Shown here: positions 1-64,000 of the stretch, in pieces | Layout of the letters: every line of letters begins with the position of its first letter | Numbering within the stretch: the stretch's first letter is position 1 | IMG/VR virus record: IMGVR_UViG_2974529992_000001 | Span: 3,119-67,118 of that record | From: a virus | Lineage: Duplodnaviria; Caudoviricetes | Reading direction: 5' to 3' (one strand) | Length of the DNA: 64,000 nucleotides | Notes under the pieces: generated by a model | Databases searched by the model: none | What the model saw: the letters and a program-made list of their open reading frames with translations, nothing else | Told to the model about the DNA's origin: nothing | Program-made: the position numbers and the translations under genes

Positions 1-123
1 CCCGAGAGTCGCGAACTCAGCGACGACGCGGGCAAGTTGCCGGAGGGCTTCGGCGGCTCTCCGTCGCCGGGCGAGGACGCAAATCTCGGGACACCCGCAA
101 CGATCCCGCAGGCGGGTGCGTAG
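1..123 (+). CDS. 3' end of an upstream gene truncated by the window edge (PESRELSDDAGK...PQAGA*)
   Basis: Frame 1 open from position 1 to TAG at 121-123; G/P-rich C-terminal tail; product not identifiable. Confidence 0.5.
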   Translation, partial: PESRELSDDAGKLPEGFGGSPSPGEDANLGTPATIPQAGA

Positions 124-131
124 GGTATACT
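121..131 (+). promoter_or_regulatory. Putative -10 element TAGGG-TATACT
   Basis: TATACT 7 nt before the ATG at 139; same TAGGG-TAnnnT context at 8384 and 37678; no good -35. Confidence 0.45.
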
Positions 132-138
132 GGCCCTC

Positions 139-336
139 ATGGACGGCGGATACAGCACGAGCGGAGACGTGGTACCTTCGGGCGACCGCCGCGAGATGAT
201 CCGCAAATCTGCCGAAGCAGCTCGACAGCGTCGAACCGATAGAGCCCAGCGGGCCTCTGCGAAAGCCCAGGAATCCCTGGCGAAAGCACAGAAGCGCGCT
301 CTCAAGAACGGAGCGCCAGGCCGAAAGGTTCGGTAG
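139..336 (+). CDS. Small basic helical protein (65 aa)
   Basis: R/K/A-rich ORF whose stop abuts the next ATG. Confidence 0.75.
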   Translation: MDGGYSTSGDVVPSGDRREMIRKSAEAARQRRTDRAQRASAKAQESLAKAQKRALKNGAPGRKVR

Positions 337-1599
337 ATGCCGAGCGTCTGGTACATCGGAAACGCTGACGAGAGGGCGGTTCCGTTCGGTGATCAGATCT
401 TCGTCTGGAGAGATTCCAATGGATGGAGTCTCGACGAGTCTGTATTCACGAACGAACAGCTGAACACTCTCGACGCAGACCCCAGCTTCCTTCTCGGACA
501 GAATGGTCCTCGCGAGAATCCTCCGTGGACAGCAGATACCAGCATTGGTCGAGAGTCGGTTTACCTGAAGCAGATCAAGGGAATCGTCGATAGCTTCGGG
601 CAGGTCAAGGGTCGTCGTCTTCACGCAGCGCTATCTCGCGCCTACGCAGGTACGGGCGTATGCGACATCCTGAACATCGGCGATAGCGTGTCCACTCCGT
701 ACACCGGAGCCAGTTTCGATTTTCCTCGGTCGTGGCATCGCATGTTCAAGGAGTCCCTGATCTTCTCCGGGTACTTCGACGGTGGCACCGGTATCGTGCC
801 ATGTCTCCAAGGGAACGCGCAAGCGATCGACGACCGCATCACCCTCAGCGGAACTTGGAACACGAACAACGTAGCCTATCTCCAGGCTGGCCCCGGATCT
901 CCAATCCTGGACTTCTATCCGAACATGGAGACTTCGCGCATCGAGGTTCATTACAGCAACGCGGGCGCAGGGTTCGAAGTTGAGGTGACAGGGCAGGGCG
1001 AAGCCGAGAGCGTAGTTCCGGACGGCAGCCCAACTCTCGGAGTCTACGCACGCACGGTGCCGAACGGAGACCACGAAGTTCAGGTGACGGCTCAAGAGGG
1101 AGCGATCATCTTCAACGTGGCGGCGAAGGCGAGCTCTGGCATTCGATTCCATAATATGGGCAAGTATGGAATGACTGCACAGGGGTTCCTCGCGAACCAC
1201 AACTTCGTTCGTACCGTGGTCGAGTCTTCGATGCCGAACCCGGACGCCCTGATTCTGTCGTGTGGGGCGAACGATCTGACGAACGGGCGCAGTCCGGCAC
1301 AAATCGTTCAGGATCTGGGGACAATCGCCGGTATGTGCCCGACCTCAGATCTGGTAGTGTGCGTGGAGCCACAGACCACGACGGAAGTGGCCGACGCAGT
1401 GTGGGAGAGCCTACATCAGCGTTTGATTGCCTTCGCTAGGAGCAGAGGCGCGATATTGGTCGACTGGCACGACATGTTCGGTGGCCGTCAGTTGATCAAT
1501 CAGCTGGGATACGTGGGTGCAGACAACAAGCACCCGAACGCGACAGCTCAGGCCGCGATGGCCGCACAATTCAAGTCCTCTATCGGACTGCTGCTCTAG
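337..1599 (+). CDS. SGNH/GDSL hydrolase with N-terminal virion-docking-like domain
   Basis: Blocks GDS (IGDSVS), GxND (CGAND), DxxHP (DNKHPN); N-terminus similar to that of the 21667 fibre protein. Confidence 0.85.
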   Translation: MPSVWYIGNADERAVPFGDQIFVWRDSNGWSLDESVFTNEQLNTLDADPSFLLGQNGPRENPPWTADTSIGRESVYLKQIKGIVDSFGQVKGRRLHAALSRAYAGTGVCDILNIGDSVSTPYTGASFDFPRSWHRMFKESLIFSGYFDGGTGIVPCLQGNAQAIDDRITLSGTWNTNNVAYLQAGPGSPILDFYPNMETSRIEVHYSNAGAGFEVEVTGQGEAESVVPDGSPTLGVYARTVPNGDHEVQVTAQEGAIIFNVAAKASSGIRFHNMGKYGMTAQGFLANHNFVRTVVESSMPNPDALILSCGANDLTNGRSPAQIVQDLGTIAGMCPTSDLVVCVEPQTTTEVADAVWESLHQRLIAFARSRGAILVDWHDMFGGRQLINQLGYVGADNKHPNATAQAAMAAQFKSSIGLLL

Positions 1600-1610
1600 C
1601 AAGGAGAGAA

Positions 1611-2198
1611 ATGGCTCGCAAACGAGGAGCGTGGGGTAACGCGCTCGGTGGATACAAGCGACAGCGACGGGTCAAGGGCCGCTTCGCTTCCGGCTCGGGC
1701 GGTATGAGCCCGACGAAGCAGAATCGTCAACTGTATCGCAAGCGGAAGCGAGCGATCAATCGGAACACCCGGAATAACGTCCGCAGCGAGAACTTCGCCG
1801 CGTACCGGCCTTCGGTTCGCAAGGGGTACAACGCTATCGCACAGGCTCACGGAGCCAACCCCCGAGGCGCACAGCTGACACGAGACATCAAGTACTCGAG
1901 CGCGCAGATGAAGAAGAGCTATCGGCAGCAGGGTCGTCAGCAGAAGCGAGTGCTGAAGGCCAGCTACAAGATCGCCCAGAACAACGTGAAGATCTCCAAC
2001 GCGCAGAAGTCACTCGCGGCGAGTCCTCACTTGGCCGGAACCGGAATGCACAACAGCATCAATCGCAAGATCGCCAAGCGCCAGCGGCAGAACGTCGCGA
2101 TCGCCCGTCGGGCCGGTATCGCCAATCCCCGGCCGATCCCTCGCACTGGCCACATCGGCTCCGGCGTCATGGCGATTCCGGGTCCGCGGAAGCGATAG
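1611..2198 (+). CDS. Highly basic protein with WGNALGG motif (195 aa)
   Basis: SD AGGAG upstream; very K/R-rich; N-terminal WGNALGGYKxQRxxxGRF. Confidence 0.85.
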   Translation: MARKRGAWGNALGGYKRQRRVKGRFASGSGGMSPTKQNRQLYRKRKRAINRNTRNNVRSENFAAYRPSVRKGYNAIAQAHGANPRGAQLTRDIKYSSAQMKKSYRQQGRQQKRVLKASYKIAQNNVKISNAQKSLAASPHLAGTGMHNSINRKIAKRQRQNVAIARRAGIANPRPIPRTGHIGSGVMAIPGPRKR

Positions 2199-2203
2199 TC
2201 GTC

Positions 2204-2350
2204 ATGGGCAAGCGATGGGGCAACGCCCTCGGAGGCTGGAAATACCAGAAGCGAACGAAGAAGGGTACGTTCGCCGGTCTGGGACTTCGCGGCAAGACTC
2301 GTAAGGGCGTGAAGAAGGTGAAGGGCTCCCTTCGACGAAAGAGGCGGTAA
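2204..2350 (+). CDS. Small basic protein with WGNALGG motif (48 aa, MGKRWGNALGGWKYQKRTKKGTF...)
   Basis: Translated by hand (below the ORF-track cutoff); TAATG overlap with the next gene; shared motif. Confidence 0.8.
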   Translation: MGKRWGNALGGWKYQKRTKKGTFAGLGLRGKTRKGVKKVKGSLRRKRR

Positions 2351-2622
2351 TGGCTCTGAAGGCACGGAAGTTCAAGATTCGCTTCCAGCTGCGCCCGAGG
2401 AGCTCCAAGAAGCCTCAGCGGATCTCGCTGGTGTCGCAGCGACGCATCGTCGTGAACGGCAAGACCGTGAAGGCGGGCCAGAAGGTCGACCTGACTGATA
2501 AGAAGCATCAGCTCAAGGCGATCGTCGCGAAGCCGAAAGCGACGAAGAATCCTCGTGGAGCGAAACAGGCGACGATCAAAGCAGTCCGGAACGTGAAGGC
2601 AGGAAAGATCAACGGAGGTTGA
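2350..2622 (+). CDS. Basic protein (90 aa)
   Basis: K/R-rich ORF in a tightly coupled operon. Confidence 0.75.
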   Translation: MALKARKFKIRFQLRPRSSKKPQRISLVSQRRIVVNGKTVKAGQKVDLTDKKHQLKAIVAKPKATKNPRGAKQATIKAVRNVKAGKINGG

Positions 2623-2624
2623 TC

Positions 2625-2798
2625 ATGGGACGTAAACGTAAAGGCGGAAGCTCGAGATTCCACAGTAAGAAGCAGTGGAGGTGGGCCTTCGCGAACAAAA
2701 AGAGCTGGGCTCGTCGACACGCCCACCGTACTCCCGGCGGAAAAGGCAGGCGATACCGCAGGCTTCCGACGAGGAGCCGTAAGGGAAAGAAGCGCTAG
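2625..2798 (+). CDS. Small basic protein (57 aa, MGRKRKGGSSRFHSKKQWRWAFANKKSWARRHAH...)
   Basis: Hand translation; SD GGAGG upstream; stop abuts the ATG at 2799. Confidence 0.75.
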   Translation: MGRKRKGGSSRFHSKKQWRWAFANKKSWARRHAHRTPGGKGRRYRRLPTRSRKGKKR

Positions 2799-3554
2799 AT
2801 GGCAGGCAAGGGTCTCGTTCGAGGAAAGGCTTGGGGTAACGCTCTGGGCGGATACAAGACCCAGCCCCGTGACGCCTCGGGTCGATTCGGCGGCAAGGCT
2901 AAGAAGCGAGGCAGTTTTACGGTTCTTCGTAACGGAGGGCCGACCCCCGGCTCCAAGCCGAGGCGAGTAACCAATCCCAGCGCGGTTCCTCGTGCCAGTG
3001 GCCAGCGTAGCGTATTCAGCAAGGCTGACAAGATCGCTCGCAGTCGAGGCGGGGGAGTGGTGCCTTATCACCGTCACGGATATGGTCATCACACCGCCGG
3101 AGTGAATGCTGGCATCAGCATCACACCGAATCGACGGATCTCGGGCGGCGTGTACCTGCGTACCGATAACCTGCGTGCCCAGAAGCGTGTTTCGAAGCTC
3201 CTGAGCGCCGATGAGCGCGCTCGGATGGCCATTGGTGGGGGCGTGGCCACCGTGTACGGAGGTCAGAAGCGTAACGCCAATTGGATCAAGCGGAAACGAG
3301 ACGCTTTGGTCCGAAAGGGGCTCGGCAAAGAGCTGAACATCCCAAATTCCAACGCCTTCGGTCGAGCTGGCACTGACCGGAACGGCCTCCCGACCCTCGT
3401 CGTGCAGTACAATAGCCCGAGAGGAAAGAAGGAGCGCAGTCGTAAGGCTCGTGACACGGCAATCGTGAAGTACAACGAGGCAGCGACTCGCAGTCGGGGC
3501 AACAAGGTGAAGAAGCCGCGTCCGCAAAGGAGGAAGAAGAATGGCAAAGGGTAG
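2799..3554 (+). CDS. Highly basic protein with WGNALGG and RDxxGRF motifs (251 aa)
   Basis: N-terminal AWGNALGGYKTQPRDASGRF; K/R-rich. Confidence 0.85.
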   Translation: MAGKGLVRGKAWGNALGGYKTQPRDASGRFGGKAKKRGSFTVLRNGGPTPGSKPRRVTNPSAVPRASGQRSVFSKADKIARSRGGGVVPYHRHGYGHHTAGVNAGISITPNRRISGGVYLRTDNLRAQKRVSKLLSADERARMAIGGGVATVYGGQKRNANWIKRKRDALVRKGLGKELNIPNSNAFGRAGTDRNGLPTLVVQYNSPRGKKERSRKARDTAIVKYNEAATRSRGNKVKKPRPQRRKKNGKG

Positions 3555-3621
3555 GCCGTCTCGAGGAACCGGCAGAGACAGACGACTGAAGCGCAATCGA
3601 GGGAAGAAGAAGCGTCGCTGA
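3541..3621 (+). CDS. Tiny basic peptide (26 aa, MAKGRPSRGTGRDRRLKRNRGKKKRR)
   Basis: Hand translation; GGAAG/AAGAAG purine run upstream; fills the gap exactly before the JAB gene. Confidence 0.6.
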   Translation: MAKGRPSRGTGRDRRLKRNRGKKKRR

Positions 3622-3622
3622 C

Positions 3623-3997
3623 ATGACCGCGACCGTTTCCGTACAACGCTCGTTTCCCGACCCCCTGAACAAAAGTGCCTGTGAGGAGCTTCTTTCGAAG
3701 TGGGGTCTGGGAGACGAGCGTTGCGGTGTGATATTGCACGACGGTACTGTGATAGAGCTCCGCAATGGATGGGAAGACCCCTCTCATGCTTTCGGGATTC
3801 TCCGTGAGGAGCTCGAGGAAATCTTCAGCGAACACGGAACCCATTGTCTTATGGGAATCTGGCACACTCACCCGAACAACAGAACCAGCCCAAGCAAGCA
3901 TGATGCTGAGGGGTGGCCGACTGGTTCATTGCGATACTTTATCGTAACCCAATCCGAAGTGGCGGAGTGGGCGAACCCTTTCGACAGGCTCTACTAG
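3623..3997 (+). CDS. JAB/MPN (JAMM) metalloprotease
   Basis: ERCGVI (catalytic Glu) plus exact HxH-x7-S-x2-D motif HTHPNNRTSPSKHD. Confidence 0.9.
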   Translation: MTATVSVQRSFPDPLNKSACEELLSKWGLGDERCGVILHDGTVIELRNGWEDPSHAFGILREELEEIFSEHGTHCLMGIWHTHPNNRTSPSKHDAEGWPTGSLRYFIVTQSEVAEWANPFDRLY

Positions 3998-4027
3998 TTG
4001 CCAGCTTGCTTCCGCATGAGGTAAGCT
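3998..4027 (+). promoter_or_regulatory. Putative sigma-A-like promoter for scaffold/capsid operon
   Basis: TTGCCA-18 nt-TAAGCT in the intergenic gap; SD GGAGG before the ATG at 4064. Confidence 0.45.
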
Positions 4028-4063
4028 GAAGCTCGTTACTTACCCTGAGAGCCGGAGGTTCCA

Positions 4064-4810
4064 ATGAAGTCGACCGTCCTTCGTAAGGACATCGCAAAGT
4101 TCTTCGCCTTCGGCGGAGACGGCGGTGAAGAGCCGCCCAACATCAACGTTCCTGGAGCGAAGGACGACAACAAGAGTCGCGGTAGCAGCCGTCGACGCAG
4201 TCGTCGCCGGGATGACGACGATGACGACGACGATGACGACATCGACCTGAACGATTCGGGTCCGGGCTCCAAGGACAACAAGATCTATAAGTTGTCGCAG
4301 GAGAACAAGAATCGTCGACGGGCGAATCGCGAACTGCGAGAGACGATCGCCGAGCGCGACGAGCGCATCGAGGAGCTCGAAGAGGAACTGCGCAAGGTTC
4401 CGCAGCTCCAGAGCCTGTACGAGAAGCAGAAGCAGGACAACGAGAAGATGAAGGACACCGTCCGCGAGATGGCCCTTCGTCAGGCTCTTGGGACAGCCAA
4501 GGGCAAGGACGAGAAGCCGCTGGCATGGTACGATGAGGGCATGGTTCTTGACCTCATCGACCGCAAGAAGGTCGCGGTGGACCTCAAGGATTTCTCGGTG
4601 AGCGGTCTGGACGATCAGCTCCAGAAGATCGCCGAAGAGAAGCCGTTCCTCGTGAAGGACTCCAGCGGAGAGCCGACCGGCGGGACCAGCAGTCGCACCA
4701 CGGCAACGGGTGCGGCACCCCAGAGCAGCGCGACGGGAACCGGGCAGCAGAATCAGACGGCTACGAAAGACAAGTACCAGTCTCGATTCGCTGCGTTGAA
4801 CAACATCTGA
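4064..4810 (+). CDS. Capsid scaffolding protein
   Basis: Acidic/low-complexity N-half, coiled-coil centre, flexible C-tail; two genes upstream of the major capsid gene. Confidence 0.85.
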   Translation: MKSTVLRKDIAKFFAFGGDGGEEPPNINVPGAKDDNKSRGSSRRRSRRRDDDDDDDDDDIDLNDSGPGSKDNKIYKLSQENKNRRRANRELRETIAERDERIEELEEELRKVPQLQSLYEKQKQDNEKMKDTVREMALRQALGTAKGKDEKPLAWYDEGMVLDLIDRKKVAVDLKDFSVSGLDDQLQKIAEEKPFLVKDSSGEPTGGTSSRTTATGAAPQSSATGTGQQNQTATKDKYQSRFAALNNI

Positions 4811-4821
4811 AAGGATACGTC

Positions 4822-5199
4822 GTGGCGAACTACGACAAGTACAACTCCAAGGTTGGAGGCTTCCGCGCGCCGCTCGCAGCCGATTGGTCGACGGACGATC
4901 TCAAGGAAGTGATCGGTGTCGGTCTGAACGCATCGGGCCAGATCGTCAAGGGCGGTGGAAGCACCGGTCTCGTCGGGATCCTGGTCCTGACCAAGGCGCT
5001 CAAGGCAGGCGATATCGTGGACCCGATGGTTCGCGGTCACGTCACCGACTTCGGCGGCAACCCCGGAACCATCTACTACGCGGACCCGACGACCGGCGTC
5101 GTGAACTCGACTTCGGCCGCAGGCAAGTACCGCGTCGGCCACACCGTCGGCAAGGACTTCCTCGTCGTCGACTTCAACAAGACCCCGGTCGCGGCGTAA
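4822..5199 (+). CDS. Capsid decoration/cement-like protein
   Basis: 125 aa between scaffold and MCP; G/V-rich beta-type sequence; strong codon bias. Confidence 0.7.
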   Translation: MANYDKYNSKVGGFRAPLAADWSTDDLKEVIGVGLNASGQIVKGGGSTGLVGILVLTKALKAGDIVDPMVRGHVTDFGGNPGTIYYADPTTGVVNSTSAAGKYRVGHTVGKDFLVVDFNKTPVAA

Positions 5200-5212
5200 G
5201 GAAGGAAGAGGA

Positions 5213-6376
5213 ATGATGATCGAACTGAAGACCAAGTTCTTCGCCTTCGGTGGCGACGGCGGTTACCAGACCGCTGGCGACATCGTCACTCAGACCATCG
5301 ACGGTGTCGACCTGAACGCCCTTTGGGCGGAGTACCAGGAGACCATCGCTCTTTGGAACGAGCGCCGACTCGGGCTCGCAGGACTGCTGACCTTCCCGGT
5401 CACCAACCTGATCGAGAACGTCCCGCAGGTCGGCGACGCGATCTTCCAGGAAGCGTCGGAGTTCGGCGAGCCGGAAGCCGGGAAGATCCCCGTCAGCTAC
5501 ATCCAGCTCGGCTACGACTTCAAGTGGTACGACGTCGCGAGCCGTTGGACCTGGATGTTCCTGGCCGACGCGGATGTCCGACAGATCGACGCCCTCCACA
5601 ACGCCTACCTGAACGGCGACGCGCGACTCGTGTTCCGGAAGATCATGGAAGCGATCTTCGACAACCGGAATCGTTCCGCGGACATCAACAGTCAGGCGTA
5701 CAACGTCTACCCGCTCTACAACGGGGACGGCATGGTGCCGCCGGACTACGGCGTGAACGAGTTCGAGGGCACGCACTCGCACTACCTCGTCTCGGGTGGT
5801 ACCGAGATCGATCCGGGCGACCTGGAGAACGCCACGGAGCACATCGAGGAGCACGGCTACTCGAAGGAAAACGGCACGACCCTCATCCACCTCGTCAACA
5901 AGGCGCAGGCGAAGGTCATTCGCACGTTCCGACAGGGGCAGACGACCAACGGAGTCGTGGCGAACTACGACTTCATCCCGTCCACCAACGAGTCGCCGAT
6001 CATTCTCCCGGCCGAGGGCATCCTCGGTTCGCGTCCGCCGAGCACCTGGCAGGGCCTCCGTGTGCTCGGTTCGTACAACGACGCGCTCATCATCGAGCAC
6101 TTCGCCATCCCGGCGCTGTACATGCTGACGTTCGCCTCCGGTGGACTCGGCCAGATGGGCAACCTCGTCGGTCTCCGCGAGCATGCGAACCCGGCTTACC
6201 GGGGTCTGCGACTCATCGCCGGCAATCAGCAGGGCTACCCGCTGACGGAGTCGTTCTACTCGCGAGGATTCGGCACCGGCATCCGACAGCGTGGCGGAGG
6301 CGTCGTGACGCAGATCAAGGCGTCGGGCTCGTACGACATCCCGACGCAGTACCGTAAGGGATCGGGGCTGGGCTGA
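5213..6376 (+). CDS. Major capsid protein
   Basis: 387 aa, position after scaffold/decoration, strongest codon bias, SD AGGAAG. Confidence 0.88.
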   Translation: MMIELKTKFFAFGGDGGYQTAGDIVTQTIDGVDLNALWAEYQETIALWNERRLGLAGLLTFPVTNLIENVPQVGDAIFQEASEFGEPEAGKIPVSYIQLGYDFKWYDVASRWTWMFLADADVRQIDALHNAYLNGDARLVFRKIMEAIFDNRNRSADINSQAYNVYPLYNGDGMVPPDYGVNEFEGTHSHYLVSGGTEIDPGDLENATEHIEEHGYSKENGTTLIHLVNKAQAKVIRTFRQGQTTNGVVANYDFIPSTNESPIILPAEGILGSRPPSTWQGLRVLGSYNDALIIEHFAIPALYMLTFASGGLGQMGNLVGLREHANPAYRGLRLIAGNQQGYPLTESFYSRGFGTGIRQRGGGVVTQIKASGSYDIPTQYRKGSGLG

Positions 6377-6858
6377 TGAGCAAGCAGATCGACGAATCTC
6401 GGCCGTACACCAAGGAGGACATCGAATACGTCCTCACCCTGGCTGGCGGTAAAGAGCGAGTCGCACTGAATGCTCAGCGATTCGCCCACCTGTCCAAGAA
6501 GGAGAAGTCCGAAGCTCAGGATCAGGCCTCGAAGGCCGATTCCGACGAGGCGCAGATCCAGCAGAAGCTGGAAGAGGCGCAACAGCAGGCGGAAGAGGAC
6601 TCCTATCATCCGGACGACCTCGCGAAGGTCGAGGGCCAGACGATCAAGGAGATGCAACAGCAGCTCCGGAAGCTGGGCCTCAACGACAAGGTGACGGAGA
6701 AGGACAAGCGGGATTCTGACGATCCCGACGATCCGTTCACCGAGAAGGAAGTTCTCGCCATCCGTTTGCTCGAGCATTACGACGCCGAGCGGAACGCCGC
6801 AGAGAGTCCCGAGGATTCCGAGAGCAACAAGGACGAGGACGAGACCAAGTCCGAGTGA
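6376..6858 (+). CDS. Acidic head-associated protein with SAP/HeH-like segment
   Basis: TGATG overlap with MCP; segment QTIKEMQQQLRKLGL. Confidence 0.75.
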   Translation: MSKQIDESRPYTKEDIEYVLTLAGGKERVALNAQRFAHLSKKEKSEAQDQASKADSDEAQIQQKLEEAQQQAEEDSYHPDDLAKVEGQTIKEMQQQLRKLGLNDKVTEKDKRDSDDPDDPFTEKEVLAIRLLEHYDAERNAAESPEDSESNKDEDETKSE

Positions 6859-6877
6859 GGTGATCCACATCTAGTGC

Positions 6878-6910
6878 AAGCCGGGGTGTTCCTCCAAGAC
6901 ACCCCGGCTT
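6878..6910 (+). terminator. Stem-loop after the capsid operon
   Basis: AAGCCGGGGTGT / ACACCCCGGCTT perfect 12-bp stem; weak U-tract. Confidence 0.65.
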
Positions 6911-6926
6911 CGCGCTAAGGAGAATC

Positions 6927-7247
6927 ATGGCTGAATCAAGCGATATCGAAGACGTCAAAGACCTCCTTCCAGCGGATAACGACTGGACTGACGATAAGAT
7001 CGGCCTGAAGCTCGATGCAGGCCGTACTGTGTTCGGCGTCGTTCAGAACTACTGGGAGTCGCAGGCAGCACGATTCCACGCGGCGATGGATGTGAACGAG
7101 AGCGGCAGCGTGCGTAGCTTCTCTCGTCTCTACGACAACGCCTTGAAGCAGGCCGAATACTGGTCAAGTCGTGTAGCGAAAGAGGAAGAGGACAACGAAG
7201 ATCCTCCGATCGACCACGCAACAGTCCATCTCGCAACGAGGCTCTGA
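6927..7247 (+). CDS. Head-to-tail adaptor-like protein
   Basis: Position and size; SD AAGGAG; helical acidic 106 aa. Confidence 0.65.
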   Translation: MAESSDIEDVKDLLPADNDWTDDKIGLKLDAGRTVFGVVQNYWESQAARFHAAMDVNESGSVRSFSRLYDNALKQAEYWSSRVAKEEEDNEDPPIDHATVHLATRL

Positions 7248-7636
7248 TGGAGCACGCGGGCACATTGCCGTTCCTTCGAAACGGCACTCTGATGTTCATC
7301 AAGCAAGACCCCACGTGGGTAACCCTGACGCCCAAGGGCAGTTCAGAGGCCTCTCGCGGCCCCGGAGGCGGTTTTGTTAAGGGTGCTGGCACCCCACGGC
7401 CCGCACAGCAAGTCAAGCTAATCTCCAGGGGTGGAGAAGGTACGACTTCTGGAGAAGGTGGATTCGATTTACAGTACGAATACGTGATCGTGGCAGCTCA
7501 CGATGCGACCATCGCTGTCGGGGACGAATTCACTCTCGGAGACAACCGATTCTACGTTTACTCCATGGACCCTTACAACGGGTACGAGGTGAAGGCGTAT
7601 GCCCGTCAGCACGGCAGGAAGCCGACCGATGGGTAA
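7247..7636 (+). CDS. Head-to-tail stopper-like protein
   Basis: Position; beta-rich C-half (IAVGDEFTLGDNRFYV). Confidence 0.65.
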   Translation: MEHAGTLPFLRNGTLMFIKQDPTWVTLTPKGSSEASRGPGGGFVKGAGTPRPAQQVKLISRGGEGTTSGEGGFDLQYEYVIVAAHDATIAVGDEFTLGDNRFYVYSMDPYNGYEVKAYARQHGRKPTDG

Positions 7637-7979
7637 GATGCGAATCAAGTACGACGATCGAAAACTCCGCAGGAACGTGGAGAATCTGGACGAGTACTAC
7701 GACGACATGATCAAGGCGATCGTCGAATATCACGCTGCTCAGGGTGAGATCGACATGAAGACGAATGCTCCCTGGACAGACCGCACCACGGCGGCTCGGC
7801 AGGGGCTGTACACGGTCGTGAATCACGAAGGCAAGGGTCACTATACGATCATCTTCAGCCATACCGTTCACTACGGAATCTGGCTCGAAGTAAAATTCTC
7901 TGGTCGTGACGCGATCATCATGCCGACCGTCCTCAGCCGAGGAAGAGCCCTCATGGAAGACCTGAGGAGGATAGCATGA
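7629..7979 (+). CDS. Neck protein, HK97 gp10-like
   Basis: Motif MKTNAPWTDRTTAARQGL; ATG at 7629 chosen. Confidence 0.7.
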   Translation: MGKMRIKYDDRKLRRNVENLDEYYDDMIKAIVEYHAAQGEIDMKTNAPWTDRTTAARQGLYTVVNHEGKGHYTIIFSHTVHYGIWLEVKFSGRDAIIMPTVLSRGRALMEDLRRIA

Positions 7980-8386
7980 GCAGCGGCGCGGTGTATCAGG
8001 CTCTCACGAACGACCCGACTCTCCAAACGCTCTGTGGCGGAACAGATAACTTCGTGTTCCCCGATTATGCTATGGAGAGCGCTCCTCGTGACGGAGTGTT
8101 CCTTATCCTGCGATGGGGCGCTCAGGACGTCACTCGTGCAATTCGTCGGGGACCGGTCGATCTTACAGTGTGGGCGCATCAGCCCAAGGAAGATTCCACC
8201 GATTACACTTTGATCAATCGTGTGCTGAATCGTGCCCGTGATGTTCTAGAGGCAATCCCTGATACCCCCGGACCAGACAGCGTCCGAGTGAACGACGTTG
8301 CCTTCCAGGGCAACGGAGGGAACCTGTACGACCCAGGTTTCCAGACGATTACGAAGAACTCAGTGTACCGTGTGCTTCTGGCATAG
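7976..8386 (+). CDS. Tail terminator-like protein
   Basis: Position before the major tail gene; 136 aa. Confidence 0.65.
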   Translation: MSSGAVYQALTNDPTLQTLCGGTDNFVFPDYAMESAPRDGVFLILRWGAQDVTRAIRRGPVDLTVWAHQPKEDSTDYTLINRVLNRARDVLEAIPDTPGPDSVRVNDVAFQGNGGNLYDPGFQTITKNSVYRVLLA

Positions 8387-8394
8387 GGTATGAT
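8384..8394 (+). promoter_or_regulatory. Putative -10 element TAGGG-TATGAT
   Basis: Intergenic, followed by SD GGAGG and the ATG at 8418. Confidence 0.45.
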
Positions 8395-8417
8395 GTACCA
8401 TATACACGGAGGTAACG

Positions 8418-8771
8418 ATGGCGAATTCGAGCAACAAGCGCCCAGCTGACAACGCTGAGCGGACACCGGAAACCACGGTTCAGGACAACGAACCCCTGAC
8501 CCGTCAGGACCCGGCGATCATCGAGACGCAGACCGCTGCGCCCGAAGGTCTGGACACCTCGTCCGGCAAGTTCGTTCAGCATCTGCCGCACAACCTGTTC
8601 GGCGCTCGGGTCATCAGCGAGGACGACTGGAAGTCGATCGGTGTCTACGACCAGGCGAGTGTCGAGTGGAACGAGGCCAACGGCTTCCGACTCCCGGTCG
8701 AGATGTTCAACGACGGCGCCCTCCAGTACCTGACCAATCGCGACGACGGTTTTCGAGTCGTCGGCGGCTGA
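8418..8771 (+). CDS. Virion protein carrying the stand-alone docking-like domain
   Basis: C-half VEWNEANGFRLPVEMF resembles the N-termini of the 337 and 21667 proteins. Confidence 0.75.
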   Translation: MANSSNKRPADNAERTPETTVQDNEPLTRQDPAIIETQTAAPEGLDTSSGKFVQHLPHNLFGARVISEDDWKSIGVYDQASVEWNEANGFRLPVEMFNDGALQYLTNRDDGFRVVGG

Positions 8772-8956
8772 TGGAGGAGCTTCGCTGTGACGGGAAACTG
8801 CACGGTATACTCAAGGGGAAGCTCCTCGAGGTTAAGTGCGGTTCTCGTCGCTGCGGGGCCAAACAGGGTGTGACAGTGTTTCACCTATTCCACACGGAGA
8901 GCGGGGCTCTTCTATCAACAACGAAGAAACGTGAAGAAGGGAAGACCCCAGAATGA
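8771..8956 (+). CDS. Small zinc-ribbon-like protein (61 aa)
   Basis: LRCDGKLHG...EVKCGSRRCG; coupled start/stop overlaps on both sides. Confidence 0.65.
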   Translation: MEELRCDGKLHGILKGKLLEVKCGSRRCGAKQGVTVFHLFHTESGALLSTTKKREEGKTPE

Positions 8957-9816
8957 CCGCTCCGATGCAGACCGCGCTTCCGTACGGTGTTCGTGACATC
9001 AAGCTCACCCCGTACATCGACGCGCTGGGTACCGTTCTCGGCACCTCCAGTGTCGACCTGCCCTACGCACAGACCCTCAGCTTCTCCGAAGCGGAGGAGA
9101 CCACCGAACTCCGTGGTGACGACAAGCTGGTGACCATCCACGGCCAGGGCGCGCAGGTCGACCTGTCGCTCGAGTCGGGCGGCATTTCGCTCGCAGCCTG
9201 GAAGATCCTCACCGGCGGCTCGCTCGTGGAGGAAGGCGTCGCACCCAACCGCCGGATCCGCCTCCGCAAGCGCTCCAGCGACGTGCGTCCGTACTTCCGG
9301 GTCGAGGGCCAGTCGATCAGCGACGCGGGCGGCGACGTCCACGTGACGATCTTCCGCTGCCGTCTCAACGGCGACCTGGCAGGCGACTTCACCGACGGCG
9401 AATTCTTCGTCTCGAACGCCTCCGGCCAGGGCCTGCCGCTGCTGGACGACACGAACGACCTGCTCTACGACTTCGTCCAGAACGAGCAGAAGTCGGCCAT
9501 CTCGCTCACGCCGACCCCGAACCCGCTGCCCACCCCGCAGAACGTCGCAGCGGGCGCGGTCACCAATGCCTCGGTCGCCCTCGACTGGGACGACGTGGCA
9601 GGCGCAACCGAGTACAAGGTCCAGGCTTCGGTCAGCCCGTACTCGGCTTGGACCGACGTCATCGACTCGGCCGGTGGCGAGCCCACGACCAGCAGCACCA
9701 CGGTCACCGGTCTCAGCGCGAGCACCGCGTACAAGTTCCGGGTCAAGGCGGTTCTGCCCTCCGGAACCTCGGACGCATCGGTCGACACCGGCGTCGTCAC
9801 CACCGCCGCGCCGTAA
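8953..9816 (+). CDS. Major tail protein with C-terminal fibronectin type III domain
   Basis: High codon bias; C-terminal PQNV...LDWDDV..ATEYKVQ...TVTGLSASTAYKFRVKA. Confidence 0.9.
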   Translation: MTAPMQTALPYGVRDIKLTPYIDALGTVLGTSSVDLPYAQTLSFSEAEETTELRGDDKLVTIHGQGAQVDLSLESGGISLAAWKILTGGSLVEEGVAPNRRIRLRKRSSDVRPYFRVEGQSISDAGGDVHVTIFRCRLNGDLAGDFTDGEFFVSNASGQGLPLLDDTNDLLYDFVQNEQKSAISLTPTPNPLPTPQNVAAGAVTNASVALDWDDVAGATEYKVQASVSPYSAWTDVIDSAGGEPTTSSTTVTGLSASTAYKFRVKAVLPSGTSDASVDTGVVTTAAP

Positions 9817-9857
9817 TCCTCAGCAAGACACGTTTCTAGGAGCCCTAGGAGGCCAAC

Positions 9858-10427
9858 ATGTCGGAAGAACTCACGGCAGACGACTTCAAGATCTCGAACG
9901 GATGGGGTCGGGTCAAGCCCATGATGGCGCTTGACCTCCCCTCCGAGTCGAGAGTCCTCATCCGAGAGCTGGAGATCCAAGACCTGCTCAAGATGGGCAT
10001 CCTCGATCTCGTCGACTCCTTCTCGCAGGAGATCCTTCCCAAGAACACCCCGAAAGGTGATTCGGCCGAGAAGAAGTTCCTGCAGGACCTGGCGGAGAAC
10101 TCCGGCCAGTTCGAGAAGATGGTCGACGTGATGAATCAGATCGCGGCCGCAGCCATCGTCAAGCCCGCAGTGACCTATGTCGCTCCTCCGCAACCCGGTT
10201 CGCAACCCGAGGATTTGGACCCGGACAAGGTCTACGCCCACCTGATTCCTCTGGAAGACCGGCTCGCCATCTTCGAGAAGGCGGTGGCTGGGATGGACGA
10301 CTTGTTTCGCACTGGCGAAGGACAAGCCGAAGGTGTGGCAGCTGTGGCAGATGTCCAAGGAGTACCAGCGAACCCCGGCGGAGCTCATCGGAGTGTCGCA
10401 TCCCACCCGAGCCTTCTTTCTGAATAG
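9858..10427 (+). CDS. Tail assembly chaperone (G-like)
   Basis: Between major tail and tape measure genes; SD AGGAGG. Confidence 0.85.
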   Translation: MSEELTADDFKISNGWGRVKPMMALDLPSESRVLIRELEIQDLLKMGILDLVDSFSQEILPKNTPKGDSAEKKFLQDLAENSGQFEKMVDVMNQIAAAAIVKPAVTYVAPPQPGSQPEDLDPDKVYAHLIPLEDRLAIFEKAVAGMDDLFRTGEGQAEGVAAVADVQGVPANPGGAHRSVASHPSLLSE

Positions 10428-10662
10428 AGGAATATGGCTGTTCTGCCGCATGGTCGAAGGTGAGGTAGAACAAGCTGGGTCTAGGGTGAAGAACGCCTCG
10501 CAGGCGGCAGGGCTTCGACAAAGCACTTTGATGAAGTACCTGTATCCCGACGATCCAACCAAGCGATTCAGAACGGCTCAGACACCAACTGAGAAGGCCG
10601 GGCCTTCCGCGAGTGGAGAAGAATTCTTCACTAAGAATTTCGGGCAGCGGAGAGGTTTGTGA
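10306..10662 (+). CDS. Tail assembly chaperone extension (T-like), probably reached by +1 frameshift
   Basis: Frame open 10246-10662, overlaps the G-like ORF and ends 1 nt before the tape measure start; TTT CGC at 10305-10310. Confidence 0.7.
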   Translation, partial: FALAKDKPKVWQLWQMSKEYQRTPAELIGVSHPTRAFFLNRGIWLFCRMVEGEVEQAGSRVKNASQAAGLRQSTLMKYLYPDDPTKRFRTAQTPTEKAGPSASGEEFFTKNFGQRRGL

Positions 10663-10663
10663 G

Positions 10664-13600
10664 ATGTCAGATTATGATCTCGGTAGGGCTCATGGCGAAA
10701 TCGAGATCACCACTGACGTCGACTCTGAAGGCATTGCTCGGAAGCTAGACCGCATTCGAAGTTCTGTCGGACGACTCGCTCGTCAGTTCAGGGACGCCGA
10801 AGACAAGTTGCAGCGTTTCGAGCGAGTCGCCGACAGGATTCAGCGAAGCACTCAGCGTCTTGCGAGCACTGGCTCCAAGATGATCCGCACCTTCGCCCAG
10901 ATGGGCTCTCAGGTCGTCTCGACCACTCGCCAGATCACAGGTCTGGACAATGCCCTCGTAGATCTGCGGAATACCGCACAGTCTGTCGCCAAGGGCATCA
11001 TGTCCGCGACAATGGCGATGTCGGAGTTCTCCAGCGTCTCAGGGATCGCAGGGGCAGCTCTGCACAAATTCGCCGGCATCGGGAAAGAGCTGGCGAATTT
11101 CCCTAAGTGGGCTCAGGATGTCGTAAAGCTCGCCGGTACGATCGGGACCATCGGCGCAGTCAGCGGCAAGGCTGGCGCGGTAGCTCGTAGCCGTCTCGTC
11201 CCCGCTGTTCGTAGCGCTGTCGGAGCAATGGGCGCTATGTCCATCGCTGGCGTACTGCTTCGTGATCGAGTTCAGGGCGTCGCCTTCGGTCTGGGAATGG
11301 CCTTCCCGCAGATCGACACTTTCGCGCAGAAGCTGAAGAGCGCTGGCCGCGATATGCGCGGCTTCGGCGACAACGCGAACAAGATTCTCCAGGGCACCTC
11401 CAAGATGATTCTTGGAATGGCTGCCGTCCGGAGCGGACTGAGGGGGCTGGCAGGAGCCCTCTCCAAGGTTGCTCCGCTCATGAAGTACTTCGCCGCTGGC
11501 ACTCTGGCGCTTGGGGCGCTTGGTCCTATCGCCACCGTTATCCTTGGGATAGTTGACGCTGTCAAGCAGCTTTCGGGCGCTGCTCTGATATTGCCTGGCG
11601 CGCTAGCAGTGCTGGTCACAGCGGGCGGGGTTGCTGCCGTTGCCATCAGCGGCCTAGGACAGGCGTTCAAGGCGGGGTTTGGCGAGGCCGAGGACTTTGA
11701 GAAGGAGATCAAGGACCTATCGCCTCGACTCGTAGAGTTCGCCCGCAGTATCCAGCCTCTCCGCAAGGAATTCCTCGACCTCCGCAACTCGGTCACCGAG
11801 GCTGCGTTCGATGGCCTGATCGACAGCTTCAAGGACATCGCCGAGTCTTGGCTGCCTCTCCTCGAGAGCGGCATGGTCCACGTAGCTGGCGGAATTGACA
11901 ACATCACGAACTCAGTGTTGCGGTTCGCTACTGCCAGAGTTACGATGGAGTCGTTCGCGTTTGTGTTCGCGAATACCCGTACTGTTCTTGACAATGTTGC
12001 ATCCGGTGTTGAACCAGTTCTTCGAGGCTTTCGTACGATCGGTGTGATCGGCACCGTTGCGGTTGTTCAGCTCACCAGGAATCTGGGGGCTCTGGCCTTC
12101 CTGTTTGAGAATTGGACGACCAGGGTCGCCGCAGACGGAAGTCTCGAAGGCTGGATTAACGACGGCGTCCAAGGTTTCCGAGATCTCTGGCACATCATGC
12201 GAGATGTGTCCATGGCCACTTATGAGTTGTTCCAGGCATTCGGTGGCAATGGCGATGGTGCGCTAGAGAAGACCGCAGACGGTGCCAAGGCTCTCCGCCA
12301 GGCGATGGAAGGGCTAGGGAATAACGACACCTTCCAGAAGGTCGTTACTCATCTCGAGTACGCTTCGGGCAAGATCGTAGAGACCTTCCTGGAGATCGGC
12401 AGGGTCGCCGGTTCTGCCTTCGTGAACATCATCCCAGAGATGGAGGCTCTGGCAGCAGGATTCGCCTCCAAGTTTATACCGATCATGAAGATCGCGATCC
12501 AGACCCTCGAGGTCTTTATCAACGTGATCGGTGCGTTGGGTCTGGACACCGTGATAGGCCAGGCTCTCGGTATGGCCGCTGCTCTGCGGCTCATGCTGCC
12601 GGTGGTCATGGTTCTCGTGAACGCCTTCAAGCTGCTCGCTGCCTCCATGATCTTCACCGGGGCTCAGAACGCGCTTCTCGGAATCGCGACGGCTTTGGAT
12701 ACGTTCTCGCGCAAGGCGAAGGTCGCAGAGACCTCGGTCGGCAAGTGGACCAGTCGAGCAAGCAACGGGTTCCTGACTCTAGCCGGATTGATGACGGGTC
12801 CGGTTCTGGCAGCGATCGCTACCGTGGTCGCAGCATTCATGTCGATCAGGGCCAAGAACACATTCGTTGATGAATGGAACTCTCAGCTCCGCAAGGACGC
12901 CATCGAGGCGAAGGAAGCTGCCGAGGGCATCCGAGATGCTTTCTTCGAGAACAACGGTAAGTTCGGCAAGAATGTCTTCGACGCGGTCTCTGCTTCCATC
13001 GATACGATGGAAGCCAAGATCGAGGGCCAGGCCAACAAGGGTCCGGGCTTCATGGAGTGGATGGGCGCTGCCTTCGAGGACGTGCCCACGGCGTTCGGCG
13101 ACGACTACAACAAGAACACCAAGCAACTCCAGGACATGGATCATCTCCAGGATCGCGCACTGCGCGTTCGGGAGGCCATCGACGAAATCGGTTGGAGCCA
13201 GGAGGAACTCACAACCGCGATCACCGGCAGTACTCACGAATACAACGAGCTCGTAACCGCTCTTCAGGGGACCGAGTACGGCGGCGGAGAGGCGATCGAA
13301 GAGTTCGCCGCCCAGCGAGCTGAGTTCGAGGCTATCGCTCAGTCCATGCGCGAGCTCGGCCCCGACACGATTCAGCTCGCGAACGCAATGGGCGTCCTGG
13401 CGGATGAGTCGTCTACAGCCGCTGACAAGCTCAGTGCGATCACCTCCGCCCTGGAGGCAATGGGTCTTCTCCAGGTCAGCGAAGCTGAGGCGTTCTCTCG
13501 TCTGCGCGACTCCATCAAGGAGGTCACGACAGAGGCGAGCCAGCTTGCCGAGATCGATACCGGTCAGCTGTTCAACAAGGACGGCTCGATTGATCTTGCC

Positions 13601-16600
13601 AGTCAGGCATACGGAACATTCTGGGAGACAGTTCGTCCCATCTCGGATAACCTGCGATCCATTGCAGCAGCAGGCGGAGATGTTGGAGCGAACCTTTCGC
13701 GAGCGTGGGACGAAGCGGCACCGGCACTCCAGGCGGTTCAGCAGGAGCTTGGCCTCACCGACGCACAGATGCAGACCCTCTATCGCAGCACCGGTCTCGT
13801 TCCTAAGGAACTCGAGATGCTGGTCAGCGTCGAGGGAATGGACGCCTCATACAGCGAGCTTCTGCGGCTCAGTTCCGAGGCCAGCAAGATCAACGGAACT
13901 CCGGTCGAGGTTCAGACCACGATCCAGGACAGCGACACGATTTCGATGCTCCAGGGCATTGGGGCTGAAGTCGAGGTTCTCAACGCCAAGACTGGGCAAG
14001 TCAAGGTCCACTTCAAGGACGAGGGTGTCTGGGACGACTACCTGAAGCTCATCGCCCGCATCGAGTACGATAGCGGTGCGAAGGTCGGTATCGAGCTCAA
14101 CCCCGAAGACGCCAAGGCGGTTGAGGATCACATCAACTGGCTGAGGAGCCAGGGACGAGTCGCGAACACGGAGACTCCTGGAGCGGTAGAGCAGGGCGTT
14201 CCTGGACAGGAGCCTCCTCCCGGAAGGCAGCAGAAGCCAGGACAGCAACCAGCTCCAGAGCCGGTTCAGAAGCCCGGAGCTCCTCCTTCTACCACCGATC
14301 AACTCTTTAAGAATCTCGAGCCCTCAAGTCGCAAGCCGGGACAGCCTGCCCCTCCGCCTGCACCAGGACAGCCCGCTCCGCCTCCGGAACAGGTGTCGCC
14401 TGAACAGCTTCCGGAGAAGAAGCAGATCGATGTCATTATCGGCGGAGGCGATCATCTCGGAATCCTAGCGAGAATTGCAGCGGCTGTTCAGGCTCTCCCG
14501 GCACGCAAGGACGTGCAGGTCATCATCGCAGGCGGTGATCATCTGGGGATCCTTGCACGAATCACCGCAGCGGTCAACGCCCTTCCCGCTCGTAAGGATG
14601 TTCAGGTCATCATCGCCGGTGGTGATCATCTCGGTATCCTTCAGCGCATTGTGGCCGCAGTTCAGGCTCTGCCTGCGAGCAGGGATATCCATGTCAATCT
14701 GACCGGTGTCCCAGAGATCCACGCTTCACTGGGTGGTGTTCGCCAGGCGATCGACGGAGTTGTTCAGGCAGCTGAAGGCTTCGCGGCCAAGATGATCGAC
14801 GTTGCCAATCGTAGCGTAGCAGCGATCAATCGCGTTAAGGACGTGATCAACGGCGTCAAAACGACGATGGACACCGTGGCTCGCAGTGCATTCGCCAGCG
14901 GTCAGTCTCTCGGCCAGGGCTTCGCAGACGGAATCAAGTCGAAGCAGGCCGCAGTTCGAGAAGCTTCCATGGCTCTGGCTCGGTCGGCCAGCGAACCTCT
15001 TCCGCGCTCTCCCGCAAAGATCGGTCCGTTCTCGGGACGCGGCTGGACACCCTTCCGCGGTCGCAGCCTGGCGGAAGGGTTCGCCAAGGGTATCCATGAC
15101 GGCTCGGACGAAACCCAGAAGGCCAGCCTCGACATGGTCGCGAACATCGCCAAGGCGATGGACGGGATCCGAATGGCCTTCGGTCTTACCCCCACGTTCT
15201 TCGAGGAGAATCGGACACCGGGTCCGGGCGGCAAGCGATACTTCCGTGATCCGGAAGTTACCGATGAAGAGCTTCGAGAGGCTCGAGAGAAGGCAGCCGA
15301 GAAGCAGGCTGAGAAGGACGAGATCGCGGCCGAGAAGGCTGCGACAAAGATCCCAGACGCCGAGAAGAGAATCGCCGAAGCTCAAGAGTCCGTCGTGGAG
15401 GCTCAGCAGCGAGCAACTGAGGCTCGAACCAAGGCGAATCAGAAGCCAGGAGACCAGAAGGCTCAGGACGCAGCGTTCCGCGCCGAGGAATCTCTGGACA
15501 AGGCTCGGGAGCGTCAGACCAAGGCGGAGTCCACCCTTCGCGAGCTTCAGGCTTCTGCGGCGAACGCAGGAACCGGAACCGGTGCAGGCGGAGCAGCTGT
15601 CGAAGGCAGCAGCGACGCTCTAGTCAAGAGCCTGGATAACGCTCAGTATCAGATGGGCGGATTCAGCCAGGCAGTTCTTGACTGCACCGGCTTCGTGTCG
15701 GCCTTGGCCAACGCGCGCACCGGGCGTCCGATGTTCAGCGAGCGTGGCAACACCACGAACCTTCGAGAGTTCCTCCTCGCTCGAGGATTCAAGGAAGGAA
15801 AGGGCGGTCAGGGAGACCTCTCCGTTGGCTGGTGGGACAACGGCGGTGGTGCCAATGGTCACGCAGCCATTACCACCGAAAGTGGGCTTAACGCCGAATC
15901 GACCACCGGAGGTGTTCGATTCGGCGAGGGTGCAGCGGGTGCTCGCAGCAATAACTCGCAGTTCACTGACTTCATGTACCTCCCAGGTCGTGGTGGTGGC
16001 GTTGCCGCAGTGCCGATCGAAAACAAGCCTGCGATAGATCCCGCAAGCGACCAGCTCACTCAGGACCAGGTTGCCCAGCTCATCATCGCCGAAGGTGAGG
16101 CAGCCGGTGCAACCGAGGACGAGATCAAGGCCGCTCTTTCGACCGCTTTGGTTGAGAACAACTTGTCCAACAAGCGTGGCGGACCCGACAGCTCTACCGG
16201 AGCGTTCCAGCAGCAGAACTTCGGTGAGTGGACGAAGGACGGTCGAAACCGCGACAACGTGAGCGATGCTTCTCGTACCTTTTACGAGCAGCTCCTTCAG
16301 ACGCGCGGCAAGGGTACCCCCGGTCAACGTGCGCAGATGGTTCAGCGCTCGGCATATCCGGACAAGTACGATCAGCGCATGGCAGAAGCCTCCATGTTCT
16401 ATACTCGGAACAAGGGTGCCGCAGAGAGCTTCGGTTCTGCGAGCGGCATGGCTGCAACCGCTGGCAACACCGAGGACACAGTCGCCCTTCTCCGCCAGAA
16501 CAACAAGACGCTCGATCAGGCGATCACAACGGCTCAGGACCCGAACGCCAGCGAAGGCGATGTGATCCGGGCGCTCCAGGACATCGACGACGCAATGGTC

Positions 16601-17365
16601 GGCATGTCGGCCACCGAGCGTCAGTCCATGGACAGTATCCGCGAAGCGGTGATGACCGATCGTGGCATCAAGGAATACGATCCCTTCGAGGACGCTCCAG
16701 AGACCCCGAAGGAATGGTTCGACACCATCTTTACGGGGATCATCGCGAACGTCGTCGGTTTGATCCAGACGATCGAGGGCGGCATCAACGCCGCCGTGGA
16801 CATGGCGCACCTGGTCTCTCGAGGATTCGCCAATACGAACGACGTTCATACATTCGTCGACGGAATCCAGGGTCTGGTGGGAACGGCGGTCGAGATCGCC
16901 AGCACCATCGGTAGCGTGATCCAGAGTGTCGCCAGCATCGCAGCTGTCGCAGGAGCAGCCATCCCGGGGATCGGCCAGGTGGGGGCCGTAATCTCGGCAG
17001 TCTCCGGCGGCATCGCAGACGTGAACGCCGTGGTAGACTTGATGCAGGATGTGACCAAGATCGGTGGACGACTGTTCGGTGGTGCTCTCTCCAGCCTTCT
17101 CGGCCTTGGCGGAACAGGCCAGCTCGAAGGGCAGATTCGAACTTTGATGGACCTGAACGACAAGACCATCAAGACCTGGAGTGATCGCAACGCAGCAGAC
17201 AAATCGGTCATGGGCCTACCGGGGTCTCAGGTTCGAGATCCCAATCAGGCTAGCAACTTCCGTGACCTGAACATCTACCAGGGTCCCGGACAGGACCCAG
17301 CGGAGATGATGAACAACGCGATGTTCGCGGTGGCAGCGCACAGTCAGGGAGTGTACGGCGGATGA
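10664..17365 (+). CDS. Tape measure protein (2233 aa) with C-terminal cell-wall hydrolase domains
   Basis: Longest ORF, A/G/L-rich helical; ATG at 10664 after GGAGAGG; DCTGF...GHAAI and VENN...STGAFQQ...VQRSAYP motifs. Confidence 0.95.
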   Translation: MSDYDLGRAHGEIEITTDVDSEGIARKLDRIRSSVGRLARQFRDAEDKLQRFERVADRIQRSTQRLASTGSKMIRTFAQMGSQVVSTTRQITGLDNALVDLRNTAQSVAKGIMSATMAMSEFSSVSGIAGAALHKFAGIGKELANFPKWAQDVVKLAGTIGTIGAVSGKAGAVARSRLVPAVRSAVGAMGAMSIAGVLLRDRVQGVAFGLGMAFPQIDTFAQKLKSAGRDMRGFGDNANKILQGTSKMILGMAAVRSGLRGLAGALSKVAPLMKYFAAGTLALGALGPIATVILGIVDAVKQLSGAALILPGALAVLVTAGGVAAVAISGLGQAFKAGFGEAEDFEKEIKDLSPRLVEFARSIQPLRKEFLDLRNSVTEAAFDGLIDSFKDIAESWLPLLESGMVHVAGGIDNITNSVLRFATARVTMESFAFVFANTRTVLDNVASGVEPVLRGFRTIGVIGTVAVVQLTRNLGALAFLFENWTTRVAADGSLEGWINDGVQGFRDLWHIMRDVSMATYELFQAFGGNGDGALEKTADGAKALRQAMEGLGNNDTFQKVVTHLEYASGKIVETFLEIGRVAGSAFVNIIPEMEALAAGFASKFIPIMKIAIQTLEVFINVIGALGLDTVIGQALGMAAALRLMLPVVMVLVNAFKLLAASMIFTGAQNALLGIATALDTFSRKAKVAETSVGKWTSRASNGFLTLAGLMTGPVLAAIATVVAAFMSIRAKNTFVDEWNSQLRKDAIEAKEAAEGIRDAFFENNGKFGKNVFDAVSASIDTMEAKIEGQANKGPGFMEWMGAAFEDVPTAFGDDYNKNTKQLQDMDHLQDRALRVREAIDEIGWSQEELTTAITGSTHEYNELVTALQGTEYGGGEAIEEFAAQRAEFEAIAQSMRELGPDTIQLANAMGVLADESSTAADKLSAITSALEAMGLLQVSEAEAFSRLRDSIKEVTTEASQLAEIDTGQLFNKDGSIDLASQAYGTFWETVRPISDNLRSIAAAGGDVGANLSRAWDEAAPALQAVQQELGLTDAQMQTLYRSTGLVPKELEMLVSVEGMDASYSELLRLSSEASKINGTPVEVQTTIQDSDTISMLQGIGAEVEVLNAKTGQVKVHFKDEGVWDDYLKLIARIEYDSGAKVGIELNPEDAKAVEDHINWLRSQGRVANTETPGAVEQGVPGQEPPPGRQQKPGQQPAPEPVQKPGAPPSTTDQLFKNLEPSSRKPGQPAPPPAPGQPAPPPEQVSPEQLPEKKQIDVIIGGGDHLGILARIAAAVQALPARKDVQVIIAGGDHLGILARITAAVNALPARKDVQVIIAGGDHLGILQRIVAAVQALPASRDIHVNLTGVPEIHASLGGVRQAIDGVVQAAEGFAAKMIDVANRSVAAINRVKDVINGVKTTMDTVARSAFASGQSLGQGFADGIKSKQAAVREASMALARSASEPLPRSPAKIGPFSGRGWTPFRGRSLAEGFAKGIHDGSDETQKASLDMVANIAKAMDGIRMAFGLTPTFFEENRTPGPGGKRYFRDPEVTDEELREAREKAAEKQAEKDEIAAEKAATKIPDAEKRIAEAQESVVEAQQRATEARTKANQKPGDQKAQDAAFRAEESLDKARERQTKAESTLRELQASAANAGTGTGAGGAAVEGSSDALVKSLDNAQYQMGGFSQAVLDCTGFVSALANARTGRPMFSERGNTTNLREFLLARGFKEGKGGQGDLSVGWWDNGGGANGHAAITTESGLNAESTTGGVRFGEGAAGARSNNSQFTDFMYLPGRGGGVAAVPIENKPAIDPASDQLTQDQVAQLIIAEGEAAGATEDEIKAALSTALVENNLSNKRGGPDSSTGAFQQQNFGEWTKDGRNRDNVSDASRTFYEQLLQTRGKGTPGQRAQMVQRSAYPDKYDQRMAEASMFYTRNKGAAESFGSASGMAATAGNTEDTVALLRQNNKTLDQAITTAQDPNASEGDVIRALQDIDDAMVGMSATERQSMDSIREAVMTDRGIKEYDPFEDAPETPKEWFDTIFTGIIANVVGLIQTIEGGINAAVDMAHLVSRGFANTNDVHTFVDGIQGLVGTAVEIASTIGSVIQSVASIAAVAGAAIPGIGQVGAVISAVSGGIADVNAVVDLMQDVTKIGGRLFGGALSSLLGLGGTGQLEGQIRTLMDLNDKTIKTWSDRNAADKSVMGLPGSQVRDPNQASNFRDLNIYQGPGQDPAEMMNNAMFAVAAHSQGVYGG
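14432..14692 (+). repeat. Three tandem 87-nt (29-aa) repeats within the tape measure gene
   Basis: VIIxGGDHLGILxRIxAAVxALPAxxD at 14432, 14519, 14606. Confidence 0.9.
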
Positions 17366-18231
17366 ACTTGATCGAAGGCCAGTGGCAGATCGGCAGCGTG
17401 AAGTTCGGCAAGGGGACAAAGATCCCCATCATGACCGTCGAGCCGATCGGTTATGAGGTCTCAGCCGGCGATCGTCCGTTGCCCATGTCGGATCAGATCA
17501 GATTCACCAAGGATTATATCCAGCCTGGAGTCATGCAATTTCAGATGGCTGTGTTGGACAATCATATTCTAGAAGACATGCTCGATGCCCCGGTGGACCT
17601 CGCGGCTCTTGGTATCGTTCCGGGTCACGAGCTTCTCGAGGCTCTGAAGAACGAGTGGCTGGGTGACGAAGTCCGACTCCAATGGGGCAAGGTTAAGCCT
17701 CTGACTTACCGTGCGGCGGGCTATAACCGTATGGTGTACGGTCGGCCGCGCAACTTTGCTTCCGCCCCGTTGAAGCACCGGCCAGGGTGGTATGGCATCA
17801 CGGCCAGCTACCAGCTAGCCGACGCCTCTTCATACGAGGAGAAATTCGATCAGGTTACGGTCAACCCCACAGCGAACGGGGTGAACGGCGGCAGCCTGAC
17901 ACGAGATCAGGAGGCCCTGTCTCCTACGTGGCTTAAAGCTGCGATCATCGGACCGATCAGCAATCCGGTTGTGAAGCTAGGCCCGTACACTGTCCCGATC
18001 AACTACGTGATTCCGGCTGGTCAGACGGTTGAGATCAACTCTTTCCCTTGGGAACGTCGAGCGGTCACGAGCACGAACCTGAACATTGGTTCGAAGTTGC
18101 CAAGCGATACTTATCTCGAAGACCTTCGTATTCCCGCGAAGGCTACCTGGCCCGTTGCTCTTCACGGTGGTTCGACCACCTCGGCAACGAAGCTCCTGGT
18201 ACAATGGCAAGAGGCGTATCGCGCTATTTGA
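17362..18231 (+). CDS. Minor tail protein (distal tail/Dit-like)
   Basis: First gene after the tape measure; 289 aa. Confidence 0.8.
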   Translation: MNLIEGQWQIGSVKFGKGTKIPIMTVEPIGYEVSAGDRPLPMSDQIRFTKDYIQPGVMQFQMAVLDNHILEDMLDAPVDLAALGIVPGHELLEALKNEWLGDEVRLQWGKVKPLTYRAAGYNRMVYGRPRNFASAPLKHRPGWYGITASYQLADASSYEEKFDQVTVNPTANGVNGGSLTRDQEALSPTWLKAAIIGPISNPVVKLGPYTVPINYVIPAGQTVEINSFPWERRAVTSTNLNIGSKLPSDTYLEDLRIPAKATWPVALHGGSTTSATKLLVQWQEAYRAI

Positions 18232-18246
18232 GTCCTAGGAGACCGC

Positions 18247-19380
18247 GTGAAGATCATCGTCGAGGAAGCAGTCACGGGAAACATTCTCACCCGTGATCTT
18301 GCTCTCGTCCAACCCCCGGAAGTTGTTCGGACCCTGAGCGGCCCGTCCAGCATCAAGTTCTCGGTGTTCCCAGACGAGCCCTCAATGGAAGGGATCCTCT
18401 TCAAGGCGTACGGCCAGATGGTCCATGTGGAGATTGATCGACAGGACGGAACCCCCTGGGTTATCGCAAGCGGAATCACTCAGCCTCCAGAAATTGATCA
18501 GGAGACGGGCGCTGTCACGGTCACGGCCAATGGGTTCTCGGGATACCCGGACAAGATTCCGTGGCTCCAGAACTACAATCCGATTGCTGTGGATCCATTC
18601 GAGGTTATCCACCGAATCTGGACGCATATCCAAGCGCAGCCGCAGGGCAATCTCGGAGTAACGGTCAGTCCGGCCAGTAGCAACACGCTGCTCCTCCCTG
18701 GCTTCTATTACGACGGCAGCGAGTTCGTACTGGATTTCTTCGCCTACTTCGTACGCAGCGAAGACTATCGAGACTGTCTCGAAGAGATCCACAGCCTGTG
18801 CCGGGACGTGCCGATCGACTTCTTCGAGGACTCGGTCTGGAATGCAGGCCGAACTGCAATCAACAAGACCCTTCGCTTGGCCTATCCACGTGGCGGAACC
18901 GTCCAGAACGCACTGATCTTCAAGCAGCGAGAGAACGTGCTTTCAATGTCGCCAGCGCAAGAGATGGATATCCAGTACAACTCCGAAGTGATTGTTCGCG
19001 GCTGGTTCCCCGGGAAGATGCACAAAACCCACCTGGTCAACGCCGACCCCACGCGATATCGGCGAGTCATCAAGGACGAGGACGCGCTGATCAACAGCCG
19101 TGAACGTAGCGCGGCTCGAGCTGGTCGTAAGCTGGCAATCCGCCAGGTTCCACACCACTGGGGAGCGATCACGGTGGACATGTATCACCCCAACGCTCCG
19201 TGGGGAACGTACGACGTCGGAGACGACATACTGATCTCCGGAGAGATGCCGATGGAAGGGCGTAAGGCAGAATGGCACAGAATCATGACCATCCAGCCGA
19301 ACGACCAGCAAGGTGTCGTTCAGATGACGACTAAGCATGTGGACGCCTTCAACTACGACCCGATCACCTTCCCGGGGTAG
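18247..19380 (+). CDS. Minor tail protein (baseplate hub-like)
   Basis: Second gene after the tape measure; C-terminal YDVGDDILI...WHRI motif. Confidence 0.8.
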   Translation: MKIIVEEAVTGNILTRDLALVQPPEVVRTLSGPSSIKFSVFPDEPSMEGILFKAYGQMVHVEIDRQDGTPWVIASGITQPPEIDQETGAVTVTANGFSGYPDKIPWLQNYNPIAVDPFEVIHRIWTHIQAQPQGNLGVTVSPASSNTLLLPGFYYDGSEFVLDFFAYFVRSEDYRDCLEEIHSLCRDVPIDFFEDSVWNAGRTAINKTLRLAYPRGGTVQNALIFKQRENVLSMSPAQEMDIQYNSEVIVRGWFPGKMHKTHLVNADPTRYRRVIKDEDALINSRERSAARAGRKLAIRQVPHHWGAITVDMYHPNAPWGTYDVGDDILISGEMPMEGRKAEWHRIMTIQPNDQQGVVQMTTKHVDAFNYDPITFPG

Positions 19381-19382
19381 TC

Positions 19383-21347
19383 ATGGCGGGCTCAGGAAGC
19401 AGGGAAGTTTTCTTCCTCAAGCAGGTCGCGAATCAGAAGTACAACAAGGATTTCGCGGTCAACATGGTTCAGGTGAACAACACCCTGACCAGTATCTCGA
19501 AGTACCTGATCGTAATGCAGCAGGGCATCGACGATCTCAACCGCGATATCCTTGAGCAGATCCAGGACTTCATCCAGGAACTGATCATTCTTTTCAACGG
19601 CGGAGACTTCAGTGAGCTCGGTCTGGACTTTGGACATCTGAAGTATGTGTTCCGTGCGATCGGCGCCTTCTTCGGTTTTGGTCAGGGGCTGACCAGCACC
19701 GGAGCAATGGCTCAGAACTTCTTCCAGCAGTTCTTGGCTCCGTTCCAGTGGTTCGGCGACGCTGTCGGTAACGCGGTAGACACTGTGATCGACTTCATCC
19801 TTGGCCTTCTCTCCTGGATTCCCGGTGTCGGCAACGCTCGTCAGAAACTGGCCAATGCTCTCAATACGACCCGGGACACAGCGGTTGCGGCGCAGGAGAG
19901 CAATCAGGAGCTGACGAACAAAGTTTGGGAAGGTGCCACGGCTCAGCAGGCCGAAGGCAGCATGACCGAACAGCAGGTTCGAGACGCTGTCGCTGCGATG
20001 AAGGCTCGGGCAGAAGCATTGCGTCGAGAGAACGAGCTTCGCTACAGCAGCGCGGTCCCCAACTGGCAGGGCCTGGTTCCGGGTGGCGACGTGACGTGTC
20101 CACTCAACGACGTGTCTGTTCGTGACAACTGGCGAGTAGACGTAGACGGCCAGACCGCCGACGGCGGTGGCTTCCCCGGTCACTTCCACGGATCGGGAAC
20201 CTTCGAGGCGGTTCTCAACCTGGGGATTCCACAGAGCTGCATGACCTCCGCCAGCGGTGCCAATCGAAGCGGTCCGTTCGCCGTCACTCGCGCACGATCT
20301 GACGCTCCACGTAACGTGCTGACATTCCTGTGTCGTGCCATTGGCAGCGTTACGGAAGCCTACGCCTCCCTCTGGACGTACGATGAGGATAACGACCGGT
20401 GGATGTGCGTGTCGGTCAGCTCGAACTTCATCGCTCAGGTTCCTGGCGTGGCGGAATACGGATGGGTGGACGCGGTTCTTCAGCAGGAATACACCCCAGG
20501 TATCGGCGACAACATCGCCGTGATGTGGACCTCTGTTGGCACCGGACAGCTCGCCATCGCTAGCTCGTTCAGCGCCTCGGACTCTGCTGACCAGTTCAGC
20601 ATCCCGGCTTACCATAGCGTTCCGTACGGAACCCGTTGCCACGTCACCCTAGGCGGACAGCCCGTTCCCGGCACCACGGTCACTCTGGGTCAGGGTGCAG
20701 GCTGGAAGTCCGGGCGTACTCCTTTCTGTCAGATAGCCCCGAACCTCGGGCAGACTGTCGAGCCAACGCCTCAGTATTGGTTTGACGATTTCAATGCATC
20801 GGATCCAAGTTCTTACACGTTCAGCTCTGGCGCTAAGATCAGCAGCGAGGGCGACTTCCGTTACACTGGAGGCGCGGATGGCCTCCAGTATCTGATCTGT
20901 CGTGGTCAAATGGCTACTCCTCATATGCGTATAGAGGCTACGGCCAAGAACCACGTCGGACGCGAAATGTTCATGCGCCTCGGTTGTTCGCCCAACGGAA
21001 CTTCTGGCGTTAATATGGTGATTCGGGGCGATTCTTCGACCACAACAGAGCTCGTCCTGTTCACGGTCTCTGGATCTGACGCCAATGGACTCACAGAGCG
21101 CAAGCGTCTCGAGAATATCCCTAAGACAGCCTACGATCGGTGGGCTATCGAGTTCTACGAGCCGAACAGCAGTTACCTGATCTATCAGAACAACAATCTG
21201 GTGACAAGCTGGGCAGATCCTGGAAACCTCGCTCTGCGAGGAAAGGGAAAGCGTTCTGGTGGCCTTGGAGTTTCTCGAATTGCGTTCGTCAACTCCGGTC
21301 AGTGGGACGACCTGTTCATTCACGATGTAATCATGGAAGAGGTGTGA
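19383..21347 (+). CDS. Minor tail protein (receptor-binding/baseplate candidate)
   Basis: 654 aa; helical N-half, beta-rich C-terminal domains. Confidence 0.78.
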   Translation: MAGSGSREVFFLKQVANQKYNKDFAVNMVQVNNTLTSISKYLIVMQQGIDDLNRDILEQIQDFIQELIILFNGGDFSELGLDFGHLKYVFRAIGAFFGFGQGLTSTGAMAQNFFQQFLAPFQWFGDAVGNAVDTVIDFILGLLSWIPGVGNARQKLANALNTTRDTAVAAQESNQELTNKVWEGATAQQAEGSMTEQQVRDAVAAMKARAEALRRENELRYSSAVPNWQGLVPGGDVTCPLNDVSVRDNWRVDVDGQTADGGGFPGHFHGSGTFEAVLNLGIPQSCMTSASGANRSGPFAVTRARSDAPRNVLTFLCRAIGSVTEAYASLWTYDEDNDRWMCVSVSSNFIAQVPGVAEYGWVDAVLQQEYTPGIGDNIAVMWTSVGTGQLAIASSFSASDSADQFSIPAYHSVPYGTRCHVTLGGQPVPGTTVTLGQGAGWKSGRTPFCQIAPNLGQTVEPTPQYWFDDFNASDPSSYTFSSGAKISSEGDFRYTGGADGLQYLICRGQMATPHMRIEATAKNHVGREMFMRLGCSPNGTSGVNMVIRGDSSTTTELVLFTVSGSDANGLTERKRLENIPKTAYDRWAIEFYEPNSSYLIYQNNNLVTSWADPGNLALRGKGKRSGGLGVSRIAFVNSGQWDDLFIHDVIMEEV

Positions 21348-21348
21348 C

Positions 21349-21657
21349 ATGGCCGAAGAAGTTCAACCCCTGAAGTACCCGCTCGCGGATATCAATCCGG
21401 ATCAGAAACAAGCGCTGTACATCAGCCTCCTGGAAAGGAAGGTGCAGTATCAGTCCACGCTGATGCTCCAGTACCGGACCCTCCTGGAGGCAATGACCGG
21501 CGAAGCGTGGGATCAGATCGACACTCGTCTCAAGAAGGGCGAGATGATGAAGATCGCCACGAATGCCTTCGAACGCAACTTGGCTCGAGACCTGGCGGAA
21601 GCAGAGCGCATGGTCCAGGCGAATCTCGAAGCGGCAAACGCACCTTACGAAAGGTAG
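21349..21657 (+). CDS. Tail-module hypothetical protein (102 aa)
   Basis: Coupled ORF; SD GAGGTG. Confidence 0.7.
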   Translation: MAEEVQPLKYPLADINPDQKQALYISLLERKVQYQSTLMLQYRTLLEAMTGEAWDQIDTRLKKGEMMKIATNAFERNLARDLAEAERMVQANLEAANAPYER

Positions 21658-21666
21658 GATGTAGGC

Positions 21667-23070
21667 ATGGCTTACGTCTGGTATATCGGCAAGGCCAACA
21701 AGCGAGAGCTACGCGGCGAAGAATGGCCGGGTGGCCTTGTCGTGTGGAACGTGAAGAATGGCTTCAGCCTTCCTCAGGGAATGTTCACAGAAGCTCAGCT
21801 GAATATACTGGACGCAGATCGTGACTTCCTCCTGAACCAGACCGAAGAGGTCCGCCAGTTGCCAGCGGCCGAAGATCCTGTCTTCGGCGACAACATGGCC
21901 GAGTACTGGTACTCCAAGACTCGTCAACTTCATCTGGAGATACTCGAAGCTCTCGAGACCGGCGAGTTTCGGGGCGAGCAGGGTATCCAGGGTATCCAAG
22001 GCCCCAAGGGTGACAAGGGAGACAAGGGCGACAAAGGGGACAAGGGCGACACCGGCGCTCAAGGACAGCAGGGTATCCAGGGTTTAAAGGGCGACACCGG
22101 AAACACTGGAGCAACCGGGCGAGGATTCAATCCTCGGGGTGCGTGGGCCGCTACGACAGCATACGCGGTCGACGACATCGTCACTGTCGGGGGCGAAACA
22201 TGGCGATGCGTGACGGCTCACACCTCTGGAGCGTCTTGGGCGTCCACCAACTGGGAAAGATGGGCTCAGAAGGGCAGCACCGGCCAGGGATACACGTTCA
22301 GGGGCGCATGGGCCGCTTCTACAGCCTATGCCCTGTACCAAACCCTCAGCTACCAAGGTCAATTTTACCAGGTAACCACGGCCCATACCTCTACCTCGAC
22401 CTTTGACGCCACTAAGTTCGCGCTCCTGGCGGGGAAGGGCGATAAGGGTGACAAGGGTGACGTCGGAGAGAAGGGCGACAAGGGAGACAAAGGAGATCAA
22501 GGCAACCAAGGTGTCCAGGGAATTCAGGGAACCCAAGGACCGCAGGGTCAGCAGGGTGTCCAGGGTCCCAAGGGTGACAAGGGTGACATGGGAGAGGGGT
22601 TGCACTTCGACCACTTCCCCGCCACCTACGCCGAAATGCTGGCGATCCCGTCTCCTGCCGAGGGCGATGTCGCGATGGTCTTGTCGACCACTCGAACATA
22701 CGTCTACGCTGGCGGATCATGGCCTTCCAATGAAGAAGACGGCATCATGCTTCGCGGTCCGATGGGTCCGGCTGGACCGCAGGGCGAGCAGGGTCCACAG
22801 GGAACCCAGGGCATCCAGGGAACCCAGGGTCCGCAAGGCGAGCAAGGTCCAGAGGGCGACCAGGGTATCCAAGGACCGAAGGGCGACAAGGGCGACAAGG
22901 GCGACACAGGCAATCAGGGTATCCAGGGAGACCAGGGGCCGCAGGGGCTCACCGGCCAGCAGGGAATCCAGGGTGTCAAGGGAGACAAGGGCGACACTGG
23001 TGATCCCGGTACCGTGATCGGCGCTCTACCCCCGACCGGTGTCACCGGGAAGCTATACGTGACACCATGA
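21667..23070 (+). CDS. Collagen-like fibre protein with two CBM5/12-like modules
   Basis: Long Gly-X-Y runs; [15 protein letters not shown]...WRC and [24 protein letters not shown]; N-terminal docking-like domain. Confidence 0.88.
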
Positions 23071-23972
23071 GCGGATTCAAGGTCTGGAACGGATCCGCCT
23101 TCGTAGACGCCCAGCCGTGGATCTGGAATGGCTCAGCTTTCGTTCGTCCGTCTGGCGTATATCGCTGGGACGGAACCAAGTTTGTTAAGATCTGGCCGAC
23201 TTTCGTCAAGCAGAAAATGAACAAGTCGGGTAGCTATCTTAACAGTAACTCTACCAACGCTCTCGTTACGACTTGGCTCTCGGACTCTGAATTCCCTTCC
23301 ACAATTACGGCAGATTCGCTTATCGTTCAGGGTGCTCAGGCTGGCGCTCTCGTCAAACTGAACTACAACATGCAGTCTTCCTCAGGAACAGGCGATCGTA
23401 TTCTTGGCGTTCATAAGAATGGCGTAGAGCTGGACAGGGGCATCCTCCGCCTCGGAACCACGGCAGTTCAGGGATTCCTGGGGATGATCACGGACCTCGC
23501 AAATGGAGATGATCTTGAGGTCCGTATATTCTCGGGGAACACCCGCGTGTTCGATGCCGTCACGTATCTGTCTGTGTCTCCTCTGGTACAGAGTGTCAGG
23601 ATTGACAAGAGCGGGGTCTATGCCTTCGAGTCAACTGGATACAAGACTATCACCGGCTGGACACCAAACGGAACCTATCCCGGAACGGTCCAAACAGACG
23701 GCCTCCGGGTTCCTGCTACGGCTAGTAACTGGTGCGTCCAGGCTGAGATTCAGCCTGCCGGACTGAACAGCTCCTTCGGAGCCAATACCTTTAGGATCGC
23801 CGTCAACGGAGTTCAGCTCGGAACCACCTATGCCCGGATCTCCAACGACGTGATCCGGGTCGGCCTGGCGGATCAGACACTTAACGAGGGCGACGTCATT
23901 ACTCTTCAGGTTGATCGAGCTAACAGCGGCGGATCTGTTACGAGCGGATACATTCAACTTTTCCGGGACTAG
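23067..23972 (+). CDS. Minor tail/fibre-associated protein with internal duplication
   Basis: WNGSAF x2 N-terminus; two related beta domains starting KMNKSG and RIDKSG. Confidence 0.75.
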
Positions 23973-23976
23973 GCCG

Positions 23977-23985
23977 TGGTATAAT
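23977..23985 (+). promoter_or_regulatory. Extended -10 promoter for the lysis cassette (TGG-TATAAT)
   Basis: Perfect TATAAT with TGn extension, 7 nt before the lysin ATG; no SD, so probably a leaderless or near-leaderless mRNA. Confidence 0.7.
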
Positions 23986-23992
23986 TGCGTCT

Positions 23993-25138
23993 ATGGGTGA
24001 TCCGGTAGGAATGGTCGAAGCCTTCAGGAAGGCTGGACTGAAGGTCAGCGAGTATCCGGGTTGGCGTGGTCGGGGACACGGCGACTTCGGCAAGGTGTGG
24101 GGTCCTTTCATGCACCACACTGGTTCCTTCGGCGAAACGCCGCGAGGGATCGCAGAGCATCCCAGTCTCGGACTGGCATCCCAGTGGCATCTCGCGCCGA
24201 ACGGCGTCTACACCATCTGTGGTATTGGGATCGCTTACCACGCAGGAATCGGCTCATGGCCGACGATCCCCACGAACAACGGCAACGCTGTGTGTGTCGG
24301 ATTCGAAGCGGCACACAACGGCACTTCGGCCTGGAGCAAGCCTCAGCTCGACGCTTATCTGAAGGGCGTCCAAACCCTCAACATCTTCCTGGGCAATCCA
24401 TGGGACAAGGTCGTCGCTCACAAGGAGTACGGCAAGATCCAGGGCAAGTGGGACCCCGGCAATCTGGACATGAAGTGGGTCCGCCAGCAGCTGAAGGTTC
24501 GCGACATCGAGAAGCCGATCGTCATGAACATGATCGAGCTGGAGGCCAAGGAGAATCCTTGGGTCGGTGTCCGCCATGCGAAGCCGGGTGCCGAAGGAGA
24601 GATGAAGATCGGCCGGGACTTCAAGGGTCGCCAGGTCGAATACGACCACGCGAACATCTACTTCTATCCGGGCCTCGGCGCGTTCGCCATTCCTCACGCC
24701 GACCCGAAGATTCCCGGTTCGGGAATCTTCGAGGCTTACGCTCGTCGCGGTTACGAGCGTGGCCCTCTCGGATACCCTGTTCGCGACTTCAGTCTGATCG
24801 AAGGCCACGGAGTTTCCGGCGCGGTCATGGCCTTCCAGGGCGGTCTGCTCTACGTCGCCAACGATCCCTCCATCGGCGATCACATGCTGGGTGGCATAAT
24901 CGGTCAGCGCTGGGCGCTTGAAGGTTGGGAGGACGGCCCGCTGGGCTGGCCGATCACCGACGAGTACGACAACGGGACCGGTGGCAAGCGTCAGGAATTC
25001 CAGTTCGGAACGCTGGAATGGGATCCGTCCGGTGCCATCAAGAAGCTGGGCACCGAGCCGGTTCGCAACCTGTCCCTCGTGGACAGCAACGGTTACCCGC
25101 TCGCCGTCACCGAAGGCGTCGAGCTCATCGCAGCATAG
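23993..25138 (+). CDS. lysA: Endolysin (lysin A): Amidase_2 catalytic domain plus LGFP-like repeats
   Basis: HHTG, AYHAG, AHKEY, KWDPG amidase motifs; GPLGYP and GPLGWPITDEY...QEFQFG repeats. Confidence 0.92.
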   Translation: MGDPVGMVEAFRKAGLKVSEYPGWRGRGHGDFGKVWGPFMHHTGSFGETPRGIAEHPSLGLASQWHLAPNGVYTICGIGIAYHAGIGSWPTIPTNNGNAVCVGFEAAHNGTSAWSKPQLDAYLKGVQTLNIFLGNPWDKVVAHKEYGKIQGKWDPGNLDMKWVRQQLKVRDIEKPIVMNMIELEAKENPWVGVRHAKPGAEGEMKIGRDFKGRQVEYDHANIYFYPGLGAFAIPHADPKIPGSGIFEAYARRGYERGPLGYPVRDFSLIEGHGVSGAVMAFQGGLLYVANDPSIGDHMLGGIIGQRWALEGWEDGPLGWPITDEYDNGTGGKRQEFQFGTLEWDPSGAIKKLGTEPVRNLSLVDSNGYPLAVTEGVELIAA

Positions 25139-25146
25139 GAGCAGGA

Positions 25147-25551
25147 ATGACAGTCACGACCAGCAATACCCCCGCACTGATCTTCAACCGCGAGCCCGCA
25201 GCCATTCAGGGTTTCGTCATGATGCTCGTCGCTCTGTTCTCCGGCTTCGTGCTTCCGGTGTCAGAGACCGGCCAGGCGGTCATCCAGACCGTAGTCGGAG
25301 CCGTGCTCTTCCTCTGGGTCGCGATCAAGGTCCGAGAGAACGTCTACCCGGCGATCCTCGCCCTGACCGCCGCCATCCTCCCGCTGGCGGTGCACTACGG
25401 TCTGGAGCTGACCAAGGACGAGCAGAGCCTGATCCTCAGCGGTGTCTCGCTGACCCTCGCATTCATCGCCGGCCGTCCGGGGCTCACCCCGAAGGTCAAC
25501 GTCGTCGAGGGCTCGGTGGTGCCGGGTTCCATCCGGGACGAAGCAGTCTGA
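25147..25551 (+). CDS. Holin-like membrane protein (134 aa)
   Basis: About four hydrophobic segments; REP motif near the N-terminus; directly after the lysin. Confidence 0.8.
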   Translation: MTVTTSNTPALIFNREPAAIQGFVMMLVALFSGFVLPVSETGQAVIQTVVGAVLFLWVAIKVRENVYPAILALTAAILPLAVHYGLELTKDEQSLILSGVSLTLAFIAGRPGLTPKVNVVEGSVVPGSIRDEAV

Positions 25552-25554
25552 TCT

Positions 25555-26004
25555 ATGAGTCGTTCGGTTAAGAAGAATGACAAGCTCAAGGCTCTCCTCG
25601 ACTATGCGAAGGGCAACGCAATTGTCCATTCTGCATTCGGGTTCAGCTACGGGCTTCTCACTATCTTTGCCGGAGATGCTCTCTGGGCAGGGGGAAGGAC
25701 GTATGAAACGGCCAACTCCCTGCCCTACGCCCCGCAGAGCTGGGGCACAATCGCAATTGTCTTTGACGGCGTCATCGCAATTGGCTCTATCAAGAAGACA
25801 AACTCAGAGCGATGGATTCGCTGGGGTTGCTTCGGTTTGGCCGCATGGTGTTTCGTCTTTGCGATCTTTTTCTTGATTGACAGCATTGCACACTGGACTC
25901 CTTTTGGCCTTCCGGGCGTAGTAGTTTATGGCTACTCTGCACTCCTCATGATTCATCGCTCCGTATTGGGCGAGAGGCTTTCCGTTGGGGACGATCCGGC
26001 ATAA
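25555..26004 (+). CDS. Membrane protein (about 4 TM), lysis cassette
   Basis: Four hydrophobic stretches. Confidence 0.75.
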   Translation: MSRSVKKNDKLKALLDYAKGNAIVHSAFGFSYGLLTIFAGDALWAGGRTYETANSLPYAPQSWGTIAIVFDGVIAIGSIKKTNSERWIRWGCFGLAAWCFVFAIFFLIDSIAHWTPFGLPGVVVYGYSALLMIHRSVLGERLSVGDDPA

Positions 26005-26443
26005 TTTCAAGGACATCAGGAACCTTGGTTATGAAGTGCAGAGTGGCCCATGGCCATTCTACCGACTTGTCATCGTCATGCTGTGCTGGGGATCGATAAA
26101 CCAGGTTATTGCCGGTCCTCCGAAAACGATAGTCGACGGCTTTCCTCATTGGATGACGATCGTTTACACGGTTTTCATGCTCGTCGGTACGATCATGATT
26201 CTTGTGCCGATCCAATTCATGCGTCAGAATCTAGCCGCGTTGAACCTGGAGCGAGCTGGATCTTGGATATTCGTTGGGTCTGTGACAGTTTACCTCACAA
26301 ACTACCTCCTGACAGAGGGGTATCCGGCATCTCCGAATGTGACGGTCTTCTTTGCCTTTCTGATCTATCCGATCTATAGAGTTCGTCAGCTGAACAGAGA
26401 GATCAAAGAGGCCCGGAAACAAAAGAAGGAGATGGGTCTCTAA
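25985..26443 (+). CDS. Membrane protein (about 4 TM), lysis cassette
   Basis: Hydrophobic stretches, basic C-tail; TTG start uncertain. Confidence 0.72.
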   Translation: MGTIRHNFKDIRNLGYEVQSGPWPFYRLVIVMLCWGSINQVIAGPPKTIVDGFPHWMTIVYTVFMLVGTIMILVPIQFMRQNLAALNLERAGSWIFVGSVTVYLTNYLLTEGYPASPNVTVFFAFLIYPIYRVRQLNREIKEARKQKKEMGL

Positions 26444-26841
26444 TGGATACCAATGTCATCATTGCCCTCATCACTTTGGCTGGAGCGATTGCCGCCGCTA
26501 TCGCCAGCAGCGGAATCGTCAGTTATGTCCAGAACAAGGGGAAAACGACTGTAGAGACGAAGCAGATTGAGGAGAACATCATCTCCAAAATCCGTCGTGA
26601 GGGTGACAAGAAGAACGACGTTCTTGTCGCTCGTGCTGAGCTTCAGGAATACAAGTTCGACATTTTGCTGGAAGAGCACCTGGCGCTCATCGATAAGGTG
26701 AAGCTGACATGTGGTTCCGCAGATCAGGTCGAGCTGGCGGAATTGCGCGCATCGGCATTGAAGATCAAGTACACCGATCGCATTCCGGGAAGGGAACCTC
26801 CGCCACAATTCCCGCACCCAGGAGATGAATCTCATTCCTAA
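26443..26841 (+). CDS. Single-TM protein with coiled-coil tail, lysis cassette
   Basis: N-terminal VIIALITLAGAIAAAIAS then helical domain; TAATG overlap. Confidence 0.75.
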   Translation: MDTNVIIALITLAGAIAAAIASSGIVSYVQNKGKTTVETKQIEENIISKIRREGDKKNDVLVARAELQEYKFDILLEEHLALIDKVKLTCGSADQVELAELRASALKIKYTDRIPGREPPPQFPHPGDESHS

Positions 26842-26890
26842 ATTCATCTCAAAAGGAGCCCCCTCTGATCGATCAGGGCTGCGCGCCCGC

Positions 26891-27279
26891 GTAGATCCGC
26901 TCGAGCGATACGCAGGGCTGCGCCTTAAAACAGTGTGAGACATGATATTTTCGCGCGCGTGGTAAGACCAGCGCGCGATCGATACTTTCGCGCCCGCACA
27001 CATGAACGCACGCACGGAATAACGATCGTGCGCGATCCACACTTTCGCGCCTGGAGCGCGAGCGCCCGCACGGAACGTGGAAACGCGAACGCGATCGTTG
27101 TTCCGTGCGTGCGTCTGTGTGTCCGCACGCGAAAGCAATGAACGCGCGCGATCCTTTATGTGCCCCGAAGCGAGTGTGCCTGCACGCGCGCGTCGCGCGA
27201 CGTGCACGTCGTGTGCGTGTGCGACACGCACGCACGTTCCACATTGCGCGCGAGAGAAAAATTTTTATTTCGGATCTAC
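26891..27279 (+). ncRNA. Candidate large structured RNA (alternatively an origin-like DNA element)
   Basis: Nested inverted repeats including a 23-bp stem 27006-27028/27092-27114; checked mismatches are U-G wobbles on +; no credible CDS. Confidence 0.5.
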
Positions 27280-27322
27280 CAGCGGTTTTCGCCCAATTTT
27301 CGGGCAATTTTCAAAAATGGGG

Positions 27323-27351
27323 TTGTGAAAGTTTTGGGCACCCCGTAGCAT
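27323..27351 (+). promoter_or_regulatory. Sigma-A-like early promoter
   Basis: TTGTGA-17 nt-TAGCAT with an AT-rich tract upstream. Confidence 0.65.
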
Positions 27352-27419
27352 CGTTCTTGTCAGGCCAACCGGCCCGGCACCGGAGCCCAGAACCAGGGCC
27401 ACACCCTTTAGGAGTAACC

Positions 27420-28007
27420 ATGTCTGAGAACACTGCTGCCATCGCCCCCGCTGCTGCTGAGGCCGCACGCCCCAAGGCCGATGTCTACGTGGCCCCGAAG
27501 GGCCACAACCCGGACAAGGACTGGAGCTACATCGCCGACAAGGAGCCGCTGGAAACCCACGAGCTCTTCGCCCAGATCATCCGCCGGAAGGCCGGGATCG
27601 AGATCTCTGCGAAGCAGGTCCAGGCCCTGCTGCTGATGCACCGTTGGATGCAGGCCAGCGACCTGAACCGGGAGCGCGAGACCTTCCGTGGCCGGACCCT
27701 TGGGTCCGTCATCCGGGGCGCCGAGACCCAGCTGGGTCGCAGCGAGAACCGGGCTACCATGGAGGGCGAGGACGCCCAGGTGGTCCAGGTGATCAACTCG
27801 GTGGGCGACGAAGTCGCCGAGGCCATCCGCGCCGAGCTCACGGCTCCGGTGGTGGAGCAGGTCGAGGAGCCGGAAGTGGACTTCCGGACCGCGCCGAAGG
27901 CGGCGCTGGTCTCCATGGTGGTCGAGCAGGAGCTCGCCCCCGAGGCCGACGCCAAGAAGCTGACGGTCAAGAAGCTCCGCGCCCTGCTCAGCGGCGAAGA
28001 GGCCTGA
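27420..28007 (+). CDS. Hypothetical protein (195 aa), paralog of the 37758 protein, C-terminal HeH-like segment
   Basis: SD AGGAG, ATG at 27420; strong codon bias; HRWMQASD motif. Confidence 0.85.
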   Translation: MSENTAAIAPAAAEAARPKADVYVAPKGHNPDKDWSYIADKEPLETHELFAQIIRRKAGIEISAKQVQALLLMHRWMQASDLNRERETFRGRTLGSVIRGAETQLGRSENRATMEGEDAQVVQVINSVGDEVAEAIRAELTAPVVEQVEEPEVDFRTAPKAALVSMVVEQELAPEADAKKLTVKKLRALLSGEEA

Positions 28008-28020
28008 CCGGCTAGGTGGA

Positions 28021-28048
28021 ATCGCTCCCCTTCGGGGAGGGGAGCGGT
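28021..28048 (+). terminator. GC-rich stem-loop
   Basis: CGCTCCCC / GGGGAGCG stem; alternative C(UUCG)G hairpin; short U run. Confidence 0.55.
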
Positions 28049-28098
28049 TCCCGCCTAGTCCGCCAGGACTGCCAACACACGAGCCTGAGGAGGCACCC

Positions 28099-28329
28099 AT
28101 GTCCGTTCCGTTCACCAAGGCGTCCCAGCTGACCGGGGAGACCCATACCCGAGTCATCCCCGTATCGCCGAAGGCGCTGGAGGAGTGGTTGGTCGGCCAG
28201 GCCAACGGGTCCGCCCCGCACATCCAGGTCGCCTTCCCCGAGCTGTCCGCAGACGACCGCGAGTTCATCCTCACCGGGATCACGCCCGAGGAGTGGGAGT
28301 CGGCCTTCGGCCCGCTGGCCGACGACTGA
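28099..28329 (+). CDS. Conserved-type small phage protein (76 aa)
   Basis: SD GGAGG; HIQVAFPELSADDREFILTGITPEEW motif. Confidence 0.8.
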   Translation: MSVPFTKASQLTGETHTRVIPVSPKALEEWLVGQANGSAPHIQVAFPELSADDREFILTGITPEEWESAFGPLADD

Positions 28330-28338
28330 CAAAAAGGC

Positions 28339-28378
28339 TTGTGGGGTGTGCGCCCTACCTGTACAGTGCAGGTAGGGC
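28339..28378 (+). promoter_or_regulatory. Promoter with operator-like palindrome centred on the -10 box
   Basis: TTGTGG-17-TACAGT; GCCCTACCTG (28352-28361) / CAGGTAGGGC (28369-28378). Confidence 0.7.
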
Positions 28379-28419
28379 ACCACCCGACAGCATCCGCACC
28401 AAACGATCAGGAGAAGCAA

Positions 28420-28890
28420 GTGAGCGACTACGAGAACAGCTACTACGACCCGAACTACGTGGACCCCGGCGAGATCATCGGCGAAGCCGAGGGCAGCGCC
28501 GGAGCTCTCTGGGAGGCCTGCGCCAAGCTGGCGGAGGCAGCCATCCTCGCCGAGCGCCGAGCGGCCAAGCGTCCCAACGAGCCCGAGTACCTGGAAGGCG
28601 ATCCGCCCGTCGTCCGCTTCTGGAAGCGGTTCCCGGGGGCGATCGCGGCCAACGTGCCGAACACCGGACGTCGCTATCACTACGTGGCGATCGGTATCCG
28701 CCACGAGAAGTACAGCCCTCGAGGGCTTCGTCCGCACCTCGGCGAAACCGAGTGGTTCATCACCGGATCTCGGGAGAAGGGGCGCTCGTTCACCTGGGAG
28801 GGGCTCATGGAGTTCATCGGCGAGGAGTACTGGGACACGGTGGAGGTGCTCCACGGACTCGTGGAGCTGAAGCCCGGAGAGGAGATCTGA
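28420..28890 (+). CDS. Hypothetical protein (156 aa)
   Basis: SD AGGAG, GTG at 28420. Confidence 0.75.
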   Translation: MSDYENSYYDPNYVDPGEIIGEAEGSAGALWEACAKLAEAAILAERRAAKRPNEPEYLEGDPPVVRFWKRFPGAIAANVPNTGRRYHYVAIGIRHEKYSPRGLRPHLGETEWFITGSREKGRSFTWEGLMEFIGEEYWDTVEVLHGLVELKPGEEI

Positions 28891-28891
28891 G

Positions 28892-29683
28892 ATGGCAACC
28901 TGCGGGAAGTGCAAGGGCCACGCCGCCACGGTGGCGGAGATCCGGGCTTGCTACGCCGGACAGCCGAACGCGCACAGCGAAGCGGCCGATGCGAAGCGGA
29001 TCGAGAACCACGGCGACAACCGTGCCTATCTCAACGTTCCGTACGCTGAGAAGGATCGCGTCAAGGCTGAGCCCTTCTACGGCAAGTGGGATCCGCAGAA
29101 GCGTCAGTGGTGGGTTGACAACAAGACCCTGGTCAAGTTCGGGAAGCGCATGCCGGATCACTGGAAGAGCGACATTGCAGCAAAGTCGACCTCCGGTCGC
29201 AGCCCCGAGTCGTTGGAAGAGGGGATCTACTCTACCCCTCCGGGCATCTACTACAAGGTCTATCGCTCGGTCCACGGAATGAATCCCGGCCAGCTCATCA
29301 CGAAGGTGCTCGTCGTCAAGAACGGCTCCGGCAAGTGGGAGTATCGCGGCAAGCGTCCTCTCCGGGAGATTGCCAGCGACGGCAAGCTGCTCAGCCTCGA
29401 AGAGGCCAAGGCGTTCGGCAAGATGTACGGATTCTGTATCCGGTGCGGACGCACGCTCACGGACGAGGGCAGCATCGCCGCCGGAATCGGGCCGATCTGC
29501 GCTGGCAAGTTTCACGAGCAGCCGAAAGTGACGCTCGGTCGGAACCCTGCCAACACCCCGGACCACTCCGTGGATGTTCAGGATCGCGTTCCGCAGTACG
29601 ACGCCGACCCGGAATACGAGCACGAGTTGGTTGGCGGTCGAGGCGAAGACTTCTACGGCACCGACGGGCGATTCCCGATCTAG
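28892..29683 (+). CDS. DUF5710-like plus DUF6011-like zinc-binding protein
   Basis: YLNVPYAEKD..K....KWDP..RQWW and CIRCGRTLTDEGSIAAGIGPIC. Confidence 0.78.
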   Translation: MATCGKCKGHAATVAEIRACYAGQPNAHSEAADAKRIENHGDNRAYLNVPYAEKDRVKAEPFYGKWDPQKRQWWVDNKTLVKFGKRMPDHWKSDIAAKSTSGRSPESLEEGIYSTPPGIYYKVYRSVHGMNPGQLITKVLVVKNGSGKWEYRGKRPLREIASDGKLLSLEEAKAFGKMYGFCIRCGRTLTDEGSIAAGIGPICAGKFHEQPKVTLGRNPANTPDHSVDVQDRVPQYDADPEYEHELVGGRGEDFYGTDGRFPI

Positions 29684-29756
29684 GAACTGTGACGCGGGTG
29701 AGGCTGGTCTACGGACCAGCCGATCCCGGGAGACAGGCTCCCCAAGGAAGGAACAC

Positions 29757-30182
29757 ATGAAGATCAGGACCAAGCTGCTCGCCACCGTTGGCGGAACCAT
29801 CGGAGCGATCGCTGCGCTGACCGCATGCGACCCGAGCGACACGGCTCAGCCCGCGTTCACGCCGGAGGCAGTCGCCATCCACTCCACGACTGCGCCGCTG
29901 GAGACCAGCATGACCCCGGACGCGAAGTACCAGGTGTTCACGGACGAGGACAAGTTCCTCGCACTCCTGGACGACGCCGGAGTCTACTACGCCAGCCCCG
30001 AGGCAGCGGTCAAGATGGCCAAGAGCATCTGCGACACGCGGAGTCGGTACCCCGAGGAGGCAGCGGTGGCCATCCTCTTCGCAGCCAACGCAGAGTCCGG
30101 AGGGGACACCCTCTACACCACGGACGAGCTCACGAGCCTCTACGCGGCGAGCATCGTCATCTACTGCCCGCAGTACTCCTGA
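29757..30182 (+). CDS. DUF732-like lipoprotein
   Basis: Basic N-terminus, hydrophobic core, lipobox LTA-C; DKFLALLDDAGV...AKSICD. Confidence 0.75.
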   Translation: MKIRTKLLATVGGTIGAIAALTACDPSDTAQPAFTPEAVAIHSTTAPLETSMTPDAKYQVFTDEDKFLALLDDAGVYYASPEAAVKMAKSICDTRSRYPEEAAVAILFAANAESGGDTLYTTDELTSLYAASIVIYCPQYS

Positions 30183-30183
30183 C

Positions 30184-30297
30184 ATGTACGGCGAGGACGA
30201 CTGGCTGGAAGCCGAGTACGAAGAACGCTCGCAGCTTCAGCGCGATTTCGAGTTCGAGCGTTACGGCGAGCTCTTGGACGAAGAAGACGACCTGTAG
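30184..30297 (+). CDS. Small acidic peptide (37 aa)
   Basis: Hand translation MYGEDDWLEAEYEERS...; directly follows the previous stop. Confidence 0.5.
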   Translation: MYGEDDWLEAEYEERSQLQRDFEFERYGELLDEEDDL

Positions 30298-30361
30298 CCA
30301 AGGACACCTAGGCCGTGCTAACCTGTACAGGTAGGGGTTACACGCAAGGTAAGGATCAGGG

Positions 30362-30571
30362 ATGAAGGCACAGTACGGAAGCCCTCCGGAACCCACGCCG
30401 GAGGAGGAGGCCTTCGCAGAAAAGGCCATCGCGGTCATGGGAGAACTTGGCCTTCCGGCCGAGTACCGTCACATCGTGGAGGACCTTCTCTGCACGTGGG
30501 AGCCGGAAGACATCGATCACGAGAAGGTGGAGGCGATGTACGCCGTCCACCGTGGGACAGGAGCTATGTGA
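30362..30571 (+). CDS. Hypothetical protein (69 aa)
   Basis: AAGGA upstream; TGATG overlap with the next gene. Confidence 0.65.
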   Translation: MKAQYGSPPEPTPEEEAFAEKAIAVMGELGLPAEYRHIVEDLLCTWEPEDIDHEKVEAMYAVHRGTGAM

Positions 30572-31014
30572 TGACCGAAGCTGTTGTGGATATCGAGTTC
30601 CCAATGGAGCTGTCAAACGAGCTCCTGGACTCCATCCTCGTCACCGCTTTCGACGGGGACGTCGGGGGCTCCAACTACTGGCTCGCCGGAGCAGAAGTGA
30701 GCATCGACAGGAAGGATACCGGCGGACCGTACTCGTACACGCGATGGGTCGCCGTGGACATCAAGTACACGGACTCCGGCTCGGAAGAGCCCGAGGACGA
30801 GGACGACGAGCTGCACGAGTTCCGCCTGGACGCCGAGGCGATCGCCAGGGGTCTGCGAACCGTGATCAAGCGCAAGCGCGAAGACGGCAAGCCCTCGGAC
30901 AGGGCGAAGCACGTCCTCGAGGCTCTGGTCACGAACGACGGCGGCATGATCGACGCGGACGACGCGGACTTGATCGTGCAGTACGCGGTCTTCGGCAAGG
31001 CGGTGTTCGGATGA
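30571..31014 (+). CDS. Conserved-type phage protein (147 aa)
   Basis: TAFDG..GGSNYW and IDADDADLIVQYAVFG motifs. Confidence 0.78.
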   Translation: MTEAVVDIEFPMELSNELLDSILVTAFDGDVGGSNYWLAGAEVSIDRKDTGGPYSYTRWVAVDIKYTDSGSEEPEDEDDELHEFRLDAEAIARGLRTVIKRKREDGKPSDRAKHVLEALVTNDGGMIDADDADLIVQYAVFGKAVFG

Positions 31015-32051
31015 GCGAGGACCGCAGGCTGCGCATCATCGAGAACCTCCTGATCAAGGCGTCCCACGAGGGCACGCCGGAGCACGAGCGAATCGCCAGC
31101 CAAGAACAGGCCGATCGCCTCATGGCGCAGTATCAGATCGACCGGGCGATGCTGAACTTCAACCGGGACGAGAAGGAGGTCCGCCAGCCTGTAGAGCGAG
31201 ACTACGAGACCGTGGACATCGTCCAGGACGGTTCCGTTCGAGGCTCAACGTACAACTGGAAAACCAACAGGCTCACCATGTCTCGCGACACCGAGGAGTA
31301 CGCCATCCAGGGCGTGATCTCCGGAATACGCGGCAAAGTCTTCCGGCACGCCGGATGCATGTGGTTCTTCGCCAACAACAAGACTCGGGCGATCGGGTAC
31401 GAGGAAGACCTCATGTTCGCCGAGATGCTGTGGCTCGGCGTCTTCAGCGACATCATGACCAAGATGTTCCCGACCTGGGACGCCAGCCGTGGGTTCGACG
31501 AGAACGTGTACCGACTCAAGAAGGCCGGATACAGCTGGAGCCAGGTTCGCGAGATCGGCCTGAAGAACCAGGCGAAGGACGCCTACGGCATGCTCACCGA
31601 GAAGAACGCGGGCAGCAAACTCCGGAACGGATTCAAGCGCCACGCCACCAAGATCGGCGAGGAGGTGCTCCCCGGAAAGCGACAGCCTTCCAACCCGCAC
31701 CTCTGGCGGAGAAGCTTCATCGACTCGTATTCAGCTACGCTAAGTCAGCGTATGGCTGCGCTGAAGGCTGGCCGTGAGGAGTACTTCGACAAGACGAATC
31801 TCCCTGCCATGACGCAGGACAAGGATCGTGTTCGTCAGCGAATGTACGAGCTGTATCCGGAACTCGACCCGGCAAATCGGCCTAAGCCGGATCCGGACCA
31901 GGAAGCGGCTCCGCGCAAGCCGACCAAGGCTGTCAAGCAGAAGATTCGCCATGCGGACCCGGACGCTTGGGCAGCGGGGCACTCCGCCGCCTCCAAGATC
32001 AACCTGCGGAACGACAAGGCCGCAGGCGACAGAAAGGAACAACTGGCATGA
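31011..32051 (+). CDS. DUF2786-like domain protein (346 aa)
   Basis: N-terminal RIIENLLIKAS...PEHE...QADRLMAQYQI; ATGA overlap. Confidence 0.78.
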   Translation: MSEDRRLRIIENLLIKASHEGTPEHERIASQEQADRLMAQYQIDRAMLNFNRDEKEVRQPVERDYETVDIVQDGSVRGSTYNWKTNRLTMSRDTEEYAIQGVISGIRGKVFRHAGCMWFFANNKTRAIGYEEDLMFAEMLWLGVFSDIMTKMFPTWDASRGFDENVYRLKKAGYSWSQVREIGLKNQAKDAYGMLTEKNAGSKLRNGFKRHATKIGEEVLPGKRQPSNPHLWRRSFIDSYSATLSQRMAALKAGREEYFDKTNLPAMTQDKDRVRQRMYELYPELDPANRPKPDPDQEAAPRKPTKAVKQKIRHADPDAWAAGHSAASKINLRNDKAAGDRKEQLA

Positions 32052-32323
32052 CACAGTTCGTGGACGAGATTCCACCACCGCCGAAGAACACCGGTAACCT
32101 CGACAAAGACCTAGCCGCGTTCGCGGAGGACCTGAAGAAGAAGCCGATGTGCTGGGCGGAGTGGCCACGCGAGTTCCCTTCGGCCAGCGTGGCAGGGTCC
32201 ACGCGCTCGAACATCCGCCGGGGTAGCTACACCTCGTTTCGTCCTCCGGAGCATTTCGAGACTCACACGCGCAAGCGGAAGCTCTTCGTGCGATACGTCG
32301 GAGAGAAGGGGGCAGAGTCGTGA
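32048..32323 (+). CDS. Hypothetical protein (91 aa)
   Basis: SD AAAGGA; ATGA overlap. Confidence 0.7.
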   Translation: MTQFVDEIPPPPKNTGNLDKDLAAFAEDLKKKPMCWAEWPREFPSASVAGSTRSNIRRGSYTSFRPPEHFETHTRKRKLFVRYVGEKGAES

Positions 32324-32724
32324 GCAGGAAGGTCGCCTTCTACTACATGTCCACCGAAGTCGATCGCAAGGGCGTTCGCATGATAACCGACCAGGTGGAC
32401 GAGGCGCTCATGGTCGAGCTGAAGGGGCAGATCGTGCCCATCGCGGCCGGGTTCTACGTCGGAAGCTACGGCGTCCAGCAGTACAAGCGCCGCTTGAAGA
32501 TCTGGTCGCATCTCCTCGATCTCATGGAGAAGGAGCAAGATCTGGAAGAACAGATCGATCAGCAGATGGTCGGGCACGGTGCGCAAGAGGAGATGAGTCT
32601 CCTGCAAGCTCGAATGCAAGGCGTTCGGGAAGCTCTAGCCATGCTAGGGTATGGCAATATCGGTCTCGACGCCCTCAAACTCATTGAGGCGCAGGCCGAC
32701 ATCCGATACGATCAGGAGTTGTGA
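32320..32724 (+). CDS. Hypothetical protein (134 aa)
   Basis: Coupled ORF. Confidence 0.7.
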   Translation: MSRKVAFYYMSTEVDRKGVRMITDQVDEALMVELKGQIVPIAAGFYVGSYGVQQYKRRLKIWSHLLDLMEKEQDLEEQIDQQMVGHGAQEEMSLLQARMQGVREALAMLGYGNIGLDALKLIEAQADIRYDQEL

Positions 32725-32891
32725 TGTACGAAGAGCACGAGGAGCAGTGGAACGGTGTCGTCTCCAGGGTGTGTCAGCACTATGACAACGCCATGGAAGA
32801 CCTGGATTTTGCCCCATACTTCACCGTGGACGACGTGGACGAGCTTCCGATACTCAGGGAAGCCCTCGTCGCAGCGAGGTATGCATTATGA
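32724..32891 (+). CDS. Small acidic protein (55 aa)
   Basis: Hand translation MYEEHEEQWNG...ARYAL; overlaps both neighbours by coupled codons. Confidence 0.6.
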   Translation: MYEEHEEQWNGVVSRVCQHYDNAMEDLDFAPYFTVDDVDELPILREALVAARYAL

Positions 32892-33091
32892 AGGTGGTCT
32901 TCTGGGACGATACCACAAAGCAGGACGTAACAATTCTCGACGCAGAGGAGAAGGCGGTCTGCACGTGGCCGGAATGCAACGAGCGCGCAGTCGTCCAATT
33001 ACGAATCACCGGCTCGGTGCCTCATCATGAGTGCAGAGTTCACGCAGACAACATCCTCAGCAAGCTCATCTTCATAGGAGTTCTTCCATGA
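32888..33091 (+). CDS. Small Cys/His protein (67 aa)
   Basis: CTWPEC...HECRVH; ATGA overlaps. Confidence 0.65.
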   Translation: MKVVFWDDTTKQDVTILDAEEKAVCTWPECNERAVVQLRITGSVPHHECRVHADNILSKLIFIGVLP

Positions 33092-33708
33092 GTCTGGAGA
33101 AGGCAAACAAGTTCATTGGAACCGCTCGCGAGAGTGGCTGGGAGACCAAGTGGAACTGTGACGAAGAACACACGTGGTTCCGGGTGACGGCCACACGCGG
33201 TCCGGAGACCCTGATCATCGAATGGCAGAATCGGCAGTTGGCCTTCTCGCCGTCCTACCAGCTTCACGAGATGAAAGTCAAGGTGCACAGCACGAAGGAC
33301 GCCTACCGGCTCGTGCAAGCACCCAAGCCCGACATGGATCGATACGTCAAGTGGCAGAGCAGGCAGCGGGCAGCAAACCGCAGGCTAAACGGTGAGGCCG
33401 CTGCCATGTCAGAACCGGCCGAAAACGTGGAGTACGAGCTCCCCTTCGACATTAACGCTGACGAGGACAGCACTATCCTCAAGGCGATCCGCGGAAACAC
33501 AATCGTCTGGAGGAACAGCATCTCCAAGACCGTCGAGTCCTGCTTCGTTCCGTATCGCACGAGCGATAACAAGGTCTTCAACTGGGATCTCCAGAACGTC
33601 TTCTATCTCGCCGAGGGCGAAACCACCGGCAAGTCCTACTTGTCCTTCATGGACAGCAACGGCCAGTTCCGGGCCGTACATCTCGAAGCATTGATCGGGG
33701 TCGTGTGA
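33088..33708 (+). CDS. Hypothetical protein (206 aa)
   Basis: SD AGGAG, ATG at 33088. Confidence 0.75.
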   Translation: MSLEKANKFIGTARESGWETKWNCDEEHTWFRVTATRGPETLIIEWQNRQLAFSPSYQLHEMKVKVHSTKDAYRLVQAPKPDMDRYVKWQSRQRAANRRLNGEAAAMSEPAENVEYELPFDINADEDSTILKAIRGNTIVWRNSISKTVESCFVPYRTSDNKVFNWDLQNVFYLAEGETTGKSYLSFMDSNGQFRAVHLEALIGVV

Positions 33709-34418
33709 TGACCAAAACCAGAAACGTAAGCAAAAGAAATATCGCTTACACTGACGGAAGATCTGCTTGGCAGGAGGACGAAGATCGATTTCTAGAGGAA
33801 AATTGCAAATTGGCAACTATCCCTCAAATGGCCAAGTTTCTGGGGAGGACCGTTCCTTCCGTAACAGGAAGAATGAAGAAGCTAGGTCTAAGCGGAGGTC
33901 CAAGAGGTGTCAACAAGGATCCGTTCCGCATGCCTTCTGGAGCGATTCTCATTGCCAGAACCTGCCTGAAATGCGGTCTTTTCCTCCCAGAGAATTGGTT
34001 CCACGTCTCTCATAAAATTCACAGAGATCAGTATTGCAAGTCTTGCAGGAACGGAATCGGGAAAAGTCGTGATCGTAAAGAGTATACGAGAATTGGCAAC
34101 GAGAAAGAGAAAGCGAAGAACGTCGTAACATCTAAGATGGCGACCAGAGTTGGGATCTCGTGGGAGGAAGAAGAGGATAGCTATCTTCGCGAGAACTATA
34201 AGGAGAAGGGCGACTTTCAACTTGCAATAGAGATGGGTCGAACCATGAAAGCCATAACTCATCGAAGGCATGTTCTAGGATTAAGCAAGAACAGGATCAG
34301 GTACACCGACCCAAGGAATGAGATGTGGGTCATTCACTTCCCGAACGCCATGAAGGCTCTTCGGGAAGAGTTCAAAAAGCTGGGTATTCCAGAAGAAGAA
34401 TGGGACTGGAACGATTGA
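33705..34418 (+). CDS. Myb/SANT-like HTH - zinc finger - Myb/SANT-like HTH protein
   Basis: WQEDEDRFLEEN...MAKFLGRT..SV; CLKC...CKSC; WEEEEDSYLREN...LAIEMGRT..AI; low GC. Confidence 0.75.
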   Translation: MMTKTRNVSKRNIAYTDGRSAWQEDEDRFLEENCKLATIPQMAKFLGRTVPSVTGRMKKLGLSGGPRGVNKDPFRMPSGAILIARTCLKCGLFLPENWFHVSHKIHRDQYCKSCRNGIGKSRDRKEYTRIGNEKEKAKNVVTSKMATRVGISWEEEEDSYLRENYKEKGDFQLAIEMGRTMKAITHRRHVLGLSKNRIRYTDPRNEMWVIHFPNAMKALREEFKKLGIPEEEWDWND

Positions 34419-34454
34419 GTGTGGTACGGTTAGCTCGAAAGGTAAGGTGATCGC

Positions 34455-36506
34455 ATGGGAACAATCTGGCTAGACAAGGTTGGCAACAAGCTCATCCTCA
34501 AGAGCGATTGGCACGACACCATCGCTGCTCGCTGCAAGGAGGTGGGCGGGGGTCGCTGGGATCCCAAACGCAAGGCTTGGGTCTACGACCTTCACTGGCA
34601 CGTGTGTCTCCGCATTCGAAAGCTCGTGGCCACCCCTCTCGGATGGCCCATCAGGCTCAGCACCGACATGAAGGAGTGGGCGGAAGCCGAGAAGCTCCGC
34701 CAGGACTCCATACCTGACCCCACCGAACAGAAGCTGATCCAACTGGCTCTGAGCGGGAGCAGCCCCAGGATCTGGGACGCCGTTTCTACTCGCAAGTTCC
34801 AGACCGTAGGGATCGATTTCGGCAACCGAGTTCGCCGCTTCGTCCTGGCGGACGATCCAGGTCTGGGTAAGACTCTCCAGACAATCGGTATGGTCGAAGA
34901 GGCGCAGCTTCACGGACCGATCCTCGTGGTCGCGAACAAGTCCGCACAACAGATCACGTGGCCGAATGAGATTCGTAAGTGGACCGACGACAAGGTCGTC
35001 GTCTTCGATACGACGATCCCGAAGGCGCAGCGCGGGAAGCTGATCACGGACCTGTTCGACGAGTGGGAGCAGAACCCCGAGATGCGGACCTGGGTCATCA
35101 TGAATCCGTACTGGGTTCGTATGAAGGCCGAGGTGGACGACTACGGCAAGTTCCTGAGGACTGAGAAGGGTCTCAAGATCGTTCGTGCCGAGGTGCCCGA
35201 ACTTTTCATGGAGTACTGGGCAGGCGTGTTCGCCGACGAGTCTCACGAGACGCTGGCGACCAGTACCGGCAACGCGAAGAAGTGGTCTCAGCAGCGGCAA
35301 GGCATGGGCGCACTGAACGTGATGGACAACGGATTCAAGGTCAGTATCTCTGGAACCCCGATGCGCGGCAAGCCGACGAACATGTTCGGTCAGCTGAACT
35401 GGCTCTACCCGGAGCAGTACACGGGATTCTGGCCGTGGGCCAAGCGTCATTTCGCGGTCACAGACGAGGGTTACGGTGGTGCTCTGGAGGTCGGCGAACT
35501 CCTCAACCCGAAGGACTTCTACAAGGAGATCGCGCCGATAATGATCCGGCGTACCAAGGCCATGGTGGCTTCTGACTTGCCACCCAAGCAGTACGGTGGC
35601 ACCGAGCACCCCGCAGGCGACGTCGTGGGCGTGTGGTTGCCACTCCTGCCCGCACAGCAGAAGGCATACGACCAATTCGTCAAGTCAGGAACCTACACCG
35701 ACGAGAACGACGTGTCGCTGGAAGCGATCGGTGGACTGGCTCAGTTCACTCGTATGAAGCAACTCGCCACGAGCCTCGGGCACGTGGAGAAGAGGCTGGT
35801 CCCGATCCCCAAGATCTACGAGGATCACGTCTACGACCCGGATAGCGACCAGATCCTCCACTTCAAGGGTGAGAAGATCAAGCTGCCCAACGGCCGGATC
35901 GACTACATGGTTGACGAGGTCACTGGTGAGAAGCTCACCATGACCAAGGACGTGTTCGTTCCGGAGCTACCCTCGAACAAATGGGAATGGCTCAAGGAAT
36001 GGCTGATGGAGCGCGACCTTCTCGGCAAGGAAGCGAAGGGCACCGGAAAGGTACTGATCGCTAGCCAATTCCGCCAGGTGCTGAATTTGTTCCGGGATGA
36101 GCTGAAAGAGCTAGGGACAGAATCGTTCGCTATCACTGGCGAAACCAGCGCCAAGAATCGCGTGAAGATTCAGGACCAGTTTCAGAACAATCCGGACAGC
36201 CCGAAGATTTGCTTCTTGCAGACCGTAGCCGCTGGGACATCCCTGACGCTGGACGCGGCAGACGATGTGATTATTCTGGACGAGATGTGGGACCCGGATA
36301 AGCAGACGCAGCTGGAAGATCGCGCACACCGATTGTCGCGCGTGGATCACACGGTGACAATCTGGTACGTGCGCAGCCTCGGAACCATTGAGGAAGACAT
36401 CGGCGTCACCGTGAGCGAGCGGTTTGACATCTGCCACGCAGTGCTGAACGGTACGAAGGAAGAGTCTCGAGCCGCTCGTAGACGGCTACTGCCGAAGGCC
36501 GCGTGA
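34455..36506 (+). CDS. SNF2-family (SF2) helicase
   Basis: DDPGLGKT, DESH, SGTP, C-terminal QLEDRAHRL. Confidence 0.92.
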   Translation: MGTIWLDKVGNKLILKSDWHDTIAARCKEVGGGRWDPKRKAWVYDLHWHVCLRIRKLVATPLGWPIRLSTDMKEWAEAEKLRQDSIPDPTEQKLIQLALSGSSPRIWDAVSTRKFQTVGIDFGNRVRRFVLADDPGLGKTLQTIGMVEEAQLHGPILVVANKSAQQITWPNEIRKWTDDKVVVFDTTIPKAQRGKLITDLFDEWEQNPEMRTWVIMNPYWVRMKAEVDDYGKFLRTEKGLKIVRAEVPELFMEYWAGVFADESHETLATSTGNAKKWSQQRQGMGALNVMDNGFKVSISGTPMRGKPTNMFGQLNWLYPEQYTGFWPWAKRHFAVTDEGYGGALEVGELLNPKDFYKEIAPIMIRRTKAMVASDLPPKQYGGTEHPAGDVVGVWLPLLPAQQKAYDQFVKSGTYTDENDVSLEAIGGLAQFTRMKQLATSLGHVEKRLVPIPKIYEDHVYDPDSDQILHFKGEKIKLPNGRIDYMVDEVTGEKLTMTKDVFVPELPSNKWEWLKEWLMERDLLGKEAKGTGKVLIASQFRQVLNLFRDELKELGTESFAITGETSAKNRVKIQDQFQNNPDSPKICFLQTVAAGTSLTLDAADDVIILDEMWDPDKQTQLEDRAHRLSRVDHTVTIWYVRSLGTIEEDIGVTVSERFDICHAVLNGTKEESRAARRRLLPKAA

Positions 36507-37003
36507 TGGCCAGCCCTCAGAGGAAGAGGAAGCGAGAGAGATTCTATCTGGAGTGCGTGGAGACCGAGGCACCATGCTGGATATGCGGAGAGCCGATCGA
36601 GTATTTGGATGCAGACGGAGAGCCGATCTTGGAAGGGCCTTGGTCGTTCTCTCTGGACCACTACGAGACTGTGTGCGCCAAACCCGAGCTTGAGTGGAAT
36701 TACGACAACTGGAGGGCGAGCCATCACCTCTGTAATCAACGGAGGGGCGCTCGGAGGCCATCCAGATCTATATGGATAGGCTCTAAAGAACTTGGCCGAT
36801 GGCAGTACAAGGAGCCAGACGACAAATATCGACGCCGAATAGCTCGAGAAGAACAGAAGTACAGGATCATGACTGGCGTTATCTCTCAGGACGAGCTGCC
36901 AGAGACGATCGTCACACAAGTTCAGGAACAGCAGCTCGTACAGAAGCTCTTCAATCAGGAGATGCTACAACAGATTATCAGGAGGGTTCACGACGATGAG
37001 TAA
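36503..37003 (+). CDS. HNH endonuclease
   Basis: CWIC...SLDH...NWRASHHLCNQRRG. Confidence 0.85.
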   Translation: MMASPQRKRKRERFYLECVETEAPCWICGEPIEYLDADGEPILEGPWSFSLDHYETVCAKPELEWNYDNWRASHHLCNQRRGARRPSRSIWIGSKELGRWQYKEPDDKYRRRIAREEQKYRIMTGVISQDELPETIVTQVQEQQLVQKLFNQEMLQQIIRRVHDDE

Positions 37004-37213
37004 CGTAGGGCTGGACTATCCACGCGAGATGGCTCGGATCCGAGGAGCCAATCGACGAGGGCTGGTGGGGATCGTGCGAGGCAAAGACGGGTCGGCGGAC
37101 TTGGTGATCAAGTGCGCACCCGGAACCCCACTGGAGACGATCCGCAGAGTCAGGTCGAACTAAAAACGGAAGGACACCTGGCACGACAAGCACTGGAAGA
37201 GAGATGACCAACG

Positions 37214-37618
37214 ATGATTGAAGCATGGGAGTATGCAGGATTCTTCGCTTGTGGCTTCGGGGGAGCCGTGGCCGGATGGGCGAGGTCTCGGAAGAAGTAC
37301 AACGACACAATTCGAGAATACGAGTACGGCACCGCCAGGCTGCAAGCGGACAGCGCTGTCGCGCAGCAGAAGCTGTTCGACCTGAGGCGCGACATCGACA
37401 AGGTCGTCGAGAAGAAGTTTCGGGAACGCCTGGCGGAATGGAATCCCGATCAGGACGACATCGAGGCGGACTTCCGCAAGGCGGAGTACATGGCAGAGAA
37501 GCGGGAGATGCTGGACGCAGGGCGTCTCCACCCGCCTGTGGTGAAGGATGGCGAGCCAGCACGGATTTCACGTGTCTCCTTCCGTCATCCCAAGTCAAAA
37601 GGAGAGGGCCGAAACTAG
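37214..37618 (+). CDS. Membrane-anchored hypothetical protein (134 aa)
   Basis: N-terminal hydrophobic segment then coiled coil. Confidence 0.65.
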   Translation: MIEAWEYAGFFACGFGGAVAGWARSRKKYNDTIREYEYGTARLQADSAVAQQKLFDLRRDIDKVVEKKFRERLAEWNPDQDDIEADFRKAEYMAEKREMLDAGRLHPPVVKDGEPARISRVSFRHPKSKGEGRN

Positions 37619-37659
37619 GAGCTCTCACCAAAAAGTTGCAACAAAGTTTGTTGTTTTGC

Positions 37660-37688
37660 TTGCAATGCCCGATCAGGTAGGGTAACGT
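37660..37688 (+). promoter_or_regulatory. Sigma-A-like promoter
   Basis: TTGCAA-17-TAACGT; AT-rich upstream; CAGGTAGGG in the spacer. Confidence 0.72.
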
Positions 37689-37757
37689 AGTACTTGCACC
37701 GCCCGAGAGGGCAGCAGTCGCCCAGGGTGGGCGAACCGTCCAGAGGAAGGGACCACA

Positions 37758-38297
37758 ATGTCGGAAGACACCACCGCAACGACCGAGGAAGGTCGCGTCG
37801 TCGCACCCCGCAACGTGCAGGAGATGCGGGAACTCAAGGCAGTCAAGGCCACCGAGGCCTCCACCTCGTTCGCCAACTTCATGAACGCCAACCTCGCGAA
37901 CGCCGAGGGCTACACCCCCGTCACCCCCGAACAGGCGTGGACCCTGATCTACACGCACCGGGTCTGGCAGGGCTCCGACGAGCGCGCGGCCGAGAAGGAG
38001 GCGCTCAAGACCCAGAAGAGCGCCGCCGCCGAGGCCAGGAAGGCGGAGCGCGAGGCCAAGAAGCAGGAGCGCGACCGCATCGCGGCCGAGAAGAAGGCCG
38101 AGAAGGAGCGCAAGGCCGCCGAGAAGAAGGCGAAGGAAGCCGAGGCCGGCGAGGACCTCGAAGCCGCCGACACCGAGGGCGAAGGCGAGATCGCTCCCCG
38201 CAAGCGCAAGCCGCGCAGCCGGACTCCGAAGGCCGAGACGCCCGCCGAGACCCCGGCCGAATCCGAGGCCGTGGAGCCCGGAGCCGACGGCTTCTGA
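37758..38297 (+). CDS. Hypothetical protein with K/E/A-rich helix (179 aa), paralog of the 27420 protein
   Basis: SD GAAGGG; strong codon bias; HRVWQGSD motif. Confidence 0.85.
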   Translation: MSEDTTATTEEGRVVAPRNVQEMRELKAVKATEASTSFANFMNANLANAEGYTPVTPEQAWTLIYTHRVWQGSDERAAEKEALKTQKSAAAEARKAEREAKKQERDRIAAEKKAEKERKAAEKKAKEAEAGEDLEAADTEGEGEIAPRKRKPRSRTPKAETPAETPAESEAVEPGADGF

Positions 38298-38312
38298 TCT
38301 CCTCCCCTGGAG

Positions 38313-38617
38313 CCAGCGCTCCCGATCCTAATTTCACTCGCCGGTGACGTGCGGATCGGGGGTTCTGGAAGGCATCAGTGCAGAGAGGCGACGACCGACC
38401 ACAGTGGATCCTCTTCCCGCGTCGGCGTTGGCACTGATGTCTTCCAGAGCCAGTTGGCTCTTCAACCGTCAGGGGCGGTCAGCGTAGATGCATCCTTCTA
38501 CGGCCGGGAACTGGCGCGAAGAATTGGGACCACCTTCCTTAGCGGTAGGCTCGAGACGAGTAACGGACCCGACGGGCGATGCCGAAGCGGCTCCCTGGCG
38601 GTTGAAGAGCTAATTGG
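38313..38617 (+). ncRNA. Candidate structured RNA (two long adjacent stems, branched interiors)
   Basis: 21-bp stem 38361-38381/38431-38451 and 24-bp stem 38451-38474/38593-38616; all five mismatches are G-U on +. Confidence 0.7.
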
Positions 38618-38638
38618 ACAGACGAGAAAGGAAACACG

Positions 38639-39784
38639 GTGACAGAGTTGCCGTTCGTCCGCTCCTCAGAGAGGGGCGCGTACAAGAGCTGTCCTCAACG
38701 CTGGTACTGGGCCTATGTCGAGAAGCTGGTCCCCAGCGCAGTTGTCCTCGGCGCTCGCGACTTCGGCACCGGACTCCACCTCGCAATGGCGGAATTCTAC
38801 ATCCCCGGACTGAAGCGGGGTCGGGATCTCATCGAGACCTTCGACGAATGGGCGAGGCAGGCCAAGAACGAGGCCACCGCCACGGAGAAGGGTCGCAAGA
38901 ATTTCAACGAAGCCGAGTTCAACGAAGAGTGCGAGAAGATCAGGCACGCTCTTCGCGAACACATGCGGATCACCAACGGTAATCCTCACTGGGAAGTGAT
39001 CGCCAACGAGCGCACATTCGCCGCTGACATTCGCGGCAAGGCGATCGCCGTAGGAACCATCGACCTCGTCATCCGAGACACCAAGACCGGCAAGCTCTGG
39101 ATCATTGACTGGAAGACTTCCAAGGGCTTCCCGCACCCCGAGGCCTACAAGTTCAACGACCAGGGTGGAAGCTACTCGGCCATCGCTACCACGATCCTTC
39201 GCCACCTCGGCCTGATCGGCCCGCAAGAGAAGATCAAGGGCATGGTGTTCGTGGTCCTTCGTAAGGTGCTTCCAGACGAACGACCGCAGAACCCCGACGG
39301 GTTGTACTGCAATCAACCGAAGAAGGATCACTACATCGATCAGCTCGGCAAGGAGCTCGAGTACGAGCCCGGCGAGTTGGAGAAGATGACCCTCAAACAG
39401 CTCCAAGCCGAAGCTCTGGAGAACGAGGTCGTCGTGTACGGCGATGTCTCCAAGAACCAGCCCATGCCGGTGATCAAGGACTATCCCGTCGAGCGCACAG
39501 TGAAGCAGCAGAGTCACCAACTCAAGCGCCTCGTGGACGACGTTACCGTCATGGACATGGCGCGTAAGGGCGAGATCCCGATACTCAAGGCTCCCGGCAG
39601 CCTCTGCCCGTATTGCGACTTCTTCCAGCTGTGCGAAATGGACGAAAGTCAGGGCGATGTCGAGGGTATGAAGCAGCTCATGTTCCGGAAGCGCGACCCG
39701 TACCACGATCATCGCGAGGGCGCGCAGAACAGCAAGCTGTCCGTGACCGCCGATTCCAAGCTCAAGTACGAGGGAGGAACGTAG
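38639..39784 (+). CDS. Cas4-like/RecB-family PD-(D/E)xK exonuclease
   Basis: RSSER..YKSCPQRW; GTIDLV; IIDWKT; CPYCDFFQLC. Confidence 0.88.
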   Translation: MTELPFVRSSERGAYKSCPQRWYWAYVEKLVPSAVVLGARDFGTGLHLAMAEFYIPGLKRGRDLIETFDEWARQAKNEATATEKGRKNFNEAEFNEECEKIRHALREHMRITNGNPHWEVIANERTFAADIRGKAIAVGTIDLVIRDTKTGKLWIIDWKTSKGFPHPEAYKFNDQGGSYSAIATTILRHLGLIGPQEKIKGMVFVVLRKVLPDERPQNPDGLYCNQPKKDHYIDQLGKELEYEPGELEKMTLKQLQAEALENEVVVYGDVSKNQPMPVIKDYPVERTVKQQSHQLKRLVDDVTVMDMARKGEIPILKAPGSLCPYCDFFQLCEMDESQGDVEGMKQLMFRKRDPYHDHREGAQNSKLSVTADSKLKYEGGT

Positions 39785-39786
39785 TG

Positions 39787-39966
39787 GTTGCTCCGCTCAA
39801 AAAGAACGGACTCGACGAGTGTGCTAAGCTGCGTAAGCGCGTAGTTGCACAGCACAATCTCGGTCGCATTCACCGGACCGACAAGGAATACTTGGTCGAC
39901 CTCCTCAACAAATTTGAGGCTAGGGTTGTCAAGATGGAAGAGAAGGGAGAAGAGCGTTGGCTTTAG
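39787..39966 (+). CDS. Small hypothetical protein (59 aa)
   Basis: SD GGAGG, GTG at 39787. Confidence 0.55.
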   Translation, partial: VAPLKKNGLDECAKLRKRVVAQHNLGRIHRTDKEYLVDLLNKFEARVVKMEEKGEERWL

Positions 39967-40883
39967 CACCACAGATCATCGGTCTCGAAGAAGACGATGA
40001 CTACGTCAACCTCATGGTCTACGGGAAGCCCGGTTCCGGGAAGACCGTGCTCGGCGGTAGTGATGACCGTGTCCTGTTCCTCGCACCCGAGGACGACGGC
40101 ACCATCTCCGCCAAGCGGCAGGGATCCAAGGCTCGCAAGTGGCCGATCGACGACTGGAACGATCTGGCCGACGCCTGCGAGTGGATCGAGGAGAACATGG
40201 AGGAGGTGCAGGCCAACTTCGATTGGATCGTCGTTGACTCCATCACCTTCATGCAGAAGCTTCTCATGCGGCGCATCTTGGAGGACGCCGTGGAGGAGAA
40301 TCCGGAGCGTAACCCCGACGTTCCGGCGATGCAGGACTGGCAGGTGTATCAGAACCGGTTCCTCCGGTTCGTCCAGATGATCAACTCCTGGCCGATCAAC
40401 GTCCTGTGGACCGCCCTGGTTCGTGACGAAGAGGACGAGGAAGAGAACCCCATCCTCGTTCCGGACATCCAGGGCAAGGGCTACCAGATGGCGATGACAG
40501 TCGCCTCGTACATGACCTCCTTCGGCAACCTGCGCGTGGAGATGCGCAAGGTCAAGAAGGACGGCGTGTTCGTGAAGGATGCGGACGGCGAGTACGTGAA
40601 GAAGCCGCACCGCGTCATCATCTGGCAGGACCAGGGGAACATTCAGGGCAAGGATCGCACCGACGTGCTCGCGCCGAAGACGCAGGACGTGACCCTGAAG
40701 CAGATTCGCCAGCTGATCACCGGCGAGATCACCCGCGACGACCTACGTCCGAAGCGGCCTGCCAAGAAGGCGGCTCCGGCTGCCAAGAAGGCAGCGTCCG
40801 CGGCGCGTACCAAGGCGTCCACCACCGAGAAGGAAAGCCCGAAGGAAGATTCCGTGGGCACCCAAGAAGGAGATGACAACTGA
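39957..40883 (+). CDS. AAA_24/Sak4-like RecA-fold ATPase (recombinase)
   Basis: GKPGSGKT Walker A; WIVVDSIT Walker B; between exonuclease and SSB. Confidence 0.85.
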   Translation: MALAPQIIGLEEDDDYVNLMVYGKPGSGKTVLGGSDDRVLFLAPEDDGTISAKRQGSKARKWPIDDWNDLADACEWIEENMEEVQANFDWIVVDSITFMQKLLMRRILEDAVEENPERNPDVPAMQDWQVYQNRFLRFVQMINSWPINVLWTALVRDEEDEEENPILVPDIQGKGYQMAMTVASYMTSFGNLRVEMRKVKKDGVFVKDADGEYVKKPHRVIIWQDQGNIQGKDRTDVLAPKTQDVTLKQIRQLITGEITRDDLRPKRPAKKAAPAAKKAASAARTKASTTEKESPKEDSVGTQEGDDN

Positions 40884-41623
40884 TGGCACCGACAGGACAG
40901 GCGAAGACCTTCCGTTTCGGCAAGAAGGTCAAGAACGGCGCGACCAAGGAAGCCGGGATCAAGACCTACCAGGGTCCCAACCCGCCGAGCGGCAGCTACC
41001 TCTGCTCCCTCAAGCAGCTGACGATCCGAGAGAACAAGAACGGCGACAACATGCTCGCCTTCGTGGCGGAGATCGCCGACACCGGGCCGCGTGCGAAGTA
41101 CAACGGATTCGCGATCTTCGGTCAGCAGAACATCACGGACCAGGGAGCGGGCTACGTGAACCAGCTCCTGGACGCGATCTCGGACGGCAACGAGCAGGTC
41201 CGTGAGGACTTCTGGGAGGGCGCGGTCAAGACCAAGAAGGCCGAGAAGCTCGACAAGAACAACAAGCCGATCTACCACGTCCGCGCCATCGGCGACGATT
41301 TCAAGGTCAACTCCCCCGACGACATCGATCTCCAGCTCGTGATCACCGGCAAGAAGGGCACCTTCCAGGGCAACTACAAGCTCGACGCCCAGGGATACGG
41401 ACCGGCGAGCATCGACCTGGACGGCGACGACGAGGACGAAGACGGCGACGACATCGAGGCCGGCGAAGACGAAGCCGACGAGGACGACGACGAGGACGAA
41501 GACGGCGACGACACCGACGATTCGGACGAGGACGACGAGGACGATTCGGACGATTCCGACGACGAAGACGACAGCGACGACGAGGACGACGGCGACGTCT
41601 TCGACGACGACAACGACGACTAA
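40883..41623 (+). CDS. Single-stranded DNA-binding protein-like, long acidic tail
   Basis: PPSGSY..LKQL beta-type core; about 70-aa D/E tail; follows the Sak4-like gene. Confidence 0.75.
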   Translation: MAPTGQAKTFRFGKKVKNGATKEAGIKTYQGPNPPSGSYLCSLKQLTIRENKNGDNMLAFVAEIADTGPRAKYNGFAIFGQQNITDQGAGYVNQLLDAISDGNEQVREDFWEGAVKTKKAEKLDKNNKPIYHVRAIGDDFKVNSPDDIDLQLVITGKKGTFQGNYKLDAQGYGPASIDLDGDDEDEDGDDIEAGEDEADEDDDEDEDGDDTDDSDEDDEDDSDDSDDEDDSDDEDDGDVFDDDNDD

Positions 41624-41626
41624 GTC

Positions 41627-41740
41627 GTGTCCAAGAATTCGGCGCTCTGGCCGACGCATCGCAAGAAGGCCAGAGAGAAGAAACGCCGGAAGCTGAGGAA
41701 GATGACTCGCGAGCAGATGCTCCGAGTTCAGAACCTCTGA
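41627..41740 (+). CDS. Small basic peptide (37 aa)
   Basis: Hand translation VSKNSALWPTHRKKAREKKRRKL...; lies between the SSB stop and the terminator. Confidence 0.45.
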   Translation: MSKNSALWPTHRKKAREKKRRKLRKMTREQMLRVQNL

Positions 41741-41753
41741 CCTCCGGCAACCA

Positions 41754-41798
41754 AGGCCCATGCTGGGACCAACCCAATCCCAGCATGGGCCTCTTCTT
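41754..41798 (+). terminator. Intrinsic terminator
   Basis: Perfect 15-bp stem AGGCCCATGCTGGGA / TCCCAGCATGGGCCT then CTTCTT. Confidence 0.8.
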
Positions 41799-41864
41799 CG
41801 ACCTATGAACTAGTAGTAGTGTAGTATGGGTTACGGGCTACACACAGCACAGTAAAGGATCACA

Positions 41865-42740
41865 ATGACCATCGCCATCCTCGGATGCGGGCCGACCGGA
41901 CTACTGGCCGCGCACGCCTGCACGCTCGAAGGTTACGACGTCGCCATCTTCAGCCGCAAGCGCAAGTCCGAGCTATTCGGCAGTCAGTATCTCCACAACC
42001 CAATCCCCGGTCTGACTCCCGAGAGCGACAAGGGCGTTCCGGTGAAGTACGTGGTACGGGGTACCCCCGAGGAGTATCGCCGCAAGACTCACGGCAAGTG
42101 GTGGGACGGCCACATCGGTCAGGATGAGTTCGAACCGGATCATCAGGCGTGGGATATCCGCCAGCACTACGACATGCTCTGGCGTACGTACGTCGGGAAG
42201 ATCGAGCCCTACTCCATCCCGACGAAGGGAATGGTCGCCAGCTTCTTCCGTAGAGACAACGCAGACGTCGGCGTTGGTGGATACGTCAACTGGGATCTCG
42301 GACTGAACGAGTACGAGCTGGTCATCAGCACCGTGCCGCGCGACATCTGGAAACTTCCCGGCGACGAGTACATCTACAGCGAGGGATGGGCGATCGGCGA
42401 CGCACCGGAACGCGGTGTTTTCGTGGATGACTTGGTTGAGGGGCGAGAGTTGTTCGACAAGGACAACACGATCATCTGCGATGGAACAAGCCTGGTGCCT
42501 TGGACCCGGCTGAGCAAGGTGCACGGCTTTACCAGCATCGAGTGGCCGCATCACGCGGCCCAGCCGCATACGCAGGCCGTGCGCGTACGCAAGCCGCTGC
42601 ACTACACCCCAGGGCCACATCAGAATGGGTCTCCCACGGCCAATTGGCTGCACGTTGGAAGGTACGGCCAGTTTGAAAAGGGCGTCGTCGTCACCGACGC
42701 CTTCGATCAGGTGACGAAGAAGTTGAAGGAGATGCAGTGA
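41865..42740 (+). CDS. FAD/NAD-binding oxidoreductase
   Basis: Rossmann IAILGCGPTGLLAA; C-terminal VGRYGQF. Confidence 0.85.
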   Translation: MTIAILGCGPTGLLAAHACTLEGYDVAIFSRKRKSELFGSQYLHNPIPGLTPESDKGVPVKYVVRGTPEEYRRKTHGKWWDGHIGQDEFEPDHQAWDIRQHYDMLWRTYVGKIEPYSIPTKGMVASFFRRDNADVGVGGYVNWDLGLNEYELVISTVPRDIWKLPGDEYIYSEGWAIGDAPERGVFVDDLVEGRELFDKDNTIICDGTSLVPWTRLSKVHGFTSIEWPHHAAQPHTQAVRVRKPLHYTPGPHQNGSPTANWLHVGRYGQFEKGVVVTDAFDQVTKKLKEMQ

Positions 42741-43339
42741 CCGAGGAGCAGGTCTTCAAGGACCCGACGGACATCTGGGACCACATCGACATCGCGATGG
42801 TCAGGGATCGCGCGCAGTACACCTACAAGATGAACGGCCTCAAGACACGAGGCGACAAAATCCAGCTCGGGGCCGGATTCAAGGTGCTGGACGGTTGGCG
42901 CAACCTGGAGTATCCGGACTGGAACGCAGACCTGCCGATCATGGCCGAGGGTGTCAGCGCCAATGATTTCGCGCCGGGAACTCGATGGGATGATGTGAGC
43001 TCGCACTGGAAGCAGGCTGACTCCACAATCTCGGAGATCGCCAGCTACCACACGCTGGACCATCTCAGCCCGACACAGGTGATCAACACGCTCCGTGAGG
43101 TGGAGCGCGTTCTGGTCCCAGGTGGCACGTTCACGAACATCGTGCCGCACGCCGATTCGCAGCTCGCGAAGGAATGCATTCATCACCAGAGCCGATTCAT
43201 GATCGATACCTGGCGCAACATCTTCTCGGAACGCCAGTACGCGCACGATGGCGACTGGCAGCTCGAGGTCGGCCTGAACTTCGTCTTCGGCCTGGCGGAA
43301 CGCAATGTCGTTCTCGTGACCCAGTTGGTGAAGCGATGA
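42737..43339 (+). CDS. Class I SAM-dependent methyltransferase-like protein
   Basis: IQLGAG motif I; HTLDHL; LREVERVLVPGG. Confidence 0.78.
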   Translation: MTEEQVFKDPTDIWDHIDIAMVRDRAQYTYKMNGLKTRGDKIQLGAGFKVLDGWRNLEYPDWNADLPIMAEGVSANDFAPGTRWDDVSSHWKQADSTISEIASYHTLDHLSPTQVINTLREVERVLVPGGTFTNIVPHADSQLAKECIHHQSRFMIDTWRNIFSERQYAHDGDWQLEVGLNFVFGLAERNVVLVTQLVKR

Positions 43340-43941
43340 CCGTCGTTCACAAGCGCCTCCGTTACTTGGCTGACGGGATCAACGCGATCACCGAATGCGA
43401 CAAGGTTCCGGCCGCGGATAAAGGTTGGGTCCGCGGAGTGGACGTAATGGAGCTGGAGTGGGGTCTCGTCACCTGCGAGAAGTGCCTCGCCAAGAGAGAC
43501 TTCGGCACAAATCTTGTCGCTCCCGACGATCTCGAAGACGAGGGCTGGGGATTCCTGGTCAAGCCTGCGACCGAGCAGGGCGAACGAGTCGGCGTTCTGA
43601 TGTCGGAATGGTGGGACGAGTTCGTACGCAAGAACGCGGACTACCAGACCAGCACCGGCAACGTCAGCGAGAACTTCGGTCTCATGGGTCAGTACATGAA
43701 GCTCACGGACAAGATCCACAAGCTTCGCCGGCCGATGTGGGACGCCGAAATCTCCGAGGCGTGGTATCAGGCCAACAAGGAAATGATCGCCCGGCTGGGG
43801 ATCGAAGTTTCTGACCGCCAGGAGCAGTTCAACTTCGAGGGGGCCGAGGAGATCCTGCGAGACCTAATCGGCCACGCCTTCCTCGCGCTGGACTTCATCA
43901 GGCAGCAGAAGGAGGGGAGAGATGGGGTGGGCGAACACTGA
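43336..43941 (+). CDS. Nucleotide-modification-associated domain 1 (DUF1599/MazG-like) protein with N-terminal Cys/His module
   Basis: FVRKNADY...FGLMGQY.KLTDK..KL...EEILRDLIGH. Confidence 0.72.
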   Translation: MTVVHKRLRYLADGINAITECDKVPAADKGWVRGVDVMELEWGLVTCEKCLAKRDFGTNLVAPDDLEDEGWGFLVKPATEQGERVGVLMSEWWDEFVRKNADYQTSTGNVSENFGLMGQYMKLTDKIHKLRRPMWDAEISEAWYQANKEMIARLGIEVSDRQEQFNFEGAEEILRDLIGHAFLALDFIRQQKEGRDGVGEH

Positions 43942-44095
43942 GCTGTCCCGTCATTACTTCGTCTTCACCGAGAACCGAATGAACATGAGGATGAAGACCG
44001 TGTGCGGTGCTCCTGTAGCCCCAAGTCCCAAGCAGGAGTATCCCAACACATTTTGCACAGAATGCCTCAAGATCAGGAATCAACAACTAGGGTAG
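43922..44095 (+). CDS. Small zinc-finger protein (57 aa)
   Basis: Hand translation: HYF...TVCG...FCTECL; SD GGAGG. Confidence 0.6.
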   Translation: MGWANTELSRHYFVFTENRMNMRMKTVCGAPVAPSPKQEYPNTFCTECLKIRNQQLG

Positions 44096-44104
44096 GGTGT
44101 ACCC

Positions 44105-44674
44105 ATGCAAACGTTTATATGCGATCGGTATGAATTCGGGGCAGACAGAGCGAGCTTTCACGACGGGCTACGCCATCTCGACGACAAGCGGCTGGGGAAG
44201 CAGCGGCTGGAGGCGAAGCAGATTTACCACGCGCTCACAGCTAAGGAAGGTTGGGTGCATCACCCAGCCACGAAGATGTGGACAGGCTTCACAGACGCCC
44301 TTTTGGAATACGGCGTCTCTTGTTGTCTAGAGTGGCGCAGTCGTGGGCACACCGACACGATGCTGGACTGGTTCGTAGACCAGTTAAACCCCGAAGTTCT
44401 TGTTCCTGAGATGCCGGATTTCGTGAACTACGACCCGTTCATCGAGGCGCACCGCAGCAACCTCATTCGCAAGGACTCCGAGTTCTACGGCAGCAAGTGG
44501 CCGGATACTCGACCGAATCTTCCGTATCTGTGGCCTAAGGTTCAGGTGGGTTACGACGGAAGCCCGTACTTCACCTATCACCTCTCGGCGGCAGAGTACA
44601 AGAGGGGCGACTACACGCTCTGGGAAGGCACATGGGTCTCCGAAAGTGACGGTTTCAAGGTCATGAATCTATGA
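44105..44674 (+). CDS. Pyrimidine-dimer glycosylase/EndoV-like (MSMEG_6728-type) protein
   Basis: MQTF...LDDKRLGKQRLEAKQI...GWVHHPATKMW...HRSNL.RKD...Y.WP. Confidence 0.82.
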   Translation: MQTFICDRYEFGADRASFHDGLRHLDDKRLGKQRLEAKQIYHALTAKEGWVHHPATKMWTGFTDALLEYGVSCCLEWRSRGHTDTMLDWFVDQLNPEVLVPEMPDFVNYDPFIEAHRSNLIRKDSEFYGSKWPDTRPNLPYLWPKVQVGYDGSPYFTYHLSAAEYKRGDYTLWEGTWVSESDGFKVMNL

Positions 44675-45627
44675 GGTACGTCAGTCTCCATACCCACACG
44701 ACCTTCTCCTACGGAGACGGTTACGGGCCGGTGGCTGACCACGTGGAGAGGGCGGTCGAGCTTGGCATGTCGGCCCTCTCTGCCACGGAGCACGGCAACA
44801 CGAGCAGCCACGCTCAGCTCGAGAAAGAGTGCAAGAAGCATGGGATCAAACCGATCTTTGGGTGCGAGCTCTACATCGCCCCGACGGACAGGCATTCGCC
44901 CTACGGCGCGCCTATCAAGACTCGCAAGAAGTATCACCAGACGGTCCTCGCGGCAGACGAGCAAGGATACCAGAATCTCAATCGAATCGTTACGGCAAGC
45001 TATCGCGACCACTTCTTTCAGTGGCCAACTGCTACTGCTAGACTCCTCAGCGAATACTGCGATGGTCTTGTCGTTCTCTCAGGGTGCTCAGACTCGCTGC
45101 TTAGCTGTACCCTGCTCGGCGGGAAAGAGCAGGGCGATAAGAGGACTGAGTTCACAGAAAAGCATTTTGAGAATGCACGACGTGTTATCGAGTATTATCA
45201 GGGGCTCTTTGGCGAGAGGTACTTCCTCGAGTGCCAGCGATTCCCACGCCTGGAGCGCACTTGCACTCTTAATGCAGCTTTTGCAGAACTCTCAAAGGCC
45301 ACCGGAGCAAGGCTAGTCGCCAGCTCTGACGTTCACTATCCGCGGATCGAGCATCGCCAGATGCAGAAGATCCTCCATTCCGCTCACCGTGGCGGAACCA
45401 TCGAAGACGCAGAGTCTGGAGACTGGGACTATGACGCAGCTGATCTCACCTATCCGACTTCGGATAAGGAGATCTTTCACGACCTGGTGGCTACGGGGCT
45501 CACGAAAACAGAGGCGAAGGATGCAATCACCGCCACGCGAGACATAGCTCGCTCCTGCAACGTCGAGCTCCCGAAGAACGAGCCGATCAAGTACCCCATC
45601 TCGGATGACGATTGGAAGCCTTGGTAA
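44671..45627 (+). CDS. dnaE: DnaE-like DNA polymerase III alpha, PHP domain part
   Basis: SLHTHTTFSYGDG, TEHG, GCELY, SDVHYP. Confidence 0.9.
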   Translation: MRYVSLHTHTTFSYGDGYGPVADHVERAVELGMSALSATEHGNTSSHAQLEKECKKHGIKPIFGCELYIAPTDRHSPYGAPIKTRKKYHQTVLAADEQGYQNLNRIVTASYRDHFFQWPTATARLLSEYCDGLVVLSGCSDSLLSCTLLGGKEQGDKRTEFTEKHFENARRVIEYYQGLFGERYFLECQRFPRLERTCTLNAAFAELSKATGARLVASSDVHYPRIEHRQMQKILHSAHRGGTIEDAESGDWDYDAADLTYPTSDKEIFHDLVATGLTKTEAKDAITATRDIARSCNVELPKNEPIKYPISDDDWKPW

Positions 45628-48063
45628 ATGGCAACTTTCGAGGACATGGCGCTCACCTCCTCACCGGAGGCGATCGAGCTGTGCAAGCACTGGATCAGGC
45701 AGGGCTGGGAGTTCAGGTCCAAGAAGAACCCGCACATCAAGAAGAGTCGCAAGGAATACAAGAAGAGGCTCAACTATGAATTCGATCAGATCGTCAGCAA
45801 GGGCTTCGTTGACTACTTCCTTGTATTGTCAGATGCTGTTAGATGGGCTAAAGACAATAAGATTCCTGTTGGACCGGCTCGCGGATCTGCAGCGGCAAGC
45901 CTCGTTTGCTATCTCCTCCGGATCACTGAGATCGATCCGATGCAGTTTCCTACTATGCTCTTTGCTCGTTTCATTGATCCAGACCGTCTTGACCTACCTG
46001 ACGTCGACCTGGATTTCGCAGACGACCGCCGCGAAGAAGTCCGGCAATATCTCGTCCGCAAGTATGGAGCGAATCGAGTTGGGAACATCGGTAACTTTAT
46101 ACGTTACCGAGGAAAGAACTCGATTGATGACGTCGCCCGCGTATATGGCATACCGAAATGGGCCGCTGAGGGCGTAAAGGGACTAATCGTTGAGCGGTCA
46201 GGAGGTGACGCACGGCAGTCGGAAAGCCTGACAGACACGTTCGACATGTTCCCGAAGGCGAAAGGGTTCGCCGATCAGTTCCCGATGCTTCGTAAGGCGG
46301 AGCTTCTGGAGGGCAACTACCGAGGCTTGAGCGTGCACGCGGCAGGCATCGTTATCTCCAACACCCCTATCCCGGAGACCTGCGCGGTCTACACACGAAC
46401 CAAGGCGGGCTCAGACGAGCCAGTCTCTGTCATTGCGTACGACAAGAACGACGCCGAGTATGTCGGTCTACTCAAGGCAGACTTCCTCGGCCTCACCACG
46501 ATGGGTATGATCGGACGTGCCCTAGACATGATTGGAATGGACCTTGAGGACCTCTACTCAATACCCATTACAGAAGAGGATACGCTTCAGGCTTTTGGGG
46601 AGAACAATCTGGTTGGAATATTTCAGTTTGAGGGTCGGGCAACGGCGATTGTCAATCGCGACGTACACCCCGACAATTTCGGTCATCTTGCGGACATCAA
46701 CGCATTGTCGCGTCCTGGCCCTCTATTCTCCGGAATGACTGCGAAGTACGTGGCGGTCAAGCATGGTCGAGAAGAGGCGGAACGCCTGCATCCAATCGTG
46801 GATGACCTCACGGACTGGACCTACGGTCAGATCGTGTATCAGGAGCAAGCGCTTTCGATCGTGAGAGACCTGGCCGGATTCCCGGTGTCTCGAGTTGGCG
46901 ACATCCGTCGCATCATCTCCAAAAAGCTCGGGCAGACCGTCATGGTAAACTTCCTGGAAGAGTTCGTGGAGGGGTGCCGATCTACCCACGGTATCAAGCC
47001 CGAGGTGAGCAAGCGAATTTGGGACTTCATCGCGACCAGTTCCACCTACTCGTTCAACCAGAGCCACTCCGTGAGTTACGCGATGCTAGCGTTCTGGGCG
47101 ATGTATCTGAAGATTCACTACCCGAAGGAGTTCTATGCTGCGTCACTATCCAAGATAGGCAACGGCAAGGCCGACCTCTGGAAGCGTTCACGCATGATTC
47201 TCGATGCGATGAAGAACGAGATCCCTGTACTTCCGCCAAGCCTTATGGACAGCGGGAGCACGTGGGCTGTCAACAACGAGGGCATCATCGGCGGGTTCGA
47301 GCAGGTGCACGGCATCGGCCCCAAGACAGCGATCAAGATCCTCGGAGTGAAGCAGGGCGTTCTCTGCTCGTGCGGGCACGATACGCACGAAGGCGGATGC
47401 ACTGCCATCTATCCGTGGGGTGGCGACTACCGTCAGTGCAAGTGTGAAGGTGGCGAATACATCGATCTCGAGTTCGGCTGGACCGAGCTGGAGAAGATCG
47501 CAGGCATTGGACCCGCCACGGTCAAGAAGATCCTGAGCATGGTGGAGAGCGCCGACCCGTACCAGGTTAACCGCACAGCCGAGATACTCGACGCCGCTCG
47601 AGAGGCCATAGCGGGCATGGGCATGGTTACACCTACACACCACAGCACCCGTAGCATCTCAGAATGGGGCCTGGAACCCATGCCTCAGACTGGAGAGCAC
47701 GATGTCGTGTGGATCGGCATGGCTCGTAATCTGAACTACAAGGATTATGTCGAGGCGACACGAACCCGTACCGGTCGGGAGGAAGAGGACATTATCGCAG
47801 AGATGCGAGACCCCGACCTTCGAAAGTCGTGCGTTATCCAGGCGTACGACGAGGGGGACGAGGACGTCTATCTGCGAATCAACCGCTGGAAGTTCCCAGA
47901 GGTGGAGCAGGAGCTCGAAGCGATCATGAAGGATCAGGACGTGATCCTGGCGGTAGGCCGGAAGCGCGAGGACTTCGGCATATCCATTCATGTGCAAGAT
48001 CTCGTGGTGCTCCAGAACGAGATGGAGGAAGACGAAGAGGATGAGGACGAGGACACCGTGTAG
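45628..48063 (+). CDS. dnaE: DnaE-like DNA polymerase III alpha, catalytic part
   Basis: GPARGSAAASL, PDVDLDF, SVHAAG, KADFLG, YSFNQSH; C-terminal OB-like fold. Confidence 0.93.
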   Translation: MATFEDMALTSSPEAIELCKHWIRQGWEFRSKKNPHIKKSRKEYKKRLNYEFDQIVSKGFVDYFLVLSDAVRWAKDNKIPVGPARGSAAASLVCYLLRITEIDPMQFPTMLFARFIDPDRLDLPDVDLDFADDRREEVRQYLVRKYGANRVGNIGNFIRYRGKNSIDDVARVYGIPKWAAEGVKGLIVERSGGDARQSESLTDTFDMFPKAKGFADQFPMLRKAELLEGNYRGLSVHAAGIVISNTPIPETCAVYTRTKAGSDEPVSVIAYDKNDAEYVGLLKADFLGLTTMGMIGRALDMIGMDLEDLYSIPITEEDTLQAFGENNLVGIFQFEGRATAIVNRDVHPDNFGHLADINALSRPGPLFSGMTAKYVAVKHGREEAERLHPIVDDLTDWTYGQIVYQEQALSIVRDLAGFPVSRVGDIRRIISKKLGQTVMVNFLEEFVEGCRSTHGIKPEVSKRIWDFIATSSTYSFNQSHSVSYAMLAFWAMYLKIHYPKEFYAASLSKIGNGKADLWKRSRMILDAMKNEIPVLPPSLMDSGSTWAVNNEGIIGGFEQVHGIGPKTAIKILGVKQGVLCSCGHDTHEGGCTAIYPWGGDYRQCKCEGGEYIDLEFGWTELEKIAGIGPATVKKILSMVESADPYQVNRTAEILDAAREAIAGMGMVTPTHHSTRSISEWGLEPMPQTGEHDVVWIGMARNLNYKDYVEATRTRTGREEEDIIAEMRDPDLRKSCVIQAYDEGDEDVYLRINRWKFPEVEQELEAIMKDQDVILAVGRKREDFGISIHVQDLVVLQNEMEEDEEDEDEDTV

Positions 48064-48106
48064 CTCCAGGCACGGAAAGCACTGCTCTCAGGAGCACGCA
48101 GACCTC

Positions 48107-48244
48107 ATGCGGGGATACTGGGCCGAGCGGGAGCGTCAGGAACTCGCTCTAGAGAACGAGCTCTACAAGGAGTCGGACGGCAATGACCGTCCGGCTCTTT
48201 TGTCATTCCATGAGTGGCTTAAAGGATCTCGGAGAAGACTTTAA
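48107..48244 (+). CDS. Small hypothetical protein (45 aa)
   Basis: MRGYWAERE...SFHEWLKG; start uncertain. Confidence 0.45.
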   Translation: MRGYWAERERQELALENELYKESDGNDRPALLSFHEWLKGSRRRL

Positions 48245-48274
48245 CTGTCCGGCCCGGAGTTAAACTCGATGGGG

Positions 48275-48303
48275 TTGCACCCATACTAGTTATGTACTAG
48301 TGT
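48275..48303 (+). promoter_or_regulatory. Sigma-A-like promoter
   Basis: TTGCAC-17-TAGTGT, intergenic. Confidence 0.7.
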
Positions 48304-48348
48304 TGTACGGGTAAGCGCAGCAGCGTTTACCACGATCAGGGAGAACAA

Positions 48349-48921
48349 ATGAAATTCAAGAAGCTACTCAAGATCGCGAAGAAGATCCGGGAGCGCCAGG
48401 AACATGAGATGCGTCGCCGTTCGGTGATGCATTCCGAGACCATCAACCGCATCCACCGCCTCGAGCAGGTCGTCCAGGACACACAGGGCTCGGTCAACGA
48501 CCTCGCAGACAGTATCGACATCGCCAGGGGAACTCTCGGGAACATCTACACCGAGGTCGTGCAGGACACCGTCGACGCCGAGAGCGACCCCATCGTCAAG
48601 CCGATCGATCCCTCCGACCCTATTCTCGAGCCGGTCGCGCCTCTCGCATTCCAGGAAGTCCGGATGAAGCCCGAGACCTTCGACGAGCTGCACTCGGTCA
48701 TCGCAACCCTCGCGGCAGGCGGCACCATCCGCGGAGACCGGCTCCCCGAGGACGTGCTCGACGTGATCAAGGCCGCAGACAGCGCCCTCACGGACATGCG
48801 GTTCGGCGACGAGATCAAGGCCCTCCGGGACGCCGCCGATCTCGGTTACCCACATCCCGACACGGTCGAATGGGAAGACGCCAACGACCACGCCGACAAC
48901 GTGGGCAAGGACGGTCTGTGA
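48349..48921 (+). CDS. Hypothetical coiled-coil protein (190 aa)
   Basis: SD GGGAG; strong codon bias. Confidence 0.75.
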   Translation: MKFKKLLKIAKKIRERQEHEMRRRSVMHSETINRIHRLEQVVQDTQGSVNDLADSIDIARGTLGNIYTEVVQDTVDAESDPIVKPIDPSDPILEPVAPLAFQEVRMKPETFDELHSVIATLAAGGTIRGDRLPEDVLDVIKAADSALTDMRFGDEIKALRDAADLGYPHPDTVEWEDANDHADNVGKDGL

Positions 48922-49385
48922 TGAACCAGCGACAGCGTGCCGAACACGCCCAGAACCTCAAGATCCAGAATCTGGAGGCAGACGTCAAGCGGCATCAGAA
49001 GATGTGGGACAATCAGTACGACCGCATCGAACAGGTCGACGAGCGGTTGGAAGAGCGCACTTCCATGCTCGCCAAGAACCTCGGCGACGTTCACAAGATC
49101 CTGGACGAGTTTCAGAAGGCGGTCCGCAACCGCGACCTGAAGCTGATCTGCTACGAACTCGCCAGCAAGGCCGACATCGAGGGTCGTGGCGAGCACGACG
49201 CACTGACGGAAGCCAAGCGCCTCTACGAGTGGGTGCTGGAGAACGAATCCGAGCAAACGGGGGATCCGGACGGTCTCTCTGAAGAAGAGCTGGAGGGTCT
49301 GGCAGACGAACCGCTTCCCCCGCAAGAGTTCTACGACGCACTGGACGAGACTCGCGGCCTCGATCCGGAATCGACACACCGATGA
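48921..49385 (+). CDS. Hypothetical coiled-coil protein (154 aa)
   Basis: TGATG overlap. Confidence 0.72.
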   Translation: MNQRQRAEHAQNLKIQNLEADVKRHQKMWDNQYDRIEQVDERLEERTSMLAKNLGDVHKILDEFQKAVRNRDLKLICYELASKADIEGRGEHDALTEAKRLYEWVLENESEQTGDPDGLSEEELEGLADEPLPPQEFYDALDETRGLDPESTHR

Positions 49386-49624
49386 GCTTTCTGGAGGGGC
49401 ACCGTATCACCGGCAAGCTGTGCAGCGCATTCTGCGACAGGCCGTCGGGGTGTGGCAACTCGGGACCGCAGTACGCGGGAAAAGTTCTCGAGGACGAAAT
49501 GCCTTCGTCTTTCGAACCCGGGATCGGCTACGTGAGGGTGCAGGTCGTCAGTTGTCCGGAACGACCTGAGGCCGTTGGCAATGAGCGAACAGTGTCCTCT
49601 CATCTCATCGAACATCTGGACTAG
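49382..49624 (+). CDS. Small Cys-rich protein (80 aa)
   Basis: CSAFCDRPSGC; ATGA overlap. Confidence 0.6.
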   Translation: MSFLEGHRITGKLCSAFCDRPSGCGNSGPQYAGKVLEDEMPSSFEPGIGYVRVQVVSCPERPEAVGNERTVSSHLIEHLD

Positions 49625-49632
49625 GAGAAGAA

Positions 49633-50769
49633 GTGAGTAATGAATCCAGCAAGGCCGTCGTCAAATACAGCGATGAGGCGATGTTCACGGCGGAACACGC
49701 GAAGGACACCGGAGGAGGAGATCATCGTCCTCGTGTACGACTCCTGGACGCTCCGAGTGACCCCCTCGGGAAGCTCGCGTTCCTCGCCAAGACCTATCAG
49801 GGTCGGTTCCCCGACAGTTACGCGGACATCTCCGACGAGGACCGGCTCTACTACGTTCAGGACATGGAAAAGAACATCCTGGGAATGCCGTCTGAGGCTG
49901 TCCAGTTCCACTTCCTTCTCGAGAACGTTACCCGATCGTTTACGCATCAACTCGTTCGTACTCGACACGCTTCATATGCTCAAGAATCCATGCGATTCGC
50001 AGTCAAAGAGGACTTCCCCGTCCAACTACCTCCGAGCCTCGTGGGGACTCTAAGCCGCGACGAGTGGTGGGACTCCATTCAAGACGAAGGCGTGAACTTC
50101 GAGTTCTGGGCCGAGGAGCGTCTTCGTGAATATGAAGAGCGTTACGCCTCGGACCGACAGAAGATGCGGTTCGTGTGGGACGAGAAGATCGCCTCGGTTA
50201 GTGACGGGTACGCCCAGCTGATCAACATGGGGATGCCCGCCGAGGACGCACGTGGTCTGGCACCGCACGCTATCGTCACGAAGATCAACTGGGTGGTGGA
50301 CCTACGGGCTCTCATGGCCACGGCAGGTCAGCGCCTCTGCACACAGGCGCAATGGGAGCACCGCGAGATGTGGGCCAGCCTGATCCAGTCCATCCGTGAC
50401 TACGGTCGGAAGACAACCCACACGAGGCCCGTGATCGACACGGACGAACCTCAGGACATATTCATGGGAATCGCCCAAGCGTCTTCCTCATGGCAGTTCG
50501 ACTTCCTGGCGGATCGCTTCAAGCCGGTGTGCTACCAGACAGGTCGATGCCAGTTCCGCAGCGACTTCGACCGGTACTGCAATATCCGTGATCGCGTGGA
50601 GCTCAACGCCAAGCATGGGCGTCCTTCGAACGAGTGGGACACAACCAACGTGGAACTCGGTATCCCAGAAATCGGCCCGCACGAGTGGCTGGATCCCAAC
50701 GCGGCTATCATGCCGACGGGCGACTGGCGGAGCGCCGAGGCACAGGCCAACATCAAGGACCGGCGGTGA
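49633..50769 (+). CDS. thyX: Flavin-dependent thymidylate synthase
   Basis: TRSFTHQLVRTRHASYAQESMRF; EDARGLAP; QRLCTQAQWE. Confidence 0.9.
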   Translation: MSNESSKAVVKYSDEAMFTAEHAKDTGGGDHRPRVRLLDAPSDPLGKLAFLAKTYQGRFPDSYADISDEDRLYYVQDMEKNILGMPSEAVQFHFLLENVTRSFTHQLVRTRHASYAQESMRFAVKEDFPVQLPPSLVGTLSRDEWWDSIQDEGVNFEFWAEERLREYEERYASDRQKMRFVWDEKIASVSDGYAQLINMGMPAEDARGLAPHAIVTKINWVVDLRALMATAGQRLCTQAQWEHREMWASLIQSIRDYGRKTTHTRPVIDTDEPQDIFMGIAQASSSWQFDFLADRFKPVCYQTGRCQFRSDFDRYCNIRDRVELNAKHGRPSNEWDTTNVELGIPEIGPHEWLDPNAAIMPTGDWRSAEAQANIKDRR

Positions 50770-50936
50770 GCCTGGTCGCGGTTCCTCACGGCGAGTGTGC
50801 CTCCTGCGGGCACAGCGGCGAACTGGTCGACGTGGTCGTGATCGCGATCGCCATGAAACGTGAAGCCAAGGGTTGCTCGAAGTGCTACAGCCCGCGCATG
50901 AAGCGTCGATGGGTTGTGGAGAAAGAGAAAACGTGA
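50766..50936 (+). CDS. Small zinc-ribbon protein (56 aa)
   Basis: CASC...CSKC; GTGA overlap. Confidence 0.6.
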   Translation: MSLVAVPHGECASCGHSGELVDVVVIAIAMKREAKGCSKCYSPRMKRRWVVEKEKT

Positions 50937-51012
50937 CAGACCTGATCGTGTGGGCGGCGATACTCGTCCTCGCACTATTCGCAGGATACACACTCCTTTA
51001 TGGAAGGAAAGG

Positions 51013-51324
51013 GTGATGCAAGAAGACTTCCCAAACTTGAGCGGCCGACAGGCTGCCCGAGCAGATCATCTGGTGAGGACGTACACCGGGGTTTTCACGA
51101 ACACGCAAGACGCCACCATCAATCTCGGCGAGCGCCTGTCTCTCGAGTTCTCGGTACAGGGCAGCTACGGCGTGAAACTCCAGTTCACGAACACGGCCCT
51201 TCGTCAGGAGACCAAGTACCAGGAGATCAACATCCCTTTCGAGAAGACCGAATGGAAGGTGAGCGCCAGAACGGTCACCAAGATCGTCAAGGCGATCCTG
51301 TTCGTGGAGGAGATCTACTCATGA
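51013..51324 (+). CDS. Hypothetical protein (about 103 aa)
   Basis: SD GGAAGG; GTG/ATG at 51013/51016. Confidence 0.7.
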   Translation: MMQEDFPNLSGRQAARADHLVRTYTGVFTNTQDATINLGERLSLEFSVQGSYGVKLQFTNTALRQETKYQEINIPFEKTEWKVSARTVTKIVKAILFVEEIYS

Positions 51325-51488
51325 GCGGAATGCCCGAGAATCCGCCGGAGTGGTATCTCAGCCTCGCCGACGATTCCCCGGAGAAAATCGCCATCGACCG
51401 GTACATCGGTATGGGCGACAGCCTGAACAGCTGGGGCTACATGGCTCCGGAACTGAAAGAGCTTTACTACGACAAGAAAGAAGTGTGA
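51321..51488 (+). CDS. Small hypothetical protein (55 aa)
   Basis: SD GGAGG; ATGA overlap. Confidence 0.6.
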   Translation: MSGMPENPPEWYLSLADDSPEKIAIDRYIGMGDSLNSWGYMAPELKELYYDKKEV

Positions 51489-51489
51489 C

Positions 51490-52125
51490 ATGACCGACCC
51501 GATCACCGAGGGGATTGACCCCGAAACCGTCAAGCGATACGAAGCGCTGGTGGACGAGATCATGAGCGAGTTCGACGAGGACGAGCTCACCAAGGCCAAC
51601 GAACTCGTCAAGCGGTACGAACGCCGCGTCACCGACGTCGACGCCTTCATCGTCCGAGAGAACTACGGAGAGCTGATCTCGCCTCTTCCGCCACAATTCG
51701 CGGCGAAGGACGAGCAGATGCGGATCCTCTCGGACTGGTTCCTCAAGCTGTTCCAGACCCTGGAGAACGACAAGGGTCACACGATCGGCGGCGGACCTCT
51801 CCGGGTGGAGGACGAGTGCCCGCTCTGGGGATTCCAGCTGACCATGACCCAGGGACTCGTCCCGATGGGTCACAAGGGCATCCAGGAACTGACTGCGATG
51901 CTCGCGGAGAAGGGCTGGGACGAGGACATCGCCGTCCGGGCGAGCGTTTTCGCCAGCGAGAACTTCGTGCTCATGGAGTTCCTGAAGTCGCGGCTGAACG
52001 CGCTTGTCGGGCCGACCGCCGACTTCCTCTCGCTCGGGGACGTGATCGGGCTGCTCGTGGCAGCGGTGCGAGCCAACGGCGGAGACATGCTCCAGGTCAA
52101 CAAGGAGGACGGAGAGCGTGACTGA
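51490..52125 (+). CDS. Hypothetical acidic protein (211 aa)
   Basis: Phage-like codon usage, coupled. Confidence 0.75.
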   Translation: MTDPITEGIDPETVKRYEALVDEIMSEFDEDELTKANELVKRYERRVTDVDAFIVRENYGELISPLPPQFAAKDEQMRILSDWFLKLFQTLENDKGHTIGGGPLRVEDECPLWGFQLTMTQGLVPMGHKGIQELTAMLAEKGWDEDIAVRASVFASENFVLMEFLKSRLNALVGPTADFLSLGDVIGLLVAAVRANGGDMLQVNKEDGERD

Positions 52126-52405
52126 TGAGGCCAATGCCTCGCAGCAGGGGGAGGGGGAAGCCCCTCCTTCTGCTGTTCTCGAGGCCACCGAACAACTGCG
52201 CGTCGCCATGCGCGCGCTGCATCTATTCGCCGACGCAATGCGCCAAAGGAGCCACGATCTGAGGCAGCGTGGTGTGGCCGCTGGCCTGGCAATGCAACGC
52301 GGTAGCGCTGCCAGGGCGCTCACGCCGGTCGAAAGGCGCGCCAAGCAAGCCAAACGCAAGGCCAGCAAGGCAGGCCGCAAGAACAATCGAAAGGGCAAGA
52401 AATGA
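52118..52405 (+). CDS. Hypothetical protein with basic tail (95 aa)
   Basis: Coupled ORF; SD GGAG. Confidence 0.6.
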   Translation: MTDEANASQQGEGEAPPSAVLEATEQLRVAMRALHLFADAMRQRSHDLRQRGVAAGLAMQRGSAARALTPVERRAKQAKRKASKAGRKNNRKGKK

Positions 52406-52734
52406 CCGAGCATCTCCTTCCTCACGACGTACTCACCTTCCAGGAAGCCCTCGACGCAGGTCACGACGAGTGGATGATCAAGAGCTGGGCGCGCGGAGTC
52501 GCCGATCAGATCTCCATCGATCTCATGGTCGCGAACAAGACCGTCTCCGAGATCGTGCAGGCAGCGATCGTCGTCTACGACTACTACGTGAACCACGTCA
52601 TGTCCGTGCAGCCGATGGGCCTTCTCTACCCAAGCAATCAGGAGGTGAAGAAGGTCTATCAGGACTTCCTGGACGAACAACAGAGGCGGTACGAGACCAG
52701 CCGCGACAAGGCTCGCGAGTCCGGGAATGAGTGA
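52402..52734 (+). CDS. Hypothetical protein (110 aa)
   Basis: ATGA overlap. Confidence 0.7.
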   Translation: MTEHLLPHDVLTFQEALDAGHDEWMIKSWARGVADQISIDLMVANKTVSEIVQAAIVVYDYYVNHVMSVQPMGLLYPSNQEVKKVYQDFLDEQQRRYETSRDKARESGNE

Positions 52735-53548
52735 CGAGAAGCCGGAAGAACCGGCACGGCTCAAGCGGAAGCGCCCCAAGGCACCGCAGATAATCCAGAT
52801 GTCGGAGCGTCCTCAGCGCGACGTGAAGCGCGAGAAACGACAGCAGGACCGTCTGCGGGAGCGCATGTGCCCCGAGAAGATCTCCCGCGAAGACCTGGAG
52901 ATCGAGGACTACGCCTGCGTGATCGCGCTGGACCCTGGCGGAACGACCGGCTGGTCTCTGTTCCAAGTGCAGCCCGAGGCTCTATCCTCTTTGGAAGAGC
53001 ACGAGCAATACAACGTGCTCAAGAACGTAGTGGACTGGAAGCATGGACAGATCGATTGTGGTTCTCAGAAAGGGAACCGAGGGGTCGGTGGATACCGAGA
53101 CATTAGTACAAGCGGCGAAGCTGTTGGCGAGGGAGAAATCCTTGGGCTTCTCCGAAGCTGGCCCGCTGCGGCAATCGTTATCGAGGATTTCATCCTTGAT
53201 CCCAAGCGTTTCAACATGGGACGAGACCTTCTATCTCCAGTTAGGATCACGTCCGTTGTATCTTACGATCTCTGGCTCCAGGGACGTGATTATTTTGTCC
53301 AGGGTGCCTCCCTTGCTAAGACCACGGCTACTGACGAAAAGCTGAAAGCGTGGGGGTACTATAGTAGTACAGGTGGCCTAGGCCACGCCCGGGACGCAGA
53401 TCGTCACGCGCTTACGTTCTTCAAGAGAGCGGCACAGCGCACGCCGGAAGGCAGGGAGCTTCGCGAGCGCGCGTGGCCGCACCTGTACGGACGGGGTGAG
53501 GAGTTCTACGACCCCGGCAAGACCGCTTCGCAGAGGAGGACGGGATGA
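52727..53548 (+). CDS. RuvC-like Holliday junction resolvase
   Basis: VIALDPGGTTGWS; IVIEDF; HARDADRHA. Confidence 0.85.
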   Translation: MSDEKPEEPARLKRKRPKAPQIIQMSERPQRDVKREKRQQDRLRERMCPEKISREDLEIEDYACVIALDPGGTTGWSLFQVQPEALSSLEEHEQYNVLKNVVDWKHGQIDCGSQKGNRGVGGYRDISTSGEAVGEGEILGLLRSWPAAAIVIEDFILDPKRFNMGRDLLSPVRITSVVSYDLWLQGRDYFVQGASLAKTTATDEKLKAWGYYSSTGGLGHARDADRHALTFFKRAAQRTPEGRELRERAWPHLYGRGEEFYDPGKTASQRRTG

Positions 53549-53835
53549 AGAATTTGTTCCCGAACAAATGGTCGTACGGGTCGTGGTTCTTCACAATCGC
53601 AGCCTTCGCAAATATGGCAACAATCATCGCAGGCTACGAAATAATCCCGGACTCCGTGGAGTGGTTGATGCTCCTCTTGTTCCTGTTCTGCATCTACATG
53701 GAATACAGGGAGAAGCGCGGTGGTGGGCCACCCAAGTTCGTGAAGAAGGCCAAGAAGAAGCTGAAGGCCGTGAAGGACCTGGCCGTCCGTAAGGTGGAGG
53801 GCTGGGGAGCACAGCCCGGATTGGCGGGAGCATGA
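53545..53835 (+). CDS. Two-TM membrane protein (96 aa)
   Basis: Two hydrophobic segments, basic tail. Confidence 0.7.
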   Translation: MKNLFPNKWSYGSWFFTIAAFANMATIIAGYEIIPDSVEWLMLLLFLFCIYMEYREKRGGGPPKFVKKAKKKLKAVKDLAVRKVEGWGAQPGLAGA

Positions 53836-54065
53836 AATCCAAATCCAGGCCCTGTGATTTCTGCGGGACCAATCCCACCTCTGCTTTCGACGAAATGAAC
53901 GACGGTCGTCGCATGTGCACGGAATGCTACAACGACCAGTATGGAGAGGGTGACTACAGTGGTACGGGACAAACCATTGATCCTGAAGAGTTCAACGAAG
54001 GAGATAGTCGCACTGAATTCAATGTGCTTTCCCCCGAAGAAATTGGAGCGTCCTCCGATGGCTGA
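53832..54065 (+). CDS. Small zinc-finger protein (77 aa)
   Basis: CDFC...CTEC. Confidence 0.6.
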   Translation: MKSKSRPCDFCGTNPTSAFDEMNDGRRMCTECYNDQYGEGDYSGTGQTIDPEEFNEGDSRTEFNVLSPEEIGASSDG

Positions 54066-54246
54066 GGTTGGCGTCGGCGAACTCGGTGACGAAGAGGCTC
54101 GCACACACCAAGGCCACACCTTCCTCTCCTATGAGGAGAAGCAGAAGCTCATTCGGGACGCGAAGGCAATGGGCATGACACAGTCAGCCTATCTTCGACA
54201 CCTGGTCGTCAAGGCCTCCGTGAACGTGGAATCAGAGGTAGCGTAA
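54058..54246 (+). CDS. Ribbon-helix-helix-like DNA-binding protein (62 aa)
   Basis: TFLSYEEKQKLIRDAKAMGMTQSAYLRHLV; stop abuts the primase start. Confidence 0.7.
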   Translation: MAEVGVGELGDEEARTHQGHTFLSYEEKQKLIRDAKAMGMTQSAYLRHLVVKASVNVESEVA

Positions 54247-57132
54247 GTGGGAGAGCTCGCGAACATCAATCGTGGGAGGCCCTTCAAGAATCGGGCCAAG
54301 GAATACCTCAAGAAGGGAATGCACCCCATTCCTCTTCCGGCGGGACAGAAGTTTCCGCCACCTACAGGATGGACGGGTCGCAATGCTCCTGCCGTTACCT
54401 TCGAACAGATCGACGAATGGTTCTCGGAAGGCAGAGGAACGGACCGATCCAACGTCGGCCTGCACATGTTCGAGGTATTTCTGCCTTCGGGAGAACCAGC
54501 CACGGTTCCCGACCCTGAGTGGGAGGGTGGACAGGGCGAAGGTTCAGACGTTTCTGTTCCTCCGCAGGTACCTGCGACCCTAATCGGTATTGACGTCGAT
54601 CACTACGACGACAAGACCGGTGGCGACACTCTTCGTCGCCTGGAACGTAAGCTGGGAGAACTTCCGCCAACCTGGACGTCCTCGTCTCGTAACGACGGAG
54701 TCTCGGGGATCCGGTACTTCCTCGCTCCGGCGAAGTACGAATACCTCGGCAAGGTCGGGGACGACATCGAATGCATTCAAAAGAAGCATCGCTTCGCCGT
54801 GGTGTACCCCAGTTGGCACCCGCAGGGCGGGCAATACGTGTGGTATCCCCCAGGCTGTGCGCCCGGTGGGGTGCCGTGCACGTACACGCCGCCTGGTACG
54901 GTTACACATACCAAGTCAGAAATTGGTTCCGGCCCAGACGCGGTCGTGGAGTTCCGTTTCCGAAGAGAAGGCGGCTCTCGGCAGGACTTCGGGAGCACTC
55001 CAGCTATGCTTTCCTGTACTGGCGACGAGATTCCGAACGCCTGGGAGTTTCCCGCGCTTCCCAAGCGCTGGATCGAGCATCTCACGCAGGAGTTCCAGCA
55101 CGAGACCTCGGGCGCGATCGACATGGAAACGTCGGTCGACGGAATCTACAAGTGGGCGCGGAAGCAGTTCAAGCAGAAGGGCGGAAAGTCCAAGTCCTCC
55201 CAGGAGACTGCTCTGGCGGAGCTGGCAGAATTTGGCTGCTCGCAGATGAAGAAGCGGGTAGAGGCCAACGTCGAGAAGATCATGAACAGCAGCACGTCGC
55301 ACGAGGAGCTTCGCGACGCGCACTGGGAGATCTTCCGTATGGGAGCCGAGGGACACGCGGGCTGGATGGCGGCGTCTCGTATCGTGGAGTTCGCCTGGCT
55401 TGATCGCGTCATGGGCGGTACGGGGAAGAACCAGAAGCGAGCGCTGGACGAAGCGCATCGCGAGATGTTCCGCTCTCGGACCAACGGCCTTCGCAAGATC
55501 AAGGCGCAGATCGACAATCAGGCCGCAGGCGTTCCCGGCAAGCGGGTTCGCGTTTCGGAGAAGTGCGCGTGCTACGAGGGCGACGGCGAGGATCTGGGCG
55601 ACCTCGGATTCGACCTTTCCAATCATTCGGCGCGGGACCCCGGAGCCTACGAGCGGAACGACGACGGCAACGGCGAGCACTTCGTCGACCTGTACGCCGA
55701 CAAGTTCTATTTCGTCGAGGGATACGAGCGCTGGATCTATTGGAACGGCGAGCATTGGGTCTGGGACGAGCAGGGGATGGCTCGTCGCGCCTTCCGCGTA
55801 GTCAAGAAGCGACAGCAGAAGTACGCCGACCAGCTCATGCGAGAAGCGGAAATGGCCAAGGCGGCGGACTCTCCAGACGCCAAGGCTCTCGCGGCCAAGG
55901 CTAAGATGTGGAATGCGTGGGCCACGAACAGCGGCAACAACCGAGCCGCAGAGGGCGCGCTCAAGGCCGCGCAGGCGTATGCGGGCATCTCGGTGACCTC
56001 GGACGTGACGGACGGTAATCCCGCTCTGCTGGGAGTGAAGAACGGAACCATCGAGCTCCGCCAGGACGGACCGTTCTTCCGTAAGGCGGAGAAGGAGGAC
56101 TGGGTCGTCTCCAACACGAACGTGATGTACGTTCGGCGCGAGGATCTGCTGCGTGTCGGTGGCGATCTGGCGGAAGGCGTGCGGCTGTTCGACCAGTATC
56201 TGCAGAAGTTCCAGCCCGATCCCGAGGTTCGGCTATGGCTCCAGCAGGTCATGGGCATGTGTCTCCTCGGCTACAATCAGGAAAAGAAGTTCGTCTGGCT
56301 GCACGGAGAATCGCATACGGGCAAGTCGACCATGCTGAATCTGGTCATGCATGCGTTGGGACAGTACGCCGGATCGGCCGAGCTTTCCATCTTCCAGAGC
56401 ACTAAGCTCAACCCCGCTCTGGCGGAAGCCCTGCCCTGGCGTGTGCTCACAACCTCGGAGGCCAACGCAACCAAGGGCGCTCTCACCGCAGACATGCTCA
56501 AGCGCCTCACGGGTAACGACCCGATGAGCGCCGAAATGAAGAACTCGAACACCATCATCCGTCGTGTTCCGGCGTTCGTGCCGATCGTGGCAACCAACAA
56601 CGCGCCGCATATCGACGGCATGGACGACGCCATGAGGCAGCGCTTCGAAATCATTCCCTTTGACGTGGTGCAGAAGCCGGAGGACGCTCCGCTGGATATC
56701 GAGCGCGAGATGGTAGAGAAGTCTCTGCCCGCTGTCCTGGCGTGGCTGGTGGAGGGATGGCGCATTTATTGCGAGCATCGTCTGCGAAACAGGCCGAACA
56801 GCATGACCGGAGCGGTTGAGAGGTTCGTTCAGGAGGTGGCTGGCGACATTGGTATCTTCATGGAGGACATGCTGATCCTCACTGGGGACGAAGATGATTG
56901 CGTTACTCCGGACGAACTTTACAGTGCATACAGCCGATGGGTGTCCGTGAATAAGATCAAAGACAACCAAGTTTGGGACAAACCTCGATTTGGAAAGCGC
57001 ATGAGCAAGGCTGGATATGGCTCAAAATCCAAATGGAACAAGGAACTTAAGAAGCCCGAGCGTATGTATGTCGGCATAAAGTTGCAAGAAAGTGCTAAGA
57101 ATGTTGTGAAGTTCAAGCACAAGTCAGAGTAG
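54247..57132 (+). CDS. Bifunctional primase-polymerase fused to D5-like SF3 helicase
   Basis: PIPLPAGQKFPP, NVG, IGIDVD (Prim-Pol); NDDGNGEHF..WIYWNG (D5_N); GESHTGKST. Confidence 0.92.
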   Translation: MGELANINRGRPFKNRAKEYLKKGMHPIPLPAGQKFPPPTGWTGRNAPAVTFEQIDEWFSEGRGTDRSNVGLHMFEVFLPSGEPATVPDPEWEGGQGEGSDVSVPPQVPATLIGIDVDHYDDKTGGDTLRRLERKLGELPPTWTSSSRNDGVSGIRYFLAPAKYEYLGKVGDDIECIQKKHRFAVVYPSWHPQGGQYVWYPPGCAPGGVPCTYTPPGTVTHTKSEIGSGPDAVVEFRFRREGGSRQDFGSTPAMLSCTGDEIPNAWEFPALPKRWIEHLTQEFQHETSGAIDMETSVDGIYKWARKQFKQKGGKSKSSQETALAELAEFGCSQMKKRVEANVEKIMNSSTSHEELRDAHWEIFRMGAEGHAGWMAASRIVEFAWLDRVMGGTGKNQKRALDEAHREMFRSRTNGLRKIKAQIDNQAAGVPGKRVRVSEKCACYEGDGEDLGDLGFDLSNHSARDPGAYERNDDGNGEHFVDLYADKFYFVEGYERWIYWNGEHWVWDEQGMARRAFRVVKKRQQKYADQLMREAEMAKAADSPDAKALAAKAKMWNAWATNSGNNRAAEGALKAAQAYAGISVTSDVTDGNPALLGVKNGTIELRQDGPFFRKAEKEDWVVSNTNVMYVRREDLLRVGGDLAEGVRLFDQYLQKFQPDPEVRLWLQQVMGMCLLGYNQEKKFVWLHGESHTGKSTMLNLVMHALGQYAGSAELSIFQSTKLNPALAEALPWRVLTTSEANATKGALTADMLKRLTGNDPMSAEMKNSNTIIRRVPAFVPIVATNNAPHIDGMDDAMRQRFEIIPFDVVQKPEDAPLDIEREMVEKSLPAVLAWLVEGWRIYCEHRLRNRPNSMTGAVERFVQEVAGDIGIFMEDMLILTGDEDDCVTPDELYSAYSRWVSVNKIKDNQVWDKPRFGKRMSKAGYGSKSKWNKELKKPERMYVGIKLQESAKNVVKFKHKSE

Positions 57133-57141
57133 GAAAATGGC

Positions 57142-57363
57142 GCATAACGGCACCTACGCGAGCACATATCGGCAAATAACGCGCCTACCAGGGCATATCG
57201 GCATAACGCCAAAACGAGCCGCTAACCACCTTAGGGTATTTTTGAAGGGCAGGTACAAAGGGTGACACAAAGGGTGACACAAACAAAAACCCTCACGTGT
57301 AGCTATTGGTAAAGTGCTGTTATGCCGATATGTGCTGGTAGGGGCGTTATTTACTCGGTATGT
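57142..57363. repeat. Inverted and tandem repeat array downstream of the primase-helicase (candidate origin)
   Basis: About 44-bp imperfect IR 57164-57207/57319-57363; ACAAAGGGTGAC x2 at 57255-57278; AT-rich. Confidence 0.8.
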
Positions 57364-57421
57364 TACTGATATGTACTGATATGTGAAAAATTCCAAGAAA
57401 AACGAAGGTCAGGGGATAGAA

Positions 57422-57799
57422 ATGAGTAAAGACGGACACGTTCCGGAGATCTGCGAGGACTGCGGGAGAGACCTGGGTGTCGCTCTTCACGAGCCGGGGT
57501 GCGATCGGGGAGAGGGCGTGCCGACGTATGGGTCGCCTCGGGCTTTCAGCGACACGTTCAATCAGCCCATGAGCGAGGAGACGCGGAGAGCGTGGGGATT
57601 CGCCGAGGGCGTGGCTGGTGTCACTCCCCTTCGCCGAGAGAACGCGATCACGACGCCTCCGGCCTCTCCACCGTTTGGAGTGGCGGAATACTCCTCTCGT
57701 CGGGGCATGTCGAGGATCGGGGTGGCTCGGGATGGCGTGTCGGGGAAGCTTCGCGTAGTATGGCTGGTGAAGAATACTGGCGAACTCTACCTGGAATAG
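57422..57799 (+). CDS. Hypothetical protein (125 aa)
   Basis: SD AGGGG; CEDC...HEPGC N-terminus. Confidence 0.6.
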   Translation: MSKDGHVPEICEDCGRDLGVALHEPGCDRGEGVPTYGSPRAFSDTFNQPMSEETRRAWGFAEGVAGVTPLRRENAITTPPASPPFGVAEYSSRRGMSRIGVARDGVSGKLRVVWLVKNTGELYLE

Positions 57800-57852
57800 G
57801 CTATCCGGCAAAGAAACGGGTGGTGTGGTAGTGTGTTAATCGGAGGTGCAAA

Positions 57853-58230
57853 GTGAGCGATCGACCTGGCGAGTTCTCTTACGGCGACGGTCTCATGGCA
57901 CCGCCATCCGAAGGCCGCGTTTACACCCCGTACGAGCGAATGCGGGCCATGCGGGCTACGGATCCAGCAAATCCGGAGGCGAATGAGGATGACGCACTCC
58001 TCGCCGGGGCTGCACAGAGTCACATCGACCCTGTCACTGGCCTCCACGTTCCGGGAACGCTCGACGCAGGGGTTACGCCGCTCGTGAAGGAGAGCGGACT
58101 ACCTCCTCGTGTCGGACAGCACGCAAGGATCGACCCCTCGCGATACAATCAGGGACACGATCCCGAGGGCATGCAAGATGGAGAAGGTCAGGCATGGAGG
58201 GACAGCGTTCCTCCCAACCCAGTAGTCTAG
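57853..58230 (+). CDS. Hypothetical protein (125 aa)
   Basis: SD GGAGGT; P/D-rich. Confidence 0.7.
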   Translation: MSDRPGEFSYGDGLMAPPSEGRVYTPYERMRAMRATDPANPEANEDDALLAGAAQSHIDPVTGLHVPGTLDAGVTPLVKESGLPPRVGQHARIDPSRYNQGHDPEGMQDGEGQAWRDSVPPNPVV

Positions 58231-58238
58231 GAGACTCT

Positions 58239-58814
58239 GTGACAACGTACGACTACGGCGACTGCAACAGCACTCGCGAGGTTCTAGCGAAGCTGTTCCA
58301 ACTCGCTTTCCACTGCTCACACCCCGTGATCCCCGACGACATGATCACCCCGGCGTACTACCGCATCAACACTCTGCGGGAGGAGGGGAACGCAGAGCTT
58401 GGGATCACCCTTAAGTCTGTCGGGAACCAGCCCGGCAACACGTGGCGAGCAGGCAGCTACGGGGCTGACGACTGCGAGGTCTGGTGCTACTGGGACGCAG
58501 GCGTTCAGGCGTGGCTCCCCTACACAGTGGACGCTTACGCCATCGTGCGTGTGGGCGACGAGGTTTCCACCGTTCTGCCCTTCTCTCACGACCCGGACGG
58601 GAGCTGGATCTCCATCGGCGTGAAGCAGAGCACGCCGGTAGTCGCCGAGCGAAGAGTTCCACCCACTGAGGAGCAGCGCAACGTTCTGCTCGAGTTGTTC
58701 CTGCTGTGGATGCAACAGGAGGGCCTCGTCACTAAGGGTGGAATGAAGGGCGCCGATTACAGCGACGATCAGATCGTTGAGGCTTTCAACACCCGGCACG
58801 AGGTGAAGGCATGA
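58239..58814 (+). CDS. Hypothetical protein (191 aa)
   Basis: SD AGGAG, GTG at 58239. Confidence 0.7.
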   Translation: MTTYDYGDCNSTREVLAKLFQLAFHCSHPVIPDDMITPAYYRINTLREEGNAELGITLKSVGNQPGNTWRAGSYGADDCEVWCYWDAGVQAWLPYTVDAYAIVRVGDEVSTVLPFSHDPDGSWISIGVKQSTPVVAERRVPPTEEQRNVLLELFLLWMQQEGLVTKGGMKGADYSDDQIVEAFNTRHEVKA

Positions 58815-59308
58815 GCAGCGACGATCAGGCCAACACCATCGAGGCGCTGAAGGAAGCGGCCAAGTTCGAGGACGCCCACTCAGTGGATCAGCTCTTCGGC
58901 CTGTTCGGCGGGGCTCTGTCCATGTGCTGGGACCATCCGGAGAAGGCGGGCAACTTCCACGCAGAGGAAGCGGAGATCCTCGTCGAAGGAGCCATCGCAC
59001 GCCTGGCGGAACTCTCGGGCGGCACCATGATGGCCGGTGGTCCACGCTATCAGTTCCCCGAGGGCTTCGAGATCGTGGACGATTCGGTGGAGTCGCATTC
59101 GCGCTACGAGATCCTTCGGCCGAGTGGTACTCACATGCGCGTTCATCCCTCGGGTCGTGGTTTGAAAGACGACTACGAGGGGTGGACAGCTCTGCTCGAA
59201 CTCTTGAAGAAGGAGTGCTTCGAAGATTGGGGTGTAGTCCCCAAGATCAAGCTCGTCCACACGCAGTACCACTATGTTCAGGCGAACAAGATCGAGGAGA
59301 TCCAGTGA
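58811..59308 (+). CDS. Hypothetical protein (165 aa)
   Basis: ATGA overlap. Confidence 0.7.
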   Translation: MSSDDQANTIEALKEAAKFEDAHSVDQLFGLFGGALSMCWDHPEKAGNFHAEEAEILVEGAIARLAELSGGTMMAGGPRYQFPEGFEIVDDSVESHSRYEILRPSGTHMRVHPSGRGLKDDYEGWTALLELLKKECFEDWGVVPKIKLVHTQYHYVQANKIEEIQ

Positions 59309-59559
59309 CGGACTACGCGCACAAGGTTCAGCGCTTGGAGATCCACGAACTCGTGGACGAGACCAAGCACGACCTCCCACTTGTGGCTCCGGACGTGGGT
59401 CAGGAGTACATGTCCGCGCTCTACTGGAAGATGGCCGACTACCTGGTGCAGGAAGCGAAGATCCTCGCGCCTGAAGGGCAGGTCATGCACCTGAAGGTTC
59501 AGCACTTCCACCATCCCGATCAGGTCGCCTTCACTGTCAAGTGGGAGGTGGAACTGTGA
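59305..59559 (+). CDS. Hypothetical protein (84 aa)
   Basis: GTGA overlap; SD GAGGAG. Confidence 0.65.
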   Translation: MTDYAHKVQRLEIHELVDETKHDLPLVAPDVGQEYMSALYWKMADYLVQEAKILAPEGQVMHLKVQHFHHPDQVAFTVKWEVEL

Positions 59560-59900
59560 GCGACGATCTCCTCGATGAGGACATGCAGCTACTTCAATTC
59601 GTCACCTCGCACGCTCACAGCGAGACCGAGCTGGATAAGGTCGACCTCAGTCCAGTGGAAGGACCACTGGTCGTCGTGGAGCGTCGCGTCTACTGGATGG
59701 GGCGTCAGGACGAGGTCACGCAGTTCGGGGTCGATCCATTGACCGACTGGACTGGCCTCGTCATGAGCCACACGGACACCGAGCGGCAGCGGCATCAGTA
59801 CATGTGCATGCTCATCCAGACCTTCACATACAACAACGATCAGGACGGGGCGTGGGCTGTCCTGGAGGGCGCGATGCGGGAAGCGGGGTACCTGTCGTGA
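59556..59900 (+). CDS. Hypothetical protein (114 aa)
   Basis: GTGA overlap; SD GGAGG. Confidence 0.68.
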   Translation: MSDDLLDEDMQLLQFVTSHAHSETELDKVDLSPVEGPLVVVERRVYWMGRQDEVTQFGVDPLTDWTGLVMSHTDTERQRHQYMCMLIQTFTYNNDQDGAWAVLEGAMREAGYLS

Positions 59901-60118
59901 GATATACGGATACGGCTCGCAGGACGCTTGAGGAACAGTTCGAGCAGGCCAAACTTCTAAAGGAGAATCTTGGAGTTGCCAAGAAGGAAGCGTCGAAGAA
60001 GTACGACAACGCTGTCAGGGAAGTGGACGCTCTCTACTACGCGCTGGAGAAGCTGAACGCGTACGTTCCTCCACCCGCACAACCAGTGGAAGTCGGGGAT
60101 CCAGATGACCAGGCGTAG
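59897..60118 (+). CDS. Small coiled-coil protein (73 aa)
   Basis: GTGA overlap. Confidence 0.6.
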   Translation: MRYTDTARRTLEEQFEQAKLLKENLGVAKKEASKKYDNAVREVDALYYALEKLNAYVPPPAQPVEVGDPDDQA

Positions 60119-60263
60119 GGATCGTCTCCGCAAGCTCAAGAGAGGAGCGTGGCATCTCGCTTGGGGCTACGACTCACCCGCATACCTGAATGTTCCTCGT
60201 CAGGTGGGCATGAGCCGGATGCCCTTGGTTGACAGGATTCACTACAAGGGAAGAGGGGCGTGA
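60105..60263 (+). CDS. Small basic protein (52 aa)
   Basis: Hand translation MTRRRDRLRKLKRGAW...; fills the gap, GTGA overlap. Confidence 0.45.
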   Translation: MTRRRDRLRKLKRGAWHLAWGYDSPAYLNVPRQVGMSRMPLVDRIHYKGRGA

Positions 60264-60562
60264 TGGATAGATACGCCAGTTACGCTCTCCAGAAAAAGCG
60301 ACAGGCTCGCCTGGCACTGAACAGGCTGCACGAAGCAGTAGAAGTGGACAAGACCTTCGGCGACCTGAAGCTGTATCGCCAAGGCAACGGATGTAATCAG
60401 GACGAGCCCATCGTTTCCAACGGCGCAGAGATTCAGGCGTGGGGCATCGAGGACGCTCGCAAGCTGTACGAAGATCTCGGCGATCTTCTGGATTATCACG
60501 ACAAGCGCGTCAAGGAAGATCCGGCTTACGCGAAGATGATCAAAGACTACGAGGAGGGGTAG
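60260..60562 (+). CDS. Hypothetical protein (100 aa)
   Basis: SD GAGGGG; coupled. Confidence 0.68.
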   Translation: MMDRYASYALQKKRQARLALNRLHEAVEVDKTFGDLKLYRQGNGCNQDEPIVSNGAEIQAWGIEDARKLYEDLGDLLDYHDKRVKEDPAYAKMIKDYEEG

Positions 60563-61956
60563 TGCCGAGTCCTGAGGAGAAGGCCGAGTACAACAGCGAG
60601 CCCGAACTCCTTCCCTTCGAGGGTACTCACGAGGATCCTCAAGGCGAGGAGATCGACCATCCCTACCTCGGCATTACCCGCAAATTCAGCGAGGGGCAGC
60701 TGTCGCGAGCCAAGGGTCTCCACGGCAAGGGCAATCCTCCCGACTTCCTGGAATATCACGTTCCACTGGATCGTCGTGGACCCTACAAGCTTCTCGCTTT
60801 CCCAGGGAAGATGAACGAGCGAGAGGGCGCGGCCTCCTACGCGTTGTGCAACGGAACCACTCGCACCGGCAACAGTCTCCGGGACGTGGGTCGCCCATGC
60901 AAGGCGAAGGCGATCAACATGAGCGGCTTCTGCTCGAGGCATGGTGGAGCACTCTGCCCGCTCGATCGCAAGCGGATCAACTGGGACACAGTTCCTCGCC
61001 ACATCAAGTTCAAGTACGGTCGCCTTCCAGTGGACGACCTGGATGACGAGGAGCTGGCTCGCGGCCAGATCAGGAAGCCGGACGGCTCGTGGACGCAGAA
61101 CAAGTCCGTTTCCGCAGACATCCACAACGCTATGATCGCCAAGTTGTTCGACCGCAGCGACGAGATGTTGCGCGAGAATCTCCTGAAGGCAGTGGAGACC
61201 TTCGCTGAGATCGCTACTGGTACAGCGTACGAGCCAGCTGATCGACTGAAGGCGGCCGAGTTCATCTTCACTCGACTCAGGGGCAAGGTTCCCACTGAGA
61301 TCAAGCTCGGTATAGACAAGCCATTTGAGAAGGTGCTCGATGCAGTCTTGGTTGGAGGCAATCGTAGTGACTCTCGCGCTGCTCGCACTGCTGCTGTGGA
61401 TGATTATCTCGACGCTGACGTCGTATCCGTGGAAGGAGCCGAAGATGAAGATAGTGAAGAGGCTCCTGACGTGGATCGAGGAGCGGTATTCGAGGCCACC
61501 CGACGAGAGCTAGAGGCTCTGCAGGAAGAGCCGATAGAGGACGAAGACGAACCGGATGTCGAGGAAGACTACGACTACACCGATCCTCGCGACCGCACCC
61601 TCGCACGAGACCTGATGCCGAAGGAAGTCGTGTCCACCGGACCGGCAGGTAAGCCCACCACCGATAAGCCGTACGGTGGATATGAGGCTCAGCGATACGA
61701 GCAGAGGGAGCACGAGAACGCACAGGAGGCGGAAGCTCGTCGTAACAAGCTGTCCCGTAAGCGCAAGACTCCTCAGGAAGTGGCGGAGGAGAGGAAAGCT
61801 CACAAGGAGGAGATGAGACGACAGATCGCGCGTCGAAAGGGGTCTCTGAAGCGAGGCTACGACTCTCTGCCTGAAGGCGTGAAGGCTGAAGTGGAAGAGG
61901 ACGGCGAGGGAGTGACCTTCCGCTTTCAGTCCAGTGGAGAGGAGAAGGACGCGTGA
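60562..61956 (+). CDS. Terminase small subunit-like protein with HGG zinc finger (464 aa)
   Basis: CNGTTRTG...PCKAKA...FCSRHGG; LDDEELARGQIR..DG; RLKAAEFI..RLRGK; GTG at 60562 after GGAGG. Confidence 0.68.
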   Translation: MPSPEEKAEYNSEPELLPFEGTHEDPQGEEIDHPYLGITRKFSEGQLSRAKGLHGKGNPPDFLEYHVPLDRRGPYKLLAFPGKMNEREGAASYALCNGTTRTGNSLRDVGRPCKAKAINMSGFCSRHGGALCPLDRKRINWDTVPRHIKFKYGRLPVDDLDDEELARGQIRKPDGSWTQNKSVSADIHNAMIAKLFDRSDEMLRENLLKAVETFAEIATGTAYEPADRLKAAEFIFTRLRGKVPTEIKLGIDKPFEKVLDAVLVGGNRSDSRAARTAAVDDYLDADVVSVEGAEDEDSEEAPDVDRGAVFEATRRELEALQEEPIEDEDEPDVEEDYDYTDPRDRTLARDLMPKEVVSTGPAGKPTTDKPYGGYEAQRYEQREHENAQEAEARRNKLSRKRKTPQEVAEERKAHKEEMRRQIARRKGSLKRGYDSLPEGVKAEVEEDGEGVTFRFQSSGEEKDA

Positions 61957-62207
61957 ACAAGTTCCGCCAGATGAACAAGCTCTCGCGGAAGCCGTGCCGT
62001 CAGTATGTTGCGCCTCTTCATGGCAGGAGGCTCTGCACTCGACCGAAGGGTCATCAGGGCGACCACGTTCATTCCAGCTTTTGGCCGGATCCGACTCCTC
62101 AGTACATGCTCACTGTCACGAAAGCGTGGGATGGATTCGAACGACAGGAGAGGTTTCCTATAGACGACATCCCGAACGCGCTGAGTCATCGACCGGAGGG
62201 GTTGTGA
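61953..62207 (+). CDS. Small Cys/His protein (84 aa)
   Basis: PCRQ...LCTRPKGHQGDHVH. Confidence 0.6.
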   Translation: MNKFRQMNKLSRKPCRQYVAPLHGRRLCTRPKGHQGDHVHSSFWPDPTPQYMLTVTKAWDGFERQERFPIDDIPNALSHRPEGL

Positions 62208-62491
62208 GCAGCCTGGAAGAGCGCGAGAAGGCCGCGTACGAGAAGCTCCACGAGGTCGTGACAGAGCTCACGGCAATCCGGGACGAGATGTATCCACTGG
62301 ATTCCAGTGACGAGGCAGAAGTTCCCACCTGCTGGGTTCTGTGTGTCGGATACGAGTCCATGCCGAACGGACAGCACCCCGGACTGGATGGTTCGGTGAC
62401 GATCTTTCCTCGGGATGGTCGTCAGCCAGGATGGAAAACATCCGGGCTGCTGGGCGAGTGCCTCAGTCACATGGAGGGCGAACGGGAATGA
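62204..62491 (+). CDS. Hypothetical protein (95 aa)
   Basis: SD GGAGG, GTG at 62204. Confidence 0.68.
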   Translation: MSSLEEREKAAYEKLHEVVTELTAIRDEMYPLDSSDEAEVPTCWVLCVGYESMPNGQHPGLDGSVTIFPRDGRQPGWKTSGLLGECLSHMEGERE

Positions 62492-62658
62492 AACCCGACC
62501 AGACCTGGTTCTACCACGAGGGACACAGGACAGTGAACTGCTTCTGCCTCGAGGTGGTGGACATGAAGAGCCGGGTGGTCTCGCACTTCTCCCCCTCCAT
62601 GTACGGACGGAACTCCTACGGCCCGAATCTCCGGGTCAAAATGAAGGACTTGAAATGA
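62488..62658 (+). CDS. Small hypothetical protein (56 aa)
   Basis: ATGA overlaps on both sides. Confidence 0.5.
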   Translation: MKPDQTWFYHEGHRTVNCFCLEVVDMKSRVVSHFSPSMYGRNSYGPNLRVKMKDLK

Positions 62659-62861
62659 AGTGGCGAAGAGTTCGTCGGGGCGATCTGGGCGCTCCTCCGC
62701 CAGTGGCAGGCCCGCCCGAGGGGTACGATAGCTGGAGAACGTTCCTCATGCAGGCTCCTCGGGAAGAAGTGCAGGCGCGACTGGAACAGAGCAAGCGAGA
62801 GGCGAATCTGTACGTCTCGCTGAGTCACGAAAACAAACTACGAGAGCAAGGACTTATCTAG
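62655..62861 (+). CDS. Small hypothetical protein (68 aa)
   Basis: ATGA overlap; stop overlaps the next GTG. Confidence 0.55.
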   Translation: MKWRRVRRGDLGAPPPVAGPPEGYDSWRTFLMQAPREEVQARLEQSKREANLYVSLSHENKLREQGLI

Positions 62862-63577
62862 TGCGTGAAATCCTCATCGTCGGTGGAGCCGGCGAAGATC
62901 CCAAGAAGGTCAACGGATCGTTCATCAAGTCGTATCTCGATCCGTTCCTGAAGACCACGGACAAGCTGGTCGCCATCGACTATCCGGCCAGCATCGGCAT
63001 CGCGAATCCCACGCCCAACCCCACGGACGTGAAGGAGGGGGCTCTCGAGTCGAGGCGCATCGGAGTCCGTAACCTGGCGGAATACATCCGAAAGACACCA
63101 CATGTTCCTTACATCGTCGCGTACTCGCTCGGTGCGTGGGTCGTGAGCGATTTCCTCGAGGAACTCGCAGCAGGCAAGCATCCCGGTCTGGAGATCGCAG
63201 GCGTCATCTTGATCGCCAGTCCTCGCAACGGGAAGGATACCGGGTACGGATACGGAATCGCAGGAAAGCACAAGCCCTACCCCACCAGCTTCCCGATCGT
63301 CGAGGTCAACAACTGGAACGACGGCATATGCAGCTGTCCCGACGGAAGTGCTCTGCGGGTTCTTCCACTGCTCGGCGAACTGTTCACGCTGAACTTCCGC
63401 GACCCAGCTGTTCGCCTGGCGATGGTTCAGTTCGTCGGGGCAGCGTTCGCCGCAGTGAAGAAGCTGCCGACAGTCCACGACGCCATGCTCCTCGGCAAGT
63501 ACGCGGAGGGCAAGGCGCACGGAAGCGATTATCGGTCGCCCGCCTTGCGCGCTCCGGCCAAACGTATGCTAGGATAG
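62861..63577 (+). CDS. Cutinase/PE-PPE-like serine esterase (lysin B-like)
   Basis: IDYPAS; nucleophile elbow AYSLGA; NDGIC (Asp); AHGSDY (His). Confidence 0.82.
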   Translation: MREILIVGGAGEDPKKVNGSFIKSYLDPFLKTTDKLVAIDYPASIGIANPTPNPTDVKEGALESRRIGVRNLAEYIRKTPHVPYIVAYSLGAWVVSDFLEELAAGKHPGLEIAGVILIASPRNGKDTGYGYGIAGKHKPYPTSFPIVEVNNWNDGICSCPDGSALRVLPLLGELFTLNFRDPAVRLAMVQFVGAAFAAVKKLPTVHDAMLLGKYAEGKAHGSDYRSPALRAPAKRMLG

Positions 63578-63598
63578 GCGCAGGACCAAGGAGGCAGC

Positions 63599-63835
63599 AT
63601 GGCACGGAAGCAGCAGATTCACCCCATCCCGCGAGAGCGGTGGAGTGACGAAGCGATGACCGCGATCGCCTTCGCGGTCGGCCAGGGCGGGAAGCTCTCG
63701 CTCGGCTTCCAGCAGTACCGGAAGCGATTCCCCTCGGCAGCTGCGGGAACTCAGCTGCGCGGTGCACTGGGAGGTGGCGAATACGTGCCACTTCGCGCTC
63801 CCCAGACTCCGGCAGGGAACATCGGTTCCACCTAG
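63599..63835 (+). CDS. Small hypothetical protein (78 aa)
   Basis: SD AGGAGG. Confidence 0.7.
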   Translation: MARKQQIHPIPRERWSDEAMTAIAFAVGQGGKLSLGFQQYRKRFPSAAAGTQLRGALGGGEYVPLRAPQTPAGNIGST

Positions 63836-63938
63836 GAGCCTCTGTCAGGTGTCCCGGTCCCCCGACCCCCGGCCTGACAGTGGAGAGGGCTACCGCGCGA
63901 TGAAGGAGCCTTCCACTCCAGAGCGCGAACCCTGACAG

Positions 63939-63980
63939 CGCCCCGCTTCACTGACCTGATCCAGTGGAGCGGGGCGTTTT
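63939..63980 (+). terminator. Intrinsic terminator
   Basis: 15-bp stem CGCCCCGCTTCACTG / CAGTGGAGCGGGGCG (one U-G) then TTTT. Confidence 0.85.
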
Positions 63981-64000
63981 CCAACCCAAGAAGGACGACA

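Follow-up and report, generated by a model that had tools for sequence, protein, structure and literature searches.

The stretch of DNA analysed here (64,000 nucleotides; the window) carries, amongst genes for head proteins, a small gene for a zinc peptidase of the JAB/JAMM type, and the question it raises is whether this enzyme removes the short leaders ending in Gly-Gly that are predicted on the scaffold and the major capsid protein (MCP). Proteolytic maturation of the head is a textbook step in the assembly of tailed phages and herpesviruses and, to our knowledge, the enzymes described for it come from a few serine-protease families or, in the case of phage 80alpha, are a host cysteine protease.

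The head module

The source of the window is a Terapin-like Gordonia phage with a complete genome of 67 kb, and the segment listed in Table 1 is the head-assembly module of this siphophage. The window and 28 distinct relatives agree in gene order: basic proteins are followed by JAB, (MuF), scaffold, decoration protein and MCP. A preliminary description of the locus had the JAB ORF bracketed by proteins with leaders, which is correct as to position, although the MuF gene that follows JAB in most relatives is missing from the window.

Table 1. Genes of the head module, with the predicted leaders and motifs that they encode (positions in the window)
Feature	Position	Strand	Basis or remark
Basic 195-aa protein, pI 12.0	1611..2198	+	WGNALGG leader; homologues in relatives
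Predicted leader of 195-aa protein, residues 1-14	1611..1652	+	ends in WGNALGG (from 1632), then YKRQRR..GRF
Basic 48-aa protein, pI 12.0, 40% K+R	2204..2350	+	WGNALGG leader
Predicted leader of 48-aa protein, residues 1-11	2204..2236	+	ends in WGNALGG (from 2216), then WKYQKR
Basic 90-aa protein, pI 12.0, without GG leader	2350..2622	+	likely internal or virion protein
Basic 59-aa protein, phrog_1375, KKQWRWAF motif	2619..2798	+	homologue of Patience gp10
Basic 251-aa protein, pI 11.9	2799..3554	+	WGNALGG leader; Patience gp18 / Predator gp14 family
Predicted leader of 251-aa protein, residues 1-18	2799..2852	+	ends in WGNALGG (from 2832)
Stand-alone JAB/JAMM (MPN+) zinc peptidase, 124 aa	3623..3997	+	PF14464, motif, AF2 model
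Catalytic E32 codon of JAB	3716..3718	+	
HxHx7Sx2D of JAB	3863..3904	+	
Scaffolding protein, PF06810	4064..4810	+	KFFAFGGDGG near the N-terminus; Patience gp21 homologue
Predicted leader of scaffold, residues 1-18	4064..4117	+	predicted cut between FFAFGG and DGGEEP
KFFAFGGDGG of scaffold, K12-G21	4097..4126	+	
Minor capsid or decoration protein, 125 aa, phrog_5042, without leader	4822..5199	+	family match
Major capsid protein, HK97 fold, Patience/Adjutor type	5213..6376	+	leader; family match; Patience model 8GIU
Predicted leader of MCP, residues 1-14	5213..5254	+	predicted mature N-terminus DGGYQT from 5255
KFFAFGGDGG of MCP, K8-G17	5234..5263	+	

Shared leaders on the scaffold and the capsid protein

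It had been reported in the preliminary description that the scaffold and the MCP both carry KFFAFGGDGG near the N-terminus, and that the two 30-nt copies encoding it differ at two synonymous third positions only. Both statements hold: the coordinates all check, and direct comparison of the copies gave two third-position differences (GGC/GGT and GGA/GGC) between unrelated flanks. Two proteins that are otherwise unrelated share 10 identical residues within their first 21, which is not due to chance. The sharing of a leader between scaffold and MCP recurs in the relatives, with a different sequence each time. At JAB-positive loci 41 of the 43 distinct MCP leaders contain a hydrophobic residue followed by G and by one of G, A, S, C and N, a motif that sits 7-16 residues ahead of an invariant Asp, and a matching motif is present on 32 scaffolds; the MCP leaders also resemble that of their own scaffold more than those of others (the observed score was reached in 0 of 5000 permutations). 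The JAB-positive lineage L031 (Indlulamithi-like) is an exception, having Asn or Phe at the P1 position where a small residue is expected. These comparisons support the leaders as genuine, conserved features whose sequences change in step on scaffold and MCP from one relative to the next.

Relatives also provide evidence as to where the cut would fall. By mass spectrometry, non-tryptic N-terminal peptides of the Patience scaffold, gp21, start from residue 35, after a Gly (PMC4324244), and by our own count on the sequence this boundary lies between PIFGG and T. The Patience MCP model (8GIU, 2.4 Å) begins at Thr20 and that of the Adjutor capsid at Asn28, just after GLSGHD (PMC11965321), although the starting residue of a cryo-EM model reflects missing density only and does not of itself prove cleavage. 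Thr20 of the Patience MCP comes directly after PIFGG, the same boundary as in the scaffold. The earlier prediction of a cut after Gly-Gly, and not between FF and A, fits both the gp21 peptides and the start of the Patience MCP model, and we infer by analogy that the MCP and scaffold of the window phage are cut after Gly-Gly.

The JAB/JAMM gene

The ORF said to contain an intact JAMM motif (E...HxHx7Sx2D) does contain it, in the form of E32, H81-x-H83, S91 and D94, and it matches the Pfam Prok-JAB profile PF14464 at 29.9 bits (E 5.6e-7) against a curated cut-off of 25. Among 23 relatives at about 30% identity there is no variation at E32, H81, H83 or D94, and at least 90% have S91. The AF2 model (pLDDT 85.5) has an MPN fold, its best Foldseek matches being 2kks, PfJAMM1 (5ld9/5lda), Cap3 (9ild) and Rpn11, with DSY2949 among the nearest, and compared with minimal JAMM enzymes it gave a Foldseek probability of 1.0 and a TM of about 0.5-0.6. 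Cutters of Gly-Gly tails, namely PfJAMM1 (with SAMP2) and Cap3, are included in these nearest folds. The gene lies in the head module of 28 out of 28 distinct members of one MCP clade, always between portal and scaffold, often overlapping the start of MuF and never in the tail module; as a gene of the head module it is intact and conserved. In GenBank its homologues at this position go by 'Protease' (Patience gp19), 'metalloprotease' (Send513, Weiss13 and BiteSize) or 'capsid maturation protease' (Benzema), names for which the literature searched states no substrate, cut site or experiment. A role as JAMM leader peptidase is hinted at in these labels and is not described in that literature.

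A separate prohead protease outside the window had been put forward as a finding that would speak against JAB. Profile searches of the complete genome for the S78, ClpP, S49 and Prp families gave no match, and in the curated annotation of the near-identical BiteSize the JAB homologue is the only protease listed. JAB belongs to a different clan from the known prohead protease families (S78/HK97, S77/T4, ClpP-like S14 and S49). The expectation that Prp would be lacking in Actinobacteria agrees with the searches, which found no match in the phage or in Corynebacterium glutamicum, the sole Mycobacteriales control, whilst the Prp family controls matched Bacillus, Lactococcus and Thermotoga among others. 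We infer that JAB is probably the leader-cutting enzyme: the chances that it is a head-maturation leader peptidase of the JAMM type are a little better than even, and the phage's own zinc enzyme of the ubiquitin-protease type is the best candidate for cutting the leaders during head assembly.

Basic proteins with a second leader

The three basic proteins reported to carry WGNALGG are likewise confirmed at all three coordinates, and the third codon positions are free to vary among the three copies. Within the first 30 residues A[FL]GG was found in four proteins, all of the head module, among 75 non-overlapping plus-strand ORFs, a count that excludes the 48-aa WGNALGG protein as falling below the ORF size cut-off; the whole proteome holds only two further matches, both internal. 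WGNAL(S)GG lies within residues 5-18 of three dissimilar small basic proteins here and of four in LilyPad, in which the homologue of the 48-aa protein reads WGNALSGG, and BiteSize, LilyPad and LittleFella encode homologues of the 195-aa protein that have the leader of the window protein.

In many relatives the family of the 251-aa protein is found directly upstream of JAB. Orthologues from Predator, L009 and L010 start with MSFNPRQPRD, 3-4 residues before the shared Q-P-R-D, and the part of the window protein that follows GG starts 3 residues before it (YKTQPRD). As the orthologues start near the Gly-Gly boundary, the WGNALGG leader of the 251-aa protein looks like an add-on. PHROG labels this protein 'head maturation protease', a candidacy that was rejected since the family has no conserved catalytic residues, its invariant residues being P, Y, R, T, G and N only.

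The positional counterparts of the basic proteins in Patience, gp10-gp18, of which gp10 and gp18 are homologues, were identified as virion proteins by mass spectrometry (PMC4324244). By analogy, the WGNALGG proteins would be packaged in the head and are candidate substrates for cleavage.

A possible maturation pathway

The MCP and the scaffold would be made with N-terminal leaders of 14 and 18 residues respectively, with a hydrophobic stretch and then Gly-Gly at the end of each. This extended ...[F/L]-G-G end resembles the tail of ubiquitin and is most likely what the JAMM peptidase (3623-3997) recognises; the enzyme would hydrolyse the bond after the second Gly, yielding an MCP that starts with DGGYQT and a scaffold that starts with DGGEEP. 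WGNALGG would be a second version of the tag, borne by three internal head proteins that are very basic, probably associated with DNA and probably processed likewise, the tag being both address and cleavage signal, as in T4. If this is true, an unrelated class of enzyme, a JAMM zinc peptidase cutting after Gly-Gly, is added to those of head maturation, and recognition of an extended Gly-Gly tail of the ubiquitin type is applied to plain peptide leaders. Two published oddities of Patience would then have an explanation, namely that the N-terminus of the scaffold lies after a glycine and that the first residue of the capsid model is Thr20. Many database labels would be corrected as well: JAB is now labelled 'tail protein', and the basic protein upstream of it 'head maturation protease'. 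A broader proposal, to which we give rather less than an even chance, is that the phages of Mycobacteriales rely on an undescribed kind of head-maturation protease in the form of a stand-alone JAMM enzyme that reads ubiquitin-tail-like Gly-Gly ends on short leaders, with one code that both matures capsid and scaffold and loads and trims DNA-binding internal proteins, and that sister phages either exchanged the enzyme for a zincin or gave it up along with the leaders.

Distribution and alternative explanations

The presence of JAB maps to one event on the MCP tree, so that finding it alongside leaders again and again does not amount to replicated evidence. The preliminary description had regarded relatives with the motifs and without JAB as a point against its proposal; in the phage's own clade JAB is present in 28/28, but the sister MCP clade (phages of Microbacterium and Arthrobacter) has kept shared Gly-ending leaders without a head-module JAB, as in FreddieHg, Wollypog, L053, L070, L077 and L082/84. 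In one complete genome of that clade at least, and in two that are 84% complete, no convincing protease was found, and there either a host enzyme is apparently enough or cleavage of the leaders never takes place. In one subclade of this sister group the slot of JAB is taken by a small HExxH zincin, which argues that a protease function belongs to that slot. Three lineages in which the MCP and scaffold are leaderless have no protease gene, and their two proteins start close to the predicted mature ends.

The Gly-Gly leaders may instead be cut off by a peptidase of the host, or by a phage enzyme that has escaped recognition, JAB having some other head-associated role. We consider this unlikely, though it is the most probable of the alternatives: it would accommodate the sister-clade phages with leaders, several of which lack a convincing protease anywhere, both the scaffold and the MCP of 80alpha are cut by a host enzyme (PMC5744158), and actinobacteria carry Prok-JAB proteins, the C. 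glutamicum control having matched PF14464. Against this stand the failure to find Prp in the phage or the actinobacterial control genome, the catalytic residues of JAB, intact in all 28 clade members in a gene adjoining MuF and scaffold, and the presence, at the JAB position of a subclade that lacks JAB, of a zinc protease of another kind. Distinctly less probable is that the shared motifs are signals for assembly or targeting (to a common chaperone, portal or scaffold core) that stay uncut here, WGNALGG being only a binding motif joined to a conserved [YW]K.Q.R...GRF. The scaffold leader of 80alpha is indeed required for assembly whilst its cleavage is dispensable (PMC5744158), and the basic proteins of Patience-type relatives share another N-terminal motif, AALKKAQ.ASA..RR, without Gly-Gly; however, the Patience scaffold peptides and MCP density both start after GG, the leaderless MCPs and scaffolds start near the predicted mature ends, and the 251-aa orthologues within a few residues of the GG boundary.

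Very improbable, and the least likely of the three, is that JAB has no connection with the leaders, acting in tail assembly like the peptidase of lambda gpK or, in counter-defence, as an isopeptidase that strips host ubiquitin-like conjugates. The gpK protein of lambda is a fusion of JAB with NlpC/P60 and belongs to the tail module. The family is labelled 'tail protein' in PHROG and RefSeq and its nearest non-actinophage tblastn matches are gpK-like tail proteins; there are weak NCBIfam matches to Cap3, and JAB evolves faster than the neighbouring genes (66% identity against 97-99%). Yet the protein is a stand-alone domain of 124 aa without the NlpC/P60 part of gpK, its place is invariably the portal-scaffold interval, and the 'tail protein' labels are transfers from gpK.

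Comparison with known systems

The reading of JAB as leader peptidase has a close parallel in 80alpha, where leaders of 13-14 residues are removed from capsid and scaffold by host Prp (PMC5744158). The two systems have in common the order portal, MuF-type protein, PF06810-type scaffold and MCP (for the present family this holds in the relatives, MuF being missing from the window itself), a short N-terminal motif shared by scaffold and MCP, and, in related phages, the occurrence of the same motif on non-homologous virion proteins as well. They differ in that 80alpha relies on a host cysteine protease that matures ribosomal protein L27, goes with the extended form of that protein and cuts between F and A, whereas here the cut is placed after Gly-Gly from the evidence of relatives and the phage encodes a zinc peptidase of its own.

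In T4 too, one cleavage consensus is common to the MCP, the scaffold and the internal proteins IPI-III, which are small and basic and bear capsid-targeting sequences, and by analogy the N-terminal tag of the basic proteins would be address and cut site at once. The prohead protease of T4, gp21, belongs to the serine proteases of the herpesvirus-assemblin type and has L/I-x-E ahead of its cut site, whereas the candidate here is a JAMM metalloprotease with a predicted cut after G-G. Short leaders ending in Gly-Gly are also found on class II bacteriocins, from which they are removed by C39 peptidase domains, papain-like cysteine enzymes coupled to export. The pairing of such a leader with a dedicated candidate peptidase is similar, but the bacteriocin enzyme has nothing to do with building virions, and this phage showed no C39-like gene.

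Amongst phage sequences outside the actinophage family the nearest are the gpK-type JABs, from which the present gene differs in standing alone and in the head module. With the PfJAMM1 and HvJAMM1 desampylases, Mec+ (acting on CysO) and Cap3 of CBASS it shares the catalytic motif and a single-domain fold of about 120-150 residues. Those enzymes are specific for extended tails with Gly-Gly or small residues at the end and hydrolyse the bond right behind them, releasing a folded beta-grasp protein or a CD-NTase, whereas the products proposed here are virion proteins. The predicted leaders, at about 11-18 residues, are too short for a beta-grasp domain, which concerns the class of substrate and not the membership of JAB in its family.

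Head gene order and leader motifs

At the DNA level the window is 92% identical to the Gordonia phages Terapin, BiteSize and Madi (genus Terapinvirus) and, because it spans bases 3119-67118 of a complete virus record of 67,118 bp, the terminase and most of the portal are the only parts lying outside it. All of the window genes are on the + strand, and the head genes considered here are listed in the table together with metalloprotease genes of relatives. The GDSL/SGNH hydrolase-like gene, an insertion in the portal-proximal part of the head genes, is absent from Terapin and BiteSize. The 65-aa basic protein has the N-terminus M-DGGYSTSGDVV, nearly identical to the predicted mature start of the major capsid protein (MCP), DGGYQTAGDIV (from 5255), and its LilyPad homologue starts MEGGYHTSGD; judged from sequence, it may be a mimic of the tip of the MCP N-arm.

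Head-module features of the window and metalloprotease genes at loci of relatives (L numbers)
Feature	Coordinates	Strand	Remarks
65-aa basic protein	139-336	+	directly after portal, head module
GDSL/SGNH hydrolase-like gene, 420 aa	337-1599	+	PF13472; weak PHROG matches to tail proteins
Five proteins, pI about 12 (195, 48, 90, 59 and 251 aa)	1611-3554	+	head module
JAB	3623-3997	+	E32, H81, H83, S91, D94; above Pfam curated threshold
Scaffold	4064-4810	+	PF06810
Minor capsid protein, decoration-type	4822-5199	+	head module
MCP	5213-6376	+	head module
HExxH protein	L058:6431-6928		JAB slot between portal and MuF
HExxH protein	L080:7381-7884		JAB slot between portal and MuF
Small zincin-like HExxH protein	L035:212-583		ahead of terminase

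The sequence features on which the preliminary description was built were all borne out. The leader KFFAFGGDGG of scaffold and MCP is encoded at 4097-4126 and 5234-5263, with two synonymous differences between the copies and unrelated flanks, the leader WGNALGG of three basic proteins is encoded at 1632, 2216 and 2832, with third codon positions that vary freely, and the JAMM motif of the JAB ORF is intact. Among the window ORFs, only those of the head module have A[FL]GG in their first 30 residues. A leader-like sequence, ELFQAFGGNG, also occurs at residue 542 of the tape measure protein (10613-17365) and is conserved in BiteSize; as a leader-type site it was rejected, since the segment that contains it is internal and conserved, and the resemblance could be, and probably is, due to chance.

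Position of the cut

The window MCP is 52-59% identical to the MCPs of the mycobacteriophages Patience (PDB 8GIU) and Adjutor (8SAJ), for which published data are available. Peptides of the Patience scaffold homologue, gp21, that begin at residue 35 are neither tryptic nor initiation products and were left unexplained by Pope et al. (PMC4324244); counting from the sequence, residue 35 directly follows PIFGG. The 2.4 Å model of the Patience capsid was trimmed to Thr20 and that of Adjutor has Asn28 as its first residue (PMC11965321). Thr20 is the residue after PIFGG, the same motif as in the scaffold, and Asn28 lies just past GLSGHD, with LSGHD also present in the Adjutor-type scaffold. These two independent data sets, gp21 peptides and capsid models, place the boundary after Gly-Gly and not at FF/A (a slash marking the cut), as the preliminary description proposed. 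Homology to the published data gives good support to a cut after Gly-Gly, and by alignment the mature N-termini of the window phage should be DGGYQT for the MCP and DGGEEP for the scaffold. Cleavage after the second Gly-Gly (DGG/Y) was judged less likely than after the first, since the GGY behind the first site is conserved and forms part of the mature Adjutor N-arm in the model. The 2025 capsid model, which begins at Thr20, is incompatible with a cut at residues 82/83 of the Patience MCP, as suggested in 2014. In the Indlulamithi-like locus L031 the MCP and scaffold leaders are LPFGN/EDT and PPYGF/EDG, placing Asn or Phe, neither of them small, at the expected P1 position despite the presence of a JAB gene.

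Candidate enzymes

In an alignment of 23 JAB sequences of about 30% identity E32, H81, H83 and D94 are invariant and S91 is present in at least 90%. An AF2 model of JAB (pLDDT 85.5) has as its nearest neighbours minimal prokaryotic JAMMs whose cleavage point follows a Gly-Gly tail, namely PfJAMM1 (with SAMP2), Cap3 and DSY2949, and the sequence profiles agree with these structural neighbours. The stop codon of JAB often overlaps the start of MuF in relatives, MuF being absent from the window phage. The enzyme is 66% identical to BiteSize gp8 and 64% to the LilyPad JAB, whereas scaffold and MCP are 97% and 99% identical to those of BiteSize, a sequence comparison that suggests either a mosaic exchange of local extent or rapid evolution confined to JAB.

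A search of the complete genome revealed no encoded member of the S78, ClpP, S49 or Prp families, and the curated annotation of BiteSize contains no protease besides the JAB homologue. MuF was dropped as a protease candidate, since its conserved R-T-E, His and Cys are unlike a protease signature and the window phage does not have it; we read these residues as ADP-ribosyltransferase-like with a zinc site. The 251-aa basic protein (2799-3554) was rejected as well, since conservation in its family (Patience gp18, Predator gp14) is confined to P, Y, R, T, G and N and extends to none of His, Ser, Cys, Asp and Glu; at a mean pLDDT of 48.8 its predicted fold was unfit for a fold search. The label 'head maturation protease' attached to this family (phrog_12708/RefSeq) looks wrong and is not credible, and the label 'tail protein' on the JAB family also looks wrong. 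JAB homologues are named 'protease', 'metalloprotease' and once 'capsid maturation protease' in GenBank, and a literature search on them found no paper that names a substrate, locates a cut or reports an experiment.

Distribution among relatives

The comparison set consisted of eight annotated phages plus 80 loci from IMG/VR that contain MCP relatives, in which MCP, scaffold, MuF and JAB were found by profiles. Within one phage, scaffold and MCP have a common motif that varies by lineage, the variants including PIFGG, PFGG, F[LV]FG[AC]DP, [AV]IKGS, DI[VI]GA and LSGHD. MCP leaders fit the scaffold of their own phage better than that of another, the observed score being reached in 0 of 5000 permutations, a measure inflated by relatedness. 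A tblastn search with the scaffold matched Terapin-like phages only, and an atlas search with the long N-terminal extension of the MuF from locus L082 gave no informative match.

The MCP tree (43 distinct rows) divides into two clades with support of 99/97. A JAB gene is present in 28 of 28 rows of one, whose isolated phages have Mycobacterium and Gordonia hosts, and in the head module of none of the other, with Microbacterium and Arthrobacter hosts. The presence of JAB therefore counts as a single evolutionary event, and the joint occurrence of JAB and leaders does not amount to replicated evidence.

The main rival to JAB as the leader peptidase is that a host enzyme or an unrecognised one cuts the Gly-Gly leaders. 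The case that the preliminary description named as refuting, related phages with the motifs but no JAB, is in part observed. Seven JAB-less rows, of which one is a complete genome and two are 84% complete, have leader-like common motifs and yielded no convincing protease, which shows that leaders of this kind can occur where no phage protease is recognisable. One JAB-less subclade (loci L056, L057, L058 and L080) encodes a 165-aa HExxH protein, weakly SprT-like, exactly in the JAB slot, which looks like a non-orthologous replacement of the head-module metalloprotease. In three separate lineages (L044, L083 and L086) the MCP begins M-x-KGYN, the scaffold begins at its acidic region, both leaders are absent and no protease gene, JAB or HExxH, was found nearby. 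Replacement in the slot and joint loss of leader and protease both fit a leader peptidase, and JAB as that peptidase is the best explanation, to which we would give slightly better than an even chance. The system resembles the leader common to scaffold and capsid in the staphylococcal phage 80alpha (PMC5744158) and also T4 gp21 with its targeting sequences, but the candidate enzyme here is of the JAMM family.

Other candidates in this clade were discarded. Weak JAMM-like matches to FreddieHg gp3 (15 bits) and G007 failed closer scrutiny, and the Wollypog JAMM protein is RadC-like and distant from the head genes. The L035 zincin, used as a query, gave no match in the relatives' genomes.

Basic virion proteins

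True homology links the 59-aa protein to Patience gp10 and the 251-aa protein to gp18. Patience gp10 to gp18, the counterparts of the window basic proteins, were all identified as virion proteins by mass spectrometry, with gp15 among the three most abundant (PMC4324244). WGNALGG, followed by a conserved element, [YWF][KR].Q.R...G[RQ]F, is retained by LilyPad and LittleFella, also in cases of a changed MCP/scaffold motif. Predator-type orthologues of the 251-aa protein begin within a few residues of the post-Gly-Gly continuation of the window protein, which fits WGNALGG being a removable add-on; the WGNALGG proteins are putatively cut and packaged. Basic virion proteins encoded between portal and JAB in Patience (L002), Candle (L004) and Predator (L005) carry T-P-A-R-x-A-A-L-K-K-A-Q-x-A-S-A-x-K-R-R instead of WGNALGG, an N-terminal motif that, from its sequence, may be another targeting tag.

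What the first reader, a model, noticed from the sequence alone, without database searches (positions are those of the whole stretch)
38313..38617. About 300-nt structured RNA candidate between the K/E/A-rich gene and the Cas4-like nuclease
Seen: stem A GGTTCTGGAAGGCATCAGTGC (38361-38381) pairs with 38431-38451 (21 bp, 2 G-U). Stem B CAGTTGGCTCTTCAACCGTCAGGG (38451-38474) pairs with 38593-38616 (24 bp, 3 G-U). All five deviations are wobbles on + and would be A-C mismatches on the - strand, a strong RNA signature. The stems abut, so they could stack coaxially, and both enclose branched interiors (CGTAGA/TCTACG, CTCG/CGAG, GCCG/CGGC). An upstream hairpin (CTCCCGATCC 38319-38328 / GGATCGGGGG 38353-38362, extendable by CCAG/CTGG) competes for the 5' arm of stem A, like a switch. 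The nuclease SD follows stem B within about 10 nt. It does not resemble tRNA, tmRNA, group I intron or hammerhead cores that I can recognise. Inference: a novel trans-acting phage RNA, or a cis-regulatory leader for the exonuclease-recombinase-SSB operon.
Basis: partly seen in the sequence, partly recalled or inferred. Interest (0 to 1): 0.82.

Follow-up and report, generated by a model that had tools for sequence, protein, structure and literature searches.

The report
New structured small RNA of actinophages
The 3' half of this gap between two phage genes encodes a roughly 165-nt folded RNA that recurs, with many compensating base-pair changes, in dozens of unrelated Gordonia phages and soil viruses; it matches no catalogued RNA family and its job is unknown.

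Summary
Both long stems lie at the stated coordinates, and all five imperfections are G-U on the + strand.

The gap does not encode one 300-nt RNA. It holds three separable modules:
- Hairpin 0 (38319-38362).
- Stem-A hairpin (38361-38451). Together with hairpin 0 it is confined to Terapin-like phages.
- Domain B (38451-38616).

Domain B is the finding.
- It is a single-copy member of an RNA family I also found in Terapin-like phages, about 48 Deejayvirinae Gordonia phages, six IMG/VR viruses and four metagenome contigs.
- It always lies in unannotated gaps, but next to different genes.
- On 21 sequences, 93% of cells pair, against 29-44% for slid controls. 34 of 58 pairs show double changes.
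- The closing helix is 21-27 bp in every lineage. The core boxes are invariant (GGGAACNGGCGCGAAGAAUUGG, CGAGACGA, CCGACGGRCGAUGCCG).
- Rfam 15 has no match, and there is no conserved ORF.
- LilyPad, a close relative, lacks it.

Best reading: an autonomous, horizontally exchanged, trans-acting small RNA, probably cut out through its long helix and acting as a protein-binding scaffold. A Y-RNA-like role (invariant CGAA at a stem-loop junction; a Ro60 gene upstream in two proviruses) is only a lead. Function is untested.

First readers of this scan flagged homologous stretches on other DNA.

The parts
38319..38362 (+). Hairpin 0: CUCCCGAUCC / GGAUCGGGGG stem with a small apical hairpin, just after the stop of the K/E/A-rich gene (stop at 38297). 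Probably the 3' end structure or terminator of that gene. Not part of the conserved family.
   Evidence: Sequence and fold. In LilyPad the stem is CUCCCUGCCC / GGGCAGGGGG, which gives three compensatory pairs (alignment). No U-tract; the terminator scan found nothing.
38361..38451 (+). Stem-A module: 21-bp helix (38361-81 / 38431-51) closing an inner helix of about 10 bp. Role unassigned; possibly a double-strand RNase site or a second small RNA.
   Evidence: Found 97-100% identical only in Terapin-like phages, including LilyPad. The single change in relatives (C38432 to U) makes another + strand G-U. There is no real covariation test. Absent from the DJ-cluster phages that carry domain B.
38451..38475 (+). 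Domain B, P1 5' strand (long closing helix).
   Evidence: Pairs with 38592-38616. 23 of 27 P1 pairs show double changes across 21 sequences. Two double compensatory changes even against Terapin.
38483..38502 (+). P2 variable hairpin (CGUAGA / UCUACG, loop 38489-38496).
   Evidence: The stem is kept with other sequences in homologues (CCUAGC/GCUAGG, UCUAACU/AGUUAGA, CCGG/CCGG). Some DJ phages carry a 25-27-nt extra hairpin in the loop.
38503..38506 (+). P3 5' strand (GCCG), pairs with 38588-38591 (CGGC).
   Evidence: 3 of 4 pairs covary.
38507..38531 (+). Invariant 5' core: loop GGAACU, P4 GGCGCG (38513-18), loop AAGAA (38519-23, with CGAA spanning 38517-20), P5 UUGGGACC (38524-31).
   Evidence: GGGAACNGGCGCGAAGAAUUGG is identical in all 21 sequences of A2. 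Among the 27 of A4 only L131 departs, by one base (UCGG for UUGG) and one inserted G. P5's fifth pair takes A-U, G-C, U-A and C-G across lineages.
38533..38549 (+). P6 variable hairpin (CCUUCC / GGUAGG with a U-U mismatch, loop UUAGC).
   Evidence: Same position, different sequences and lengths in every lineage.
38550..38564 (+). P7 mini-hairpin CUCG-AGA-CGAG, then UAAC. Contains the CGAGACGA box, nearly invariant.
   Evidence: The box departs in 2 of 27 sequences. In Eddiemania the stem is CUAG/CUAG, a compensatory pair that alters the box at two positions (pair 146-152). In L020 and L131 its last base is U (CGAGACGU).
38565..38591 (+). Invariant 3' core: P5 3' strand GGACCCGA (38565-72), loop CGGG (38573-76), P4 3' strand CGAUGCC with bulged A (38577-83), loop GAAG, P3 3' strand CGGC (38588-91).
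   Evidence: CCGACGGRCGAUGCCG is invariant in the 21 sequences of A2. Among the 27 of A4, L025 (CUCUACGG) and L165 (CUGACGG) differ.
38592..38616 (+). Domain B, P1 3' strand.
   Evidence: See P1 5' strand. The covariance model match covers 38449-38618 at 161 bits, E = 6e-41, and is the only copy in the window.
38626..39784 (+). Shine-Dalgarno-like AAAGGA and the Cas4-family exonuclease gene (GTG 38639). A neighbour, not shown to be regulated by the RNA.
   Evidence: ORF list. Annotation of the orthologue in Terapin, Sienna and LilyPad.

Best explanation
SHOWN:
- 38451-38616 (+) is one member of an uncatalogued family of folded RNAs, about 150-200 nt long, carried by actinobacteriophages.
- The fold has seven helices. 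P1 is a 21-27-bp closing helix. P2 is a variable side hairpin. P3, P4 and P5 stack as a rod, interrupted by two purine-rich internal loops of nearly fixed sequence. A terminal three-way junction carries a variable hairpin (P6) and a mini-hairpin with the CGAGACGA box, which is nearly invariant (P7).
- The helices covary, and the loops and P4 are almost invariant.
- Only the + strand fits the model.
- The element is single-copy, non-coding, and sits next to different genes in different phages.
- It has been exchanged between unrelated phage clusters as a unit of about 165 nt.

INFERRED:
- It is a self-contained small RNA that acts in trans, not a leader for the Cas4 exonuclease operon.
- It is transcribed with, or just ahead of, the neighbouring genes.
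- It is released by a double-strand-specific nuclease cutting in P1. The length of P1, not its sequence, is conserved at two helical turns or more.
- It works through its invariant loops as a binding platform for a protein that is not encoded by all carriers, so most likely a host protein.
- The most specific candidate is a Y-RNA-like role, docking a Ro60/Rsr-type protein at the stem-loop junction that carries the invariant CGAA. This is a lead, not a result.

Hairpin 0 and stem A are separate, lineage-specific structures in the same gap.
For: Structure and covariation:
- 93.1% of cells pair, against 29-44% when partners are slid. 34 of 58 pairs have double changes. 0 of 500 shuffles reach the observed values. 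RNAalifold gave 25 of 49 pairs with compensatory changes.

Strand:
- Model scores are 150-170 bits on + and 39 bits on -.
- Helices hold 128 G-U against 34 A-C.

Not coding:
- Lengths run from 151 to 198 nt and do not differ by multiples of three. Stops fall in shifting frames.

Not a known family:
- Rfam gave no hit at gathering score, and none at E <= 10 over the region.

Distribution:
- 56 Gordonia phage records.
- Six IMG/VR viruses and four metagenome contigs.
- No true match among 185,579 species genomes when scanned for the two boxes.

Autonomy:
- The downstream neighbour differs between carriers. It is a Cas4 exonuclease here, a phrog_6802 protein in DJ phages, and tRNA-Trp plus tRNA-His in G003.
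- In L166 the RNA lies between the large terminase and a 656-aa ORF.
- LilyPad keeps the flanking genes and stem A but has no copy anywhere.
- No protein is shared by all carriers.
- The interior is 84-88% identical between Terapin-like and DJ phages, whose flanking genes are unrelated.

P1 length:
- 21-27 bp in every lineage.

Y-like lead:
- CGAA lies on the 5' strand at the P4/loop junction in all 27 sequences. CGAA or GNCGAAN0-1G is the Ro60 determinant reported in PMC4201824 and PMC12135203.
- A TROVE/Ro60 gene lies 0.8 kb (G006) and about 6 kb (G004) upstream on the same strand.
- Ro-like genes occur in only 96 of 50,697 phage records.
Against: - There is no expression data. No RNA run could be listed, which is no evidence either way. 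The RNA ends, its processing and any partner are therefore inferred.
- No sigma-70-type promoter was found next to it in the window or in Rickmore. In DJ phages a strong terminator-like hairpin ends about 12 nt before P1. Its transcription there needs read-through or an unrecognised promoter. TAnnnT hexamers just upstream in several lineages are only suggestive.

Against the Y-like lead:
- The window phage, Terapin, the DJ phages tested, G001, G002, G003 and G005 encode no TROVE protein.
- G004, G006 and G003 look related to each other, so the Ro linkage may be one event.
- G006 already has a YrlA-like RNA next to its Ro gene, with a different 5' motif.
- The Ro-encoding Gordonia phages VanLee and Neville have YrlA-like RNAs but no copy of this RNA.
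- There are no T or D arms.
- The motif here is CGCGAAG, not an exact GNCGAA.
Confidence: 0.5

Rival explanations
1. It is specifically a new class of Y RNA. Its P4-loop-P5 segment binds a Ro60/Rsr ring protein, phage-encoded in a few carriers and host-encoded in the rest. The distal junction tethers an effector such as PNPase.
For: - Long helix formed by the 5' and 3' ends.
- Invariant CGAA on the 5' strand at a stem/internal-loop junction, as in the motif described in PMC4201824 and PMC12135203.
- P5 reads GUCCGA/UUGGAC in many members. Vertebrate Y RNAs have GGUCCGA (quoted from PMC4201824). Its pairing partner UUGACC is from my own recollection of vertebrate Y RNA sequences.
- TROVE gene upstream on the same strand in G006 and G004.
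- Ro genes are rare in phages: 96 of 50,697 records.
- Ro genes of actinophages sit among tRNA genes, and this RNA abuts two tRNAs in G003.
Against: - Most carriers have no Ro gene, and the host's Ro status could not be checked.
- Rfam YrlA gave no hit at E <= 10, and there are no tRNA-like arms.
- The YrlA-like RNAs beside phage Ro genes share GGUUACUUC, not this core.
- Ro-encoding Gordonia phages lack this RNA.
- The GUCCGA strand has the opposite polarity, relative to the RNA ends, from that in Y RNAs.
- The Ro-linked carriers may be one lineage.
Confidence: 0.15
2. It is a cis-acting leader (a riboswitch or protein-binding operator) that controls translation or stability of the gene just downstream, here the Cas4 exonuclease-recombinase-SSB operon.
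For: - Same orientation as the flanking genes.
- The next start codon follows within 22-45 nt in the window and in DJ phages.
- Invariant loops would suit a ligand pocket.
Against: - Downstream genes are unrelated across carriers, and in one case are tRNAs.
- The Shine-Dalgarno lies outside P1 and is not sequestered. No alternative terminator or anti-terminator fold was seen.
- LilyPad runs the same operon without it.
- A closing helix of 21-27 bp is atypical for an aptamer (general knowledge).
Confidence: 0.12
3. It is a self-cleaving ribozyme, or purely an RNA-processing signal that cuts the polycistronic transcript between genes, with no trans function.
For: - Nearly invariant nucleotides concentrated in internal loops and a junction.
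- Occurs between genes in many contexts.
- The long P1 (and the 21-bp stem A beside it) are RNase III-sized helices.
Against: - No match to any ribozyme family in Rfam, even at E <= 10.
- A simple RNase III site does not need about 60 invariant core nucleotides.
- No cleavage data.
Confidence: 0.1
4. It is a selfish mobile DNA element (MITE-like, with terminal inverted repeats), or a single-stranded DNA structure such as an origin or priming site, rather than an RNA.
For: - Presence/absence between close relatives (window and Terapin against LilyPad).
- Transfer between unrelated clusters as a unit bounded by the inverted repeat.
- Here it lies in a replication/recombination region.
Against: - The 'terminal repeats' change sequence freely while keeping pairing, so no transposase could recognise them.
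- One copy per genome.
- Invariant G-U pairs and a 128:34 excess of G-U over A-C point to RNA.
- The location is not tied to replication or packaging genes.
Confidence: 0.06
5. One reading: hairpin 0, stem A and stem B together form one RNA of about 300 nt with coaxially stacked stems and a 5' switch.
For: The three structures abut in this phage, and all show + strand G-U pairs.
Against: - Domain B occurs without stem A in about 48 DJ phages and all metagenomic members.
- Stem A occurs without domain B in LilyPad.
- Hairpin 0 and stem A coexist in the minimum-free-energy fold.
Confidence: 0.05

Closest known systems
Bacterial and phage Y RNAs (YrlA, Rfam RF02553; Yrl1/Yrl2 of Thermus phage phiLo)
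   Same: - A small RNA whose 5' and 3' ends form a long helix.
- A stem / internal loop / stem arrangement with CGAA on the 5' strand.
- Carried by actinophages.
- In two proviruses it lies downstream of a Ro60 (TROVE) gene on the same strand.
   Different: - No T or D arm tRNA mimicry, and no Rfam YrlA match.
- The motif is CGCGAAG rather than GNCGAA.
- Larger (150-200 nt) and with a much longer closing helix.
- Most carriers have no Ro gene.
- A separate YrlA-like RNA already flanks Ro in G006.
rRNA and phage T7 RNase III processing stalks
   Same: A perfect or near-perfect helix of two turns or more, formed by sequences flanking a functional RNA and lying between genes of a polycistronic unit. 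Length is conserved while sequence drifts.
   Different: The helix here encloses a small, highly conserved core of unknown function. Cleavage has not been shown. (The comparison rests on textbook knowledge of RNase III substrates.)
Orphan structured RNA motifs of phages found by comparative genomics (e.g. Weinberg 2017, PMC5737381; 'over ten thousand candidate structured RNAs in viruses', PMC10690425)
   Same: An intergenic, covarying, phage-borne motif without an assigned function.
   Different: I could not find this motif in Rfam 15. The supplementary lists of PMC10690425 were not available, so its presence as an unnamed candidate there cannot be excluded.
phi29 pRNA
   Same: A phage-encoded RNA with a helix of about 25 bp formed by its ends, plus a three-way junction. 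One metagenomic member sits between the large terminase and the next large ORF.
   Different: No sequence or Rfam similarity. In Gordonia phages it lies far from the packaging genes. The carriers' head-packaging type gives no reason to expect a packaging RNA. This is a recalled resemblance only.

Membership tests
YrlA / Y RNA | Encoded within about 4 kb of a Ro60 (TROVE) gene on the same strand (criterion of PMC4201824) | tested here: not met
   No TROVE match in the window's 67-kb genome, Terapin, Rickmore, Avazak, Mossy, G001, G002, G003 or G005. Met only in G006 (0.8 kb). G004 has Ro about 6 kb away.
YrlA / Y RNA | Long 5'/3' helix with the Ro-binding motif GNCGAAN0-1G / CGAA on the 5' strand at a stem-bulge junction | tested here: inconclusive
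   CGAA is invariant at the P4/loop junction on the 5' strand. The exact GNCGAA pattern is not matched (CGCGAAG), and a 4-5-nt motif is weak evidence.
YrlA / Y RNA | tRNA-like T and D arms; match to the Rfam YrlA model | tested here: not met
   No RF02553 hit at E <= 10 over 38200-38750. The same model does find YrlA-like RNAs next to Ro in G006, VanLee and Neville at 44-47 bits.
YrlA / Y RNA | Physical binding to Ro60/Rsr | not testable with these tools
   Needs gel shift or co-immunoprecipitation.
Riboswitch / cis-regulatory leader | Consistently upstream of one functional class of genes | tested here: not met
   Downstream neighbours are a Cas4 exonuclease, a phrog_6802 protein, two tRNAs, a 656-aa ORF after the large terminase, and others.
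Riboswitch / cis-regulatory leader | Expression platform (terminator/anti-terminator fold or Shine-Dalgarno sequestration) | tested here: not met
   The Shine-Dalgarno lies 10-15 nt beyond P1 and is unpaired in the fold. No terminator-like site was found.
Known self-cleaving ribozymes (hammerhead, twister, twister-sister, pistol, hatchet, HDV-like, hairpin, VS) | Match to the family's covariance model | tested here: not met
   Rfam 15 scan at E <= 10 returned only two chance-level hits outside the element.
MITE / terminal-inverted-repeat transposon | Conserved terminal repeat sequence, several copies per genome, target-site duplication | tested here: not met
   Arms covary freely. One copy per genome. 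No duplication is visible at the LilyPad empty site.
RNase III-type processing stalk | Uninterrupted or nearly uninterrupted dsRNA of about 20 bp or more flanking the mature RNA | tested here: met
   P1 is 21-27 bp in every lineage. Cleavage itself cannot be tested here.
Intrinsic terminator | GC-rich hairpin followed by a U-tract | tested here: not met
   None found in 37600-38800. P1 is followed by GACAGACGAG.
tRNA / tmRNA | Cloverleaf detected by ARAGORN or Rfam | tested here: not met
   Rfam found no tRNA or tmRNA match anywhere in the window, so none over the element. ARAGORN was run only on loci that carry homologues. There it called tRNAs solely beside the element in L025, never over it.

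The most novel reading that the evidence does not exclude
The family is a new functional class of phage small RNA with a precise tertiary fold. Either it is a Ro-independent or host-Ro-hijacking Y-like RNA that redirects host RNA decay or repair during infection, or it is a new ribozyme or anti-defence decoy. It spreads between unrelated actinophages as a self-contained 165-nt cassette.
Probability: 0.2. Interest if true: 0.8.

Novelty: new variant of a known kind. Interest (0 to 1): 0.66.

Why it matters
Actinophage genomes are annotated almost wholly as proteins and tRNAs. Here a gap left blank in about 60 deposited genomes holds one of their most conserved sequences.

An RNA with about 60 nearly invariant nucleotides, seven helices of which six are supported by covariation (P4 never varies), and a record of transfer between unrelated phages must do something selectable. 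Natural knock-outs (LilyPad) and tractable hosts (Gordonia terrae 3612) make it directly testable.

If it docks a host protein such as Ro60, it would show phages carrying only the RNA half of an RNA-protein machine. If it is catalytic or a decoy, it would add a new RNA class.

The covariance model also gives annotators a way to label these gaps.

Tried and rejected
- Rfam at gathering score and at E <= 10 gave nothing relevant.
- Sequencing runs: no RNA holder was listed. This is not evidence either way.
- The genome-collection scan with two core boxes returned six loci. All were chance matches inside coding sequence, with no fold and no model hit.
- A partner protein shared by all carriers was sought by tblastn of every window ORF against LilyPad, Rickmore and G001-G006. 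None was found.
- The gene just upstream is not shared either. phrog_908/1467 proteins occur only in G003, G004 and G006. The K/E/A-rich protein occurs only in Terapin-like phages.
- The model was run with filters off around the Ro genes of VanLee, Neville, GiJojo and BRock. Only noise came back.
- Kin genomes of the window could not be drawn, because it is a virus record. The host's Ro60 status therefore stayed unchecked.
- The supplements of PMC4201824 and PMC10690425 are not held.
- RNA-based prophage origins of cluster A phages (PMC7157519) were considered. They have a different context (parABS) and no similarity.
- Resemblances to the ZTP and FMN riboswitches, K-turn, T-loop and sarcin-ricin motifs, and an anti-Shine-Dalgarno-like P6 loop were considered from memory. 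All were dropped, because the pattern was not conserved or Rfam gave no hit.

Full report
**1. The observation**

The sequence contains both long helices exactly as described.
- GGTTCTGGAAGGCATCAGTGC (38361-38381) pairs with 38431-38451: 21 bp, two G-U.
- CAGTTGGCTCTTCAACCGTCAGGG (38451-38474) pairs with 38593-38616: 24 bp, three G-U, plus G38475-U38592.
- Every imperfection is G-U on the + strand.
- The + strand of 38298-38640 folds at -166 kcal/mol (z = -5.7). The - strand gives z = -2.9.
- Among all inverted repeats within 300 nt in the 64-kb window, these arms rank 3rd and 5th.
- Hairpin 0 (38319-38362) shares only two bases with stem A and coexists with it in the best fold. The proposed switch is therefore not supported.

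**2. The gap is modular**

A BLAST of the gap against 50,697 phage records hit 56 Gordonia phages.
- Seven Terapin-like records carry the whole gap at 92% identity.
- About 48 Deejayvirinae (DJ cluster: Kenoshavirus, Tanisvirus) phages match only the stem-B part, at 74-88%. There it lies in a different place: an unannotated 270-300-bp gap between a small membrane-protein gene and a gene of about 150 codons.
- LilyPad, a Terapinvirus, matches only the stem-A part at 97%. Its gap is 206 bp. A genome-wide model search finds no copy of the stem-B part in it.
- So hairpin 0, stem A and domain B are independent units.
- Hairpin 0 has three compensatory pairs between this phage and LilyPad. It probably closes the upstream transcript.
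- Stem A is nearly invariant in its few relatives and cannot be judged.

**3. Domain B is a conserved folded RNA**

I aligned this copy with Terapin, 13 DJ phages and six IMG/VR loci, which had been found by scanning for the invariant boxes. The fold is:
- P1, a closing helix of 21-27 bp.
- P2, a variable hairpin that carries a 25-27-nt insertion in some DJ phages.
- P3, 4 bp.
- Internal loop GGAAC(U/A) opposite G(A/U)AG.
- P4, GGCGCG/CG(A)UGCC.
- Internal loop AAGAA opposite CGG(G/A).
- P5, UUGGNNNC/GNNNCCGA with a conserved A-A mismatch.
- A three-way junction with a variable P6 and a mini-hairpin P7 (CGAGACG), followed by UAAC.

Counting pairs on 21 sequences gave these results:
- 93.1% of cells are paired, against 29-44% when partners are slid by 1-3 columns.
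- 34 of 58 pairs have changes on both sides.
- 0 of 500 shuffles reach the observed values.
- 23 of 27 P1 pairs and 3 of 4 P3 pairs covary. P4 is invariant.

Further tests:
- A covariance model finds one copy in the window (38449-38618, 161 bits).
- The model also found members beyond those it was built from: L025 and L131 in IMG/VR and four contigs from a metagenome scan. This gives 27 distinct sequences in at least eight lineages, with GC content from 53% to 71%.
- P5's fifth pair takes all four Watson-Crick combinations.
- The + strand scores 150-170 bits where the - strand scores 39.
- Helices hold 128 G-U against 34 A-C.
- Lengths (151-198 nt) vary by non-multiples of three, and stop codons shift among frames. 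It is not a small gene.
- Even against Terapin, P1 shows two double compensatory changes.

**4. What it is not**

- Rfam 15 has no match at gathering score in the window, and none at E <= 10 in the region. It is therefore no known riboswitch, ribozyme, tRNA-like RNA, 6S RNA or YrlA.
- It is not a terminator: there is no U-tract.
- It is not a MITE. The 'terminal repeats' change sequence freely, and there is one copy per genome.
- A scan of 185,579 species genomes for the two boxes returned only chance hits inside coding sequence. As far as exact-box searching can tell, the family belongs to phages and proviruses.

**5. Context and autonomy**

Neighbours differ between carriers:
- Cas4 exonuclease here.
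- A phrog_6802 protein in DJ phages.
- tRNA-Trp and tRNA-His 130 nt downstream in G003.
- Between the large terminase and a 656-aa ORF in L166, and 2 kb after the small terminase in L164.
- After a Ro60 gene in G006.

No window ORF has homologues in all carriers, and the upstream gene is not shared either. LilyPad keeps the exonuclease operon without the RNA. These facts argue against a dedicated leader and for a self-contained, exchangeable RNA gene.

In DJ phages a terminator-like hairpin ends about 12 nt before P1. Several lineages have TAnnnT hexamers just upstream, for example TGGTAGAAT in L166 and TGCTATCGT in L017. This is suggestive of own promoters but is not tested.

**6. Mechanism**

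Shown: the fold, the strand, conservation, single copy, and mobility.

Inferred:
- P1's length is kept at two or more helical turns in every lineage while its sequence drifts. A double-strand-specific nuclease or binding protein would select for exactly that. I therefore propose excision of a mature RNA by RNase III-type cleavage.
- The nearly invariant loops and P4 should be a binding surface for a factor that most carriers do not encode, so a host factor.

The most concrete lead is Ro60.
- CGAA sits on the 5' strand at the P4/loop junction in all members. CGAA, or GNCGAAN0-1G, is the reported Ro determinant of bacterial and phage Y RNAs (PMC4201824, PMC12135203).
- Two proviruses have a TROVE gene 0.8 and about 6 kb upstream on the same strand.
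- Ro-like genes occur in only 96 of 50,697 phage records.

The lead is weak, for these reasons:
- Most carriers lack Ro.
- G003, G004 and G006 seem related to each other.
- G006 already has a YrlA-like RNA with a different 5' motif.
- Ro-encoding Gordonia phages lack this RNA.
- There are no tRNA-like arms.

My probabilities are about 0.5 for an autonomous trans-acting RNA, with 0.15 for the Y-like version listed apart, 0.12 for a cis leader, 0.10 for a ribozyme or pure processing signal, 0.06 for a DNA-level element, and 0.05 for the original 300-nt reading.

**7. Novelty**

I found no description of the motif. Large unnamed candidate lists from IMG/VR (PMC10690425) could contain it, but their tables were not available.

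Two first-reader notes of this scan flagged homologous stretches on other DNA. One coincides with the G004 copy at 34342-34505.

I class it as a new family within the known kind 'structured phage small RNA'. Support for its reality is strong, and its function is unknown.

Noticed in passing
window 26971-27149 (and 27194-27250): A very long imperfect inverted repeat (58-nt arms, 81% complementary, 63 nt apart) with nested repeats containing CGCGCGATC and ACTTTCGCG. It is not related to domain B; the model gave no hit there.
   Followed up: partly
window 57174-57352: A second strong inverted repeat: 34-nt arms, 91% complementary, 111 nt apart. This is another candidate long-helix element.
   Followed up: no
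window 38443-38462: At the stem A / stem B junction, AGAGCCA-GT-TGGCTCT is a 7+7 palindrome. LilyPad keeps it (with AC in the centre) and continues straight into the 3' flank. The domain-B indel therefore begins right after this palindrome.
   Followed up: partly
L002 1454-1494 and the same place in all DJ phages: A 12-15-bp hairpin (loop CUAACAC) followed by UUUUCGCUUUUCAUUU, a strong terminator-like site, ends about 12 nt before P1 of the RNA.
   Followed up: partly
L155 573-669; L196 5579-5655; L197 5754-5870: Sub-threshold YrlA matches (44-47 bits, gathering score 69) lie directly upstream of the Ro-like genes of provirus G006 and of Gordonia phages VanLee and Neville. They share a 5' GGUUACUUC motif and clear T and D arms, and are unannotated in the records.
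   Followed up: partly
L025 4353-4513: In virus G003, tRNA-Trp and tRNA-His follow the RNA by about 130 nt. The related provirus G006 instead has Ro60 and a phrog_908 gene before it.
   Followed up: partly
L199 8079-8242: Streptomyces phage BRock has a near-threshold manA RNA match (49.7 bits, gathering score 55.2) inside its tRNA/Ro region. It overlaps the start of an annotated 'collagen triple helix repeat' CDS.
   Followed up: no
L006, L007, L008, L013, L014, L019: P6 loop: In Tanisvirus-type members the P6 loop is CCUUCCUCCUUCUCAC, a pyrimidine run resembling the 3' end of 16S rRNA. The run is not conserved in other lineages.
   Followed up: no
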